Of a stretch of 64,000 nt of DNA, positions 1 through 64,000 are shown piece after piece. Made by a program: the position numbers and the translations under genes. Position 1 is the first letter of the stretch; each line of letters opens with the position of its first letter. Source of the DNA: Promethearchaeota archaeon (GTDB lineage: Archaea > Asgardarchaeota > Lokiarchaeia > Sigyniarchaeales > SOKP01); NCBI GenBank assembly GCA_019057865.1, contig JAHLWP010000006.1, positions 32,001 to 96,000 on the forward strand, in the 5' to 3' direction. Under the pieces are notes generated by a model, which saw only the letters and a program-made list of their open reading frames with translations, did not search any database and was not told the origin of the DNA.

Positions 1-546
1 AATAAAGATAGAGATAGAAGAGAAAAGATCTCAATTTTTGATGCTAATATTTTTCTAACTGGGATAGATTTCAATATTTTTGATGAAATAATATTTACTA
101 CTCCAGGTATTATTAATGAAATTAAAATAAACAAGACTCATAGAAACATTTTAAACAAAATTCAAGTAGCTATTGAGACTAAAAAATTAAGAGTAAGGAT
201 TCCAGAAAAAAAATATATACAAGAGATAGAGAGAAAATCTATGATAACAGGGGATTTTAATGCACTTTCAAGAGAAGATAAGGATTTATTAGCTTTAGCT
301 TTAGAGTTAAGAGAAGAGTCTGATCAAAATATAAGAATGTATACTAATGACTATTCGATAGAAAATGTATGTTCTAAATTGAATATCCCTTTTTCACCAA
401 TATTTAAAGAAGGGATTAAAAAAATGATAATTTGGGAAATATATTGTCCTTTTTGTAAGCAAATTTACAATACAGACGATTTAAGTAAAAATTGTGAACG
501 ATGTGGATCACCGCTGAAAAGAAGACCTAATCGTAATAAACATTAG
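1..546 (+). CDS. nob1: Nob1-family rRNA maturation endonuclease (PIN + Zn ribbon), 5' end outside window
   Basis: Frame open from base 1: IFDANIFL (PIN strand 1), TTPGIINEI, LSREDKDLLALA, TNDYSIENV, CPFC..CERCG. The ORF-track ATG at 241 is internal. Confidence 0.9.
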   Translation, partial: NKDRDRREKISIFDANIFLTGIDFNIFDEIIFTTPGIINEIKINKTHRNILNKIQVAIETKKLRVRIPEKKYIQEIERKSMITGDFNALSREDKDLLALALELREESDQNIRMYTNDYSIENVCSKLNIPFSPIFKEGIKKMIIWEIYCPFCKQIYNTDDLSKNCERCGSPLKRRPNRNKH

Positions 547-608
547 TAGTGGTAATTATATAAATAAATATCTATATATTTATTGAAAAAGCGATTAATA
601 AACGAGGA

Positions 609-1670
609 ATGGCAATGGGTGTTAAAATAAATGAATTAGTTAAAGAAGTTAAAAGAACAATTACTTTTGAAAATCTCTTTCAAAAGCGTATAGCAATTGA
701 TGCTTTTAACACAATATATCAATTTTTAGCAATAATTCGTCAAAGAGATGGAACACCATTAAAAGATTTTCAAGGAAACGTGACCTCACATCTTTCTGGT
801 CTTTTTTATAGGACTATTAATTTTTTAGAGCATAATGTCAAACCGATTTATGTGTTCGATGGTGAACCCTCTGTTTTAAAATTAGATACTATTAAGGAAA
901 GGCAAAAAATTAAGGAAGAAGCTAGAGAGAAGATGATCGAAGCTCAGGAGGCTGAAGATTTTAGAGAAGCTAAAAAATTTGCTCAGATTACATCTAAACT
1001 TGATTCTAATATGATAGATGAAAGTAAAAAATTAATTAAATATATGGGAATACCGATAATTCAAGCTACTTCTGAGGGAGAAGCTCAAATAGCATATTTA
1101 GTAGAAGTAAGTGATGCTTGGGCTTGTGCTTCTCAAGATTATGATACATTATTATTTGGAGGAGAAAGATTAGTTAGAAATTTTGCTATAAGTAGGAGCA
1201 GAAAGGTTAAAGATACTACTATAACACTTGATATAGAATATATATCTTTATCAAAGTTTTTAAAAAATTTTGGAATTACCCGTGAACAATTAATAGAGAT
1301 GGGGATCTTAATAGGAACTGATTTTTATCCTGGTATAAAAGGAATTGGTCAAAAAATAGCTCTAGATTTAATAAAAAAATACGATTCTTTAGAGAATGTG
1401 ATTAAAAATAAGGTTGCGATAGGAGGAAAAGAGATTCAAATAGATTTCGAATTGATTAAACAAGTAAAAAATATCTTCTTAGATCCAAATATTAAAACAG
1501 ATTATCAAATACCAAAACAAAAGGGTATAGATTATGAAAAATTAGAAGAACTACTCATTGAACAACACAATTTTTCTCATCAAAGAGTTGAAAATGCTTT
1601 AGATCGCCTTAGGAAATTAGATTCTTCTAAGGTTCAAGTTTCTTTGGATAATTTTTTTAAAAGAAACTAA
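609..1670 (+). CDS. fen: Flap endonuclease 1
   Basis: IAIDAFNTIYQFL, TSHLSGLFYR, SEGEAQ, SQDYD, GTDFYPGIKGIG; C-terminal PIP box QVSLDNFF. Confidence 0.97.
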   Translation: MAMGVKINELVKEVKRTITFENLFQKRIAIDAFNTIYQFLAIIRQRDGTPLKDFQGNVTSHLSGLFYRTINFLEHNVKPIYVFDGEPSVLKLDTIKERQKIKEEAREKMIEAQEAEDFREAKKFAQITSKLDSNMIDESKKLIKYMGIPIIQATSEGEAQIAYLVEVSDAWACASQDYDTLLFGGERLVRNFAISRSRKVKDTTITLDIEYISLSKFLKNFGITREQLIEMGILIGTDFYPGIKGIGQKIALDLIKKYDSLENVIKNKVAIGGKEIQIDFELIKQVKNIFLDPNIKTDYQIPKQKGIDYEKLEELLIEQHNFSHQRVENALDRLRKLDSSKVQVSLDNFFKRN

Positions 1671-1758
1671 AAGAGCATGGTTCACAAAAGCAAAAATTTT
1701 TACAAAATTAAAATTTCATTTATTTAATCAAATTAAATTTTCTTAAAATCAAGATAAA

Positions 1759-4002
1759 ATGTCATCAAAAGATCCCAATAATAAGGACAAGGATAGCAAA
1801 AAAGAAGCCAATACTCCCAGTGTTACTCTAAGGGTTCAAAAAGCCAAAAAAAGAGATATTGGGCGTAATATTATAAGGATTGATCAAGAGACAATGGAAA
1901 ATCTTAACATACAAACCGGAGATGTTATTGCCCTTATTGGTAAGAAAAAAAGTGCTGGTATTGCATGGCCCAGTTATCCTCAAGATAATGGTTTAGGAAT
2001 AGTTCGTATAGATTCAAGGTTACAACAAAATACAGGAACAAGAATCGATGATACATTAGAAATATGTAAGGTTAATGCTAAGGTTGCTCAACTTGTTGTT
2101 TTAGCACCATCAAATATTCCTATTAGAAACGATCCAAGATTTGAAAGTTTTGTTAAGAGAAAGTTAAATAACTACCCTATAACGATTGATGATTTTATTC
2201 CTATATCTATTGGAATAAGTAGAGAAATACAATTTAAAGTAATAAATGTAAGACCTAATGATGTTTGCATTATAAAACAAGAAACTGTTGTTAATATAAG
2301 CGATCGAGTAACTGAAGATATAGAGAGAGGTCCTGATTATTTAACCTATGAACATGTTGGTGGATTAGATAGAGAAATACAAAGAGTAAGAGAAATGGTT
2401 GAATTACCCTTGCGACATCCATCTTTATTCAAACGATTAGGTATAGAGCCTCCTAAGGGTGTATTATTAAGGGGACCACCTGGTTGTGGAAAAACATTAT
2501 TAGCCAGAGCTGTTGCTAATGAAAGTGAAGCACATTTTATATCTATCAATGGTCCTGAAATCATGAGCAAATTTTATGGGGAATCTGAAAAAAAATTACG
2601 TAAACTCTTTATAGAGGCAGAAGAAAAAAGTCCTTCAATTATATTCATTGATGAGATTGATGCTATTGCCCCAAAGAGAGAAACAGTTACGGGAGAAGTA
2701 GAACGGAGAGTTGTTGCTCAACTTCTAGCATTAATGGATGGACTTCATGGTAGAGGTAAAGTCATTGTTATAGGTGCTACTAATAGACCAAATAGTTTAG
2801 ATCCAGCATTAAGAAGACCCGGCAGGTTTGATCGTGAAATTGAAATAAAAGTTCCTAATGAAAAAGGGAGAAGAGAAGTTTTTCAAATACACACTCGAAA
2901 TATGCCACTGGATAAGAAAATTTCATTAAAAGAATTTTCCCAAATTACTCATGGATTCGTTGGAGCAGATATTATGGCAGTATGTAGAGAAGCTGCGATG
3001 TCAGCATTGCGAAGATATTTACCAAAAATCGATTTAGAATCGGAAATTATCGAACACGAACTATTAGAACAAATTGAAGTCACTAAAAGTGATTTTGATG
3101 AAGCATTAAAAGAAGTATTGCCTTCTGGAATAAGAGAAGTATTTGTAGAAGTCCCTAATGTTACATGGGATCAGGTAGGTGGATTAGAAGATTTAAAACA
3201 AAAATTAATTGAAGCAGTAGAATGGCCTTTATCACACCCAAATATATTCAATCGTATGGGCATAACTCCACCAAGAGGAATCTTGCTCTATGGACCCCCA
3301 GGATGTGGTAAAACTCTATTAGCAAGGGCTGTAGCTACTGAAAGCGAAGCTAATTTCATAGCTATAAAAGGACCTGAGCTCTTATCTAAATGGGTAGGAG
3401 AAAGTGAAAAAGCTATAAGAGAAATTTTTCGTAAAGCCAAAATGGCGGCACCTTGTATCATATTTTTTGATGAATTCGACTCAATAGCACCAAGTAGGGG
3501 ACGACATACTTCTGATTCTGGAGTGAGTGAAAAAGTATTATCTCAATTATTAACAGAATTAGATGGATTAGAAATTAAAAAAGATATTGTAGTAATAGCA
3601 GCTACGAATCGACCGGATATATTAGACCCTGCGCTGATTAGGCCTGGTAGAATTGATAGAATATTACTTGTTCCTATTCCTGAGAAAAAAGGAAGGTTGG
3701 AAATCTTAAAGATATTTACAAAGGAGATGCCTTTAGTAAATAATATTAAAATAGAAGAATTAAATGAATTAATAGAAGGGTTTTCTGGAGCTGATATAGA
3801 AACCTGGTGTCGTGAGGCTGCTATGATAGCTCTTAGAGAAAATATTAGAGCAAGAAAAGTCTCTTTAGAACACTTTAAGGAAGCAAGAAAATTAGTTAGT
3901 CCAACATTAACAGAAGAAATAATAGAATGGTATGAAAAGTTTGGAGAAAAGCTTAAAAGTAGAAGAATTGAAGAATCAAAAGAGGATCGATTGTTTGTAT
4001 AA
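1759..4002 (+). CDS. cdc48: CDC48/VAT AAA+ unfoldase
   Basis: N-domain plus two AAA modules (GPPGCGKT twice, IDEID/FDEFD, RPGRFDR/RPGRIDR). Confidence 0.97.
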
Positions 4003-4085
4003 AATTCGTAAAATTAATTTAAAAACAAAAATTAATTACTACAATTTCCAATTTTCTATTTTTAAATTTATAATAATGGTGAAAT

Positions 4086-4361
4086 ATTATCGAAACGCAT
4101 AGATGGAATCAGAATCCGCTAATCAATTCAATATTAGACATACTTATTAAAAATAAGGGAGAAATTTTAGATAAAAGGCTTGAGGAACTCTTGAAAAAAG
4201 AATTCCCTTATGTTAATTCTTTAAATTTAGAAGAATTATTCATGAAATTAGAGAGTATGAACGTAGTAAATGTTTTTCGAGTTTCAAAAAATAAAAAAAT
4301 GATAGTTCTCAATAAACATAATACATCAATTAAGAATAGTGTAATGAATGATTTATTGTAA
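4086..4361 (+). CDS. Small winged-helix-like protein (~91 aa), probable non-AUG start
   Basis: Open frame IIETHRWNQNPLINSILDILIKNKGEILDKRLEELLKKEF...LMKLESMNVVNVFRVSKNKKMIVL-type pattern. GGTGA at 4078-4082 precedes ATT. Absent from the ORF track. Confidence 0.65.
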   Translation: MIETHRWNQNPLINSILDILIKNKGEILDKRLEELLKKEFPYVNSLNLEELFMKLESMNVVNVFRVSKNKKMIVLNKHNTSIKNSVMNDLL

Positions 4362-5888
4362 TTATTTATTCTGCCACTTTAAGCAAACTTGAGCTAATGA
4401 ATTATCTTCAAATTGTGGTTTATATTTTCTTTCCCTAATATCAATAAAAGCAGGGTAATTCACAGCATTTCCCATCAACAACATTTCTCCTACACCCAAA
4501 CTAGAAATCATACTTGCGTATTCCTGAGTAATTGCTTCTGAACTATCCATCAGATGTTTCAAATCATATGGATTTTTAATATTTAAAACCATCTTAGAAT
4601 TACATTGAGAAAGAGCAGTAGTACTCAACTTTTTTGGTCTTTGGCTTATTAAACATAAACATGCCATGAATTTTCTTCCCTCTCTAGCAATCATTTCAAT
4701 GATTGGTTTGGAAATAGCTTTAGAATGAGCTGCTTCAGGGCAAAATTGATGAGCTTCTTCTACAATTAACAAAAAAGGGGGAATCTTGTTCATTCTTCGA
4801 AGATAAAATAAGCGACTACATATATAATCAACAATAATTTGCTTTTTTCTTATACTAATTTCTTTTTGAAGGTTAAAAATTAAAATCTCTTGTTTATGTA
4901 TAATTTTATTTAGTAATGGATTTTCTTGGGACCCAAAGAGTGTTAAATGGTCCAATTCTGATAACCAGCCTATTAATGCTTGTTTTGTGCTCTTATTTCC
5001 ATCAGATTCATTCTCTATTATATCTAAGATATCAGAGAGAGTATACTTACCTTTTTTCTTATCATCTTTTTTTAACTTTTTGATATATTTGGCTAGTTCT
5101 CTTATTTGAACACTAGAAATTTGTTCTTGATACTTTTTGAAAGAATATTCATTTAAATTCGGAACGGCAATTTGAAAGTAAGAAATATCTTGAATTTTAA
5201 CCTTATCTTTTAATTCAATCAAATCCTTTAAATATGAATATTCTCCATGAACATCTATTAATATAATAGCAGGAGTTCCAAAAGAACTGTCTCTTGTTAT
5301 AAGCTCTTCAATAAGAATTGATGTTAAATAACTTTTACCTGCTCCTGAAATTGCGAGAATAGAAAAATGTTTATTTAATAGTCTATCCATGCTGATTTTT
5401 GCATTGAAATTTGAAACTTTAACTTGTCCTACATTTAATCCATGTTCAATATCAAATCCCAGGAATTTGTTAAGGAGCTCTTCTTCAACAAGATAAACTT
5501 CTATTCCTGGACTTGCTGGATAAGTCATTCTTTGAATTTTTGATATTTCTTTTTCTTTATCATCTTTAAATTTAATAATACCTAGACATTTAACAATAGC
5601 TATTGCAAACTCAAACTCATCACTTGGAAAAAGGCCTTTTAAAATGTTAGGATTATTATTGTTATTATAAGCTTTAATTGTTAATGCATCAGAGAAATAT
5701 TCATTTAATAAAACAATTTTTTCAATAATGCCAATTAAAAATCCTTCATTAGATTTTGTATAAACAAACAATCCTTTTCTAATTAAAACTCCATCTCTTC
5801 TTTTATTTATGACAAAAGGGAATTTTGATACATCTGGTAATTGTAAATAATTAAAAACAATACCAACTTTAGTTGCCATTTTTTTCAA
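4362..5888 (-). CDS. herA: HerA/FtsK-family ATPase (HerA-like helicase)
   Basis: N-terminal HAS-like barrel, KHFSILAISGAGKS, IDVHGEY, VEEAHQF, AREGRKF, ISQRP. Confidence 0.85.
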   Translation of the reverse strand: MKKMATKVGIVFNYLQLPDVSKFPFVINKRRDGVLIRKGLFVYTKSNEGFLIGIIEKIVLLNEYFSDALTIKAYNNNNNPNILKGLFPSDEFEFAIAIVKCLGIIKFKDDKEKEISKIQRMTYPASPGIEVYLVEEELLNKFLGFDIEHGLNVGQVKVSNFNAKISMDRLLNKHFSILAISGAGKSYLTSILIEELITRDSSFGTPAIILIDVHGEYSYLKDLIELKDKVKIQDISYFQIAVPNLNEYSFKKYQEQISSVQIRELAKYIKKLKKDDKKKGKYTLSDILDIIENESDGNKSTKQALIGWLSELDHLTLFGSQENPLLNKIIHKQEILIFNLQKEISIRKKQIIVDYICSRLFYLRRMNKIPPFLLIVEEAHQFCPEAAHSKAISKPIIEMIAREGRKFMACLCLISQRPKKLSTTALSQCNSKMVLNIKNPYDLKHLMDSSEAITQEYASMISSLGVGEMLLMGNAVNYPAFIDIRERKYKPQFEDNSLAQVCLKWQNK

Positions 5889-6039
5889 AATGCGGTGGTG
5901 GGTTTATTGGGAAAAGTATACTTTGATTTTAATTAAGAATTGAACTTAATAAAAAGGAGATAAGAGCAAAAATTTTCTAATTTAAATTAAAGGATTAAAA
6001 ATAAAATAATAAATTAGTTGAGAATTTCTTAGATAAAAT

Positions 6040-6750
6040 TTATTGTTGCTTTTCTTCTTTTTCCAAAGCTCCCATCATTTTCAGAATTATATAATACCCA
6101 TTTTTCCAAAAGTAGATCATGAAAAGTACTATGCCTACAAGCAAGAAGAGTCCTATTCCTGATGCTAATATTATAGGACCTGCAGTATCTAGGATTTCTA
6201 AAAGAGATAATGTACCATCTTCAGATCCGGTTATAAAATCAACAACTATAGCAAAAATAATTCCTATTATAATACCTATTAAGCTAATTAATAGCCCTCC
6301 AGCAGCAATTTTCACACCAGTTCTATTCTTATACTTTTCCTCAAGTTCTCTAACCTTGTAGATGAAATTTATCAAAGAACGTGAAGTTTTCTTAAACAAT
6401 CCAAAAAAGAAAACTAATAGAAAAAATAAACCCGCCATAAGTCCCCCGATTATTGCTATTTGGAAACCTAAATTAAGATGTAAAAACTTCTCAAGTTTTC
6501 CTGTTGGACCTATAAAGATTTCTGTAAGTGTAAAAACAGCTCCTCCTATAGTAATTAAACTTGCTAGCACTATAATGATATAAAAAACTAATGCTACAAT
6601 TTTCTGCCTTTTATTATACTCAATAGGTCGAATTGGGACAGATCTTTCCATTTTATTCACATTTAGTTCTTTTATTGATTTTTCAGTTTTAGAGATTATT
6701 CCTTCAGTTATAAGTAAAATTGAACATAAAAGAATTCTATGTCCAAACAA
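6040..6750 (-). CDS. Hypothetical 4-TM membrane protein (true start possibly ATG at 6651)
   Basis: Four hydrophobic segments arranged as two similar halves. Confidence 0.7.
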   Translation of the reverse strand: MFGHRILLCSILLITEGIISKTEKSIKELNVNKMERSVPIRPIEYNKRQKIVALVFYIIIVLASLITIGGAVFTLTEIFIGPTGKLEKFLHLNLGFQIAIIGGLMAGLFFLLVFFFGLFKKTSRSLINFIYKVRELEEKYKNRTGVKIAAGGLLISLIGIIIGIIFAIVVDFITGSEDGTLSLLEILDTAGPIILASGIGLFLLVGIVLFMIYFWKNGYYIILKMMGALEKEEKQQ

Positions 6751-6862
6751 TAACTTAACTATGCAATTATAATTAAAAAAACAATATCAATATACATATA
6801 TAAAATTGATTATTATCAATTCGATTATTTAATAATAAAAAATAATATAGCTATTTTGGACT

Positions 6863-8389
6863 CTAATTCTGATTTAAATTGCTAAAATTTTTATAGAAAT
6901 CATTACCCTCTAAATAATTATACAATTCATATGAAAGTTTATAGATTTTTTCATAAATTTCATGATTTTCATTATTAGGTATCCACTTCTTATCAACCTT
7001 ACATAAATTTTCTGCTGCTTTAGAGATATCAGGATATAATCCTGCTCCTGAAGCTGCTAATATAGCTGCACCCAATGATGTGGATTCTTCAATTATATTT
7101 CTTACACACGTAATACCTAAAACATCAGCATATATCTGATTCCAAAAATCTGAACGAGAACCGCCTCCAGTTAACATTAATTCTTTAGGGACAATTCCTA
7201 TTTCTTTGAAAACTTCGACATTTTTTCTTACTTCAAACGCCACGCCTTCAAGAACAGCTCGATAAAGATCTTTTCGTTCATGACCTAAAGACAGCCCAAA
7301 GAGTATTCCCTTTGCGAAAGGATTCCAATGGGGAGCTCCTGCCCCTACTAAGTGGGGAATCAATATTAATCCATTAGCGCCCATTGGAGACTGTTTTGCT
7401 TCAGATATCATATTTTCATATGGATCTTGACCTATCTCTTCTGCTACTAAGCATTCAGCTTTGCCCACTTGATCTCTGAACCATCTTAGTGTGGCTCCGG
7501 ATGTGAAAATGCTAGCTTCTTGCACCCAAGATCCTGGTACTGCATGACAGCTACATATTACTCTCTTCTCTGGATCGAATTTTGGTTTGTCTAAATAAGC
7601 TAAAATAAAACTTCCTGTTCCTGTTGTACATTTAATATCACCAAGAGAAACTACTCCTACTCCTAAAGCTGCAGATTGTTGATCTCCTGCACCTGTAACC
7701 ACTAAAGTTTTCTTATCGAATAATGTCTCATCTGTTACAATTTCTCCAATATCTATTCCACTTTCTATTGCTTCTGGCATTTTATCTAAATCTATTTCAA
7801 GCTCGGAAGCGATGTCTTCTGAATATCGAAGGTTATTGATATCAAATAACATTGTTCTAGAAGCATTTGAAAAATCGGTATAAAACTTACCTGTTAATTT
7901 GTGTATTATGAAATCTGATACCAATAAGAATTTATGAGTTTTTTGATAAATATCTGGTTTCTCATCCTTGAACCATAATATTTTAGTAGCAGAAAAATAT
8001 GGATCTATTGTCAATCCTGTAATCCCATAAATTTTATCTAATCCTAACTTAGATTTAATTGTTTCCACTTGATTTATAGTGCGTCGATCTTGCCAAACTA
8101 ATGCATTATGAAGAGGATTTCCCTCTTTATCAACAGGTACTATAGTTTCTCGTTGATTGGTAACAGATAGGCTTACAATATCTGTTTTATCAATCCCACT
8201 CTTTTTTATGGCATTATCAATAGTTTTTTTGATTGAATCCCACCACACTTTAGCGTCCTGTTCAACATAAGAAGGAGAAGGATAAAAGCTATTCCATTCT
8301 TGATAATCACTAGCAATTATTGTACCAGCTAAATCAAAAATATAGGTTCTACACCCTGTTGTCCCTAAATCCAATGCAGCGACAAACAT
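6863..8389 (-). CDS. FGGY-family carbohydrate kinase (xylulokinase/glycerol kinase-like)
   Basis: ALDLGTTGCR, TNQRETI, VWQDRRT, GAGDQQSA, TTGTGSF, GGGSRS. Confidence 0.93.
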   Translation of the reverse strand: MFVAALDLGTTGCRTYIFDLAGTIIASDYQEWNSFYPSPSYVEQDAKVWWDSIKKTIDNAIKKSGIDKTDIVSLSVTNQRETIVPVDKEGNPLHNALVWQDRRTINQVETIKSKLGLDKIYGITGLTIDPYFSATKILWFKDEKPDIYQKTHKFLLVSDFIIHKLTGKFYTDFSNASRTMLFDINNLRYSEDIASELEIDLDKMPEAIESGIDIGEIVTDETLFDKKTLVVTGAGDQQSAALGVGVVSLGDIKCTTGTGSFILAYLDKPKFDPEKRVICSCHAVPGSWVQEASIFTSGATLRWFRDQVGKAECLVAEEIGQDPYENMISEAKQSPMGANGLILIPHLVGAGAPHWNPFAKGILFGLSLGHERKDLYRAVLEGVAFEVRKNVEVFKEIGIVPKELMLTGGGSRSDFWNQIYADVLGITCVRNIIEESTSLGAAILAASGAGLYPDISKAAENLCKVDKKWIPNNENHEIYEKIYKLSYELYNYLEGNDFYKNFSNLNQN

Positions 8390-8391
8390 TT
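8259..8391 (-). repeat. Direct repeat copy 1: 5' end of FGGY kinase (133 bp)
   Basis: Matches 9817-9949 with 2 substitutions. Confidence 0.95.
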
Positions 8392-8486
8392 TTATAACTC
8401 TTATGTCTTAAATTTCTAAAAATATATTTAATTATAAATAGAGTATTAATAAAAAAGTTATCCTTCAATAGATTGATAATTCTGGT

Positions 8487-8960
8487 TTAAAAATTAAAAA
8501 AAGAATTCACTTCATTTTTTATAAAATCTTTAATTCTATTCGGTCTGTTCATTTTCGGGCAGATCCAATATGGAAATTCAAAAAAGATAATTCCATTATG
8601 GTAGAGAAGATAGATTTTAAGAAGATCATTAATTATACCATTTAAAAACGAATCTAGTTCATTAATATTTTTATGAAAATAATTCGGAAAAATATAATGC
8701 TGAATTCCATTATATTCGAATGTTATCCATATGAAATTTTCGCTATGATAATTAAAGGGGGTATTAATTTCACGCTCAAGAAGAAAAATTTTATTATTTT
8801 TAATGGTAATTTTAATATAACCAATAGGGAACTGAATTTTTATTAGTTTTGAATCAATTTTCGTATAATCATCTTTAATTTTATCAACAATCTTCTGAAT
8901 TTGGAAAGCATCGAAAAGTTAAAATATGATGGATATCATTACTCTGATATATATTATAAT
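8487..8960 (-). pseudogene. Frameshifted Vsr/DUF559-like PD-(D/E)XK endonuclease remnant
   Basis: Minus frame reads FDAF...ITFEYNGIQHYIFPNYFH...D..K..L...GI..FEFPYW to TAA at 8487-8489. No start codon; apparent +1 frameshift near 8917. Confidence 0.7.
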
Positions 8961-9144
8961 ACTAATCAAGTCGGGTGTTCCTCAAGTAAGAAATCAGTAT
9001 TATACACACATTCAGTGCAGTTATTATGGAGCTCACATACCTTTTGTTTTACGCTTTCCGCTAATTTGCTCCGAAAAATCTTACAGTGTTCCTTTAGAGT
9101 AACATTTTATATATATTTTTTAATCAGAAAAAACATGATTACAT

Positions 9145-9501
9145 ATGATAGGTTTTGTTATATCTCTTATTCTCGCCATATCTTCCTTGTTGTTGGGAAT
9201 ACCTTTGATATTCAGAAAAGTTAAACCTAATCATTTTTATGGTTTTCGTGTGTCAAAATTCATTTTTAAAAGTGATGATATATGGTATGAAGTAAATGCT
9301 AAAGGAGGGATGCATTTAATCATTATTGGAGGTGTTTTAATAGTTATAGCTTCATTAGCATTAGTATATATTAATGATAATATCTTGCAAGGCATTTTTT
9401 TATTCATCACTTTACTTATCGAGGCATTGGGACTTATTTTATCTTTAATCATAACATATAATCTAGCACATAGACTAGCAAAGGAAAAAGGATTAAAATA
9501 A
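9145..9501 (+). CDS. SdpI/YhfL-family membrane protein
   Basis: KPNHFYGFR...SDDIWYEVN..GG signature, 3 TM segments. Confidence 0.8.
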   Translation: MIGFVISLILAISSLLLGIPLIFRKVKPNHFYGFRVSKFIFKSDDIWYEVNAKGGMHLIIIGGVLIVIASLALVYINDNILQGIFLFITLLIEALGLILSLIITYNLAHRLAKEKGLK

Positions 9502-9770
9502 ATATTTTCACTGCAATTTAAAAGCAGAAAAAGGATTCTTCTATAAGAAAAAGAGAAGCAACAACAGATTTTATTTAACTGACTTTGGGTGTAGGAAATT
9601 CTTTCAGATTTCTTTTCAAATTGAAAAAAAAATTGATCTTTCCATAGGATTATCAACTTCCTTTAACACATTTTTCAATTTATAGTAGTATAAGGTTTTA
9701 TTCACAAATTTATTGGACGAAGTACATCTCTTATTTATGCCTTTTCATGTAGACAATTTACTCCAAATAT

Positions 9771-9947
9771 TTAAATAAGTTTGGAGATATTATGAATTTG
9801 GGAAACTGTTGCATCTTGTTCAACATAGGAAGGAGAAGGATAAAAGCTATTCCATTCTTGATAATCACTAGCGATTATTGTACCAGCTAAATCAAAAATA
9901 TAGGTTCTACACCCTGTTGTCCCTAAATCCAATGCAGCGACAAACAT
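9771..9947 (-). pseudogene. Truncated 5' copy of the FGGY kinase (46 homologous codons, then 12 unrelated residues and stop)
   Basis: MFVAALDLGTTGCRTYIFDLAGTIIASDYQEWNSFYPSPSYVEQDA-TVSQIHNISKLI*. Confidence 0.9.
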
Positions 9948-9949
9948 TT
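9817..9949 (-). repeat. Direct repeat copy 2: 5' end of FGGY kinase
   Basis: Matches 8259-8391, offset 1558 bp. Confidence 0.95.
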
Positions 9950-10045
9950 ACTTCAAATCTCTTTAATTAAACTTTTTTATAAAATTAATTTAACAATATT
10001 CTTATAAGGATACTTATTAATGCGTTCTTTTAATAAGTTTATGAT

Positions 10046-10747
10046 TTAACTACTTTTATATCCACAACGAGGACAGACTAACCTACCAAAGCCTACACTA
10101 TAATCCTTAAGTTCCTTCATTAATTCATTACAAATAGGACATAATTTATTTGACAATTTTGGTTTATAAGATGGGAACCAAGCCCCTTCAATATTAGGCA
10201 TATTCTTTAACATCTCTACATACTTTAATTTATCAATATAATTCTTATCAACTTGAAAAAGTTGTTGTTCCTCTGCGATTGATTTACCCATTGGTGCTAA
10301 TATCACTAAAAATTTAATATTTGAAGGATTATTTAAAAGAGAAAGAGTTTTTAATATTGCTCCTTCTTTGTGTTCAGCGAATAATTTAGCAAGTTCGGGG
10401 GGAGCTAAAGCAACTAAAATACCTTGAGAATCCTCTCTTTCAGTTTTTTTCACTCTTTGAAATAAAAATTGAAACATACGATTTTGATTATCAAAAGCCC
10501 AAATAAAATTCCAGTTAAAAATATCATAATCTTCATTATTAGGCCCAACTATTCTTCTTAGGCATTTAATCCATGAATAATGATTGTAATTATATACTTT
10601 TGAAAGGATATCGTCAAAAAATTCCTGCTGAATAACTGGAAATGTTTTAAGTATATTTTTCAGGGAAAATAATTTAACTTTACTTAATAAATTTGAATTG
10701 AGTGTATCCCAAGGTGTTAAGGTAAAAACTGTGAAATAACTGCTCAT
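10046..10747 (-). CDS. Hypothetical protein with C-terminal Zn ribbon
   Basis: 233-aa ORF; CPIC...CPRCGY. Confidence 0.75.
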   Translation of the reverse strand: MSSYFTVFTLTPWDTLNSNLLSKVKLFSLKNILKTFPVIQQEFFDDILSKVYNYNHYSWIKCLRRIVGPNNEDYDIFNWNFIWAFDNQNRMFQFLFQRVKKTEREDSQGILVALAPPELAKLFAEHKEGAILKTLSLLNNPSNIKFLVILAPMGKSIAEEQQLFQVDKNYIDKLKYVEMLKNMPNIEGAWFPSYKPKLSNKLCPICNELMKELKDYSVGFGRLVCPRCGYKSS

Positions 10748-10872
10748 ATAATAACCATATAAAGTTCACTAATAAAAAATTGACCTTATAATTAAAAAAA
10801 AGAATTATTAAATAGCAATCTTAACATTTAATAAATTAATATTTTAAAAGTACTTTCTAGACTTTCTTTCTT

Positions 10873-12039
10873 ATGAATACAATTTGGGATACTAAATCTG
10901 ATACTGTACAAAAAGGTGACAATCTGAGAGATGTTACTTCCTTAATGGATAAAACAAGAATAGATGAAAATGATTTCACACATTATATTTTCAGTAAAAC
11001 TATGTTTAATAATCCATGGTATGTTATCCCAGATAATGATTTAGAATTATTTAATAAATTTATAGAAGGAGGTTCAAGAGCCTATCCATCAGATGGCAAT
11101 GTTCCTTGTGATATTGTTGCAAAAGAAGCAAGGATTCTTCTTAATAAGATTATTGATCTTTCTCAGGATTCTACTTCTCACCATTTTGAAGAGGCACGTA
11201 AAGCACTTGAAAATGGAAAAGATTCTCTCGTTAGAGGTACATTAAAGCTTTACTTAGGAAAATATACGACAAGAGATTGGAGAAGAAAAAGATTTACTGA
11301 TGATATTGATTTTTGGATTCGTCAAATCCATGTATTACATCATGTGTTAAGAAGATCTGGATGGTTAAAGAATAATACTACAAAGGAGTGGGAAAAAAAG
11401 ATTCAATGGAGAAATCTTTTAACAAATGAAGAGAGAAGTGCAACGCTTATAGCCGCAAATGATTTAGATCAATTACTTGATTTTGGAGCTGGGAGTTATC
11501 TTGAGGGATCTAGTCTCAAAGAAATTTTCCAAAAAAAATTAAAAAGGGGACATGATGTTGATCTTAGTGATATAATTAATGTTATAATGGTGAATGGAGC
11601 AGATGGAAAATACATTGGCGATGAAATCAGAGAACAAAAATGGCATAATGCATGGAAGGCTTTTGAAGAAGCTGCAAATACAAGAAATACTAGAACAACA
11701 TCCAATTTGATCTCATTATGTAGAGTTTCATTAGGAATTGCTGATCATTCAGAGAGGGTTAGCAGCACCATAAAAAAATATAATGATATAATTTTGGATA
11801 AAATAGAATATCCAGATAAGGAATTAGATAGAATCTGTAGAACTTCCATACATTGGAAGAATTATTTAGAAGATCACGGTCCTGATGCAACTAGGAAAAT
11901 CTTTCATAGTTTTTATCACAAGCAAGTTGAAGAGACGTTAAACCATGCAAAAAATCTTAGAAATTTTGTTAAAAAGTTATTGGGTTTGCTTAATTCTAAA
12001 TATCAACATCTGAAGGTTATCTTCGATATTGAAAACTAG
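10873..12039 (+). CDS. Hypothetical protein, putative AbiEii/MenT-like nucleotidyltransferase
   Basis: LVRGTLKLYL...RFTDDIDFW and KKLKRGHDVDLSDI resemble DUF1814 motifs. Confidence 0.55.
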   Translation: MNTIWDTKSDTVQKGDNLRDVTSLMDKTRIDENDFTHYIFSKTMFNNPWYVIPDNDLELFNKFIEGGSRAYPSDGNVPCDIVAKEARILLNKIIDLSQDSTSHHFEEARKALENGKDSLVRGTLKLYLGKYTTRDWRRKRFTDDIDFWIRQIHVLHHVLRRSGWLKNNTTKEWEKKIQWRNLLTNEERSATLIAANDLDQLLDFGAGSYLEGSSLKEIFQKKLKRGHDVDLSDIINVIMVNGADGKYIGDEIREQKWHNAWKAFEEAANTRNTRTTSNLISLCRVSLGIADHSERVSSTIKKYNDIILDKIEYPDKELDRICRTSIHWKNYLEDHGPDATRKIFHSFYHKQVEETLNHAKNLRNFVKKLLGLLNSKYQHLKVIFDIEN

Positions 12040-12186
12040 ATTTAGATTAGTTTTCAAAATTTTTGAACCTGATTTGTGATATCAAAAAGTTCGTGAAAGA
12101 TACGTTTTACGATCTTTAATAACAAAAGGAGAAAAAAGGTATGATTGTTTAATGGGTGATTTATTTATAAGAAAAGGATAATAAAC

Positions 12187-12447
12187 TCATTCCAATGCCT
12201 TCACTTTTGAATAATTAATAGTAATTGTATGTTTTGTCTCAATTATTTCTCCGATGATCAACACTTTTTTATCTAGAAATTTATGCAATTCAGGATCTTT
12301 TTGCCATAAGTGAGTTTTTTTCCTAACAAGAATCTCTGACCATCTGTTTTTGTAATCGTCCAACGGTTTAATGAAATATTCAGGTCCTTCCGATCGTGTC
12401 CCCTTTCCTTTTATTATTGCAAAAAGAATTCCTCTAATTTCATTCAT
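12187..12447 (-). CDS. Hypothetical small beta-rich protein
   Basis: 86-aa ORF with ATG and normal composition. Confidence 0.65.
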   Translation of the reverse strand: MNEIRGILFAIIKGKGTRSEGPEYFIKPLDDYKNRWSEILVRKKTHLWQKDPELHKFLDKKVLIIGEIIETKHTITINYSKVKALE

Positions 12448-12537
12448 AGATTAAATCCATATTAATGAGTATTGTAATAGATCAAAAATCGTAGGTTTTG
12501 ATGTGTATTAAATATATTTAAAAATAAATGAAAATAA

Positions 12538-13692
12538 TTACTTTTGTTTTGATAAATACCTAATTTTTACAAGTAAATCCCGCAATTCCATTTTATCGTT
12601 TTCAGGTGTAAGGTATTTCTTTTTAACGCCTTCTGATAATGGAATAGTTTCAATTTTATTGCCTTGAAGTGAAACCATATTTCCAAATTTACTTTCTAAA
12701 ACAAGTTTCATAGCAGCTAAACCAAATCGTAGTCCTAAAATTCGATCAAATGAGTTTGGAGCTCCTGCGCGCATAGTATGACCAAGTACTACACTTCTAC
12801 ATTCAAATTCTACCCCATTTTTCTGGAACTCTTGCTTTAAGTCGTCTCTTAAGTTTAATTCATCAACAATTATTTGAGACATATTTAATTTTACAAGTAA
12901 TGGGTTTCCATAAGTATCTTTAGGTAATTTATCTATAGTTTCTTTGGAAATCGTTTTAAAATCTCTCTCTAATGACTTTAGACTCGGATATGCTCCTTCT
13001 GAAATTGCTATTATGTGATATTTATATCCCGCATTAGCTCTTTTTTTAAGAATTTCAACAATATCTTTCTCAAAATCAAATGGCGTTTCTGGGATTAAAA
13101 TGATATCAGCACCAGCAGAAATCCCACTATACATTGTAAGAAATCCAGCATCCCTCCCCATTATTTCAACAATAAATACTCTCTGATGAGAACATGCTGT
13201 AGTTGTGAGATTGTCCATAGCGTTAGAAGCTAATTGCGTCGAACTCCAAAATCCGAATGTATAATGAGTTCCCTGCAAGTCATTATCAATGGTTTTTGGC
13301 ACTCCTACTACTTTTGCATCAGCATAATTACACATAAGATCCGCAACTCCTAAGGTATCATCGCCACCTATTGCAATTAAAGCGTCTATTCCTAGTTCTT
13401 TAAATTTTTCTGCTAGTTCTTTAGCTCTTTTCTCTTTTGATTCGACTCCTTTAAATGGATTTGTCCTACTTGTGTATAGAATCGTTCCACCAACAGTATG
13501 TAAATCATCATGTTCAGCAATATCAAGTGGAATTGTTTGATTTTCCAAAAATCCTTTCCAACCTTTAAGGATTCCAATACATTCAATGCCAACATCGTAC
13601 GCTTTAAGCATGATTCCATAGAGGACAGAATTTAAACCAGGACAATCTCCTCCTCCAGTTAAAATTCCTACTTTTTTTATTTGATTTCCCAT
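12538..13692 (-). CDS. pfp: PfkA-family 6-phosphofructokinase, predicted PPi-dependent
   Basis: TGGGDCPG, GGDDT, PKTIDND, MGRDAG. Confidence 0.88.
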   Translation of the reverse strand: MGNQIKKVGILTGGGDCPGLNSVLYGIMLKAYDVGIECIGILKGWKGFLENQTIPLDIAEHDDLHTVGGTILYTSRTNPFKGVESKEKRAKELAEKFKELGIDALIAIGGDDTLGVADLMCNYADAKVVGVPKTIDNDLQGTHYTFGFWSSTQLASNAMDNLTTTACSHQRVFIVEIMGRDAGFLTMYSGISAGADIILIPETPFDFEKDIVEILKKRANAGYKYHIIAISEGAYPSLKSLERDFKTISKETIDKLPKDTYGNPLLVKLNMSQIIVDELNLRDDLKQEFQKNGVEFECRSVVLGHTMRAGAPNSFDRILGLRFGLAAMKLVLESKFGNMVSLQGNKIETIPLSEGVKKKYLTPENDKMELRDLLVKIRYLSKQK

Positions 13693-13772
13693 TTCATTTC
13701 ACATGTTTAGTTGTGTTAGATTATAACAAATTAGTTTATAATAAAAAATTATGATAATTTTATATTTTATAT

Positions 13773-14342
13773 TTATTCTAATTCTATTTTCTCAATTTTC
13801 TTAAAAGTATATTTTGATTTATTTTTTGGAATTATATAACTCCCTCCTTGGGTATCAGTTATTTTTAAAGTGAATTTAAATCTACCATCCATTGCTTTTT
13901 TTAAATTATCTAAGAGTTCGTCTATTTCGCTTTTTTCATGATCATTTTCATCAAGGTTATTTCTATAAATTAAAACAGCACTTTCAAATCTATATAAAAT
14001 ACCCTCTATATTTGTATAATAAAAATCGGCTCTAGGACCCGGTTCTACGGTTAATTCCAATTCTGGTATTTCTAACTTGCCTACTGGGGAACGATAGATT
14101 TTAGATTTTAGATCCTCTTCATTTGTAATTTGTAAAGTCATAATTCCCGGCTTCATATTTGTTGTTAAAGGAATAACATCATTTTTATGAAAATTACATG
14201 TATTACATTCAAATTTTAATATGAGCATTTTGTCACCATCAGGAACATTATAAATATTCTTAACAATATCGATAATTCCCTGTTGACATAAAGGACATTT
14301 GAAAGAATAGATAATATTATTATTTTCTTTCTCATCAGACAT
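13773..14342 (-). CDS. ZPR1-type zinc finger protein
   Basis: CPLC..CNTC, IPELELTVEPGP, TNIEGIL, D..GGSYI. Confidence 0.9.
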   Translation of the reverse strand: MSDEKENNNIIYSFKCPLCQQGIIDIVKNIYNVPDGDKMLILKFECNTCNFHKNDVIPLTTNMKPGIMTLQITNEEDLKSKIYRSPVGKLEIPELELTVEPGPRADFYYTNIEGILYRFESAVLIYRNNLDENDHEKSEIDELLDNLKKAMDGRFKFTLKITDTQGGSYIIPKNKSKYTFKKIEKIELE

Positions 14343-14584
14343 ATTAAAATTTCCTAGTTTAATTTATAGTGAATTTAAATGTTTTTTTTTCATTACCTAT
14401 CAAAAATAATTTAAAATAATACCTATTTGAAAATAAATTAATTAATATAACAATTATTATTTTAAATTCTATATTATTGTTTGATATTGTAATTATATAT
14501 GTTAAATCAATAGAACTTTTATTCATTGTGTCTTTATTGGATATATTGCACTCAATTGAAATAAATAAAATTCAGTTGAATAAA

Positions 14585-15163
14585 TTGTCAAACAATGAAA
14601 AGATTATAGAAATATCAATGCATTGTAGAGGTGGTCAAACTTGTATCACCGCAAGCCAATTGTTAGCTGAAATGGCATTTGAGGAAGGTTTTAAGGACAC
14701 AATCGCAATTCCAATAATAGGAGCTGAGCGAAGGGGGGCTCCAATACAAGCATTTACAAAAGTTTCTAAGAGTAAACCAATTAAAACCTATGACAGTGTA
14801 GTAAATCCAGATTATATATTTATGTTTGATACCTCATTATTAGACATACCAAGGATAAGGGTTACTATAAAGGAAGGTGTAAATATAATAATTAATAGTC
14901 CAGATCCTATAGATACAACTGGTCTCCCTAATAATATAAAGATCTTTATTGTCGACGCCACAGGCATTTGTATTAAACGAGAATTCATGCATTCAAGTGG
15001 TCCAATTCTAAATATTCCTATGTTAGGGGCTTTTGGAAAGATTACGGGGTATTATAATCTTAAAACAATGGAAAAAGTAATTAAAAAGGAATTTGGAGAA
15101 AGTAGATTAGAAAAAAATATGAGTGTTGCAAAAGACGCTTATGAATCAGTAAGGGAAATATAA
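14585..15163 (+). CDS. porG: 2-oxoacid (pyruvate):ferredoxin oxidoreductase gamma subunit
   Basis: RGGQ...GAERRGAP. Probable TTG start at 14585; the track start at 14477 is over-extended. Confidence 0.9.
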   Translation: MSNNEKIIEISMHCRGGQTCITASQLLAEMAFEEGFKDTIAIPIIGAERRGAPIQAFTKVSKSKPIKTYDSVVNPDYIFMFDTSLLDIPRIRVTIKEGVNIIINSPDPIDTTGLPNNIKIFIVDATGICIKREFMHSSGPILNIPMLGAFGKITGYYNLKTMEKVIKKEFGESRLEKNMSVAKDAYESVREI

Positions 15164-15165
15164 TT

Positions 15166-15513
15166 ATGTCAGAATCTGAAAAATGGAAAAAAATTAATAA
15201 ATCAGTAAAAGAACGTCCCAAAGTTCAAGAATACAAAAATTGGAAAGAATTATCCCCAATTCCAATTTCATTACCAATTGAAGGGAATATTGGAACGACG
15301 GGTGATTGGAGAACTTTTAGACCAGTTATTAAAGAAGGATGTAATAAGTGCGGAATATGCTGGATGTATTGTCCAGAGGGTGTAATTAAAAGAAAAGAAG
15401 ATGGTTCATTCGAAATTAATTTGGTTTATTGTAAAGGTTGTGGGATATGTGCTAAAGAATGTCCAACAAATAATATAGAAATGGTCAGAGAGAGTGATAT
15501 AAAAGATGACTGA
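15166..15513 (+). CDS. porD: 2-oxoacid:ferredoxin oxidoreductase delta subunit
   Basis: TGDWRTFRP, CNKCGICWMYCP, YCKGCGICAKECP. Confidence 0.93.
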   Translation: MSESEKWKKINKSVKERPKVQEYKNWKELSPIPISLPIEGNIGTTGDWRTFRPVIKEGCNKCGICWMYCPEGVIKRKEDGSFEINLVYCKGCGICAKECPTNNIEMVRESDIKDD

Positions 15514-16762
15514 AGTACAGAATGATTTTATTCAGAAGAGAGAAGCTATTATTATAAAAGGTAATGTAGCAGTAGCTTATGCAGCAAAATCAGCACGAGT
15601 TCAAGTTATTAGTGCGTATCCAATTACTCCACAAACAACTGTGGTTGAAAAATTATCTGAATTTGTAGATAATGGACTAATGCCAGGAACTCAATATATA
15701 AAAATGGAGTCAGAACATAGTGTTTTTGCTGCTGTAGTTGGTGCAAGTAAAGCAGGAACTAGAACATTTACAGCAACATCTGGTCAAGGTATATTTTATG
15801 CGCATGAAATGATTCATTGGGCTGCTGGAGCTAGGCTACCTATTGTTGTTGCTATAGCATCTCGAGGACCCGCACCGCCATGGAACATTTGGGCCGATTT
15901 TACTGATGTGATGAGTCAACGGGATACAGGATGGATGAATTGCTTTTGCTCAGAACATCAAGAAATATATGATGAAATTTTAATGTCATATAAGATTTGT
16001 GAAGATCACGATATTCTTTTACCTAAGTTTGTATCTTATGGGGGGTTTATTCTTTCACATACTTCAAAACCGGTTATTCTCGAAGATCAAGATCTTGTAG
16101 ATAAATTTTTACCTCCATTACCAAGTGAGGAAGGCTGGCCACATATCTGGATGGATCCAAAAAGACCAATGATGTTTGGGAACCTTATTATGCCTTCCAG
16201 TTTTTATTATGAATTTAGATTAAAAATTCATGATGCGCTTATAAGAGCGAAAGCGAAAATTAAAAAAGTTGCTAAAGAATTTGAGAAAATTTTTGGCAGA
16301 AATTATGGTAATGGATTAATTCAAGAATATAAAATGGATAATGTAAATGTAGGAGTAATTACTTATGGAGATTTGGCTTTACAAATGGAACAAGCTGTAG
16401 ATGATTTAAGAGATGAAGGGTATAAAGTTGGGATGGTGAAATTGAGGCATTTTAGACCATTTCCAACAGAAGATATTATTGAAGTTGCTAAAAAGGTGAA
16501 AGTTCTTGGAGTTATAGATAGAGCAACAGCATTTGGTTCTCAAACTGGAGGACCAGTGAGTTGTGAAGTTAAAGCAGCTCTACATGAAACTAAAGGAACT
16601 GCAACAGTATTACCAATAATTAATGGACTGGGGGGAAGAGAAGTTACAATTGAACAACAAAAAAATCAATTGATAAAGTTAGTCAAATATAATGAAACTG
16701 GAGAATTTCCAAAAGATATTATTCATGGAACTCTCTGGGATGGTTTATTAGAGGTTGAATAA
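15506..16762 (+). CDS. porA: 2-oxoacid:ferredoxin oxidoreductase alpha subunit
   Basis: AYPITPQT, ESEHS, TATSGQG, GLGGRE. Confidence 0.93.
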   Translation: MTEVQNDFIQKREAIIIKGNVAVAYAAKSARVQVISAYPITPQTTVVEKLSEFVDNGLMPGTQYIKMESEHSVFAAVVGASKAGTRTFTATSGQGIFYAHEMIHWAAGARLPIVVAIASRGPAPPWNIWADFTDVMSQRDTGWMNCFCSEHQEIYDEILMSYKICEDHDILLPKFVSYGGFILSHTSKPVILEDQDLVDKFLPPLPSEEGWPHIWMDPKRPMMFGNLIMPSSFYYEFRLKIHDALIRAKAKIKKVAKEFEKIFGRNYGNGLIQEYKMDNVNVGVITYGDLALQMEQAVDDLRDEGYKVGMVKLRHFRPFPTEDIIEVAKKVKVLGVIDRATAFGSQTGGPVSCEVKAALHETKGTATVLPIINGLGGREVTIEQQKNQLIKLVKYNETGEFPKDIIHGTLWDGLLEVE

Positions 16763-17708
16763 AGGAATGGTTAAATTAAAAGAGGCCTTAGAATCTTGCC
16801 AGGAAGAATATTTTCTTCCAGGGAATTCTTGTTGTGCGGGATGTGGCTTAGAAATCGCCCTTAGATGGGCTATAAAAGCGTTAGGACCTAAGATAGCTCT
16901 AGTAACACCAGCTTCCTGCTTAAATGTTGTAGTAGGATTATGGCCTAAAACAGCACCAAATTTCCCATTTACAAATATGGCTTTTGCAGCGGGTGCAGCG
17001 GGTGCGACAGGTATGTCTGCTGCTTTCAAAGCGAAAGCTTATAGATTTCCGGGTAAGGGTTGGGATGAGATAACTGCAATTACCTTTGCTGGAGATGGTG
17101 GTACTGCTGATATTGGAATTCAAGGTTTAAGTGGAGCAGCAGAAAGAAATTCTGATCAAATTTATGTTTGTTACGATAATGAAGCATATATGAACACTGG
17201 TATTCAAAGATCTTCAAGTACTCCACATGGTGCATGGACAAGCACAACCACAAAGGGAAAAGATCGCTTTAAGAAGAATCTTCCCGCAATTATGGCAGCT
17301 CATGATATACCTTATGTAGCTACTTGTTCTATTAGTGAACCACTTGATTTATATGATAAATTTAAAAAAGCTAAATCGATTAAAGGCTGTAGATATATCC
17401 ATATTATGGCTCCTTGTTGTATTGGATGGGGATTTAATTCTGAAGATACAATAGAAATAGCTCGATTAGCTGTAAAAACTGGTTCATGGATTTTATATGA
17501 AGTAGAAAATGGAATCATAAAGTTATCAAAAACAAGTAGACTATTATTGGATCCTTCTAAGAGAATTCCACTGATGGATTATCTATCTAAACAAAAAAGA
17601 TTCGCAAATATTTCCGAAAAGGATCTAATTGAACTTCAAGAATATTTAGATCATACTTGGAAACGTATAGAAGCTGATTTAAGTTGCCAAGAACAATATC
17701 CAAAATAA
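16755..17708 (+). CDS. porB: 2-oxoacid:ferredoxin oxidoreductase beta subunit
   Basis: CAGCG, GDGGTADIG, DNEAYMNTGIQRS. Confidence 0.93.
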   Translation: MNKGMVKLKEALESCQEEYFLPGNSCCAGCGLEIALRWAIKALGPKIALVTPASCLNVVVGLWPKTAPNFPFTNMAFAAGAAGATGMSAAFKAKAYRFPGKGWDEITAITFAGDGGTADIGIQGLSGAAERNSDQIYVCYDNEAYMNTGIQRSSSTPHGAWTSTTTKGKDRFKKNLPAIMAAHDIPYVATCSISEPLDLYDKFKKAKSIKGCRYIHIMAPCCIGWGFNSEDTIEIARLAVKTGSWILYEVENGIIKLSKTSRLLLDPSKRIPLMDYLSKQKRFANISEKDLIELQEYLDHTWKRIEADLSCQEQYPK

Positions 17709-17768
17709 TCTTTATATATTTAGTTGTTTCATCTTTTATAATTAATTTCAATTTTTAATTGAGCTCAA

Positions 17769-18434
17769 ATGGGATTTTTAATAAGACTGGCTGGGAAAGA
17801 GTTAAAAGATACTGAGTTTTATTTACAAATCGCAGTAGAGAACATAATCGAAGGAAAAATAATTGCTTTTCCTACTAATTCTGTTTATGGTATAGGAGGT
17901 GATCCACTAAATCTTGATGTTGTTGAGCGAATATTTGAGATAAAATTTCGGGATCGATCTAAAGGATTTTTATTACTCGTTTCTGACTTTGAGGAAGCTT
18001 CTAAAATAGTTGAATTTAATGAAGTTGCTAAAAAATTAGCGGATAAATATTGGCCAGGACAATTAACTCTAATTTTAAAAAGAAAGGAACCAAATATAAT
18101 CCCCTTAGAAGTATCAGTTCATCAAGATGCATTAGGTTTAAGAGTTCCTGAGAATAAAATCATTTTAAAGATTTTAAGGATATTAAAGGAGAAAGGGTAT
18201 TTAGGGGGGATTATAGGGACTTCTGCTAATTACTCAGGTGAACCCCCTTCTATTAGTGGAGATGAAGTAGTAAAAAAATTATTAAGCCCAATAGATTTAA
18301 TAATAGATGGAGGGAAATCAAAATCAAAAACCCCTACAACAATTATCGACTGTACCACTCAAGAGTTAAAATTTTTGCGAATTGGAAAGATTTCCAGAGA
18401 AGAAATAAATGATTATTTGTCTAGTTTTCAATAA
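17769..18434 (+). CDS. tsaC: Threonylcarbamoyl-AMP synthase, short TsaC/YrdC type
   Basis: FPTNSVYGIG, KFR, WPGQLT, TSANYSG. No C-terminal SUA5 domain. Confidence 0.9.
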   Translation: MGFLIRLAGKELKDTEFYLQIAVENIIEGKIIAFPTNSVYGIGGDPLNLDVVERIFEIKFRDRSKGFLLLVSDFEEASKIVEFNEVAKKLADKYWPGQLTLILKRKEPNIIPLEVSVHQDALGLRVPENKIILKILRILKEKGYLGGIIGTSANYSGEPPSISGDEVVKKLLSPIDLIIDGGKSKSKTPTTIIDCTTQELKFLRIGKISREEINDYLSSFQ

Positions 18435-18445
18435 GAAATAAGAGT

Positions 18446-18958
18446 GTGATAAAATTGAAAAATTTTAACTTGCTAGTCTCAACATCTAGATTCAATGAAA
18501 TTAATGCGAAGGCAGAACTTTGGTTTACACTATTAATGTGCGGTGATGATTATCCGATTATCTCAAGATTAAATTTTCCGGGATTGGTAACAGGTTTAAC
18601 CAATTTGAGTACTAAAGAGGTAGTTTTAAAAATTAAGAAAATTTTAGAAAAAGATCCTTATTTTTTTCAATATATTTTAAAAATAATTCCAATAGATTTT
18701 GTTTGTGAGACAAACTCTCAAGTTATAAATCAATTAGTAGAATTGCATTATAGAGATTATCTTAATGATACAGATTCTTATAAAATAACATTAAAACGTA
18801 GGAAACATGAGCAAATTGAAAGAGTCAATTTTATACAAAAACTTGCTAAAAACATTCCTAATAAAGTAGATCTTGAAAACCCTGATAAATTTATTAGAAT
18901 AGAGATTCTGGGCAGTATTTGTGGAATATCATTTCTGTCAAAAGAGGATATTATTTAA
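18446..18958 (+). CDS. THUMP-domain RNA-binding protein (Tan1-like)
   Basis: SYKITLKRR...KVDLENPDKFIRIEILG. Confidence 0.85.
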   Translation: MIKLKNFNLLVSTSRFNEINAKAELWFTLLMCGDDYPIISRLNFPGLVTGLTNLSTKEVVLKIKKILEKDPYFFQYILKIIPIDFVCETNSQVINQLVELHYRDYLNDTDSYKITLKRRKHEQIERVNFIQKLAKNIPNKVDLENPDKFIRIEILGSICGISFLSKEDII

Positions 18959-18981
18959 ATTAAAATTTATATAGAGTGAAA

Positions 18982-19695
18982 TTAATCAACTTTTAGCTTC
19001 TCTGTATTTAAAAGAGCCATTTTTTCACATAATAAATCATGAAGAGCCATATACATGGCGTTTAAATTATAATCTAATTGTTTTTCGTTAAAGTTGTGAA
19101 CTCCATAGGATTTTAAAATAGAGGAGAGTTGTTTATTGGAGATCTCATAAAAGTTTTGAATCATGTTGAATTTTTCAACTAATTGGTCGTTTATTGTTAT
19201 ATCTATTTCATAAGCGTTTAAATTTAGTAATATATTATTGTTAATCTCTTTTAAATTATTTACTGAGGAAATAATACAAGATATTAAGTAATTCTTTTTT
19301 AAATCAATATCAGTAATCCCAAAAGCATCAATTCCTTTACTAATTTGCCGATTAGTTGATAAATATAGGAATATTTCAATATTTCTTTTATTTGAAATAT
19401 TTAAATTTTGAAGAAATGCCTTTTGTAGATAATATCCTGCTGTAAAGATATGATCTTGGTTTAAAATATATTTACTCTTGATAAGTTGTATAGTTGAGTT
19501 TAAAAATTTATTTTGAATAGCGTCAATTTTATCAAAAATAAGATCTTCAGCTTTTTTCTCATCAGTAATTTTATTTATCTCAAGAAATTTCTTTAGATCG
19601 ATCCTAATTTGATTTATCCCAACAAAATAGTGTAAATTTAAATCTTTAATTTTAAATTCCTTTACAATCATACTATCAATTCCCAACTTAGCCAA
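18982..19695 (-). CDS. cgi121: KEOPS subunit Cgi121
   Basis: NISNKRNIEIFLYLSTNRQISKGIDAFG; C-terminal EKMALL. Confidence 0.85.
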   Translation of the reverse strand: MAKLGIDSMIVKEFKIKDLNLHYFVGINQIRIDLKKFLEINKITDEKKAEDLIFDKIDAIQNKFLNSTIQLIKSKYILNQDHIFTAGYYLQKAFLQNLNISNKRNIEIFLYLSTNRQISKGIDAFGITDIDLKKNYLISCIISSVNNLKEINNNILLNLNAYEIDITINDQLVEKFNMIQNFYEISNKQLSSILKSYGVHNFNEKQLDYNLNAMYMALHDLLCEKMALLNTEKLKVD

Positions 19696-20435
19696 TCTGG
19701 CATGATTGCGAAATTAATTCGAACTATAATTGAAATTATTAAAAATGATAATAAATATAATGTAAAAATCCAATCTTTAAATGAATATTTTATTGTATAA
19801 TAATATGTACGTTCCTTTTTGCTTCCAAATGCTCTAGATTCAAGAGCTTCTGCTACATTGAAAGCTCTTTTTATAGAACAAATTATTAAGGGAATTAATA
19901 GGGGAAAAAGGTTTTTAATTTGATTGATAAGCCCACTTTTTTGCATTTCATATCCTCGACTTTGTTGAGCATCTATAATATTTTGTGCTTCAGTTGCAAT
20001 TGTAGGGATAAATCTGAAAGCTAATGATAAAGAAAAGGCAAATTCATAAGGAAATTTCATTGATATTAAAGATAATGCTAAATCATTGGGATCAGAAGTC
20101 AAGAAAAAGATTGAAAAAGCCGATACCATTATGCAAATTCTAATAATCATTGAAATTGCAAATGATAATGACAGAAAAAAAGTATTCAATATTATTATCA
20201 TAAGAATTAAATATGATAAGCCTTGGATGCTTTTAAGCCATTGTTTTATTAATTTTCCTGCCAAAATAAGAGGTATTAAACTCAAGAAGATTAAGATTAA
20301 AGGAATGATTTCAGTAAAAAGTAAAGCACTAATAGAGTATATTAATGCAAATATTAATTTTGCTCGTGGATCCAAGTTATGGATGAATGAATCTTTTTTC
20401 ATGAACTTAAAAGCATTGAGAAATTCTAAAGACAT
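19668..20435 (-). CDS. ecfT: ECF transporter T component
   Basis: LDPRAK, AFRFIP, AQQSRG, ALESRAF. Confidence 0.92.
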   Translation of the reverse strand: MSLEFLNAFKFMKKDSFIHNLDPRAKLIFALIYSISALLFTEIIPLILIFLSLIPLILAGKLIKQWLKSIQGLSYLILMIIILNTFFLSLSFAISMIIRICIMVSAFSIFFLTSDPNDLALSLISMKFPYEFAFSLSLAFRFIPTIATEAQNIIDAQQSRGYEMQKSGLINQIKNLFPLLIPLIICSIKRAFNVAEALESRAFGSKKERTYYYTIKYSFKDWIFTLYLLSFLIISIIVRINFAIMPDWLSWELIV

Positions 20436-21317
20436 TTAATCATTACCCTCCACGATCTCACTGGTTTTATTTTTTATAAAATCTCTAATGAAATTGATCA
20501 ATTTATCTTTTGAAAATAAGTCATTTGGACATTGAATTCCTGATTTTTTTAAAGCTAAATTAAGTTGATGAGTTTGGGGTAATATTAAAGATGCTTTTTC
20601 AACTAATATTTGATTGCCTAATACTTTTTCTGTAGGCCCATCAGCCAAAATTAGTCCATCTGCCATTAAAATCGTTCTTGGTATATGTTCATTGGCAAAT
20701 TCAATGTTATGAGTAACTATTATTATTGTTTTTCCTTTCTTCCTTTTGTTTTTAATTAAATTAATTAAAAATTCTATTTCTCTTCCATCTTGTCCCAATG
20801 TAGGTTCATCAAATACTATAATATCAGGATCTCTGCAGATTATGGAAGCCAGAGCTAATTTTTTTGCTTCTCCACCAGATAAATTAAGTGGAGATCTATT
20901 TCTATACTTTTCAAGGTTAAATTCTTTTAATATTTCATTTGTCTTGTTTTGAATTTCTTCTTTAGTGAACTCAAAACTTTTTAATGAGAATTCAATCTCA
21001 TCCTTTACAGAGTTTGAAAATAATTGATGCAATGGATTTTGAAAAATTACACCTACTTTTTTAGATAAAGTTGCTATACTTTTAGAAGCAATATTTTCGC
21101 CATAAAGGTATATTGCTCCATTTGTTGGACGGATTAACCCATTTAAAGTCCTGATTAGAGTTGTTTTTCCAGCTCCATTCTTACCCATTATTCCTATTAA
21201 TTCTTTATTATCGATTTTCAAATTAATATTTCTTAATGCTTTGGTCCCGTTGGGATAAGTAAAATCTACATTATCTATAAGAATTAAGGGTAATTGTTTC
21301 TCTATATCCTTCACCAA
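20436..21317 (-). CDS. ecfA: ECF transporter ATPase
   Basis: GKNGAGKT, FQNP, LSGGE, FDEPT. Confidence 0.92.
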   Translation of the reverse strand: MVKDIEKQLPLILIDNVDFTYPNGTKALRNINLKIDNKELIGIMGKNGAGKTTLIRTLNGLIRPTNGAIYLYGENIASKSIATLSKKVGVIFQNPLHQLFSNSVKDEIEFSLKSFEFTKEEIQNKTNEILKEFNLEKYRNRSPLNLSGGEAKKLALASIICRDPDIIVFDEPTLGQDGREIEFLINLIKNKRKKGKTIIIVTHNIEFANEHIPRTILMADGLILADGPTEKVLGNQILVEKASLILPQTHQLNLALKKSGIQCPNDLFSKDKLINFIRDFIKNKTSEIVEGND

Positions 21318-21326
21318 CCTGTTTAA

Positions 21327-22163
21327 TCATAAACCTTTTAAATAATTGATTACCTTAGAAATGGAAGCGGGTATATATTGATTAAATAATTTCTCTTCTT
21401 TTAATTGATTGAAAATTGAATAAATGACAGGTTTATTTAATCTTAATGTTTGAAAATTAATACCATTAATAATTTTATTACTATTATCATGTTCAATTAA
21501 GTTTCCGTCTTTCATTAAAATTAATTCATCTGCAAATGGCAGGACTAAATCTAAACGATGTTCACTAATCAATATAGTTATCTGTTTTTCTATTTGAATT
21601 TCTTTTAACAATTCAATTATTTTTTTTGCCATATAAGGGTCCAATAAAGCAGTAGGTTCATCTAAAACAATGATTTTTGGTTCTAGTACTAAAATAGAAG
21701 CAATAGCTACTCTTTGTTGTTCACCACCACTTAATTCAAAGGGCGCTTTATTTAAAAGGTGTTCAATTTCTGTTATTTTAGTAACTTCTTTTATTTTCTT
21801 CGAAATTTCTCCAGATTCAATACCCAAATTCTCTAAACCGAAGGCAATTTCATGCTCTACATTCATTGCAACTAATTGATTCTCAGGATTTTGAAACACA
21901 ATGCCAACTTCAGTAGATAAATCTGCGATTGCCGTTATTGTTGTATCCTTTCCAGAGACTTCAACACTTCCCCTATAAAATCCTGAATAAAATTGAGGGA
22001 TTAAACCATTCATGCATCTAATTAACGTTGTTTTACCAGATCCCGTTTCTCCACAGAGTAATATAAACTTATTGTCTTCGATCTTTAAATTAATATTGTT
22101 TAATGCATACTCTTCATTCCCTTTATATCGATAGTAGAAGTTTTTATATTCAATTAAAGTCAT
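21327..22163 (-). CDS. ecfA: ECF transporter ATPase
   Basis: GETGSGKT, FQNPENQ, LSGGEQQR, LDEPT. Confidence 0.92.
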   Translation of the reverse strand: MTLIEYKNFYYRYKGNEEYALNNINLKIEDNKFILLCGETGSGKTTLIRCMNGLIPQFYSGFYRGSVEVSGKDTTITAIADLSTEVGIVFQNPENQLVAMNVEHEIAFGLENLGIESGEISKKIKEVTKITEIEHLLNKAPFELSGGEQQRVAIASILVLEPKIIVLDEPTALLDPYMAKKIIELLKEIQIEKQITILISEHRLDLVLPFADELILMKDGNLIEHDNSNKIINGINFQTLRLNKPVIYSIFNQLKEEKLFNQYIPASISKVINYLKGL

Positions 22164-22205
22164 GCTTACAGAAAATTCATTTCCACTTTTGATTATTAAT
22201 AATAT

Positions 22206-23219
22206 CTATTCATTTAAAACTTGTTTAATTTTCTCAATGATTTTATCTAAAATATTTTTTACTTCCATTTTGCAAGTTAAAGATGCCGCACCATCATGTC
22301 CACCACCACTTCCTCCACAATATTTTGATATTTCTTCTAAAATCTTGCCAACATGTAAACCTGTTCTTAAACAAAGGTTTTTTTTTGCCCTTATTGTAAT
22401 TATTGATTCTAACTTTTCTTTTGAATGTACAATACCAATATCAAATCCTACTTTAATCAACATCGATGCAATATTAGATCCGTAACTACTAACATTTGTT
22501 ATTCCAATTAAATAATCTCCTTCACGATATAGTTCCACTCTTTGTAAGCCCTTTATTTTTGCTATTTTCTCAGACAGATCTGCCTCTGTCTCAAGTAATA
22601 ATTTTATATCTTGAATATCTAAATCATTATCCAATAAGTTACTTACGTTTTTAATGGTTCTATTGTTTCCATATCTAAAGTAACCTGTGTCTGTTAAAAT
22701 AGCAGCAGCTATAAGATATCTAATTGGAAGAGTTAATTTTAAGTTCTTCTTTTCAAGTAACTCTAAAATAATTTCTGCCGTAGAAGAAAAGTTCTCAAAT
22801 ATTAAATTTAATGGATTTAAAGTATCTAAATTATTTTTCTTTTCTATATAATGATGGTCTATAAAAATAAAGGGAATTTTAGATCCTGAAATTTCGAAAT
22901 TTCTATCTAAAGCTGTTTGGCTTGTTTTATTCGTATCTAATATTAAACAGACGTTAAAATTTGATAAATTAATGGATTTCTCATAAAAAAAGTTAAAATC
23001 AAGGAACTTTTCACAGAATTTTTTCATAAATTCTTTTGTAGGTTTTAAAAGGTCTGAAAAAATTATAGAGACTTGTTGATTTTTAAAGTATTGGTTTAAA
23101 AAATATTTTAACCCATAGCAAGATGCTAAACCATCAATATCAACTAAATCATGAGTTGTAATCAAAATTTTTTTATTTTTTAAATATGCTAGAAAAGCAC
23201 TAAATTCATTAGTGAACAT
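22206..23219 (-). CDS. DHH/DHHA1 phosphoesterase
   Basis: THDLVDIDG, IDHH, DTGYF, GGGHDGAA. Confidence 0.9.
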   Translation of the reverse strand: MFTNEFSAFLAYLKNKKILITTHDLVDIDGLASCYGLKYFLNQYFKNQQVSIIFSDLLKPTKEFMKKFCEKFLDFNFFYEKSINLSNFNVCLILDTNKTSQTALDRNFEISGSKIPFIFIDHHYIEKKNNLDTLNPLNLIFENFSSTAEIILELLEKKNLKLTLPIRYLIAAAILTDTGYFRYGNNRTIKNVSNLLDNDLDIQDIKLLLETEADLSEKIAKIKGLQRVELYREGDYLIGITNVSSYGSNIASMLIKVGFDIGIVHSKEKLESIITIRAKKNLCLRTGLHVGKILEEISKYCGGSGGGHDGAASLTCKMEVKNILDKIIEKIKQVLNE

Positions 23220-23374
23220 AAATTTGAAAAATCAATTATTATATTATTAAAATTATTTAGAACCTAATTAATTAAGTTTTTTTATATAAATAGAAAAGTT
23301 AATTTAAAATTAAAAATTAAGATTATTAAATTAGTTATCAAGGTTATTCATGCCTGTAATTTGAAGTGATTTGA

Positions 23375-23665
23375 ATGCCCAGTAAAAAGGTTGGAATCAG
23401 TGGTCGGTTTAAGGCGAGATACGGTGCTACTCTCAGAAAAAGATGGAGACTGATCATGGAAAAACAAAAAGTTGATAGTATACGATGCCCTAAATGTGAA
23501 ACAAGAGGATCAATTTATCGTGTCTCTGTAGGTATTTGGCATTGTAAAAAGTGTAACGCAAAGTTTACTGGTGGTGCTTATAATATAGAAACACCTCGAG
23601 GTGCAGAATCTTTTCGCGTTGCAAAACGCAAGCAGAGAGAATCAGAAGTAATTGAGGAAGAATGA
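23375..23665 (+). CDS. rpl37ae: Ribosomal protein eL43 (L37Ae)
   Basis: KKVG..GRF.ARYG..LR, CPKC, GIWHCKKC, FTGGAY. Confidence 0.95.
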   Translation: MPSKKVGISGRFKARYGATLRKRWRLIMEKQKVDSIRCPKCETRGSIYRVSVGIWHCKKCNAKFTGGAYNIETPRGAESFRVAKRKQRESEVIEEE

Positions 23666-23934
23666 ATCGTACTAATTATTTTACTATAAAAGCTACAATT
23701 GAAATAATATTTAAGAATCCTCAATTACGTGATATTTCTTATAACTCTTTCTCCCCAGAATTCAAGAGGTTACAAACAAAGAGATCAGTAGTTTTAATGG
23801 AAAAAAAGAGTAATAATTCTTTATCATTTCAAATAGAGAGTCAAGATATTACTGCTTTTAGAGCAACATTTAATGAGATCATAAGTTTTGGGAAAATAAT
23901 TGATAATACATTAAAAATTACTGATAATTCATAA
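23662..23934 (+). CDS. pcc1: KEOPS subunit Pcc1
   Basis: RS.V...L.FQIESQDITAFRATFN; position next to rpl37ae/pfdB. Confidence 0.82.
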   Translation: MNRTNYFTIKATIEIIFKNPQLRDISYNSFSPEFKRLQTKRSVVLMEKKSNNSLSFQIESQDITAFRATFNEIISFGKIIDNTLKITDNS

Positions 23935-24002
23935 GAAAAGGATTTATTATTTAATATATAAAATAATTTATTGATATAATAAACATAGAGTAATGGAAAA
24001 GT

Positions 24003-24365
24003 ATGACTATAAATCTGAACGAGTTAGATGAAGAACAAAGAAAGAAAATAATTAATTTAAACAATCTACAACAATCCTTTGAATTTATAACAACTCAAAG
24101 AATTCAGCTTGAAAGCAATCTCAGGGATACAGAGATAGCTATAGAGGAGTTAGAAAAAATTAATCCAGATGATGCTGTATACAAGGTAATAGGAGGAATT
24201 TTGTTAAAGAGTGAGAAAAATAAATTATTAGATGAGAAAAAAAGTTTGAAAGTTACTTTGGAGATGCGATTGAAAACATTGAAGCAAAAAGAAGAACGTG
24301 TAAAGAATCAAATCGAGACTATGAGAAAGTCTCTACAAGCCGACTTTCAAGCTAAAGGAGATTAA
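24003..24365 (+). CDS. pfdB: Prefoldin beta subunit
   Basis: Coiled coil - VYKVIGGILL - coiled coil. Confidence 0.93.
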   Translation: MTINLNELDEEQRKKIINLNNLQQSFEFITTQRIQLESNLRDTEIAIEELEKINPDDAVYKVIGGILLKSEKNKLLDEKKSLKVTLEMRLKTLKQKEERVKNQIETMRKSLQADFQAKGD

Positions 24366-24495
24366 CTGGAGGAATTTTTATTTTTGAATTTCTCACATAC
24401 TATTTTTTTCCAGTGCATTAGTATATTAAATAACTTGAATTTTTTATTCTCTTTTTGCTTAAATAAGTTTAAAAAAAAAATTTAGTTTAAAAAAA

Positions 24496-25323
24496 TTATT
24501 TATATTTCGCTTTATATTGCCAAAGATTCAAATCTTTTCTAAATTTCTTACCAATTTCTAATGATTTGTCACCTAACATTTTAAGATCATCTATGGAAAA
24601 GGTAGCAGCTCCACTTTTTTGAATTGAAGTTATCTTATCTTCTGTAACTGATATTGAAATTCTACCATCACACACTAATTCTTCCGGTAAATTGGGGTCT
24701 AAAAAGATAATATCGCCAATTTTGCCATAAGTAATTACCATAGGTAATTCATTTACTATTGATTCTCCAGTAAAATATTTACCTGTCCACTCAAGATTAC
24801 CATTCTCAATTTTTCCTTCAGGAATATGAGCTGATATTAATGTTGTAAGAGCACTTATTCCTCCTGCATCAATTAGATTTCCATCATAATTCATAACATA
24901 CATATCAATAAATAATATATATACAGCTTCATTTTCTTTGATACAAAGCTTCTTAGTCTGAACACAATCTGCATGTCTAATTCCACGATCAACTACCCTA
25001 GCTAATTCAATTGACTGTTCATCAGGGGGTCCCCTTTCAAATAGGGGAGAGGCTAGAGGTAACAATTCAGCCATGACAGTACAAACTCCTTCATTTGGAA
25101 GATCGGGAAATGGTTTACCAACTTCATATTTCAAGCCTGTAATTATCCTTGTTTCACCAAGACAAACATCTGCAGAACCTTCAGCTGAAGAGATTATATC
25201 GCTTTGTATTTTAAACTTACGGTAATCCCAAAGCCCTCTACCATCAATTCTCTCTTGCTTTCTTAAATTATTTATTATGTAATTTTTTTCAATTTTTGAA
25301 ATGACTCTTTTAACATCCATCAT
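24496..25323 (-). CDS. rrp42: Exosome subunit Rrp42
   Basis: RIDGRG...AEGSA, ELARVVDRGIR, DGNLIDA. Confidence 0.95.
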   Translation of the reverse strand: MMDVKRVISKIEKNYIINNLRKQERIDGRGLWDYRKFKIQSDIISSAEGSADVCLGETRIITGLKYEVGKPFPDLPNEGVCTVMAELLPLASPLFERGPPDEQSIELARVVDRGIRHADCVQTKKLCIKENEAVYILFIDMYVMNYDGNLIDAGGISALTTLISAHIPEGKIENGNLEWTGKYFTGESIVNELPMVITYGKIGDIIFLDPNLPEELVCDGRISISVTEDKITSIQKSGAATFSIDDLKMLGDKSLEIGKKFRKDLNLWQYKAKYK

Positions 25324-25325
25324 TT

Positions 25326-26111
25326 TTAACTTTCACCCTGATTCTCTTTATTTACTATTATTTCATCACTTTTTTCTTGTATTGTTAGAAACTTGCTTTT
25401 AAGAGCGTCTAATTGAATTTGATGAATTCTTCCAAGAGCATCTTTAGCTAGATCTAAAAATTCGCTCATCTCATTCAAATCCATATTTCCATCAAATTGT
25501 AATAACGATATTTCTTTATTATACCATGTTATTGCACACGGTAGATCTGCTTCGCCTGCTTTATCTTCAATTCCAGATAGATCAACTACAATTTTTCCAT
25601 CAATTTTTCCCACAGCGACAGCCGATACCAAACTTTTCATAGGAATTCCCGCGTCTGCTAATGCTAAAGCTGCACCAGTAGTACTTGCACATCTTGTTCC
25701 ACCATCAGCATCTATAACTTCAATAAACACTTCAAAACTCGTACCAGGATATAATTCAAGAAAAAGGATAGGTTCTATGCAGTCTGAAATTATCATTGAA
25801 ATCTCCTTTTCTCGTCGTCCAGGAGCAGGTCTTTTTCTATCAAACACTGAATAAGTAGCCATTCTATAAAAAACTCTTAAAATTCCTCGATCTGGTTTAG
25901 CTAAATGATGGGGATGAACTTCTCTTGGCCCGTAAACAGCAACAAAAATTTTATTGTTTCCCCATTCCAAATATGCTGATCCATCAGCATTCTTTATAAC
26001 ACCTACTTCCATCTTGATGGGTCTTACCTCATTCTTTTCTCTACCATCAAGTCTTTTACCATCTTCCCGGAATAAAACCTCAGGATATTCATCTTTAATT
26101 ATTAAAGGCAT
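25326..26111 (-). CDS. rrp41: Exosome subunit Rrp41
   Basis: RLDGR, ADGSAY, VYGPREVHP, ADGGTRCA. Confidence 0.96.
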   Translation of the reverse strand: MPLIIKDEYPEVLFREDGKRLDGREKNEVRPIKMEVGVIKNADGSAYLEWGNNKIFVAVYGPREVHPHHLAKPDRGILRVFYRMATYSVFDRKRPAPGRREKEISMIISDCIEPILFLELYPGTSFEVFIEVIDADGGTRCASTTGAALALADAGIPMKSLVSAVAVGKIDGKIVVDLSGIEDKAGEADLPCAITWYNKEISLLQFDGNMDLNEMSEFLDLAKDALGRIHQIQLDALKSKFLTIQEKSDEIIVNKENQGES

Positions 26112-26888
26112 TTATTTGATACCTCTTTTCTCTTTTTCTTTTATAATAAATTCTTGCATTCTATCTGTTAAGCCCATAGTGTGAGCTTCTGATGCAATTT
26201 TATAAATAGATTCAATAACTAACCTCTCATGAGCTAAATCTTCGCCCTTTAACCAAATTCGACCATTTTGCGTAACAAAGATATTACAATTCGTTAAATT
26301 TTTTAACATTTTAATCATGGATCCACTACGACCAATCACTCTTGGAATTTTTGGTGGATCTATAGAAATTACAATTCCATTCGATTTTTTGCCTAAATAT
26401 TTTCCAATAGTGGTTAATTCAGGTTTATTTAGACGATCTGCTGAAAGTATTTTTACAATTAAGATATCTCCAATGTCAAATTTATCAGTGGATAATCTTT
26501 CATGTTCAAAATCCTTTCCTCTCCCTCCACGGATTCTCCCCTTTCTTTCCGTATTCTTAGGTTTAAGTTGAGCATAGTCTTTAGCGTTTATATCACATTT
26601 ATATTTAACAGGATTCTTGTCGACTACAAGAGCAATTGCCTTATCTCCAGGACGTGGGGTATAGAACCCTCTTAAAGGAATGACATTTATATAATTCTTT
26701 TTAATTTGTTTTAATCCTATATTTAAGGATATAATTTTATCTCCTTCGTTATTTAAAATTGTGCCTCTTCCAGGTAAAAAATTCTTTGTATCTTCTGTTA
26801 ATACTTCTCCAGGAACTACAAGATCTCTAGTAGTTTCTTCATCTTCAAACTCATCGAGTTCTTCGGTCTGATCTTTATCATTTTCCAT
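26112..26888 (-). CDS. rrp4: Exosome subunit Rrp4 (S1+KH)
   Basis: VVPGE, KIPRVIGRSGSMI, QNGRIW, AHTMGLTDR. Confidence 0.95.
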   Translation of the reverse strand: MENDKDQTEELDEFEDEETTRDLVVPGEVLTEDTKNFLPGRGTILNNEGDKIISLNIGLKQIKKNYINVIPLRGFYTPRPGDKAIALVVDKNPVKYKCDINAKDYAQLKPKNTERKGRIRGGRGKDFEHERLSTDKFDIGDILIVKILSADRLNKPELTTIGKYLGKKSNGIVISIDPPKIPRVIGRSGSMIKMLKNLTNCNIFVTQNGRIWLKGEDLAHERLVIESIYKIASEAHTMGLTDRMQEFIIKEKEKRGIK

Positions 26889-26977
26889 TATAATTTTTCA
26901 CTTTTCGTTAATAATTATTCATTACCTAACCTATATAAAAAAATAACATAAATCAGAATTAATAAAAACCTTTTAGG

Positions 26978-27769
26978 TTAGGATTTTAAGAGTTTAGTTT
27001 GAACTCTTCCATGTGTTAATTTATTTAACTTGTCTATTAATTCAATTTGAAAACCTGCTGGTAAAGAAATTACAGATACCCAAGAACCATCAGATTGCCA
27101 TTCCCCCTTCTTAATTTGAGCATATTGAGCAACAATATTGTAACCTTTTGCTGTAAAAGTTGAAGGTATTTTAATCGCCATCTCTACTTGTTCCATTCGG
27201 ATTGGAATTATGGCTCTTATGCTTTTTACAATATCATCAACTTGTTCTTCAGCACTTCTCATTAAATCTATATTAACTTTTGCTTCTTCAATAGCTTTTT
27301 CAATTCTTTGATAAGGATGTGGTTTTTTATTCTGTGGGTTTATAGCGTTTTTACTAATGATATTTATAATTTGCTTTAATTTTTTGCTTCTTTCCTCTTC
27401 TCGTTGAGCTTTTGTCCAGTGAATTTCTCCATCTAATAATATAAAAGCAGCAATTTTCATACCCTCAGTAGTTTCGAAAACAGCCTCCATATCTCCATCA
27501 GTAGCTTTTTTACCCCTTCTTAAATCTTCAAATACCGTGAAACTTTCAAAAATTAATTCTAAATCAATTTTTTGATCATTTAATAATTCATCACCAGTCA
27601 TTCGCGACTTTACATTACCTGCCTTTAATCTTTTATCGATTTCTTCACGAATAATTTTTTTAGCTTCCCATGCTTTCTCTGGATCCATTAACATTTCGAA
27701 TGTTCTTCCTGATTTTTCAATGCGTCCAATGATTAAACCGCCTAAGTCTATTCTTGCTCTATCTATCAT
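26978..27769 (-). CDS. Ribosome maturation factor SBDS/Sdo1
   Basis: FEMLMDP, INPQNKKPHP.RIEKAIEEAK, IPIRME. Confidence 0.93.
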   Translation of the reverse strand: MIDRARIDLGGLIIGRIEKSGRTFEMLMDPEKAWEAKKIIREEIDKRLKAGNVKSRMTGDELLNDQKIDLELIFESFTVFEDLRRGKKATDGDMEAVFETTEGMKIAAFILLDGEIHWTKAQREEERSKKLKQIINIISKNAINPQNKKPHPYQRIEKAIEEAKVNIDLMRSAEEQVDDIVKSIRAIIPIRMEQVEMAIKIPSTFTAKGYNIVAQYAQIKKGEWQSDGSWVSVISLPAGFQIELIDKLNKLTHGRVQTKLLKS

Positions 27770-27898
27770 ATTGTGATTTCACATTCTGTTGATTATATTA
27801 CCTAGATTTTCCTTCTTTGCCAATTTTTTGCCTTTGCGTTAAAAGATAAATGTAAAGAGCTTTTACCTTGATATTACCTATAAATTATATTAGATTAA

Positions 27899-28615
27899 TT
27901 ATAATTTATTTAATAATTCCTCCTTTTCATCAAAACTAAGTAGCCTAAAAGTTTTATCTTCCTTCAAAATAAAGGCTACATCACAGGTATTTTTATTTAA
28001 ATTATCTCCCATAAGTTCTTTTAAAGCTCTTAATGGTAATAATTTTAATTCCTCATCTATTATATCTTCTTTATAATGTTCTTCAAGGTATACTCTTGCT
28101 TCTGTTGCTCCGGAACCAATCGCGAATGCGTAATATGACCACATTGCACCACTAGGATCCGTTAAATAAAGGGATGGACCATTACCATCAACTCCAGAAA
28201 TCAGAAACGACACACCGAATGGTCTAACACCCGCATTCTGGGTAAAGACCTGTTTGTATTCGCATATATTTAATGTGCTGTCCTTCACGGAAATCTTCTC
28301 ATCATAATTCAATAAATTAATTTGAGCTTGAACCCTGGCTCTATCAATTAAAACTCGGGCATCAGCGGTAAGTCCCGCGATGGCTACCCCAATATGATCA
28401 TCAATTTTAAATATTTTCTCTGACCCTAGGGTTTCCTCTTGTAATTGAGAGCTCTTTTTCTCAACCGCAAATACAACTGAATTTTTATTTCTACATACTA
28501 TTGCGGTAGTACCCCTTCGAACGGCTTCAATAGCATATTCTACTTGAAATAGCCGTCCTTCAGGTGAAAATTGGGTTATGGCCATATCATATCCTCTTCC
28601 CGCTTGCTGGAACAT
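27899..28615 (-). CDS. psmA: Proteasome alpha subunit
   Basis: YDMAITQFSPEGRLFQVEYA, GLTADAR, RPFGVS. Confidence 0.97.
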   Translation of the reverse strand: MFQQAGRGYDMAITQFSPEGRLFQVEYAIEAVRRGTTAIVCRNKNSVVFAVEKKSSQLQEETLGSEKIFKIDDHIGVAIAGLTADARVLIDRARVQAQINLLNYDEKISVKDSTLNICEYKQVFTQNAGVRPFGVSFLISGVDGNGPSLYLTDPSGAMWSYYAFAIGSGATEARVYLEEHYKEDIIDEELKLLPLRALKELMGDNLNKNTCDVAFILKEDKTFRLLSFDEKEELLNKL

Positions 28616-28770
28616 TCTAATCCACCTAAAAGATTTTTATTTGTTTTTTAAATTTATATTATTTTTTTATTACTGATTAAAAAGTAGTAATAAACGATAT
28701 AATAAATATTTTTTTTATATAATTTAAAAATAGAATTCAATTAAATAGGTTATATTCTATTGTATCATTT

Positions 28771-29751
28771 TTATTGATTGTTTTCTTTTATTTCTTCTGT
28801 TTTTTCAACCTTGGATTTTTTTCGCTTTTCTTTAATTTTTTGAAGAGTTATACCTCGTAGATTTATCATTTTTCTTATAAAAATAAATGATGCTAATGCT
28901 ATACCAAACAAATAAAAGATATTAATTGTCCAAAACATATTAGAAATTTCAGTGTAAAAATTCAAGTTAAAAATTGGTGAAAGAGTAGCTATTATTCCAA
29001 TACATGACATTGCAATGATTATAGCTATTTTTTCATAATTTTTAGGCTCCCCATCTAAAAATTCAAAAATACCTAACCAGAACATAACACAAATAAAGGT
29101 TATGGGTGAAAAAGTTAAGGATCCAGCTGCGATTATTAATAAGAAATATACTGCAAACTTACTCTGCCATAAATTTAGCAATTCCTTTATTGTCATTTGA
29201 TCTTGGATCTGTACTTTTGCGTAATCTTTTCTAAATTTAAAATATCTTTTTTTAATTCCTCTTCCTACTTTCTTTACTGATTTTTTAAATCCCTGAAATT
29301 TTCCTTGTTCTACTGCTTTTTCGAATTGTTCACTAATTATTGGAATTATGTATAAATTAATAAGTAAAGAGGCGATTCCATAAACAAATAAAATCAAATC
29401 AATCCAAAAGATAAAATTATCTTGGGAAAACAATTCAGGATCAAGGTAACTTGAAATTACCTGAAATATAGCCCATATAATTAATATAATCGGAATAACA
29501 ATCTGAGCAATTACAATATTTTTAATGATTTTTTCATTTTTACCAATCTTTTCTTTTGTTTTATCTAACAATAGTAAAAATCCATTAGAAATGCTAAGGA
29601 TCAAACCAAATCCAGCTAGAAATTTAACAACCCAGAAAAAGATTAAAAATGTAAAATTCACCTTTAAAATTCCAAATAAAATAAGAAGCATAAGAATTGT
29701 TGTAGCAACTAAACCAATAATATAAATTATGAGGTAATTTCTATCATTCAT
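28771..29751 (-). CDS. Hypothetical multi-pass membrane protein
   Basis: About 7 hydrophobic segments with a basic loop. Confidence 0.75.
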   Translation of the reverse strand: MNDRNYLIIYIIGLVATTILMLLILFGILKVNFTFLIFFWVVKFLAGFGLILSISNGFLLLLDKTKEKIGKNEKIIKNIVIAQIVIPIILIIWAIFQVISSYLDPELFSQDNFIFWIDLILFVYGIASLLINLYIIPIISEQFEKAVEQGKFQGFKKSVKKVGRGIKKRYFKFRKDYAKVQIQDQMTIKELLNLWQSKFAVYFLLIIAAGSLTFSPITFICVMFWLGIFEFLDGEPKNYEKIAIIIAMSCIGIIATLSPIFNLNFYTEISNMFWTINIFYLFGIALASFIFIRKMINLRGITLQKIKEKRKKSKVEKTEEIKENNQ

Positions 29752-29799
29752 AAATAATGTAAAAAACGGTTAATTATAATGTTTTTCTAGTTAGTTGGA

Positions 29800-30171
29800 T
29801 TATGACCATGCAATTTTATTGATAAAGATTGACCATTCCAGCAATATCATACCTTCATCTCTGGTATGAGCAATAAGGTAATATCCCTCCCTAGTAATTG
29901 ACCCTACAATATTTCCTTTTCCAGCGCCAATATTTTTAGCGGCTAATTGGATATCGTCGTTTTTTAAAATAGCAAATCGGTGATTTTGAAACATAAGAGC
30001 GGTTTCTTTTGATTTCCAAGCCTTAAGGATTGCTTTTGCTTCTTCATTAGTTAAAGGAAAATCTCCAGACTTGAAGATTATATCTCCTTCTCCATTTAAA
30101 AGAAAAGTTTCTTCAACACCTTCATATTCGTTTAATGCATTTACCAAATAATCAAATCTGTTTTCATCCAT
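29800..30171 (-). CDS. Profilin-like protein
   Basis: 123 aa; N-helix, LLNGEGDIIFKS, AILKAW, FQNHRFAILK, QLAAKN..GKGNIVG, C-helix. Pattern typical of Asgard profilins. Confidence 0.7.
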   Translation of the reverse strand: MDENRFDYLVNALNEYEGVEETFLLNGEGDIIFKSGDFPLTNEEAKAILKAWKSKETALMFQNHRFAILKNDDIQLAAKNIGAGKGNIVGSITREGYYLIAHTRDEGMILLEWSIFINKIAWS

Positions 30172-30348
30172 ATTTTTTCAGCTTCTCAACAATTTTATCA
30201 TTAATTTTATTGAAAAGTAAAACTTTTGTAATTTAAATCTTTTTAGAACTATAGGTAAAATATTTTATAATTGCATCTAAATTATTTTACTCGAAATATA
30301 TTAATACTCTTTAAGTTAGATTGTTTACGTTAATTCAAAATTCACTTT

Positions 30349-31134
30349 ATGACAAAAAAAATCGTTCTATTTGATAAAATTTATAATATTTCTTCGGAAA
30401 AGAAGAAAAGAGATATATCTATTAGATATCTTAAATATTTGAATGAACGCATCAAAGGTTTTTCAAAAACATCTATAAATATCAATAAATTACGAAATTT
30501 TGATCACAGATTTGAGATTAATATCCATGGACAAGATGAGAATTTCATTTTTAATTTATTGCAAAAAGAGATAGGCACTATAATTGAATTCAAAGATGTA
30601 AAAGAAGGACAGATATATAAAGGATCAATGGTGGATGTCGGGAATGTTGGGTTTGGAATATTTGTTGATTGTGCAATCCTCAATCCAAAAGTAGATGTCT
30701 TAATTAATTTGCATTCTCTTCGAACTCAATTATGTAATGGTAAAGAAAAATCTTTAAGGCAAATTGTAAAAGCATATGATTTTATTGACCATTTTCCCGT
30801 TTATGTTAGAATTACCAGAATTGATGAGGTAAATAACAAATTACAAGGAGAACTAGACCAGAAATCACTAAAACTATTTAAGAAAATACTAAAGGAAAAT
30901 ATCGAAGGTGTATTTTTAAGTGGTGATACCAAGGGGCAATTTAAAAAAGCTTTAATTAAAAAAGGACATTTACGAGACATTATCTCAATAAAAAGGTTTG
31001 GATTTTTAGAAAACCTTGTATTATTAAAGAAAGATTCTGATGCCCCTGGAATTATTGCTCATATTGGTAGGGAATTAAAAAATTGTAAATTAAGCGCTTT
31101 AAGACCTGAAAGAATAAAAAAATTACTAGATTAA
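30349..31134 (+). CDS. DUF2110-like protein (S1/OB-type)
   Basis: G.DENFIFNLL.KEIG, YKGSMVDVGNVGFGIFVD, DAPGIIAHIG. Confidence 0.7.
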   Translation: MTKKIVLFDKIYNISSEKKKRDISIRYLKYLNERIKGFSKTSININKLRNFDHRFEINIHGQDENFIFNLLQKEIGTIIEFKDVKEGQIYKGSMVDVGNVGFGIFVDCAILNPKVDVLINLHSLRTQLCNGKEKSLRQIVKAYDFIDHFPVYVRITRIDEVNNKLQGELDQKSLKLFKKILKENIEGVFLSGDTKGQFKKALIKKGHLRDIISIKRFGFLENLVLLKKDSDAPGIIAHIGRELKNCKLSALRPERIKKLLD

Positions 31135-31147
31135 TTTAGAAAAATGA

Positions 31148-31221
31148 TGGGCCAGGAGAGACTTGAACTCCCGACCTTCGCGGTGTAAACGCGACGTCAT
31201 ACCAAACTAGACCACTGGCCC
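31148..31221 (-). tRNA. tRNA-Val(TAC), no intron
   Basis: GGGCCAG acceptor, anticodon arm TCGCG-TT-TAC-AC-CGCGA, GTTCAAGTC T-loop. Confidence 0.95.
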
Positions 31222-31232
31222 TATATTTTAAA

Positions 31233-31336
31233 CGCTCAGGGTGGGATTCGAACCCACGAGTCCGTTCGGACACCGGTTTAGCAGACCGGCGCTAATGGCA
31301 CAATTATATTGTTCTACCAGGCTAAGCGACCTGAGC
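31233..31336 (-). tRNA. tRNA-Ser(GCT) with a 20-nt non-canonical D-arm intron (31294-31313)
   Basis: GCTCAGG acceptor, CCGGT-CT-GCT-AA-ACCGG, long variable arm. Removing AACAATATAATTGTGCCATT restores GCT-TAGCCTGGTAG-AGC. Confidence 0.92.
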
Positions 31337-31452
31337 GCAATTTTTTCAATAGTAAAGAGTATTACATTTTGAATATAACAATTCAAAATTTTAATACTTT
31401 TTCATACAATTATTCTACTAAAGCATTAGTAAAATAAGAAACTGAATGCAAA

Positions 31453-32052
31453 TTATTTATTAGGTTTTTTACGTTGATTATCTAAGTATTCTTTACGAGT
31501 TTTTGTATCAAGACGATACCATAAAACACCTAATGGAATACATATTACCCAGTTAATTACTAAGTAAATAAAACATATAATACCCCCACCAAGATTAATA
31601 CCAATAATACTAGCACAGTAATGATTATCATATAATGCCTCAACAATCCCAAAATAAAATATCTGTGCTAATAAAATATGATAAGTTGATTTTCCGATCA
31701 GAGAAACCATACCTGCAAATCTATTATCTGATTTTTTGGGCAATAGCATAATTACAAATAGAACTAAAAACGCAGAATAAGGATAAAAGAAATAATTGTA
31801 ATCACCTACTATAAAAGAAAAGCGAATATCATAGAATTGATAAATAATAATGTAAAAAAGACTCAATGGAAATAATATTAACATAAAAAAATTTTGTTTT
31901 GCCAAGATCCTATGATTTTTGGAAAACCACATTCCTAACCCAACAGCAGAGAGATGAAAGAAAATGTTGCAGATAAAAAACCATGCTAAGAAGAGAGTAT
32001 CCCATGAATCAATTCCTTGATAAAAGAAGTAAAAATAAACAAATAATTGCAA
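31453..32052 (-). CDS. Acyltransferase-3 (OafA-like) membrane protein, probably N-terminally truncated
   Basis: Multi-TM; IGKSTYHILLAQ resembles the family G..SY.IYL.H motif; only 199 aa. Confidence 0.55.
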   Translation of the reverse strand: MQLFVYFYFFYQGIDSWDTLFLAWFFICNIFFHLSAVGLGMWFSKNHRILAKQNFFMLILFPLSLFYIIIYQFYDIRFSFIVGDYNYFFYPYSAFLVLFVIMLLPKKSDNRFAGMVSLIGKSTYHILLAQIFYFGIVEALYDNHYCASIIGINLGGGIICFIYLVINWVICIPLGVLWYRLDTKTRKEYLDNQRKKPNK

Positions 32053-32098
32053 TCACTTATTTTTTTGGATATTTCAAAAAAAGAGAACTTTTAAAAAT

Positions 32099-32581
32099 TT
32101 ATTCAGAAATTATCTCGAATACCATTTTCTCGATTATGGGCTTCTTTGTATAACGCTTATCGTAATACCATCCTACAAGATGTGCCTTTTGTTCTTTCTC
32201 TGGAATGGGAGGGATGACAATTATCATTACACCGTTGGACAAGTATTTTAGGATTCTCTTGTCAATAGCATGTAGCTTGTCTGAACCGCTCGGATGACTA
32301 TGGAATTGCCAGACAATGTCAACACCGAGTTCTTGTTTAAATTTCCGCATATTATAAATTTTGGATTTTTTATAACGCATCCAGCTCCTTGGTTTCACAT
32401 GAACTTTTGATTTTCTTAGATCGGGATTCATAATAAATTTTGTGCAAATTCCGAAGTTTTCTTTACGCTCTGCGAACAACCACCCATGAACTATCATGGG
32501 ATACTCATCTGCAGCTTTCTGGGCTATTTCCTTGAACAAACTCTCAGGTATTAAATAGCGAAAATCTTTTGCTCCACTCAT
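32099..32581 (-). CDS. JAB/MPN-domain protein with atypical JAMM motif
   Basis: IVWQFHSHPSGSDKLHAID; YP.IVHGWLF. Confidence 0.75.
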   Translation of the reverse strand: MSGAKDFRYLIPESLFKEIAQKAADEYPMIVHGWLFAERKENFGICTKFIMNPDLRKSKVHVKPRSWMRYKKSKIYNMRKFKQELGVDIVWQFHSHPSGSDKLHAIDKRILKYLSNGVMIIVIPPIPEKEQKAHLVGWYYDKRYTKKPIIEKMVFEIISE

Positions 32582-32733
32582 TTTATCACCATCTCAATTA
32601 TGGGTCAATGAAGAATAGAATTTATATTTTTCTTTAAATACAAGAAGAAAATAAAAATAAAATAGAAAAAACAAAAAAAAATTTATTTTATTGAATACTC
32701 TAGTTTAATACAAAAAATTTAATTCGTAATATG

Positions 32734-32835
32734 GCACCTGTAGCCTAGTTGGTAAGACGCCGGCCTTGAGTATTTGAAGCATTCAAGTAAGCCGGTGCGC
32801 GTAAGCGCTCGGGGGTTCGAGTCCCTCCAGGTGCG
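32734..32835 (+). tRNA. tRNA-Ser(TGA) with 19-nt intron at 37/38 (32771-32789)
   Basis: GCACCTG/CAGGTGC acceptor, CCGGC-CT-TGA-G[intron]A-GCCGG, CTTG/CAAG central helix, long variable arm. Confidence 0.9.
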
Positions 32836-32855
32836 CTCTTAATAATAAAAATCAT

Positions 32856-32957
32856 GGGCTATTGGCGCAGGCAGGTAGCGCAACCGGCTCTTAAGCGGGA
32901 ATTATAAGTTCTGCAGAAGAAACCGGCAGGTCGGGGGTTCAAATCCCTCATAGCCCG
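32856..32957 (+). tRNA. tRNA-Lys(CTT) with ~28-nt intron at 37/38 (32894-32921)
   Basis: GGGCTAT/ATAGCCC acceptor, GCGC D-stem, CCGG-CT-CTT-A[intron]A-CCGG, GTTCAAATC. Confidence 0.88.
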
Positions 32958-32996
32958 TTTCTCCTTAAAAAATTCATAATAAATAGTTAGGATATA

Positions 32997-33929
32997 CTAC
33001 AAGAATTTAAAAACAACTTCAAAATCAGAAAAATCAAACGGTTTTAAAATATATCCATCCGCATTTCCTAAATTTTTCTCAACTTCAGATCCAGGAATAG
33101 CAGTTAAGAAATAAACAGGAATTTCTTTAAATTTTTTATCCTTTTTAATCATATCACAAATTTCATAGCCAGAAATATCAGGCAAGATTATGTCAAGCAA
33201 GATTACTTTAGGCGTACTTATCCTCAATTCCTCTATTCCCTTCGTTCCACTTACCACTCCTTTGCAAGTGAAGCCTTTGCTTTCAAAATAGCTGGTTAAC
33301 AGCCTGATTGTGGCTAAATCATCTTCAATTAATAGGAAATCATATTGAGTTTGAGCTTCCTCTACCTTAATCTTATCGAGAATGTTAATGATCTTATTTT
33401 CAAGAAGCAAACTTTGGTCAAATATGTTTTTAATAGTTGATAAGACTTCCTCATCTAAATCGTCTTTATAATTTTCAAGAAGTAGTTGACTAAATCCCTT
33501 AATACTTGTCAATGGTTCCTTTAATGCATGAGAAATATTAGCAATTGTTTTTTCATCCATTTTATGTATACCTGAGCTAATTATATTGGTTTTTTGCTCA
33601 ATAAAATGATCAACACTATCTCTAATTAGCTTCGAAATAGTAGTATAATTATGATCTCGTATAAATTCTTGCCATTTCTCTTTTGTATCCTCAGCTACAT
33701 ATAAAGAAATTCTCTCTTTATCTCTATCGTAAATTTTTTCACCTTTCAACCATTTTTTAAACCCTTCAGTTATTTTTTCTTGCCAAATTGCGTATTTACC
33801 TGTCTCATCTTCATATTTTTTCATCAATTTATTAGCTTTTTCACTTTTCAAATCAAGTTTGGCAACTTCTTCATCGGACATTATCTGTTTGCTATTATTT
33901 CCTTCCTCGTCCTTTGAAATATAACTCAT
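32997..33929 (-). CDS. Regulator: N-domain + ribbon-helix-helix + HisKA + receiver (no HATPase)
   Basis: RISLYVAEDTKEKW..TISKLIRDSV (RHH); ISHALKEPLTSIKGF (H-box); LIEDD, LLDIILPD, LTA, KPF (REC). Confidence 0.85.
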   Translation of the reverse strand: MSYISKDEEGNNSKQIMSDEEVAKLDLKSEKANKLMKKYEDETGKYAIWQEKITEGFKKWLKGEKIYDRDKERISLYVAEDTKEKWQEFIRDHNYTTISKLIRDSVDHFIEQKTNIISSGIHKMDEKTIANISHALKEPLTSIKGFSQLLLENYKDDLDEEVLSTIKNIFDQSLLLENKIINILDKIKVEEAQTQYDFLLIEDDLATIRLLTSYFESKGFTCKGVVSGTKGIEELRISTPKVILLDIILPDISGYEICDMIKKDKKFKEIPVYFLTAIPGSEVEKNLGNADGYILKPFDFSDFEVVFKFL

Positions 33930-34187
33930 CTCTTAGTTGTATAATTTAATCTATTTAGAATTACAGGATTTTATTATCTATAATTACCAATGTATGGTTT
34001 ATGTGGTAAATTTTTTTTATAAAAATTATATTTAATAATATTTTCTTTATCATTTTTAGTAATTTTTTATCTCTTATTAAATCTTTTTGAATATAATGTT
34101 AATTTAATGTGATCAAAAAATTTTTAGATTATAGATTAGATTATAATGAATTAAACATTTAAAAAAGAAGGAATTCATTTAGAAATT

Positions 34188-35150
34188 TCAATTTTTCACT
34201 TTCTTATCGTTTAAAAGAGTAAATATTGGTTCAAAATCCGAGAAATTAAATGGTTTTAAAATGCATCCATTAGCCTTTCCTAAATTTTTTTCCACTTCAG
34301 ATGCAGCTATCGCGGTTAGGAAATAGACAGGAATATCTTTATATTCATTATCAGATTTAATTGTTTCACAAATTTTATATCCATCTAAATCTGGTAAAAT
34401 TATATCTAATAATATTAGTTTCGGAATTGTATTCCCCAATTCTTCCAATCCTTTAGAACCACTAACAACTCCCTTGCATCTGAAACCTCTGCTTTCAAAG
34501 ATCTGCTTTATTAACTGAATAGTAGAACGGTCATCTTCAATTAATAACACATCATATTCTGTTTCTACTTTAATATTATCTAGAAAGCTAATAATCTTAT
34601 TTTCAAGAAGTATACTCTGGTTAAAAATATTTTTTACAGTATCTAATATCTGATCATTCAATTTATCCTTATAATTCTCAAGAAGTAATTGTGAATATCC
34701 TTTTATTGATGTTAGCGGCTCTTTTAATGCGTGTGAAATGTTAGCAACTCTAATAGGACTAATTTTAAATAAATCGGTTTCATACTGATCCTTCTTGGAT
34801 TCTATAAAGAATTCTACAGCTTTCCTTATCAATTTAGATATTGTAGGTGTCTCATTATTCTTTATATATTTTAACCATTTTTCTTTTGTATCCTCCGTTA
34901 CATATAACGAAATTCGCTCCTTATCTCGTAGATAGATTTTATCTCCTTTTAACCACTTCTTGAATCCTTCTGTTACAAGTCCCCGCCAAACAGCATATTT
35001 CCCTGTGTCTTTTTCATATTGGTTCATTAATTCTTTGATTTTATCACTATTTAAATCTATAACTTCCTCATTTATCTTGTCATTTTCCTTAGAAATACTA
35101 TGATTTTGACTTTCCGCTGCTTTCCGTGTATCTTTCTCCTTGTTATTAAT
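34188..35150 (-). CDS. Paralogous RHH-HisKA-REC regulator, probable ATT start at 35150
   Basis: Same motifs as 32997-33929. The frame stays open and homologous (DLNSDKIKELM vs DLKSEKANKLM) upstream of the ATG at 35027; GGGTGAG precedes ATT. Confidence 0.8.
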   Translation of the reverse strand: MNNKEKDTRKAAESQNHSISKENDKINEEVIDLNSDKIKELMNQYEKDTGKYAVWRGLVTEGFKKWLKGDKIYLRDKERISLYVTEDTKEKWLKYIKNNETPTISKLIRKAVEFFIESKKDQYETDLFKISPIRVANISHALKEPLTSIKGYSQLLLENYKDKLNDQILDTVKNIFNQSILLENKIISFLDNIKVETEYDVLLIEDDRSTIQLIKQIFESRGFRCKGVVSGSKGLEELGNTIPKLILLDIILPDLDGYKICETIKSDNEYKDIPVYFLTAIAASEVEKNLGKANGCILKPFNFSDFEPIFTLLNDKKVKN

Positions 35151-35376
35151 TAATAACTCACCCTAAAAAAAGATGTAAATATTTTTATTACCACAAGTGA
35201 TTTTTTTTTAAACAACTTTATAATAAAAATCGCCTTTTTTAAGTTTTTACACAAACAAAATAGTTAGAGATAATATCATAAAATAAGGTTTTTCTAAAGT
35301 TCAACTTATATTAAAAAAGAGTTTTGAAATAAAGTTTAAAGAAATATGAAGTTAGAAACTAATTGCGGTATTCCAT

Positions 35377-35572
35377 TTAATCTTCTTCTAATCTACTTCC
35401 ACAATGAGAACAAAATTTTGAATCTAGTGTTAGTTATTCTTTCCCACATATAGGACAAAAGCGAGAAATTGCTAATTCTTCTTGAGGTTGAGTTTTTACC
35501 TTCTTTTGAGCCATTTCTTTCCTTATCTGCTTCATTTCCTATGTCTAAATTTTTTATTTTTTCTTCATCCAT
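35377..35572 (-). pseudogene. Decayed small gene: MDEEKIKNLDI leader, frameshift, double Zn ribbon with internal stop
   Basis: FCPICGKE*LTLDSKFCSHCGSRL; TAA at 35434-35436. Confidence 0.65.
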
Positions 35573-36122
35573 ATTATTCTAGATTGTTGTATTTCTTTTT
35601 AGAAAAAATACTCTTTTTCATTTAGCAAGATTTCTTATCGCCGCTTATTATAAAATATTGTGTCTGGATATATAAACACTACTATATTTGTTATCAAAAA
35701 ATTATAATTTGCACATATTATATTTGTTTTTATAAAAAATTGTCTAGTGATCTATGATTTTATGTCGGGAATTGAAATATAGTTCTCGAAATTTTCATGA
35801 AAACTATGATGTAGGTAATATTCTATTTTTAAAATATTTGTATCTAAAATAAATTATAAAATTTACCCTAAAAAAATGATTTTAAGGCATTATGGATAAA
35901 AAATTTTTGTGTGTTATCAATACCAAAAAAAATTTTATAACAAAACATTTAAATACTAGAAAAGTAAATTATATTATATATTTGGACACAAAAAGTTTTT
36001 TATTGTGTGCCAAAAATTTCAGTCAGTCTCTTGTGTGTGTAGGAAATATTAATCTCGTAATAAAAAATAACAACAAATTATTAATGTATTTTATCTAATA
36101 ATTAGGGTTAAGGTAAGAGTTT

Positions 36123-37013
36123 ATGGTTGTAGAAATAAAACCTCAGGCGAGTTTTTGCCCAGAGTGTGGGGGTGGTACGATCTCAGTCCATCAGAGAGGG
36201 GAGATAGTATGTCAGCAATGCGGCTTGGTTATAGCAGAAAAAGAAGTAGATATTTCCCATAGCGGAATAAGGGCGTATTCTAAACAAGAAAAAGATAAGA
36301 AAGAAAGAACTGGATGTCCAATTTCGATTTTGATGCCAGACATAGGGTTAAGTACGATTATCGATCGATCAAAAATTAAGAATCCAGATTTAAGGCGAGC
36401 AGCAAAGTGGAATACGCACTTATCATGGGAAAAGCGGAATATGCTTATTGCGATAACTGAGTTAAAAAGAATTGGTGGGAATTTAAATTTTCCAGAGCGT
36501 GTAAAAAAAGCAGCCGTTCGGTTGTATAAGGAAGTATTTAAGAAAAATTTATTGCGTGGGCGGTCTATTAATGGGATGATCGCGGCATGTGCATATTTTG
36601 TGTGTAAACAAGAAAGGGTTCCGATAACTCTTCAAGAAATCTTAGATGAGGCATCTATAAATGATAATATTGTGAAGAAATGCTATAAAATTTTAGTAAG
36701 AGAATTAAACTTAAAATCTCCTCATGTTGATCCAGTTTCGCTTATTCCAAGGTATTGTGCCGACTTAGGGTTAGACATCAATATAGAAAAGGAAGCAATT
36801 AAAATTTTGAGGAATTTTATTGAGAGGACCTCGATTTGCGGTAAAGATCCGAAAGGTTTATGCGCTGGAGCGATATATTTGGTTGCCAAACTTAAAAATC
36901 ATAAGGTTAGTCAGAAGGATATTTCAAAAATTATCTGTGTTACAGAAGTAACATTACGTTCAAGGTATAAAGAGCTTTTAAAAAATATTAGTTTTACTTT
37001 TCAGGCATCCTAA
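36123..37013 (+). CDS. tfb: Transcription initiation factor IIB paralog
   Basis: CPECG..CQQCG ribbon, RTG.P, LRGRSI, GKDPKGLCAGAIY, VTEVTLRSRYKEL. Confidence 0.93.
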   Translation: MVVEIKPQASFCPECGGGTISVHQRGEIVCQQCGLVIAEKEVDISHSGIRAYSKQEKDKKERTGCPISILMPDIGLSTIIDRSKIKNPDLRRAAKWNTHLSWEKRNMLIAITELKRIGGNLNFPERVKKAAVRLYKEVFKKNLLRGRSINGMIAACAYFVCKQERVPITLQEILDEASINDNIVKKCYKILVRELNLKSPHVDPVSLIPRYCADLGLDINIEKEAIKILRNFIERTSICGKDPKGLCAGAIYLVAKLKNHKVSQKDISKIICVTEVTLRSRYKELLKNISFTFQAS

Positions 37014-37029
37014 TTTATTTTTTCTTAGG

Positions 37030-38124
37030 TTAGATTTCTTCAGAATGCTCTAAAAACCAATTATTTGAATGTTGATAAAATATTTTATAAGCTTCACAAA
37101 AATAGGTTTTTCCAGGGTGAGGATTATCTGGAAAGATTCTATCCTTAATGCAACCTCCATAGCATAATTCCAGCCAGTTACAACTAAGGCAATCTTTGCC
37201 TAGTTTTACTTTAAGCTTTTTGAATGAGTTATCTCTCTTATTTTTTAGATTGCTTAAGTTCTCTTCGAGTATGTTTCCGAGTTTATATGTTTGTTGTACG
37301 AAGAAATCACAGGGATAAACATCTCCATTCCATTCAATTAATAGGTATTCCGCACATTCTTTTTCAATGGTACAGCACCCTTTAGGATGGCCGTGATAAT
37401 ATGCGAGTATACCATTGAACGTTCTTATTGATGCTTGATTAGGATTTTTTTTCCATTTGTCAAAGAGTTGGCATAGAAATTTTCCATATTGAGTTGGATT
37501 TATTGAAAATGATGCCTTTTTTCCATCATCGTCTGCTTCAAGAGCTGGAATAAATTGTAAGTAAGTAAAATCATTATCGAGAAAAAAGTTATAAACTTCT
37601 TTTACCCGATTTATATTAGCTTTACTAATCACACAAAGAATATTGAATTCAACTTTATTTCGTTTAAGGCATTCAGCAGCATTTATTACTTTTTGCCAAA
37701 CAGATTTACCACCAATACTCTTTCTATAGCGATCATGAATATCTTTAGGACCATCAAGACTCAGCCCTATTAAAAAGCGGAAATTATGGAAAAATGTTCC
37801 CCATTCATCGTTGATAAGGATTCCATTAGTTTGAAATGCATTTCCAATAATTTGACCTGTTTTTCCATATTTTTGTTGGAGTGATACTACTTTCTTAAAA
37901 AATTCAAGTCCTGCTAATGTTGGTTCACCACCTTGCCATCCAAATATTGATTCATTAAAGCGAAATTGTAAAAATTGAGCTATCATATGTTCTAATACTT
38001 CATTGCTCATTCGAGGATGATTAATTTTAGGGTATTCATCTGCTACCCTTAAATAGAAGCAATAATTACATCTTAAATTACAATCAAAGGATACAGGTTT
38101 TATAAGTAATTGAAATGGCTTCAC
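37030..38124 (-). CDS. Anaerobic sulfatase maturase-family radical SAM/SPASM protein
   Basis: CNLRCNYC, WQGGEPTL, GDVYPCDFFV, CLSC..CYGGCIKDR. Confidence 0.9.
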   Translation of the reverse strand: MKPFQLLIKPVSFDCNLRCNYCFYLRVADEYPKINHPRMSNEVLEHMIAQFLQFRFNESIFGWQGGEPTLAGLEFFKKVVSLQQKYGKTGQIIGNAFQTNGILINDEWGTFFHNFRFLIGLSLDGPKDIHDRYRKSIGGKSVWQKVINAAECLKRNKVEFNILCVISKANINRVKEVYNFFLDNDFTYLQFIPALEADDDGKKASFSINPTQYGKFLCQLFDKWKKNPNQASIRTFNGILAYYHGHPKGCCTIEKECAEYLLIEWNGDVYPCDFFVQQTYKLGNILEENLSNLKNKRDNSFKKLKVKLGKDCLSCNWLELCYGGCIKDRIFPDNPHPGKTYFCEAYKIFYQHSNNWFLEHSEEI

Positions 38125-38205
38125 TTTGATATAATAAAATTAGGGGATAAAAATAATTTAACTTTTTATAAAAAAGTATTAAATAATCAGAATGTAAAGG
38201 TTAAT

Positions 38206-38934
38206 TTAGTTTTGATGACCTGTTCGACGTGCTGCAATCTGCCCAACCTTTCTTCCGGGAGGGGCATTCCGTGAAGTAGTAGTAGGTTTGTGGGGAGATT
38301 GCTTAGCACCTCCGCCATATGGGTGAGATACTGCATTCATGGCGACTCCTCTAACTACTGGCCATTTTATAGCTTTTGATCTTTTATAGTGAAATTTATT
38401 TCCTGCTTTGAGGAAGGGTTTGTCTGTACGACCTCCACCAGCAACTACACCAACGGTAGCTAAGCATGTCTCATTAATCCATTTGGTTTTCTTTGAACGA
38501 AAAAGCACTTCAACTTTATTGCCAGATTTATTTCTTACTGTCGCCCCAACACCAGAAGCTCTCGCGAATTTTCCACCATCTTGGGGTGTTGATTCAATAT
38601 TAAATACTAATGTTCCTAAGGGCATCTTTTTTAGGGGCAAAATATTTCCAACTTCAACTACTTGACCATATCCAGTTTTAGATTGAATAAATTCTTCTCC
38701 TTTATATACTCCTTCCGGAGGAAGCCACAGTCTTTTTTCACCATCATCAAACTGGATTCGTGCTACTGGAGCTCCTCTTCCTGGGGAATGAATAAGTTCT
38801 AATACTTTAAATTTGAATGATTTCTCCTTTTGTTTGAAGGGACGATATTTAACTTGTCCTACATGTCTATGACTTGGGGATCGTGCCCATAGATTTCCTT
38901 GACCTTTTCTTTGTGCTAATATTCGTTTTCCCAT
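38206..38934 (-). CDS. rpl2: Ribosomal protein uL2
   Basis: MGKRILAQRKG, WPVVRGVAMNAVSHPYGGG, PPGRKVGQIAARRTG. Confidence 0.97.
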   Translation of the reverse strand: MGKRILAQRKGQGNLWARSPSHRHVGQVKYRPFKQKEKSFKFKVLELIHSPGRGAPVARIQFDDGEKRLWLPPEGVYKGEEFIQSKTGYGQVVEVGNILPLKKMPLGTLVFNIESTPQDGGKFARASGVGATVRNKSGNKVEVLFRSKKTKWINETCLATVGVVAGGGRTDKPFLKAGNKFHYKRSKAIKWPVVRGVAMNAVSHPYGGGAKQSPHKPTTTSRNAPPGRKVGQIAARRTGHQN

Positions 38935-39037
38935 TTAGTTCACGCAATTTTCTAGATACTTTTTTTAATTAATTAAACTATAAATTTTTTGTTATTTTCC
39001 TTGGTATTTATTCAATCTTCCTAATAATTTTAGTATT

Positions 39038-40396
39038 TTATAATTTCTTATTTTTTAATAATTCATCTATGTTATAATTGAAAGCAATAGGTAATTCTCG
39101 TTCTATGAATTCACCAGCGATATTTGTATACAACAATTCTTTGATTTCTTCAGGGTTGCTTGTTTGTCCTAATACCCATCCGAGTTTAACATATCCAACT
39201 TCTGGTAATAAGTTTCTACCAGGGATAACACCTATATTTTGCAATTCTCTTCCAGTTGAATAGACATTCATTCCTACAAATCCATGTAGTGTCTGCGTTG
39301 TCATAAGAATGGTTATGCCCTCTTGGATCGCCCTTTTTATTGAATCATAAATAATTGTACCTGCGTGGCCAAGTCCTGTTCCTGCGAGTACAATCCCTTT
39401 ATATCCTTTATCTATATAGAATTCTATTTGTTCGTTTTCTATTCCAGGATAAGAATAGATTAAGGCAACTTTTTTCTCAAAATTAATAAGAGCTTTTGTT
39501 TCAGATTGACTTCTTTTTTTATAATTATCTTTAAACATTTTAATTTTCCTATTTTTAACCATTCCTAAAGGGATATCATCTATTGTTCGAAAAGTATTTC
39601 TATAAGAAGAATGCATTTTTCTAACAAGGGTTCCTCTATGGATCAATCCATAATCATGTGAAGTAGATCCTAACATTGTAACAACAACTTCCGCAATATC
39701 AGAAATTGCCACAGTTGCAGCATTTATAAGATTTAGAGCCGCATCTGAAGAAGGTCTATCTGAGCTTCTTTGGCTACCAACCAAAACTACGGGGATAGAT
39801 AAATCTTTTAGCATGAAAGATAGTGCTGCTGAAGTAAAACTCATTGTATCGGTTCCATGTCCGATTATAATTCCATCTATACCAGAATTAGCGGCATCTT
39901 TAACCTTTCCTGCTAATTTTTGCCAATATTCTGCTTTCATATTCTCTGATAAGATCTCGAACACTAATTCACATTCAAGATTACAAATTTCTGCCAATTC
40001 TGGAACAGCACTAAATAATTCACTAGGTGTAAAAGAAGGGATAACAGCTCCAGTCGTGTAATCTAAGCGTGAAGCAACAGTTCCTCCAGTTCCTAATAAT
40101 TTTAAATTTGGTAAATCTTTGTTTTTTGGAAAACTTTTTTCTGGGATTTTATACTTTGCTTCTCTTTTTCCAATTTTTTTGATATCTTGTATATCAGAGA
40201 TATTAATCCCAACGTTATAATTATTCTCTAGCTTGATTTCAATATAATCAAGAGAAGCATATTCACTGCGAGGTAGTAAAATTCCTTCTAAAGTTGTTTT
40301 ATCAGTTTTTACTTGAATAATATCCCATATTTCAATTTTGAAATTTGTTAATAATTCTCTTGCTTTCTCTTTATAACCTTTTAACTTATCATCCAT
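39038..40396 (-). CDS. gatD: Glu-tRNA(Gln) amidotransferase subunit D
   Basis: GTGGTVASRLDY.TGAV, HGTDTM, GSQRSSDRPSSD. Confidence 0.96.
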   Translation of the reverse strand: MDDKLKGYKEKARELLTNFKIEIWDIIQVKTDKTTLEGILLPRSEYASLDYIEIKLENNYNVGINISDIQDIKKIGKREAKYKIPEKSFPKNKDLPNLKLLGTGGTVASRLDYTTGAVIPSFTPSELFSAVPELAEICNLECELVFEILSENMKAEYWQKLAGKVKDAANSGIDGIIIGHGTDTMSFTSAALSFMLKDLSIPVVLVGSQRSSDRPSSDAALNLINAATVAISDIAEVVVTMLGSTSHDYGLIHRGTLVRKMHSSYRNTFRTIDDIPLGMVKNRKIKMFKDNYKKRSQSETKALINFEKKVALIYSYPGIENEQIEFYIDKGYKGIVLAGTGLGHAGTIIYDSIKRAIQEGITILMTTQTLHGFVGMNVYSTGRELQNIGVIPGRNLLPEVGYVKLGWVLGQTSNPEEIKELLYTNIAGEFIERELPIAFNYNIDELLKNKKL

Positions 40397-40399
40397 TTA

Positions 40400-42316
40400 T
40401 TACATCTCCTCTAATTTTTTTGTTATAGAGTTTTTTAATTCCTTAGAAACTATCGCTCCATCTATTTTACCTCTAACTTTTTTCATGACTTCTCCCATTA
40501 GAGGTCCTATTGCTCTCATTTCTCTTTTTTTTAATAAATCTATATTTTTATTTACAATCTCTTCAATGACTTTCTTCAAGTCATCGATAGAAATACTTTC
40601 AATGCTTAATTTTTCTTTAACCTGTTCAATAGTAAGATCTGGAAAATCTGCCTTTATAATCATTATGTCTTCAATTGCTTCTTTTCCAATTCGTTTATTT
40701 TTTAGATCTTTAAAAATTTCTTTATAATCTACATCAGTGATATTTTCTACTTCTTTACCGTCTCGTCTAAGTGCCGTTGTTGTTTCTAATAATGTTGTTA
40801 AAATTATTAAAGGATTATCTGGAAATATTTCAATCAATTTATTGAAAAGAGATAATTTCCCATTAAAGATTAGATCTTTTATCATGCGATCTTCTACTTC
40901 ATATTTTTTTGAATATTCTTTAATAGTTACCCATGGATACTTAGGAAGATTTTTTCTAATTTTATCGATTTCTTTTTCTGTATTTATTATAGCTGGTGAA
41001 TCTGTGTCAGGATATAACCGTGCTCCACCATGTAATTCCCTTAAAAATTCTGTATTTCCATTTTCAAGAGCTCTTCGTGTCTCAGGGGGTACTCCTTTGA
41101 ATGCATATTTTACTCGATTTATTATAACATCCATAGCTTTCTCAATTTCTTGTTTAGAGCCTAATAAAAGTACAAAGCAATCATTTTCTTCAATTTTCAA
41201 CCTTTTTTTAATATTTTTGATACTCTCTTCAGAGAATTTGTAATTTTTCAAATCTTCATCTGAATGAATTAGTCCTTTTAAGCCTGCTATAGATTTTACC
41301 TTACTACTTACTTCTGTTCCAAATCTATAATCTTCCATTAATTCTTTTCCAAAAATTCCTTTAAATCCTTTAAAGTTAATACCAAATAATTTCTTCCCAG
41401 ATTTTATGCCCTTAACTATAAAATTCGATTTCGAATCCCCCATTATTTTAGTTAAATCAACAAGCTTTTCAGATACATCTTTTTCAGTTAAATTTCTATT
41501 TGCTAATTCTTCTTTTATTTCCAATAATTTAATTTGACGAGAGATTTCATGATTAATCAAGAGAGGGATCCAACCTAATTTTTGTACTCCTTTTATTTCA
41601 ATCCGGGTTCCTGCTTTAATACTTACATTGATATCTTGTCTAATAGAGCCAAGTACTTTTTTTACATTGGTTGACCATAATAATAATCCAATTCGTTCAG
41701 CACATTCTCTACATTCATAAGGATTGTTTATATCTGGTTTAGTTGTAACTTCTACCAGCGGAATTCCTAAACGATCTAATCTAAAATAGTTATTTTTATT
41801 TTCAGTTTTCATTTTTCTTGCTGCTTCTTCTTCCAAACTTAAGATATCTATTCTAATTTTTTTACCATTTTCAAGATGTATAAATCCATCAGTCCCAAGT
41901 ATCATAGTACGTTGAAAGCCGCAAGGAACACTACCATCTAAATAATTTTTTCGGCATACGTGCATCTCTTCAATAATATTCGCATTAAGAAGTAAGGCAA
42001 GTTGTAATGCAATGCTTTTTGCTTCTTCATTACAAAAAAATGGTGGAGTTTCATCAAGCTCATAAGTACATATTACATCATCATAACCTTCATATATGAT
42101 ACCCATACCTTTTTCATATTCAGTTAACATCGCCTTATCGTAAACTCCCATCTCCCCCAATACGGGTCTCTGTGTTCGTGCTATTGTAAAATCAGGTTCT
42201 CTCGTGCCTTGAAGTTCAGCAGGGCATCGACAAAATAGTTTTGTTTTTGTATCTAGTTGTTGATGAATTTCTAAACCACAGATGAGCCCTAATTTTTCAT
42301 AATTAAACTCTTGCAT
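40400..42316 (-). CDS. gatE: Glu-tRNA(Gln) amidotransferase subunit E
   Basis: GLEIHQQL, GFQRT, LDRLGIPLVE, IRQDINVSI, GVPPETR, ARLYPDTD. Confidence 0.96.
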   Translation of the reverse strand: MQEFNYEKLGLICGLEIHQQLDTKTKLFCRCPAELQGTREPDFTIARTQRPVLGEMGVYDKAMLTEYEKGMGIIYEGYDDVICTYELDETPPFFCNEEAKSIALQLALLLNANIIEEMHVCRKNYLDGSVPCGFQRTMILGTDGFIHLENGKKIRIDILSLEEEAARKMKTENKNNYFRLDRLGIPLVEVTTKPDINNPYECRECAERIGLLLWSTNVKKVLGSIRQDINVSIKAGTRIEIKGVQKLGWIPLLINHEISRQIKLLEIKEELANRNLTEKDVSEKLVDLTKIMGDSKSNFIVKGIKSGKKLFGINFKGFKGIFGKELMEDYRFGTEVSSKVKSIAGLKGLIHSDEDLKNYKFSEESIKNIKKRLKIEENDCFVLLLGSKQEIEKAMDVIINRVKYAFKGVPPETRRALENGNTEFLRELHGGARLYPDTDSPAIINTEKEIDKIRKNLPKYPWVTIKEYSKKYEVEDRMIKDLIFNGKLSLFNKLIEIFPDNPLIILTTLLETTTALRRDGKEVENITDVDYKEIFKDLKNKRIGKEAIEDIMIIKADFPDLTIEQVKEKLSIESISIDDLKKVIEEIVNKNIDLLKKREMRAIGPLMGEVMKKVRGKIDGAIVSKELKNSITKKLEEM

Positions 42317-42469
42317 ATTAATTCAAATTTTCTTTATTAAAATTATTGCTATAAGGAAATTATTTTATTACAGAATTTTAATGTAATGTATTTTAAATAC
42401 AATATCTATTCAATTAATAAGATTTAAAATTATTATCAAAATTAAATTAAATCTTAAGGATTTTATTTA

Positions 42470-43555
42470 TTATGATTTAAATTCCTCCAAATATAATCTG
42501 CCATTATCTTGAGAAATTTTTGAGTAATTAGAGAGGAAATCTAACATTAATTTTCTTTCAGATACATTCTGAGTTTTTGATAATCGAATTTGAAATTCAA
42601 GGTCTTTTTCATTTTCAATGGAAATCCAATGCAATTTTTCAAAAAATCTTAAAATACATAGAAGAAACTCTTCTTGAGTACCAAAATTCTTAATTTCATT
42701 TTGTATTAAATTTATCCATTTTTCTCCAGCATTTTTATTACTAAAGTTTATGATTATATCTTTATCTTCAGCCATTTTCATCCATAAATAATAAGTCCTG
42801 TCATTAATAATTCTATAATAATTTGTAAGGAAAGAGAGATTATGCTCAATAAGTTTAAACCTTTCTTTTTTAGCAATATCTTTTTTGAAGAGTAAATCTG
42901 TTTCTTTTAAATCAAATCTACAGTATAATTCCGTATCTGAAAATGTAACATCTGTGATTTTTACACCTAATACACCAAACACAGCGGCATTAAATTTACA
43001 ATTTTCGAAAAATAGATTCTTGTAAGTCCCAATAAACTCGAAAATGCCGGTAGCATAGTGAGAATTTTTAGTTGTGAAAATATCTAGTTTCATTTCTTTT
43101 GTTAAGTTGTTAGCTAAAAAAAATCTTTTTATCATATTAAACCTATTTTTTAGTTCCTCATAATCTTGAGGCCTTACATCTTTTATAAACATCCTTCTTA
43201 TCGCAAATAAAAAACGAGGTGCTTGTTTAAATCTGAATGTTGTGTATCTATTTGATCTTACAGCCATCTCATGAAAGGGAATAATACCTCTAAATGTGAA
43301 TTGATCGAAGAAGTTCAATGTGTGACTATCGACAAATCTTTCAAAATCATCGAGAGTCTTTCCTTTCTCAAAACAATCCATTGATTTTTCCATAACATAA
43401 TTATAAAATGATGAAATACTACTAAATCTCTTATCTTCAGGATCTTTTCGATGATTTACATTGACATATCTTTCAACCCAGTCTTTGAGGGCAGGAGATA
43501 TTGATATTGTTTGTTGCGCTGTCTTTTTATTTGATAAATATTTTCTCGAAGTCAT
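42470..43555 (-). CDS. Hypothetical protein with possible N-terminal RHH-like DNA-binding region
   Basis: QTISISPALKDWVERY...SSISSFYNYVM. Confidence 0.6.
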   Translation of the reverse strand: MTSRKYLSNKKTAQQTISISPALKDWVERYVNVNHRKDPEDKRFSSISSFYNYVMEKSMDCFEKGKTLDDFERFVDSHTLNFFDQFTFRGIIPFHEMAVRSNRYTTFRFKQAPRFLFAIRRMFIKDVRPQDYEELKNRFNMIKRFFLANNLTKEMKLDIFTTKNSHYATGIFEFIGTYKNLFFENCKFNAAVFGVLGVKITDVTFSDTELYCRFDLKETDLLFKKDIAKKERFKLIEHNLSFLTNYYRIINDRTYYLWMKMAEDKDIIINFSNKNAGEKWINLIQNEIKNFGTQEEFLLCILRFFEKLHWISIENEKDLEFQIRLSKTQNVSERKLMLDFLSNYSKISQDNGRLYLEEFKS

Positions 43556-43929
43556 GGTTTATCATAATATGATTTTTTCAAAAATAGAATTATAAATTTA
43601 ATATATATTTAATTATAATAAGGAAGAGTCTTTTAAATTTACGTAAAAAATACTAACAGATTTTTCTTTTTAAAAGTACAATTTTATTATGGATATATTT
43701 TCATGAAATTAATTTTTATAATTGTTAAATACAATTAAGTTTTTATTGTTTTGAAACCAATTTTTCCTAATTGTATAGTTTAAATATGATTTGATGCTAC
43801 TTATTATTGTTTAAAATTTTACACTTAAATAAATGTTCCTGTCAAGAAGACCATATTTTGAATAAAATCGGGGAGTAGGGTAATTCCAGGGATAAAGACA
43901 AAATCCAAAAGGAAAAAAAAATAACTAAC

Positions 43930-45615
43930 TTAATTTAATCGTTTTGAAACATAAGGTCCGTTTATTTTATAACCCAAATCGTAAAACCAGCTCCTTGCTC
44001 CGATACCACTTATCACAGCTAATTTTTTTGTATCAAATTCTTGAAAAGCTATTTTTTCAGCATTTTTCATTAATAACTTTCCAAATCCTCGATGTTGAAT
44101 TTGAGTATATCGATTTGGTTTCAAATCTTTTGGAACGAGTTCTCCAACTACTTTGATTTCTCTAACAATCATTGTTTTTCCATCATTCAATTCAGGTCTA
44201 TGAGCAAATTCGGAAGGTTTTCTTAAGCGAAGGTATCCTATTAAATAATTATCTTTTTTATTTTCATAAGATAAAAATATCTCATTACTTTGAGATGCTT
44301 CATAATCAAAGCGATATAATTTGACATTTTCAAAATCATTTTGACCTAAAGTTTTCCTCCTTTTACTTATACCATATTCTCTACATCTTATGCAATTACA
44401 ATTAGCATCTAATTCTTTTAGCCTTTCTTGGACAAGTTGTCTTAAATTACTTTTTTTGCAACCAGCTTCTATTAATGGAGCTGGTATATCACGCATGATT
44501 CGTTGGATTCGTACATAGGGAGGTAAGTTCCTTTTCACATTTGCTAATAAATTAATTAATTCATGATTAGAATAGGGTGTATAAATTCCTTGTTTCCACC
44601 AATTGTATAATTCTGTGCCTTTTACTACCACTGTGGGATATATTTTTAACATATCAGGACGGTAATTAGGATGAGAGAACAAGTAATCAAACATTTCTAA
44701 ATCTTTGGAATAATTAGAAGAAGGTAAATTCGGCATCATATGGGCATTAACTTTTAGGCCCGCATCTTTAGAGATCCTTATCGCTTCTATACTATCATCA
44801 GTAGTGTGTCCTCTCTTAACTAAATCGTAAATTTCATTAAATACAGTCTGAATTCCAATCTCAACTCTTGTGGTTCCATAGAATAGCATTCGATCCACAT
44901 CTTTTTCCTTACAATAATCTGGTCTTGTTTCAATTGTTATTCCTATTATTCTTCTTTTAGAGTTTTCTGCAAGCTTTTGAGCTTCTTTTAAACTGTTTAC
45001 TTTCTTTTCAATGATTCCCTCTAAAGCACCCTTAACAAACTTTTCTTGATAACTGATATCAGAAGACAAGAAAGTTCCTCCCATAATTATCAATTCTATC
45101 TTGTCTATTTTATGACCTATGGCTTCTAAATCTCTTATCCTACTCTGGACTTGAAGGTAAGGATCATAATTATTATGAATAGAACGCATGGCAGCCGGTT
45201 CTCGACCAGTGTATGATTGAGCAACTTTTTCTCCCGGTTGAGAGTCTTGCCCTGGACAATATATACAAGTACCAGGACAAGGAAGTGGTTTAGTCATTAT
45301 GGCTATTACAGACACTCCTGATAAAGTTCTAGTTCGCCTTCTTTTAAGAATTTGAGTTATAATTTCTTGTTCTTCAGGAGTTGCATGATGTAATACAGTT
45401 GCATTTTTGATTACTTTTTTATAATGATATTTCTTACCTATTCTTCCTTTAATATTTGTGATTTTTTCACGAGACACTTGAGGATTTTCCATTAAATATT
45501 CAATGATTTCTCTTGAAATTTTCCTGGCTATTTCAACGCTCTTAATTTCTGATGGAACCATCTTATTTAAATGTATAGTAGAGTTTACCTTTTTTATAAA
45601 TTTAATATATCTCAA
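43930..45615 (-). CDS. elp3: Elp3 tRNA U34 carboxymethyltransferase (radical SAM + GNAT); start probably 45561
   Basis: RTLSGV, CPGTCIYCPG, ETRPD, QHRGFG, ISGIGAR. Confidence 0.95.
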   Translation of the reverse strand: MRYIKFIKKVNSTIHLNKMVPSEIKSVEIARKISREIIEYLMENPQVSREKITNIKGRIGKKYHYKKVIKNATVLHHATPEEQEIITQILKRRRTRTLSGVSVIAIMTKPLPCPGTCIYCPGQDSQPGEKVAQSYTGREPAAMRSIHNNYDPYLQVQSRIRDLEAIGHKIDKIELIIMGGTFLSSDISYQEKFVKGALEGIIEKKVNSLKEAQKLAENSKRRIIGITIETRPDYCKEKDVDRMLFYGTTRVEIGIQTVFNEIYDLVKRGHTTDDSIEAIRISKDAGLKVNAHMMPNLPSSNYSKDLEMFDYLFSHPNYRPDMLKIYPTVVVKGTELYNWWKQGIYTPYSNHELINLLANVKRNLPPYVRIQRIMRDIPAPLIEAGCKKSNLRQLVQERLKELDANCNCIRCREYGISKRRKTLGQNDFENVKLYRFDYEASQSNEIFLSYENKKDNYLIGYLRLRKPSEFAHRPELNDGKTMIVREIKVVGELVPKDLKPNRYTQIQHRGFGKLLMKNAEKIAFQEFDTKKLAVISGIGARSWFYDLGYKINGPYVSKRLN

Positions 45616-45710
45616 GTTATATATTAAGCCGTGAAGTTAATACTTTACGATATACCTATTATCTTAATAAAAACTTGGAACTATTTTTAGATTTGATGTT
45701 AATATAGATC

Positions 45711-46562
45711 TTATTCTAAATCAATTTTCTTACCCGTAAAATCTCTTTGATATTTTCCAAAATCTTTTATTTTCTTTAGAGTTTCCAGACCAAAAATTGG
45801 TCCGTCTTTACATACCAATAAACCTAATGGATCTAATGTGCATAATCCACATAAACCACAACCACACCTCATAATTCGTTCAAGACTGGCATAGAACCCA
45901 ATAGAATGCTTCTCACATATTTGAAATAATCTGTATAACATAATTTCTGGACCACATGAATACACAATTAGATTTGATAACTCTTCTTTAGTATAGTTTT
46001 TTATCAAATCCTCAAAAACATCAGAAGCAATTCCTTTTACTCCATAACTACCATCATCCGTACAAAAATAAAATTCTGAAAAATCTTGATTATATAATTG
46101 GAAATCATCCATAAACATCAGTTCTTTATTAATTTTAACTCCTTCAATGACAATAAAGTGATAGTTCATTCTTATTAATTCAGATGAGAGCCATTTTAAG
46201 GGTGCCATACCTATTCCACCTCCAATTAAAATTAGTCTTTTTGATTTATCAGTTGGGATTGGAAAATGATTACCTAATGGTCCTCTTACACCAATATAAT
46301 TGCCTAAAGTTAAATTATATAATGCGTTTGTACATTCTCCAACATTTTTTACTGTAATAGACCAATTGCCGTTATCATCATAGCCAGAAATTGACATTGG
46401 GACCTCATCCACTCCTGGAACCCAGACCATTACGAATTGTCCTGGTTTTGGAGCGATATAATCTTTATTCTCCTTTTTCAGGTTAAAAAATAAGGTTTTA
46501 ACACCATTACATTCATTAATAACTCTCTCAACTTTTACAGTTCTTATCATATTCTCAGTCAA
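45711..46562 (-). CDS. pyrK: Dihydroorotate dehydrogenase electron transfer subunit
   Basis: PGQFVMVW, GGGIGMAP, CGPE, CGCGLCGLC..VCKDGP. Confidence 0.93.
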   Translation of the reverse strand: MTENMIRTVKVERVINECNGVKTLFFNLKKENKDYIAPKPGQFVMVWVPGVDEVPMSISGYDDNGNWSITVKNVGECTNALYNLTLGNYIGVRGPLGNHFPIPTDKSKRLILIGGGIGMAPLKWLSSELIRMNYHFIVIEGVKINKELMFMDDFQLYNQDFSEFYFCTDDGSYGVKGIASDVFEDLIKNYTKEELSNLIVYSCGPEIMLYRLFQICEKHSIGFYASLERIMRCGCGLCGLCTLDPLGLLVCKDGPIFGLETLKKIKDFGKYQRDFTGKKIDLE

Positions 46563-47481
46563 AATCTGGCACCTCTTGTGTTTTGAACTGATGAGCTAAA
46601 CCTTTTATGTCATTTATCGATTTATATTGGTTATCCTTGAGATAGTGAATAATTCCTTTATTAATTTCAGTAATAATTTCAACTCCTTTATATAATGCTG
46701 TACCAATTTGCATTGCTGAAGCTCCTGCTAACAAAAACTCTACCACATCCTCCCATGAATCAATCCCCCCACAGCCAATTATAGGAATTTTTAATATTTT
46801 ATATAAATCATACACTTTTTTTATGGCTATTGGATGTATTGCTTTCCCTGATAGTCCACCACTTCCATGAGATAAAATAGGTCTTTTAGTATTCACATCT
46901 ATTTTCAATGCTGTTAAAGTATTTATCGCAACAACTCCATCAGCTCCTCCTTTTTCAGCAGCTAGAGCAATTTTTCCTATATTTGTAACATTAGGGTTTA
47001 ACTTTACGAAAAGTGGTTTTGATAAATGTTCTTTTATATATTTTACTATCTGATAAGTTAAATCTTTATCAATTCCAATAGAGGCAACTTCTGCATGAGG
47101 GCAAGAGATATTAATTTCAATGGCATCAGCTCCAGCTTTTTCAGCTTTAGTTGCTACTTCAAGATAAACCTCTTTTGTATCTCCAAATACACTCACAATT
47201 AAAGGAATATTATTTTCTTTTATTTCTTTAATTTCCGATATAAAATCATCAATCCCAGGATTTCCGAGTCCAACACTATTCATAAAAGTTCCGGGGTAGA
47301 TTTCAATTATAGAGGGGTTTTTATATCCTTTTCTTGGTTTTGGTCCTATAGATTTAGTAGTTACAGCACCAGCTCCAGCATTAATGACTCGCTTCATCGA
47401 AGAAAAAGATACTCCTAAAATCCCTGAAGCTAAAATTATAGGAGATTTTAGTTTTAAACCAGATAGATTTATTTCTAGCAT
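46555..47481 (-). CDS. pyrD: Dihydroorotate dehydrogenase B catalytic subunit
   Basis: ASG, NISCPH, KLNPNV, INT, GGLSG. Confidence 0.95.
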   Translation of the reverse strand: MLEINLSGLKLKSPIILASGILGVSFSSMKRVINAGAGAVTTKSIGPKPRKGYKNPSIIEIYPGTFMNSVGLGNPGIDDFISEIKEIKENNIPLIVSVFGDTKEVYLEVATKAEKAGADAIEINISCPHAEVASIGIDKDLTYQIVKYIKEHLSKPLFVKLNPNVTNIGKIALAAEKGGADGVVAINTLTALKIDVNTKRPILSHGSGGLSGKAIHPIAIKKVYDLYKILKIPIIGCGGIDSWEDVVEFLLAGASAMQIGTALYKGVEIITEINKGIIHYLKDNQYKSINDIKGLAHQFKTQEVPDFD

Positions 47482-47558
47482 TTTTTAAAAGAAAATAATG
47501 ATTATAATTTTATAATAATTATTAATGAAGATAAAATAACATAGATTAAAAAAGAAAA

Positions 47559-48770
47559 ATGAAATCTTACATTGCAGATACATTAATCGGAATTTTTGCT
47601 TTTGATGAGACCGGAAATATTTTGAATTTTATTGATTTTGATGGTGATAACGTAAAAATTATTGAATTTTATAATGCCATCGAAACAAATGTGATTTTGA
47701 AAATATATGAAGATTTTCTACTCGAATTAACTAATTCCGGTTTTAATGAATTTATATTCGATAATAAGAGGTTAGAACTATTAACTTCAACCAATTTAGG
47801 ATACAATACGATATTTAAAAATTTGTCAATTGAACTGAAGAATTTTCGCTTAACATTGGAACACCAATTAAAAAAAATAGGGATAGTTAAATCTCAAACT
47901 GAAATACTTAGACAATTTAAAGAGATAAGTGAGCAATTAACAAAAATAAAAGTAAGTCAAGCAGGAGGAAAAGCTGATATAATTATAATACAAATAATTA
48001 CCACCGTAGATATCATTAAGAAATCACTAAATTTATTTTCTGCTCGGCTGAGGGAGTGGTATGGTCTACATTTTCCAGAATTAACAGATAAAATAATTGA
48101 TGATGATATTATATTAGCAAGTTTAGTATCAACTTTAGGTTCTAGAAATAAATTTACTTTAGAAAATTTAAAGAAGAATTTTGATCTTAAAGAACGAACA
48201 ATTGAAAGGTTAACACAACAAGCTTCAGAATCTATGGGCGCTGATATTGATCTTACAATTATACAAAATTATGCTCACCAAATTATTGCTTTAGATCGAT
48301 ATAGACAAGAATTAGAGATATATTTAGAAGACTTAGTTGAAAAAACAGCACCAAATATTAATGCAATCATAGGCTCTTTAATAGGAGCAAAATTAATTGC
48401 AAAAGCTGGTGGTTTAAGAAAGTTGGCTTTTATGCCAGCATCTAGAATTCAACTACTAGGAGCTGAAAAAGCATTATATCGCTTCCTTAAAACAGGGGAA
48501 AAAAGACCTAAACATGGTTTGATTTTTCAGTGGAATCAAATTAGATCTGCGAAAGTGAGTCATAGAGGGAATATTGCTCGGATAGTTGCAGGTAAAATAG
48601 GAATTGCCGCCAAGGTTGATTTCTTTGGAGGTGAATTCATAGGAGATATCTTAACAAAACAAGTTAAAGAAAAAATAGAAGAAATAAAACTTAAATACCC
48701 TATAACTCCAAAAAAAACTAAATCACAAAAAATAAAACAAAAATCAAAAAGTAAAAAGAAAAAAAATTGA
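47559..48770 (+). CDS. nop5: Box C/D RNP protein Nop5
   Basis: RLREWYGLHFPEL, IQLLGAEKALYR, PKHGLIF. Confidence 0.95.
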   Translation: MKSYIADTLIGIFAFDETGNILNFIDFDGDNVKIIEFYNAIETNVILKIYEDFLLELTNSGFNEFIFDNKRLELLTSTNLGYNTIFKNLSIELKNFRLTLEHQLKKIGIVKSQTEILRQFKEISEQLTKIKVSQAGGKADIIIIQIITTVDIIKKSLNLFSARLREWYGLHFPELTDKIIDDDIILASLVSTLGSRNKFTLENLKKNFDLKERTIERLTQQASESMGADIDLTIIQNYAHQIIALDRYRQELEIYLEDLVEKTAPNINAIIGSLIGAKLIAKAGGLRKLAFMPASRIQLLGAEKALYRFLKTGEKRPKHGLIFQWNQIRSAKVSHRGNIARIVAGKIGIAAKVDFFGGEFIGDILTKQVKEKIEEIKLKYPITPKKTKSQKIKQKSKSKKKKN

Positions 48771-49489
48771 GGGATTTTATTTTAAAAATGATAAATATTG
48801 AAATTCGAAATCATCCAAAATTTTATAATGTCTATATATCAGGACCTCAAGAAAACTTAAAACTCTATACTAAAAATTTAACTTTAGGGAATAGAGTGTA
48901 TGGGGAGCGATTAATTAATTATAAGGGGATTGAATACCGAGAATGGGATCCCTTTAGGAGTAAGCTAGCAGCTATATTATTAGAAAATCCTATTACTAGC
49001 TTTTTAAATAGAAACTTAAAATGTTTGTATTTAGGAGCATCATCAGGAACAACAATTTCTCATCTTTCAGATATTGTTCATGACGGAATAATTTATGGCA
49101 TAGAATTTGCGGAACGAAGTATGAGGCAACTAATTCAAAATACGTCTAAAAGAGCAAATATTGTACCGATATTAGGAGATGCTCGGTATCCAGAAACTTA
49201 CTCAAATTCAATATTTACCGATATAGATTTAATTTATCAAGATGTTTCTCAACCAAATCAAGCTGAGATTGCTATTATTAATTCAAATTATTATTTAAAT
49301 GATGAAGGTACAATCATAGTAGCTATAAAATCTCAATCAATAGATAGTATTACTAAATCAGAAAAAATTTATAAACATGAGAGAGATATTTTTGAAAAAT
49401 CTGGTTATAAGATAATAGAAAGTATAAATATTCATAGATACGCTGCTAATCACATAGTTTTAATAGTGAAGAAAAAGGGAATTAGTTAA
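48767..49489 (+). CDS. flpA: Fibrillarin-like rRNA 2'-O-methyltransferase (start possibly 48788)
   Basis: VYGE, REWDPFRSKLAA, LYLGASSGTT, YQDVSQPNQA. Confidence 0.96.
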   Translation: MRDFILKMINIEIRNHPKFYNVYISGPQENLKLYTKNLTLGNRVYGERLINYKGIEYREWDPFRSKLAAILLENPITSFLNRNLKCLYLGASSGTTISHLSDIVHDGIIYGIEFAERSMRQLIQNTSKRANIVPILGDARYPETYSNSIFTDIDLIYQDVSQPNQAEIAIINSNYYLNDEGTIIVAIKSQSIDSITKSEKIYKHERDIFEKSGYKIIESINIHRYAANHIVLIVKKKGIS

Positions 49490-50210
49490 AATATTCAGTA
49501 ATTTTTCTATTCTCTACTTCTTCATTTAAGATTTTTTTTGTTGTAACCCATGATTTCCTAGCAAACTGAGGGGGTTTTTTATTTTTTTTTATCCAATCTC
49601 TGAGGAAAGTTGTCGTTTTTATATCAGAAGGATAACCAGAGCCAAAATCACCAAACTTTTCTTTCAATTCTTCTATTAAATTATCTCTTATATCTTTTGC
49701 AATTATTGAACTTGCCGAAACTATAGGATAGGTATCATCAGCTTTATGTTTAGAAATAATTTGTCTTGGCATATATTCCAATAACATTCTAATTGATTCT
49801 CCGAATCTTTCTTCATTGACATCCGCAGCATCGATATATATACTATCTGGTTTTAACTCATTTATAATCTCAGCAATTTTTAATTCTTCTAGTCTGTTAA
49901 TAGATATTTTCCTCTCTTCTCTCTGATCGATCTCCTTAGCATTAATTACTATAACTTTATAAGAATGACAATTATCTTTTATTGCTTTAGTTAATTCACT
50001 TCTTCTTTTAGTGGATAATTTTTTAGAATCCTTAACACCAATTTTAGATAAAAAATCTAATTTTGACCTATTAAAACAAACACCACATAAAACCATTGGA
50101 CCTAAGACGGGCCCTTTTCGCATATAATTCGAATTGGACTATATTCTACCAGCCTCGTCTATTCCACAAACTATATCTAATTCTTCATTATGATTCTTGG
50201 ATGAGTTCAA
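49482..50210 (-). CDS. rnhB: Ribonuclease HII interrupted by a 30-nt insert; spliced CDS join(50210-50146,50115-49482), 232 aa
   Basis: TTG start after GAGG. Exon 1 MNSSKNHNEELDIVCGIDEAGR; exon 2 GPVLGPM..GVKDSKKL..IDAAD..HKADD..SASSIIAK..GSGYPSD; PIP-like NRKITEYF. Confidence 0.9.
50116..50145 (-). other. Candidate bulge-helix-bulge mRNA intron in rnhB
   Basis: AATATAGTCCAATTCGAATTATATGCGAAA contains an in-frame TAG (50139-50141) and an AUAUAG/UUAUAU hairpin; removal restores DEAGRGP. Confidence 0.8.
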
Positions 50211-51192
50211 TGAATTCCTCTTCATCATCAATTTCTTCTAAATTTTTAATTCTAACAATAGGAATTTTATTTTTTAAAAAAGTATCTGGGATTTTAATGT
50301 TGTTATTTACTATGAAGAGCGCAATTTTATGAAATAAGTCGGTAAACATTTTTAAGCATTTAGGATTTAACTGTTTAATCTTGTTTTGATCTTCACTAAT
50401 TCCTGAAAAAAGAGGATAAAAACCTTCTATTTTAGACTTGTCAGTTTTGGAATATAATGATAATTTGAAGGGTATTGAGCCTCTTTTATACCAATAGGAG
50501 GAAATCCCAATATCTTTGAATATTGATTGAACATGAGATTCAAAATCACTTAATTCGCTCTCCTCCATAAAATCACTTTGATCTATTTCGTATTTGAATT
50601 TCCAGTCAAAAATATTGATTTTTTTAAAAATTTCACTATCTTCTAAAATGTTTTTAATGTTTTCAGCTACTTTTTCAGAAGGATGCATACTTTCATTTTC
50701 ATAAGCACATACGGTTCTTTTTGTAACTCCAAGTTTTTCTGATAATTCTTTTCTCGTTATTGATTGCTTTTCTCGTAAGGTTTTCATCACATTGCCATTT
50801 ACAAATACTATCCCTCCCCCTCTCTTAGCAAGTATATAAGGATATATATTTTCATCTAAGATCTTTTCTAAAGTATTAAAAGTTATAAATGGCAATCCAT
50901 TCCTAATATAAATAGTATCATCTTCTAATTTTTGATATCGATTCCTAATTCCAATTAATAACGGTTTTGATTTTAGTATTATGGATAAAGATTTAATATC
51001 ATTAATTATATCTGGGGTTATATTATCAATATTCGGAAAAATTTTTAAGCTAAAAATTAAATCATTCTTTTTAACTAATATATCAAAACAAAATTTGTTT
51101 TTTTTTGAGGAAAAATTGTCTAAAGCAAATGTTTCGAACTTTGCCTTCCTTAATAAAATATTAATTTTCTGAAGAATCTGATCAATCATCAA
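50188..51192 (-). CDS. Archaeal HTH-type regulator (COG1395-like)
   Basis: FDILVK..LK...NID, LEDDTIYIRNG, AKRGG, Cro-type HTH LSEKLGVTKRTVCAYE. Confidence 0.85.
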   Translation of the reverse strand: MMIDQILQKINILLRKAKFETFALDNFSSKKNKFCFDILVKKNDLIFSLKIFPNIDNITPDIINDIKSLSIILKSKPLLIGIRNRYQKLEDDTIYIRNGLPFITFNTLEKILDENIYPYILAKRGGGIVFVNGNVMKTLREKQSITRKELSEKLGVTKRTVCAYENESMHPSEKVAENIKNILEDSEIFKKINIFDWKFKYEIDQSDFMEESELSDFESHVQSIFKDIGISSYWYKRGSIPFKLSLYSKTDKSKIEGFYPLFSGISEDQNKIKQLNPKCLKMFTDLFHKIALFIVNNNIKIPDTFLKNKIPIVRIKNLEEIDDEEEFIELIQES

Positions 51193-51290
51193 TTCTATTT
51201 ACTCTAAAGACTATATACTATTAAAAAATAATTCATTTATATATTAAATATTAAATTATCAATAAATACTTTCTATTAAATATTATAATA

Positions 51291-51860
51291 TTATTTTTTA
51301 GGTATTTTAAGTAAATCTGAATCGGTAATAATTCCTATAAATTTATGATTAATATCTTTTACTAATACTGCAGGGTACTTAACAAGTAAATTCGAGATAT
51401 CTTTAATATTCCATTTTTTATCAATTTCCGGAAATAGTAACTCTTTTATAAGAGATACTTCCACATTGAGAAGCTCTGGATTATCAGTTAAATATTTTTG
51501 AATTTTTTTAGAGGTTAAACTTCCTAAATTTTGTTGATTTTCTAAGATTGGAAGTTGAGAGATTTCATGTTTATTCATTAGATCTACTGCTTCCCTTATA
51601 GTCGAGCTAGGTTTGATAGATATAATATTCCGGGTCATAATATCTTCAGCATGTTTCTTTGACTTTTCTCTTATCTTACGTTCATATTCTAGATATTCAT
51701 ATATTCTTTTGATTTTGGAATATGGAGGATCTATCGATCCATTTTCAATCCTAGATATTGTAGATTGTGGAATCTCTAATTTTCTTCCTAGATCTTTTTG
51801 AGTTATACCTAATTTTTTCCTTAAATCTTTAATTTTATCCAAAGAAGGGAGAGTTTCCAT
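51291..51860 (-). CDS. XRE-HTH + CBS-pair regulator (COG3620-like)
   Basis: LGITQKDLG..IPQSTISRIENG; AEDIMT, ISQLPI, GIITDSDLL. Confidence 0.9.
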   Translation of the reverse strand: METLPSLDKIKDLRKKLGITQKDLGRKLEIPQSTISRIENGSIDPPYSKIKRIYEYLEYERKIREKSKKHAEDIMTRNIISIKPSSTIREAVDLMNKHEISQLPILENQQNLGSLTSKKIQKYLTDNPELLNVEVSLIKELLFPEIDKKWNIKDISNLLVKYPAVLVKDINHKFIGIITDSDLLKIPKK

Positions 51861-51875
51861 AGGTAAAAAAAATAT

Positions 51876-51898
51876 TATTATGCTTCTTATGCATAATA
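51876..51898. promoter_or_regulatory. Inverted repeat TATTATGC-N7-GCATAATA, candidate operator
   Basis: Perfect 8-bp arms about 15 nt upstream of the HTH-CBS start, in the divergent gap with mat. Confidence 0.5.
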
Positions 51899-52049
51899 TA
51901 ATTACATAATATTTATAAAAATTATTAATTATAAATGTATATAAAATGAATTTAATCCATTTTTCGTTTAATAATGATTTTAACTGATAATTAATTTAAA
52001 AACATACTTAAACCAAATATTTATTTAAATAAGAAGACGGTTAAATGAA

Positions 52050-53297
52050 ATGTTAAAAATTGAACATTTAGACTCAAAGTTCGCTGTTGAACGCTCTGAA
52101 TTTCCAGAGCTCGTTGAAAGAAAAGGAGTCGGACATCCTGATAGTGTTTGTGATGCTGTAGCCGATGCATGCTCTAGATCGCTATGTGGTTATTATTTGG
52201 AGAATTTCAACCGTGTATATCATCATAATGTAGATAAAGCAGCACTGGTAGGCGGGGTCGCCAAACCAGAGTTTGGTGGCGGATTAATTATCCAACCACA
52301 ATATTTTTTGATTGTCGGAAGAGCTATTAATCAAATAATAACAGAATGTGCTCCGGGAGAATATAAATTAGAATATATCCCCATTGCAACGATTTGTCTT
52401 GAAACCTCGCGTCAAGTTATGGGAAGAATTTTCCGTAATCTTGATTTAAATAAAAATATACAATTTGATACAGCTATTCGACCAGGGTCTACTGATTTAA
52501 CTGGTTTATTTGATGAATCTCATCATACTGAGGAAGTTCCCTTAGCAAATGATACGAGTTTTGGCGTAGGGTATGCCCCTTATTCAGATGTAGAGCGAGT
52601 AACTCTTGAAGCTGAAAGATTAATTAATTCAGATAAATTTAAGGATAAATGTAAAGCTTCTGGTGAAGACGTAAAGGTTATGACTCAAAGGGTTGGAAAT
52701 AACATAGGTATAACCGTAGCAGCAGCTATGATTAGTAAATATACTAATGACATTGGTGAATATGTTAATTATACTAATCAGGTTAAGGATGCTGTTTTAG
52801 ATTTAGCAGCAGATATAATTCCAGAACGCGAAGTTACTTGTCAGGTAAACGTTGCTGATATTTTAGAGAAAAACCTAATTTACTTAACTATAACTGGCAC
52901 TAGTGCTGAATCAGGTGATGATGGGGAGGTAGGACGAGGAAATAGAAGTAATGGTTTAATAACCCCCTGTAGACCGATGAGTTTAGAAGCAGTATGCGGC
53001 AAGAATCCGATTAATCATGTTGGAAAGATTTATAATATCCTTAGTACTAATATGGCAAGAGAAATTCATAAAAGAGGGCAAGGAGATATCATTGAGGTTT
53101 ATGTAAAATTACTCTCTCAAATTGGAAGACCAATTACAGATCCATGGATTAATTCCATCAATTTAATCCCTGCAGAGAATATTAATTTTAGCAGCATTGA
53201 AAAAATTGCTAAAGAAGTTTCGGAAGAGATGCTGAGCAAAGAAAAATTAATGGTATTAAGAAAGCGTCTGATAGAAGGTAAGGAACAAGTATATTAA
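52050..53297 (+). CDS. mat: Archaeal S-adenosylmethionine synthetase
   Basis: [56 protein letters not shown]. Confidence 0.97.
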
Positions 53298-53454
53298 AAT
53301 AGATTTTTCATTAGAGCTTTTTTATTTTTTTTCTATTTTTATTAGTTAATATATTATGAGTTCAGAATAAAGATAGATTCAAAATTAATAAAAAAAATAT
53401 ATTAATAGAATTAATTCGAATTCAAAAATAAGATAGAGTTAAGGTGATAAAAAT

Positions 53455-53745
53455 TTGGGTTTAGATAAATGGCTCAAACCAGAGGAAGAGGTAAAGAAGA
53501 AAAGGAGAGAAAAAAAAGATGAAGATAATTCGTTACAGAGGGTTTCTAAACCCAAAAAAGAAAAGAATGATACAAATGCACGGAAATCAGTTGAAAATAC
53601 AATAAAAAGGTTATCCAAATTTGAACTCGTTTGTTCAAATAGAAAATGTAAATACAAAAAAACAATTATGAAAAAACTACTCACGGAAAAGGATAAAACT
53701 TGTCCGAGATGTAGTGGCGTGATGAAAGTTCAAAAACTTAATTGA
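53455..53745 (+). CDS. Small basic Zn-ribbon protein
   Basis: GGTGA RBS, TTG start, CSNRKC..CPRCSG. Confidence 0.75.
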   Translation: MGLDKWLKPEEEVKKKRREKKDEDNSLQRVSKPKKEKNDTNARKSVENTIKRLSKFELVCSNRKCKYKKTIMKKLLTEKDKTCPRCSGVMKVQKLN

Positions 53746-53759
53746 AAAAAAGTCTTCTT

Positions 53760-53987
53760 CTAACTTTCAGGGAGGTTTTTTAAATCAAAAACTGATTCGC
53801 AATTGGGACATGTGTTTGGTTTCTTGCTATATTTTAAAACAAAGTAAATTATAAAGCCCAAACCTAAGGTTAGGATGACGAGGAAGCATAAAACTTCATG
53901 ATAAATGTGTTGAAAATTCGGTCGCCGTAAAACAACCTCTCTCTCGCATGTTGGGCAATAAACAGTTTTTTTCCCCGTATTGATCAA
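53760..53987 (-). CDS. LITAF-like Zn-knuckle membrane protein
   Basis: CPTC - hydrophobic helix - CPNC. Confidence 0.65.
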   Translation of the reverse strand: MINTGKKTVYCPTCEREVVLRRPNFQHIYHEVLCFLVILTLGLGFIIYFVLKYSKKPNTCPNCESVFDLKNLPES

Positions 53988-54035
53988 CTACTGTAATTGA
54001 GTTTTTAATATTAAATTATATTTATCAAAATTTAA

Positions 54036-54827
54036 TTATTTTTTGTCGAGATTAAAATCGTATTCAATCTTTTTCATTTTTTTTGCTGGTCTTCCAATGT
54101 GTATAAATTTTGGCTCAAGATATTGATTAACTTGTGTATAACTTCCCATCCCTAAAATTGCTCCTTCTCCTACTATAGTTCCTGGAGAGATAACACTAAA
54201 TGCACCAATTGTGCAACCATCTTTTAGGATAACCTTTTTTAGGAGTAGAAAATCATCAAAAATCATCGAGCTCATAATAATAGAGCCTTCCCCTAAAATA
54301 GTATTCTCACCAATTTCTACGAAATCTGAATCAATATAACTATCTAATAAACCTGTATTATATGATACTTTTATATTGCAGATTTTAAGAGCAAATATTT
54401 TTATCCAAGGTAATGGAAAGTAGTTATAAGCCTTTAAAACAAATTTTTTTATTGTTTTTCTTAAAATAAAGAATAAATAGTCTTTATCCCTAAAGTTTCT
54501 TTTAAAAATTCCCTCTCTTGGACGGTGGATTAAATTTATAAGAATTAAAAGTAATTTGGAATAAAAAAGAAGAAATACTAAGAAAAGTCCAAAATAAAGA
54601 ATAATTAATATGGGTAAGAAGCACATTACTCCTATTGGAGTGAGCCAAATTGAAAATAAATTAAAAAAAAATTGAAATAATAAAATTGTAGGAAAAACTG
54701 AAAGCCATATCAAAATAATATAGATCCAAGAAAACCAATTCTCGTTTAAAGAATTGTTTGTTATAATAATACTCCTAATTTCTGTATTATAATCTGCATT
54801 ATCCCTTAAAAATTCATTAGGTTTCAT
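54036..54827 (-). CDS. Membrane protein with left-handed beta-helix (acyltransferase-like), one module
   Basis: 2 TM, HRPREG.F, hexapeptide repeats IGENTILGEGS, IGAFSVISPG, GRPAK. Confidence 0.85.
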   Translation of the reverse strand: MKPNEFLRDNADYNTEIRSIIITNNSLNENWFSWIYIILIWLSVFPTILLFQFFFNLFSIWLTPIGVMCFLPILIILYFGLFLVFLLFYSKLLLILINLIHRPREGIFKRNFRDKDYLFFILRKTIKKFVLKAYNYFPLPWIKIFALKICNIKVSYNTGLLDSYIDSDFVEIGENTILGEGSIIMSSMIFDDFLLLKKVILKDGCTIGAFSVISPGTIVGEGAILGMGSYTQVNQYLEPKFIHIGRPAKKMKKIEYDFNLDKK

Positions 54828-54828
54828 T

Positions 54829-56403
54829 TTAATTTAATTTTAATTTATCTATATTGAAATTCATTATTTTAATTAGTTCATTTTTAGAAAGTTTATTTAG
54901 CGGCGCTCCATAATATAGAGAATTTGAACTTAATTTAGCATTTTTAGCCGTAACTGATAATGGGAGCAAGAATACATTGTTTTCAATTTGAGACCCTGGA
55001 GCGATACAGCAGCAATCTGAAATGACCACATTATCTTTTATATTTATACCTTTTATGGTTAAATATTTATCCCAAAGATGGTTTTCAATTAAACATCTTC
55101 CAAGATATGTATTATTACCTACATCTAATAATTCTTTTGCTATATATGAGTCCTCTATTACTGTATTTCTTCCAAAGTTACAATTACCAATGAAATTAAA
55201 GCCTGATCTTAATAACCAAGGAAAAGGACTTCTTTGTAATTTCCATTTAACATATCGTAGTAAAAATGAACGAATAAAATAATTACTATACTCTTTATTT
55301 TTTCTATTCCAGTGATAAACACCTTCTTTGATTGGAGTTTTACGCTGAATTAAATTATATATGATTTTTGATAATAATATTAAAATTGATAAGTTAATTA
55401 TATAGAAAACAATAAATATTAAAGGGGTGATTAGAAGAATAAGTAATGAGGGAAAGGAGCTAAAGATATGAATAAAATTAGGTGTTTGCAGAATATATGG
55501 AATAAAAAATTGAAGGTTATAATATATAATTCCGAAAATGGGAATACAATAAGAAATAAAATAAATAAAGGCAATGATCAGTAAGTTGTAATAAAAATTC
55601 TTTACAAATTTTCCTCCTTGAGTGTCTATATTTTTAAGATTATGAGTAAATGTATTATTTTGATTGTTGTTTTTATTAAAAACTGTGTTTCTTAAATTTT
55701 GATATAAGTTTTTTGATTTATTATCTAATTTTTCAATAGTATTGTCTATATAGAAAGAATTTGGTCCTATTTTTTGATTATACTTTGTTATAGACATCGC
55801 TTCTATAGTTGTATTCTTATCTACTTGAGTTCCTGGAGTAATAAATGAATTTGAACCAACTATTACATTATCTTTAATTTTTACTTTCTTAATAATTAAA
55901 TAATTTCCTAAAATTACACTGGCTTTAATGGAACTTCCTTTACCAATAAAAATATTTTTCCCTAGTTCGATGAATTCCGAGTCATTATCGAACCACTTGT
56001 AATTAAGCTTTTCCACAAATGGTAAAGGGATGAATTGTGATACCCATACAGGCCATTTTTTTACCACGGCCCTTAAACTCCAAAAATAATAATCTTTATT
56101 CCTTTTATTTCTTTCAAAGATACCTTCCTTAGGTTTATGAATGAGATTTATTATAACTAGAAAGATTTTTGCTAATATAATGGAGCTCAAAACTAAAATT
56201 ATATAACCTAAATAAATCTGAATTGGAAACAGTAAAAGTAATAGAAAATAGTTCTTCTCAACTAATTTCCAAAAAAAATAAAACTCTAATATTGTAGGTA
56301 TTACTGAGCCCCAAATAATTAAAATATAGATAATTAAAAATTTCTTAGAAGCTAAAGTATTCGTGGTGAATGGTCCATGGTGAATTGAGACAGGAATGGA
56401 CAA
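54829..56403 (-). CDS. Membrane protein with two TM-TM-LbH modules
   Basis: HKPKEG / PIKEG repeats, hexapeptide repeats, YYGAP. Confidence 0.85.
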   Translation of the reverse strand: MSIPVSIHHGPFTTNTLASKKFLIIYILIIWGSVIPTILEFYFFWKLVEKNYFLLLLLFPIQIYLGYIILVLSSIILAKIFLVIINLIHKPKEGIFERNKRNKDYYFWSLRAVVKKWPVWVSQFIPLPFVEKLNYKWFDNDSEFIELGKNIFIGKGSSIKASVILGNYLIIKKVKIKDNVIVGSNSFITPGTQVDKNTTIEAMSITKYNQKIGPNSFYIDNTIEKLDNKSKNLYQNLRNTVFNKNNNQNNTFTHNLKNIDTQGGKFVKNFYYNLLIIAFIYFISYCIPIFGIIYYNLQFFIPYILQTPNFIHIFSSFPSLLILLITPLIFIVFYIINLSILILLSKIIYNLIQRKTPIKEGVYHWNRKNKEYSNYFIRSFLLRYVKWKLQRSPFPWLLRSGFNFIGNCNFGRNTVIEDSYIAKELLDVGNNTYLGRCLIENHLWDKYLTIKGINIKDNVVISDCCCIAPGSQIENNVFLLPLSVTAKNAKLSSNSLYYGAPLNKLSKNELIKIMNFNIDKLKLN

Positions 56404-56505
56404 TGTTTTGTTATATTGCGATATTAAATTGTAAAATTAGTATATTCTTTAACAATTAAAGTTTATTCATAGATCAATTAAATTTAATCATAAAATACAA
56501 AGAAA

Positions 56506-56661
56506 TTATTTAAATTCTCGAAATTCAGGTTTTTCTTTCGGTTCTTTCTTTTTCTTTTCCCCAGATATTAAAATATTCCATGTACTATTTACACCTAATT
56601 CTTTTAATTTTTTACGTTCTTCTTCTAAATCCTCATCTTGTTCTATTTCTTCTTCACTCAT
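56506..56661 (-). CDS. Small charged protein (51 aa)
   Basis: MSEEEIEQDEDLEEERKKLKELGVNSTWNILISGEKKKKEPKEKPEFREFK; below the ORF-track size cutoff. Confidence 0.55.
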   Translation of the reverse strand: MSEEEIEQDEDLEEERKKLKELGVNSTWNILISGEKKKKEPKEKPEFREFK

Positions 56662-56858
56662 TATTAGCACTCAAATAAATTATAAATTATTCATCTTATT
56701 AATTTATTTTATAAAGTTTAATATTTATTCGTTTTGAAAAATAAAGCTAAAAATAAAATTATTGAGGGAAGATTCTAAATAAAATTTTATATCATTACTT
56801 TTTTTATTTTATAAATTATTAAATATTTGAAAAGTATCTATTTTAAGAGGTCTAACTA

Positions 56859-57851
56859 ATGCCTAAATGTTACCATTGCGGAGAGGAAATCCTTGAAAGG
56901 GAAATTTTCCAATGCAGCAAATGTGGTCAAAATTATTGCTCTTTGCATAGAGATCCTATAAATCATGAATGTAATATTGTAAAAGAGAATTTAAATTTAC
57001 AAAGATTTCAACCACCAACTCCATCTTATGTCGATAGCTCTCAACTATCATCAACTACACAACAAAATATGTATCAGCAACATTTAACTCAAGAAGAAAT
57101 GCGTGGAACAACAGATGGGACATATACATGGTATCGTCAAGAGATTCTTGTTCCTGAAAATGCTTTTGATCCAGATTCAGGTATTCAATTCAAGGGAATT
57201 CTATTTCCTCATAAATCAGAATTTTTGCATCTATTAATTGGGGCGTCGCTTATTTTTATCATAGGCTTAATCACGTTCTATGACAGAGCCTTGATAGATT
57301 TAAATCTAACATGGACAATATTTATGTTAGCTAGCTTTTATATGACTGCTTTTCTTTTTCATGAATTTGGTCATCGTCAAGTAGCCATACATTTTGGTCT
57401 TCAAACAAAATTCAGATTGTTAACTTTTGGAATGCTAATTACATTATTTGGTCTAGTCTCTGGCATAATATCATTGGTAGGTGGAGTGACAGGCCTACCA
57501 GCTTTAGCGCTTCCAGGAGCTGTTGTAGTTCTGGGATTAGATAAAATAGATAGAACAACAGGGCTATGCAAAGCAGCAGGTCCTATTGTTAATCTTGTAT
57601 ATGGTTCTATACTGCTAGTGATATCTTTTATAATTCCAAGAGATTTATATCCATTAAATAATCTAATTGGTGTTGCTGCATACTTAAATTTTTGGCTAGG
57701 TTTGTTTAACATGATTCCGATTGGAATTTTAGATGGACAAAATATCTGGAAATGGAATAAGAAAATATTTTTAATCTTATTCGCATCATTATTAATATTA
57801 TTAATAGTGACACATGTGAATATTTACGTTACTAATCCTTATATCCCATAA
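56859..57851 (+). CDS. AN1-type Zn finger + M50 (site-2) membrane metalloprotease
   Basis: CYHC..CSKC..YC..H....HEC; HEFGH; AAGP; FNMIP...LDG. Confidence 0.9.
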   Translation: MPKCYHCGEEILEREIFQCSKCGQNYCSLHRDPINHECNIVKENLNLQRFQPPTPSYVDSSQLSSTTQQNMYQQHLTQEEMRGTTDGTYTWYRQEILVPENAFDPDSGIQFKGILFPHKSEFLHLLIGASLIFIIGLITFYDRALIDLNLTWTIFMLASFYMTAFLFHEFGHRQVAIHFGLQTKFRLLTFGMLITLFGLVSGIISLVGGVTGLPALALPGAVVVLGLDKIDRTTGLCKAAGPIVNLVYGSILLVISFIIPRDLYPLNNLIGVAAYLNFWLGLFNMIPIGILDGQNIWKWNKKIFLILFASLLILLIVTHVNIYVTNPYIP

Positions 57852-58026
57852 GAATTTAATTTTTTTAAGTTTTTAAACAAAATAAATCAATAAAAATGGT
57901 TCAAATATATTTTGAAAGCAAAAAATTATGAATGATAAAAATTTTAAATTAGTATACTTTGTAAAATTTATTCAACTCAATCAAAATTTTCGATTAAAAC
58001 CTTTTGAATAATTATAGGGAAGAAAA

Positions 58027-58974
58027 GTGACGTATTGTGAATTTTGTGGGGAGCAGATTAGCTATCTACCATTTACTTGCAAATTTTGTAGGGGAACTTT
58101 TTGTAAAAAACATCGTTTACCAGAGAATCATCAATGCACTTTTGAATTAAAACATGTTCCAGTTGTGCCAACCACTCCAAGAGAATCACAGAAACGTTAT
58201 CCAGATCTTGCTGTAAAAAAGCCTGCTACTCAAGAATATTTAACTAAAGGTCCTAGAGTATTAAAAAAATACTTAAAACGGCAAGATAAACAAAGAAGGC
58301 AAGCAATGAGAAGTCATAGAGAATCGTATAGAGGAGCTCCTCAATATAATTACACTAAAATATTGTTTGCGATGATTATTCTTTTTTCGATTATTGGTTT
58401 AGTTTTTTTATCTAGTGAACGAGCACAATATATGTATTTTAGTTTACCAGGGCTTATCTATAATTATACATATCACACCTTTTTCACAGCGCTTCTCGTA
58501 AGTTCTACAGATTTTTTTGGGTTGTTCTTTTTATTCATAATGCTAATTTTTTTATACTTTATGGCTAGAAGAATTGAATTAAATCATGGGTGGAAGTTTT
58601 TAATAAAACTTTATGTTGTATGTTGTTTATTTTCAGCATTATTCTTTGTTTTATTAAGATTGGCATTAATAAATTATGCTCCTTTAGACATTTATTATAG
58701 ATGGGAATATTTTGGATTTGCTTGGGGAGGAATATATGGTTTAATTTCCTATTCAATTTTTCCAATAATGAATAAAAAAATTACAGCATTAATGACATTT
58801 ATTCCATTTAGAATGAGAGGAAGATCCTTTTTATTAATGATAATATTAATAAGACTAATACCCGGATTATTATTTGCTTTATACTCCCCCATATACTTGT
58901 TGTTTTATTTACCTGAATTAGGGGGAATTTTAGGCGCTTATATTATATATAAATATCAATTTAGACGGATATAA
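58027..58974 (+). CDS. AN1-type Zn finger + catalytically inactive rhomboid-fold (Derlin-like) protein
   Basis: CEFC..CKFC..FC.KHRLPENHQC; YHTFFTA, IE...G...LIKLY; GFAWGG in place of GASG, PELGG in place of HLGG. Confidence 0.8.
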   Translation: MTYCEFCGEQISYLPFTCKFCRGTFCKKHRLPENHQCTFELKHVPVVPTTPRESQKRYPDLAVKKPATQEYLTKGPRVLKKYLKRQDKQRRQAMRSHRESYRGAPQYNYTKILFAMIILFSIIGLVFLSSERAQYMYFSLPGLIYNYTYHTFFTALLVSSTDFFGLFFLFIMLIFLYFMARRIELNHGWKFLIKLYVVCCLFSALFFVLLRLALINYAPLDIYYRWEYFGFAWGGIYGLISYSIFPIMNKKITALMTFIPFRMRGRSFLLMIILIRLIPGLLFALYSPIYLLFYLPELGGILGAYIIYKYQFRRI

Positions 58975-59072
58975 AATTATAACTCAGTCGATAATTATAA
59001 TCCATAAAAATTATCAAGGAATCTACTTTTTTTTCAATAATCTTTTTTAAAAAAATATTTCAAATTCTTAAA

Positions 59073-59729
59073 ATGTCTAAAGAGCACAGTTCTAAAATTA
59101 TTGAGTTAAATGAGGATTTAATTGAAAATAACGATAGGTTAGCTGCACAAAATAGTAAATTATTAAGAAAGAAAAATATAAGAGCGTTTGACTTTGTGGG
59201 TGCTATCGGAGCAGGCAAAACAGCAATTATAGAATCAATTGTAGAAAGAATCTCAAATGAGTATAAAGTTTTAGTTATAAATGGTGATGTTACTACAAGA
59301 ATAGATGCCGACAGGATTGAACAGCATGGTGTAAAAACGATCCAAATTAATACTGGTAGAGAATGTGCCTTAAATTCATATCATATCTCTCAAGTAATAA
59401 ATCACTATGATTTAAGTGAAATTGACATTTTATTTATTGAAAACGTTGGAAATTTGATCTGTCCATCTGATTTTATTTTAGGAACAGAAAAAAGAATTAT
59501 TATCGTATCGATTACTGAGGGTGAATGGGTAATTGAAAAACATCCAATGCTTTTTAAGATGTCAGATATAGCAGTTATAAATAAAATTGATTTAATAGAT
59601 GTAATGGATGTAAATATTGAAAAAATGGTTAAGGATGGACTAAAAATTAATCCAAATCTCAAAATTTTTACTACAAGTGCTACAACTAGTGAGAACATTT
59701 CTGAACTTATAAATGCAATTTTAGATTAA
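59073..59729 (+). CDS. hypB: Hydrogenase nickel-incorporation GTPase HypB
   Basis: GAIGAGKT, GD...DA.R, QINTG.EC, ENVGNLICP, TEG, NKIDL. Confidence 0.92.
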   Translation: MSKEHSSKIIELNEDLIENNDRLAAQNSKLLRKKNIRAFDFVGAIGAGKTAIIESIVERISNEYKVLVINGDVTTRIDADRIEQHGVKTIQINTGRECALNSYHISQVINHYDLSEIDILFIENVGNLICPSDFILGTEKRIIIVSITEGEWVIEKHPMLFKMSDIAVINKIDLIDVMDVNIEKMVKDGLKINPNLKIFTTSATTSENISELINAILD

Positions 59730-59793
59730 TAGAATTAAGAATAAAAACAAAAGAAAATAATAATATTATTAAAGAAAAAAGTTCTGGTGTAAA

Positions 59794-60222
59794 ATGGCAA
59801 TTAGACAATATAATACAGAATTAGGATCATTAATAGATAAGATTGTAAAAGTATATCTTGATAAAGACAAATTCTTTGTCGGTCAATTAAAAGGAATTTC
59901 TGATGATTCAAACCTTATCCTTATCAATGCTAAAAATGAAAAAAATAAACCCTTTCCAAAGATATTTATAAGAAATTCATTTTATAATTTTGTAAGTTTA
60001 GAAGAAGAACCTTTCCCTATGAAAGCATTGGCAGACAGAATTGCTACAATTTTTTCAAAAGGGCATGTGAATTATATTGAAGATCAGAACATAATTTCAA
60101 TTCTAAATGGAAAGATTATCGTTGATGAAAATGAAGTAAGAGGTACTGGTCCATCAGCAGAGCGAGTTAAAAAAATTTTCCAGCAATTTAAAATGGATCT
60201 TGAAAGTCCTAATGAGGAATAA
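59794..60222 (+). CDS. Augmented Sm-like protein (SmAP3-type Lsm)
   Basis: Sm1 (V.V.L....FVGQLKGI...NLIL), Sm2 (IFIRNS), C-terminal extension GTGPSAERV. Confidence 0.82.
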   Translation: MAIRQYNTELGSLIDKIVKVYLDKDKFFVGQLKGISDDSNLILINAKNEKNKPFPKIFIRNSFYNFVSLEEEPFPMKALADRIATIFSKGHVNYIEDQNIISILNGKIIVDENEVRGTGPSAERVKKIFQQFKMDLESPNEE

Positions 60223-60257
60223 CTTTCTTTTATTTTTTTAATCTATAATAATTTATA

Positions 60258-60749
60258 TTACTCAAAAATTCTTAAGAGATTCTTTAATTGTAGATTTTGG
60301 ACAATATTCTTCAGTAAAGCTTTTCCTAACGGTGTTACCTTAATGATGCCTAAATTCTCAAATTCTCTTATATAATCATTATCAATTAAAAATTTTATAT
60401 CTGAATTCCAGACTTTGCCAAAAATTTCTTTTAAATCATATATTTTAATATTTTCATCAACTTCTTTGCTAAGAGCAAGAATTAACGCTAAGGTACCATA
60501 TTGAGATGGTGTTATATTATCATCTTTCCCATAAGATGTTAATATATAATAATTTTGATCCAAAAATTTGGATGTGATTAACTCAAATCCTACATTTTTT
60601 AAATTCAAATAAACTTTACTAATAATATTTTTGAATTCAAAACTCTTACATAAATTCCTTAAATCTTCCTCTCTAATCATTTTTTGTGGATTGGTTAAAA
60701 TAATTCTTGAAATATTTTGTACTACTTCTTCAATATTGGTTGCTTCCAT
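60258..60749 (-). CDS. Tandem winged-helix protein, KITE (MAGE/Nse3/ScpB)-like
   Basis: FKNIISKVYLNLKNVGFELI....YYILT...YGTLALIL...IKVTPLGK. Confidence 0.6.
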   Translation of the reverse strand: MEATNIEEVVQNISRIILTNPQKMIREEDLRNLCKSFEFKNIISKVYLNLKNVGFELITSKFLDQNYYILTSYGKDDNITPSQYGTLALILALSKEVDENIKIYDLKEIFGKVWNSDIKFLIDNDYIREFENLGIIKVTPLGKALLKNIVQNLQLKNLLRIFE

Positions 60750-60760
60750 AATTTAATTTA

Positions 60761-62395
60761 TCAACTCTCTTCAATATTTATAACTCTTAAATTTTCAATT
60801 TTTTTTTTCATTTCCAAATTCGAAATAATAAAAACCAAATTAGTTGTTGTTAGATTTTCTTCACTTTCAAATACAGGTAATATTTTTCTAATTGTTCTAT
60901 AAATTGAAAGCTTGTTATATTGACTTAGTAAAAATACATTTGAGAAGACAATTGTTTCAATTTTTAGAATGATTTTAATTGAGATATATAAAATTATAAC
61001 AAAAAAAATTTTTTCAGGAGTGGTTAATTCCTCAAACTTTATATGTTCTTCATTATTACGCATAAAATTTAATTGAACAAAAAAAAAATTATTTTCATTA
61101 TTGATCGTTATTTGTAATTGAGATTCTATATTGATTTTAGCTAAAAATTTATTGAGTAGTTCTTCAAGTTCATTAAGTAGGGTTTCAAATTTTCTAAATC
61201 TTTCAAAGATCTCTAACATTTCATTTTGATCATATTTAATAATGAGTTCTTCTCTTTTTAATTTTAAAAGCTCTTCAAATTCTAGTAATTTTTTAGTAAT
61301 TAGAGAAAAATTCTCTGGATTCTCTGGATCTATTTGATTATTTAAATTTAAGATTTCACTTAATTCAGCGTTTAGATTTTCAATTTCTTCTTCGATTTCA
61401 TTAGTTAATCTTATAGATTGAACATTTTTGATGTTAAGATCTTCATCAGAAATATCTTCATATTCTTTTATTTTTTCTTTATATTCATCTTTTAGGTTAT
61501 TTATTTTATAGTGATCATTTTCAATTATATCTAAAAGATTTTGATAGTCTTTTTCAAATATTTCATATCGGGGATATAATTCTTCAAATTTTAAACTAGT
61601 TTCATGTAATTTTGTTTTAATTTCATTAATCTCGTATTGAATCTTTTTAGCTTTTTTCTGAAGGGCTTGGATTTTTTCTGCATTTGTTAAATTTTCATCG
61701 AATTCTATTGTTAATTTTAAATCATCTTTCTTTTCCTTTTTTACTCCTTCCATTTGTCTTGTTATACTATTAATCTGATTAAAACATTCTTTCTTTTGTT
61801 TATTTAAATTCTGGATTTTTAAATTATAATCATCTAATGTTTTCTTAACTTGATCAATCCGATTTTTATGTTGTAGAAAGTCTTCTTCCAAATATTTCAA
61901 TTTATTTTTGTTATTTATTAGTGATTCATTTAGTTTTTCTATTAAATTTGAAATAGCAGTTAATTTACTTGATCGTTTACTAGCTTCTGATAATTTTAAT
62001 TCTTTTAATAGTATCTTCTTTTTTTTAAGAAGTAGATTAAATTCAAAAGTATGAATTATAGACTGAATCAGTTTATTATATTGAGAAAAAATTTCAATAT
62101 TATTATTAATTGTTCTATGAAATTCTCCCAAGTAGTCTAATAGCTTTGGAGCTTTACTTAATTCAGAAAAATTTTTCGCTTGATTTTGAAAAATTTCAAT
62201 AAATTCATCAATTGGAATTAAATCATAATTTTTGGAAATTTTCAAATAACGTTCATCTTGAAACTGAGCTAATAAATTTTTTTTGAATTTTCCAAGGATT
62301 AAAGTAAATCTATCAGTAATCACAATTTCTTTTTCGCCAATGGAAATTTTCAAATTATTTAATTGAATTATAGATTCAGCTCTATTTTTTTTCAA
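60761..62395 (-). CDS. SMC/Rad50-like coiled-coil protein with degenerate ABC head
   Basis: LNNLK..FTLILG (no Walker A), long coiled coil, FEELTTPEK (degenerate LSGGEK), LVFIIS. Confidence 0.65.
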   Translation of the reverse strand: MKKNRAESIIQLNNLKISIGEKEIVITDRFTLILGKFKKNLLAQFQDERYLKISKNYDLIPIDEFIEIFQNQAKNFSELSKAPKLLDYLGEFHRTINNNIEIFSQYNKLIQSIIHTFEFNLLLKKKKILLKELKLSEASKRSSKLTAISNLIEKLNESLINNKNKLKYLEEDFLQHKNRIDQVKKTLDDYNLKIQNLNKQKKECFNQINSITRQMEGVKKEKKDDLKLTIEFDENLTNAEKIQALQKKAKKIQYEINEIKTKLHETSLKFEELYPRYEIFEKDYQNLLDIIENDHYKINNLKDEYKEKIKEYEDISDEDLNIKNVQSIRLTNEIEEEIENLNAELSEILNLNNQIDPENPENFSLITKKLLEFEELLKLKREELIIKYDQNEMLEIFERFRKFETLLNELEELLNKFLAKINIESQLQITINNENNFFFVQLNFMRNNEEHIKFEELTTPEKIFFVIILYISIKIILKIETIVFSNVFLLSQYNKLSIYRTIRKILPVFESEENLTTTNLVFIISNLEMKKKIENLRVINIEES

Positions 62396-63422
62396 AATGG
62401 TCTTTAAATTTTTTGTATTCTTTTTCTTTTCTTTTTTTTCTTTCTCTTATTAAATCGAGTGGATCTTGTTCATCATCTTTTGGAATCATATAGTCATCTT
62501 TGAATCTCTTTTCAAACTTAGATTTAAATTTATTAATTTTTTCAGATATTTCATCACTAATTTCTAAAGGCTTTTTTTCTTCAACTTCTAGAACAATATC
62601 AGATAATTTCTCCCTTTTTTTTTTACGTCTTCTTCTTTCGAATTCCGTGTCAGAATATTTAAAGTATTCTTCATACGTCTCTTTTTGCTCTTCTTGCTTC
62701 TTTTTTAATTTTTTTAATTCTTCTTTATCTCTAGCCTTTTTAATAATTTCTTCCTTTGCTATTAATTCTTGTTTGGTTAATTGAGTTTCGGTTTCTTTTA
62801 AGAATTCCTTGAAATTTAAATTAGGATTTTCCATAAAAAATCTTTCGAACTCTTTTACTAATAATGTGGCAGTATTATTAGGAATTTTACTTAATTCTAT
62901 TTTAAGTTTCTTTTGAATTAAATCACTATAAAATGAATTAACATTATTTATTACATCTAAAAACAAAGAATTTTGTTTCAAAGAATCTACTAATTCTAAC
63001 CATTGGTTTAATTCAACTGAAGGGATGAAAGAAGGTTCATCAATGACTCTACTAATCGTTTTATTTTCTATAAGAAATAAGCCAATTTTCTTAGTATTAT
63101 CTTCATTTATTTTTAATTTCCTTAAGTTTTCTTTGAAGAGATCTTTATACTTTTTAATTAAGTTATCTTGGAAGTCTAAAAATTTTATAATGTTATTATT
63201 TGAAATCTTAATTAATTTAGCATTTAAGTTATTTAATAAATTAGTAGTATCTTCTATTTGCTCAAGAAATTCTTTATTAGAAAATTGTTTAATTAGAAAT
63301 TGTTTATTTTGTATAACTCTTTTTGAAATTTCATTTAACTGATTAATCTCACTTTGAAGTTCTTCTATTGGAGAAGTTAATTCCTTAATTTTTCCAAGGT
63401 TGAATATTTGGTTTTTTATCAT
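62382..63422 (-). CDS. Hypothetical charged coiled-coil protein
   Basis: 346-aa K/E-rich ORF overlapping the downstream gene start. Confidence 0.75.
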   Translation of the reverse strand: MIKNQIFNLGKIKELTSPIEELQSEINQLNEISKRVIQNKQFLIKQFSNKEFLEQIEDTTNLLNNLNAKLIKISNNNIIKFLDFQDNLIKKYKDLFKENLRKLKINEDNTKKIGLFLIENKTISRVIDEPSFIPSVELNQWLELVDSLKQNSLFLDVINNVNSFYSDLIQKKLKIELSKIPNNTATLLVKEFERFFMENPNLNFKEFLKETETQLTKQELIAKEEIIKKARDKEELKKLKKKQEEQKETYEEYFKYSDTEFERRRRKKKREKLSDIVLEVEEKKPLEISDEISEKINKFKSKFEKRFKDDYMIPKDDEQDPLDLIRERKKRKEKEYKKFKDHFEKK

Positions 63423-63448
63423 TTTTAAAGAAAAATATTATTAGAATT

Positions 63449-64000
63449 TTAAATTTCTGGTGGACTTGGTAAATCTCTTCTTTTTTCCTTATATTTTTCT
63501 GATCTATTATAATACCTTTTTGTATTACTTAATAGATCCTGCCTTTCAACATGATTTGCAGTGCCTCCGACTAATTTTAAAGAATCATAAAAAAGATCAT
63601 AAGTTAAAAGCTCTGTATTTATTGCCTTTAATATTGCAACTCTAGTACCTCTTTCAATATCAGATCCAGAATATCCATATGTTAATTCTAAAAGTCCATC
63701 TTTCTTTCCTTTTTTATTTATTGCATCCCATAATATATTATTATCAAATTCAGAAATTTTATGACCTAATTTGACTTCCAAATCTTTAGTTATTGCTTGA
63801 ATTTTGTTGAACTCATTGTTTAAATTTGTGAAAATATTATTATCAATGCCTATTTTTGCTTGTTTTAATTTATTAAGAAATGATTCAATAATTTGTTTCC
63901 TTAAATAATAATCGGGGAAATCAAATTTAAAATGAAATGTAAAACGCCGCCAAATTGCTGAATCTAATTGATGCTGATGATTAGTTGCTCCAAATATAGC
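63449..64000 (-). CDS. AAA+ ATPase, C-terminal part (5' outside window)
   Basis: Frame open to the window edge: AIFGATNHQHQLDSAIWRRF, lid GYSGSDIE. Confidence 0.9.
   Translation of the reverse strand, partial: AIFGATNHQHQLDSAIWRRFTFHFKFDFPDYYLRKQIIESFLNKLKQAKIGIDNNIFTNLNNEFNKIQAITKDLEVKLGHKISEFDNNILWDAINKKGKKDGLLELTYGYSGSDIERGTRVAILKAINTELLTYDLFYDSLKLVGGTANHVERQDLLSNTKRYYNRSEKYKEKRRDLPSPPEI

Follow-up and report, generated by a model that had tools for sequence, protein, structure and literature searches.

The tRNA-Ser(GCU) gene of a Loki-type Asgard archaeon (Promethearchaeota) is interrupted in its D-arm by 20 nt, and the exon letters leading into the insert nearly repeat those in front of a 30-nt insert in rnhB, the gene for RNase HII. 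Is the tRNA insert a genuine intron, and does the likeness between the two sites reflect common origin, a preferred site or coincidence? The DNA analysed, referred to here as the window, is a stretch of 64,000 nt (G000:C75:32001-96000) with a G+C content of 29%. Its source genome, G000, comprises 4.26 Mb in 87 contigs and is 99.7% complete.

The tRNA-Ser(GCU) gene lies on the minus strand at 31233..31336, is 104 nt long with its intron and encodes a class II tRNA with a long variable arm, as identified by the Rfam tRNA model RF00005 and, on the spliced form, by ARAGORN. The minus strand reads GCUCAGG UC GCUU AGCC UGGU AGA ACAA UAUAA UUGU GCCA UUA GCG CCGGU CUGCUAA ACCGG, followed by the long variable arm and the T-arm; the D-arm string given in an earlier note on this DNA, GCC-UGGU-AG^A-ACAA(UAUAA)UUGU-GCCA-UU^A-GC, matches it exactly. 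The 5' exon (31314..31336, minus strand; tRNA positions 1-22) contributes the 5' strands of the acceptor stem and D-stem and the D-loop, and ends in ...AGCCUGGUAG. The 20-nt intron, AACAAUAUAAUUGUGCCAUU, sits at position 22/23 (31294..31313, minus strand), with a boundary that can be shifted by one base because an A flanks both cuts. The 3' exon (31233..31293, minus strand; positions 23-73) supplies the D-stem strand AGC, the anticodon arm with GCU, the variable arm, the T-arm and the 3' strand of the acceptor stem. RF00005 aligns to 31336..31233 (minus strand) with 48.9 bits, treating 26 nt of the D-loop as an insertion. With its intron in place the gene escapes ARAGORN, which calls only the intronless neighbour there, tRNA-Val(UAC) (31148..31221, minus strand). 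Once the 20 nt (31313..31294) are deleted, the remaining 84 nt fold into a cloverleaf recognized by ARAGORN as tRNA-Ser(gct), with a D-stem of four pairs (G10-C25, C11-G24, U12-A23 and U13.G22), in agreement with the earlier claim that removal restores the D-arm. About 40-80 nt upstream, nearly all relatives share a conserved A+T-rich block, ATATTAAAATTTTGAAT(C/T)GTTATATTGAAA (about 31375-31410 of the window, minus strand), which is probably the promoter of the gene (TATA/BRE region).

The insert folds with its exons into a BHB motif. The exon strand UGGU (U17a G18 G19 U20; 31316..31319, minus strand) pairs with the intron strand GCCA (31296..31299, minus strand) in a 4-bp central helix of U-A, G-C, G-C and U.G, with 3-nt bulges on opposite strands (5' AG^A and 3' UU^A) and an inner helix of 5 bp within the intron (ACAAU/AUUGU) that closes a 3-nt loop. 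Of the 3,075 ways of placing an insert in the gene by position and length, two combine a 4-bp central helix with an inner helix of at least 4 bp, and both are this same intron, one of them register-shifted. In the MFE fold of the whole precursor, the acceptor, anticodon, variable and T-arms all form, and the insert makes a separate hairpin on the D-stem (z = -4.2). Beside the 3' bulge, the outer helix consists of 1 bp (C17-G); the next pair is C-C, and the D-stem GCU/AGC closes the motif beyond a 5-nt gap. The strict canonical hBHBh' form has an outer exon-exon helix h of at least 2 bp next to the 3' bulge, and by this measure the tRNA-Ser intron falls outside it: the motif is of the relaxed (HBh') type. 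With an outer helix of only 1 bp, splicing would therefore need an EndA of broad specificity. The 4-bp central helix, the two 3-nt bulges, the inner helix h', the restored cloverleaf and the existence of intronless orthologues are what the relaxed definition of a BHB intron comprises, and they support the reading of the insert as a real, non-canonical D-arm (22/23) BHB tRNA intron.

The splicing enzymes of the host are consistent with a substrate of this kind. Two genes carry both EndA domains. The first (G000 C71:81560-82159, L001 1171-1770; 200 aa) is EndA alpha, in which the catalytic Tyr, His and Lys are kept; its best PDB match is the catalytic alpha subunit of A. pernix (3p1z_B, E = 3e-35), in an alignment that spans the Crenarchaea-specific loop region (NKPR vs EKPR). 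The second (C69:38262-38882, L002 1189-1809; 207 aa) is the EndA beta paralogue, in which the catalytic His is replaced by Asp (...EKDSAKF... vs ...DKEHSVY...), and it fits a structural beta subunit, as would be expected. RtcB ligase is encoded by one gene. Host EndA can thereby be classified, from its genes, as the (alpha-beta)2 type with a crenarchaeal-type specificity loop, the loop region lying in alpha and the catalytic His missing from beta. Asgard archaea have been described as possessing (alpha-beta)2 EndA with the L1 loop, which has been linked to the cleavage of relaxed motifs (Kaneta et al., 2018, PMC5829648). The proposal that the host enzyme accepts relaxed substrates agrees with the EndA genes, the loop and that study, and the substrate range itself stands as a prediction.

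From the sequence, the fold, the comparison with relatives and the enzyme genes, all directly observed, we infer cutting and joining as follows. The 4-bp central helix of the precursor would arise from pairing of the D-loop bases UGGU with GCCA, which lies close to the 3' end of the intron, and the intron hairpin ACAAU/AUUGU would stack on one side of this helix. Both scissile bonds would be exposed in 3-nt bulges, one AG^A and the other UU^A, and each strand would be cut by the (alpha-beta)2 endonuclease 3' of the second bulge base. Ligation of G22 to A23 by RtcB would then allow the D-stem to form.

The tRNA-Ser(GCU) locus was read in 41 genomes of the same genus, across which the Ser-Val tRNA pair is syntenic, with GGGCCA after tRNA-Ser in the relatives. 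In 36 of the 41 the insert is absent and the exons are alike (...AGCCUGGUAG|AGCGCC...). The 5' exon is identical in the intronless orthologues that have the GCUCAGG acceptor stem, and the D-arm (positions 8-22) is identical in nearly all the others. A 22/23 insert is present in the remaining five: G000 and G056, which form a nearly identical pair, G012, G063 and G068. The G012 intron, AACGCUGGAAGCGUACCGAA, is likewise 20 nt long and occupies the same site with a different sequence. Its inner helix is wholly replaced (ACGCU/AGCGU, 5 bp), and in its central helix (UGGU/ACCG) the U.G and U-A end pairs are swapped with all four pairs kept. UGGU is thus partnered by ACCG in G012 and by GCCA in the other four intron-bearing genes, with four pairs formed in every case. 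The inner helix measures 5 bp in G000, G056 and G012 and 2 bp in G063 and G068, making the motif relaxed in some members. By RNase HII identity, the closest relatives of the source genome are G012 (94%), G056 (91%) and G063 (84%), all others reaching at most 73%. Since the intron is shared with these three, its gain is shallow: it would be an acquisition, inside the genus, of the lineage that comprises G000, G012, G056 and G063. G068 also has the intron, which may reflect the same gain or a separate one.

Other parts of the gene vary in the genus as well. In other species, tRNA-Ser(GCU) contains an intron of about 49 nt between positions 7 and 8 (L005, L154, L161, L019, L021) or an intron in the T-loop after GGTTCGAA (L019, L020, L021, L167, L170, L172); with position 22/23 included, the gene therefore has at least three intron sites, which differ among lineages. 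Two versions of the acceptor stem occur, GCUCAGG/CCUGAGC and GCAAUCG/CGAUUGC, as a comparison of L004 and L153 with L003 and L155 shows; the stem strands lie at 31336..31330 and 31240..31234 in the window. G000 and G056 have one version and their close kin G012 and G063 the other, and all four carry the 22/23 intron. The acceptor-stem version does not follow relatedness, which suggests recombination or conversion within the tRNA-Ser(GCU) gene.

Position 22/23 is among the known non-canonical positions of tRNA introns (reviewed in PMC4090602). Like the archaeal non-canonical BHB tRNA introns described so far (Marck and Grosjean, 2003; Sugahara, 2008; reviewed in PMC4090602), the tRNA-Ser intron is short, lies outside the anticodon loop, forms a 4-bp central helix between exon and intron with two 3-nt bulges, restores the cloverleaf on removal and resides in a host with (alpha-beta)2 EndA and a specificity loop. 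Unlike them, it has an outer helix of 1 bp and occurs in a mesophile-like Asgard (Promethearchaeota) host of 29% G+C rather than in a crenarchaeon. A preprint of October 2026 (10.64898/2026.10.13.758758), in the passages available, describes D-arm inserts as common in Asgard tRNAs, with a median length of 22-23 nt and repeated gains, often missed by tRNAscan-SE and located where BHB motifs can form, D-arm sites being frequent. The tRNA-Ser intron resembles these inserts in its place in the D-arm, its length of about 20 nt, its invisibility to standard finders and its gain on a shallow branch. That study centres on the Freyr-, Jordi- and Atabeyarchaeaceae, the passages available leave the present genus unnamed, and mRNAs fall outside the scope of the work.

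Many other tRNA genes of the source genome carry D-arm or other non-canonical inserts. Brute-force deletion combined with ARAGORN was tried for all tRNA introns; D-arm introns were finally placed by hand and with Rfam, because ARAGORN accepts too many false solutions. tRNA-Val(CAC) (G000:C31:69174-69275, minus strand; L173:75-176, L181), of which Rfam aligns only the 3' two-thirds, has a 30-nt D-arm insert at 22/23 (UGGU AU^A ... GCCA AA^G) that is conserved in G056, G012 and G055 and measures 25 nt in G022. In G003, G006 and G009, position 22/23 of tRNA-Val(GAC) is occupied by an insert of 31 nt. Mutually unrelated 22/23 inserts are thus found in three tRNA species of the genus, Ser(GCU), Val(CAC) and Val(GAC). 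Two further interrupted tRNA genes lie in the window. The gene at 32734-32835 (plus strand), called tRNA-Thr(tgt) by ARAGORN in intron mode, is in fact tRNA-Ser(UGA) with an intron at the canonical position, as its long variable arm and its loop, CU-UGA-G, indicate; 32856-32957 holds tRNA-Lys(CUU), whose intron measures about 29 nt.

The site to be compared lies in rnhB (49482..50231, minus strand; exon 1 about 50231..50146, exon 2 50115..49482), the single RNase HII gene of the genome. Its 30-nt intron (50116..50145, minus strand) contains an in-frame TAG and falls between GIDEAGR and GPVLGPM in the context GAG GCU GGU AG^A AUAUAG...GCGA AA^A GGG; removal restores GIDEAGR-GPVLGPM. The intron occurs in 33 distinct sequences of the genus, always at 30 nt, and is precisely absent from G063, L066, L070 and every one of the 16 loci that could be read in two sister families. 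On the ungapped alignment, 92.4% of cells are paired under the BHB model, against at most 42% in slid controls; both partners vary in nine of the 14 pairs, and none of 500 shuffles reaches the observed values. Compensation is seen as exon CGGG with intron CCCG (L073), as UGGG with CCUA (L071) and as a change from AAUUC/GAAUU to AAUCC/GGAUU (L048). Judged by this covariation, the rnhB insert is a real, conserved BHB-like mRNA mini-intron, and it is more novel than the tRNA-Ser intron. RNAalifold, applied to the same alignment, favours an exon-exon outer helix and, of the hairpin, only its core, a solution set aside on pair counts, by which the specified BHB model is far better. The rnhB intron resembles the cbf5 pre-mRNA BHB intron of Crenarchaeota (PMC2738675) in being short, placed within the coding sequence and gained or lost among close relatives. 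It differs in gene and in phylum, and the likeness concerns rnhB rather than the tRNA-Ser intron.

Two features of rnhB deserve separate mention. The Glu codon GAG (50156-50158; column 8 of alignment A1), rare at a usage of 21%, is kept in 32 of 33 intron-bearing genes, whereas all three intronless genes of the genus and most sister-family genes have GAA instead. Such retention agrees with a constraint on synonymous sites from an exon-exon outer helix (GACGAGGC with GGCUCUGUC). The rnhB gene of G063 (L034/L063) falls within the intron-bearing clade at 84% identity, yet is precisely intronless, and all four codons at its old junction are synonymously changed (GAA GCA GGA CGU). The state of the G063 gene points to precise loss of the intron or replacement by an intronless allele.

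The likeness between the two sites is close. tRNA-Ser and rnhB share the identical 9-nt stretch CUGGUAGAA in the same register to the 5' cut, as the earlier note had observed in calling the 5' contexts nearly identical. Without their introns, the target sites (GCCUGGUAGAGCGCC and GGCUGGUAGAGGGCC) agree at 13 of 15 positions. The central-helix partners also read as the note had them, GCCA in tRNA-Ser and GCGA in rnhB, the rnhB helix containing one G.G mismatch; they are alike because both strands must pair with UGGU. On the tRNA side, AGCCUGGUAGAGC is simply the ordinary D-arm of tRNA-Ser(GCU), identical or nearly so in almost all intronless orthologues. On the rnhB side, Ala-Gly-Arg is written with two common codons and the commonest Arg codon (usage in 2,027 long ORFs: GCU 0.43, GGU 0.34, AGA 0.55). 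The spelling GCUGGUAGA has an expected probability of 0.08 and was observed in 6 of 86 cases, and an intronless rnhB of a sister family (L147) reads GCU GGU AGA too.

CUGGUAG has a frequency of 2e-5 per position. Depending on the null model, the a priori chance of the tRNA-Ser/rnhB likeness is roughly estimated at 1-8%; for any 7-nt flank match, the estimate, equally rough, is about 1-3% when 10-20 mRNA introns and some tens of tRNA introns are assumed, both numbers being guesses. It is uncertain whether the two sites are more alike than chance would make them. The 9-nt identity in the same cut register is nominally unusual, and a coincidence of this size is not trivial. Most likely, the likeness is nevertheless a coincidence of two independently constrained exon sequences, with the intron strand forced by pairing. 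Counted against coincidence is the sharing of position 22/23 by unrelated introns in tRNA-Val(CAC) and tRNA-Val(GAC), which hints at a site preference.

Three other accounts have to be weighed. It is scarcely credible that the 20 nt stay in, whether in a decaying pseudogene or in a tRNA working with an enlarged D-loop. ARAGORN does not recognize the unspliced gene and excision is a prediction from the DNA, as retention would allow, but tRNA-Ser(GCU) has a single match in the genome and is the tRNA required for AGY codons; with the genome 99.7% complete, this gene must therefore yield a functional tRNA. Its exons are intact and the same as those of intronless orthologues, the BHB fold is preserved by compensating changes in a sister species, and comparable inserts occur in many other tRNA genes of the genome. 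A common origin concerns the likeness instead: a BHB intron would have moved, in either direction, between tRNA position 22/23 and the Ala-Gly-Arg codons of rnhB, steered by the near-identical target CUGGUAG|AG in reverse splicing or in transposition at the DNA level. The 13 of 15 identical target positions, the same cut register and the 5' bulge AGA in both introns speak for such a move, as might the 22/23 intron of tRNA-Val(CAC), which has UGGU/GCCA and the 30-nt length of the rnhB intron and aligns with it marginally (p 0.02-0.18, within ten comparisons in all). That alignment was set aside as evidence, its marginal p failing correction for ten comparisons. The timing is unfavourable: the rnhB intron is far older, being present in 33 distinct sequences across the genus, while the tRNA-Ser intron is confined to one subclade and one other genome (5 of 41), so this tRNA-Ser intron cannot be the donor. 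G063, moreover, has the tRNA-Ser intron and lacks the rnhB intron. Aligned globally with three tRNA-Ser introns, the rnhB intron (its own sequence and the consensus) scores no better than shuffled controls in which the helix strand and the bulge are left unchanged (p 0.42-0.85). No extra copies turned up either. In the source genome, blastn-short searches for a second copy of either intron gave significant self matches only. Across 54 genomes of the genus, the rnhB core pattern TAATTCNNNTCGAATTW occurs at the rnhB loci and about 27 other places (8 for the reversed control), and none of ten such places read lies in a tRNA or BHB context. The Thermoproteales families of transposed introns (Fujishima et al., 2010), as summarized in PMC4090602, share the idea of one intron at different BHB-compatible sites. 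They are defined there by high intron identity, whereas the rnhB and tRNA-Ser introns are no more alike than shuffled sequences; neither an intron identity of at least 70-80% nor compatible timing of donor and recipient was found for this pair. A common origin is accordingly very improbable. The earlier proposal that an intron of this class entered rnhB by reverse splicing or transposition finds no backing in timing, alignment or copy searches; every test of shared ancestry was negative, and common descent behind the likeness of the splice sites is unsupported.

A convergent preference, the third account, dispenses with shared ancestry: UGGU followed by A-purine would favour the arising or the retention of BHB introns, for example through G.U/U-A closing pairs or a purine-rich bulge favoured by EndA, in D-loops and in one mRNA of like lettering. 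This is rather unlikely, though less improbable than a common origin. tRNA-Ser(GCU) and tRNA-Val(CAC) have independent, dissimilar inserts at 22/23, both on a UGGU strand; tRNA-Val(GAC) in G003, G006 and G009 is interrupted at the same position; the AG^A bulge recurs in a candidate intron in an acyl-CoA-synthetase-like mRNA; and the available passages of the preprint (10.64898/2026.10.13.758758) place introns where a BHB can form, frequently in the D-arm. The tRNA cases are not independent evidence, however. G18 and G19 are universal in tRNA, so any 22/23 intron must use UGGU. The genome has 991 TGGTAG sites, and a whole-genome BHB search anchored at TGGTAG^ found 140 pairings, taken as about chance level without a shuffled control. 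Beyond tRNA-Ser, the one credible intron among them is that of rnhB, 12 of the 13 other ORF-joining matches having been judged by junction peptide alone. Other mRNA candidates use the unrelated helices UCCU, CGGC, GUGG and GUGU. It follows from these unrelated exon strands that D-loop mimicry is not a requirement, and nothing tested favours the suggestion that the Ala-Gly-Arg codons of rnhB mimic a tRNA D-loop. A more specific form of the preference, in which BHB mini-introns of the genus land or persist preferentially at CUGGUAG|AG and the 22/23 tRNA introns and the rnhB intron arise from one insertion process directed by exon context, is distinctly improbable; if true, it would mean that such insertion can cross from tRNA genes into protein genes. 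An ordinary 22/23 BHB intron whose likeness to the rnhB site is most likely coincidental remains, as a joint reading, the probable one.

The mRNA candidates come from a genome-wide, ORF-joining BHB scan with 39,269 hits, of which 1,362 loci pass strict rules. These are mostly junctions of neighbouring genes, so the scan serves for recovering known cases and a few top candidates and not for statistics. The candidate strands are UCCU-CA^A (alpha/beta hydrolase), CGGC-AG^A (acyl-CoA-synthetase-like), GUGG-AA^U (zinc alcohol-dehydrogenase-like) and GUGU-AU^A, and the positions listed for candidate mini-introns, all on the minus strand, are G000:C82 near 580, C60 near 11344, C23 near 141098 and C41 near 215615. 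The acyl-CoA-synthetase-like candidate is 32 nt long with the junction EGDVWYCTAD|IGWITGHSY, and the zinc alcohol-dehydrogenase-like one is 29 nt long (...KRCGICGSDVH...). Further candidates interrupt a Cys-rich protein (30 nt) and a P-loop protein (38 nt, ...TGCGKTT...).

The way in which BHB introns come to occupy new sites, with a possible passage from tRNA to mRNA, is an important question for the mRNA mini-introns of this archaeon, to which the present pair of sites gives no answer. Standard tRNA finders miss genes of this kind, and the only tRNA-Ser(GCU) gene of the genome goes unseen by ARAGORN. The tRNA-Ser intron adds a further well-documented D-arm case in the Asgard archaea, backed by orthologues that lack it and by compensating changes in a single sister species.
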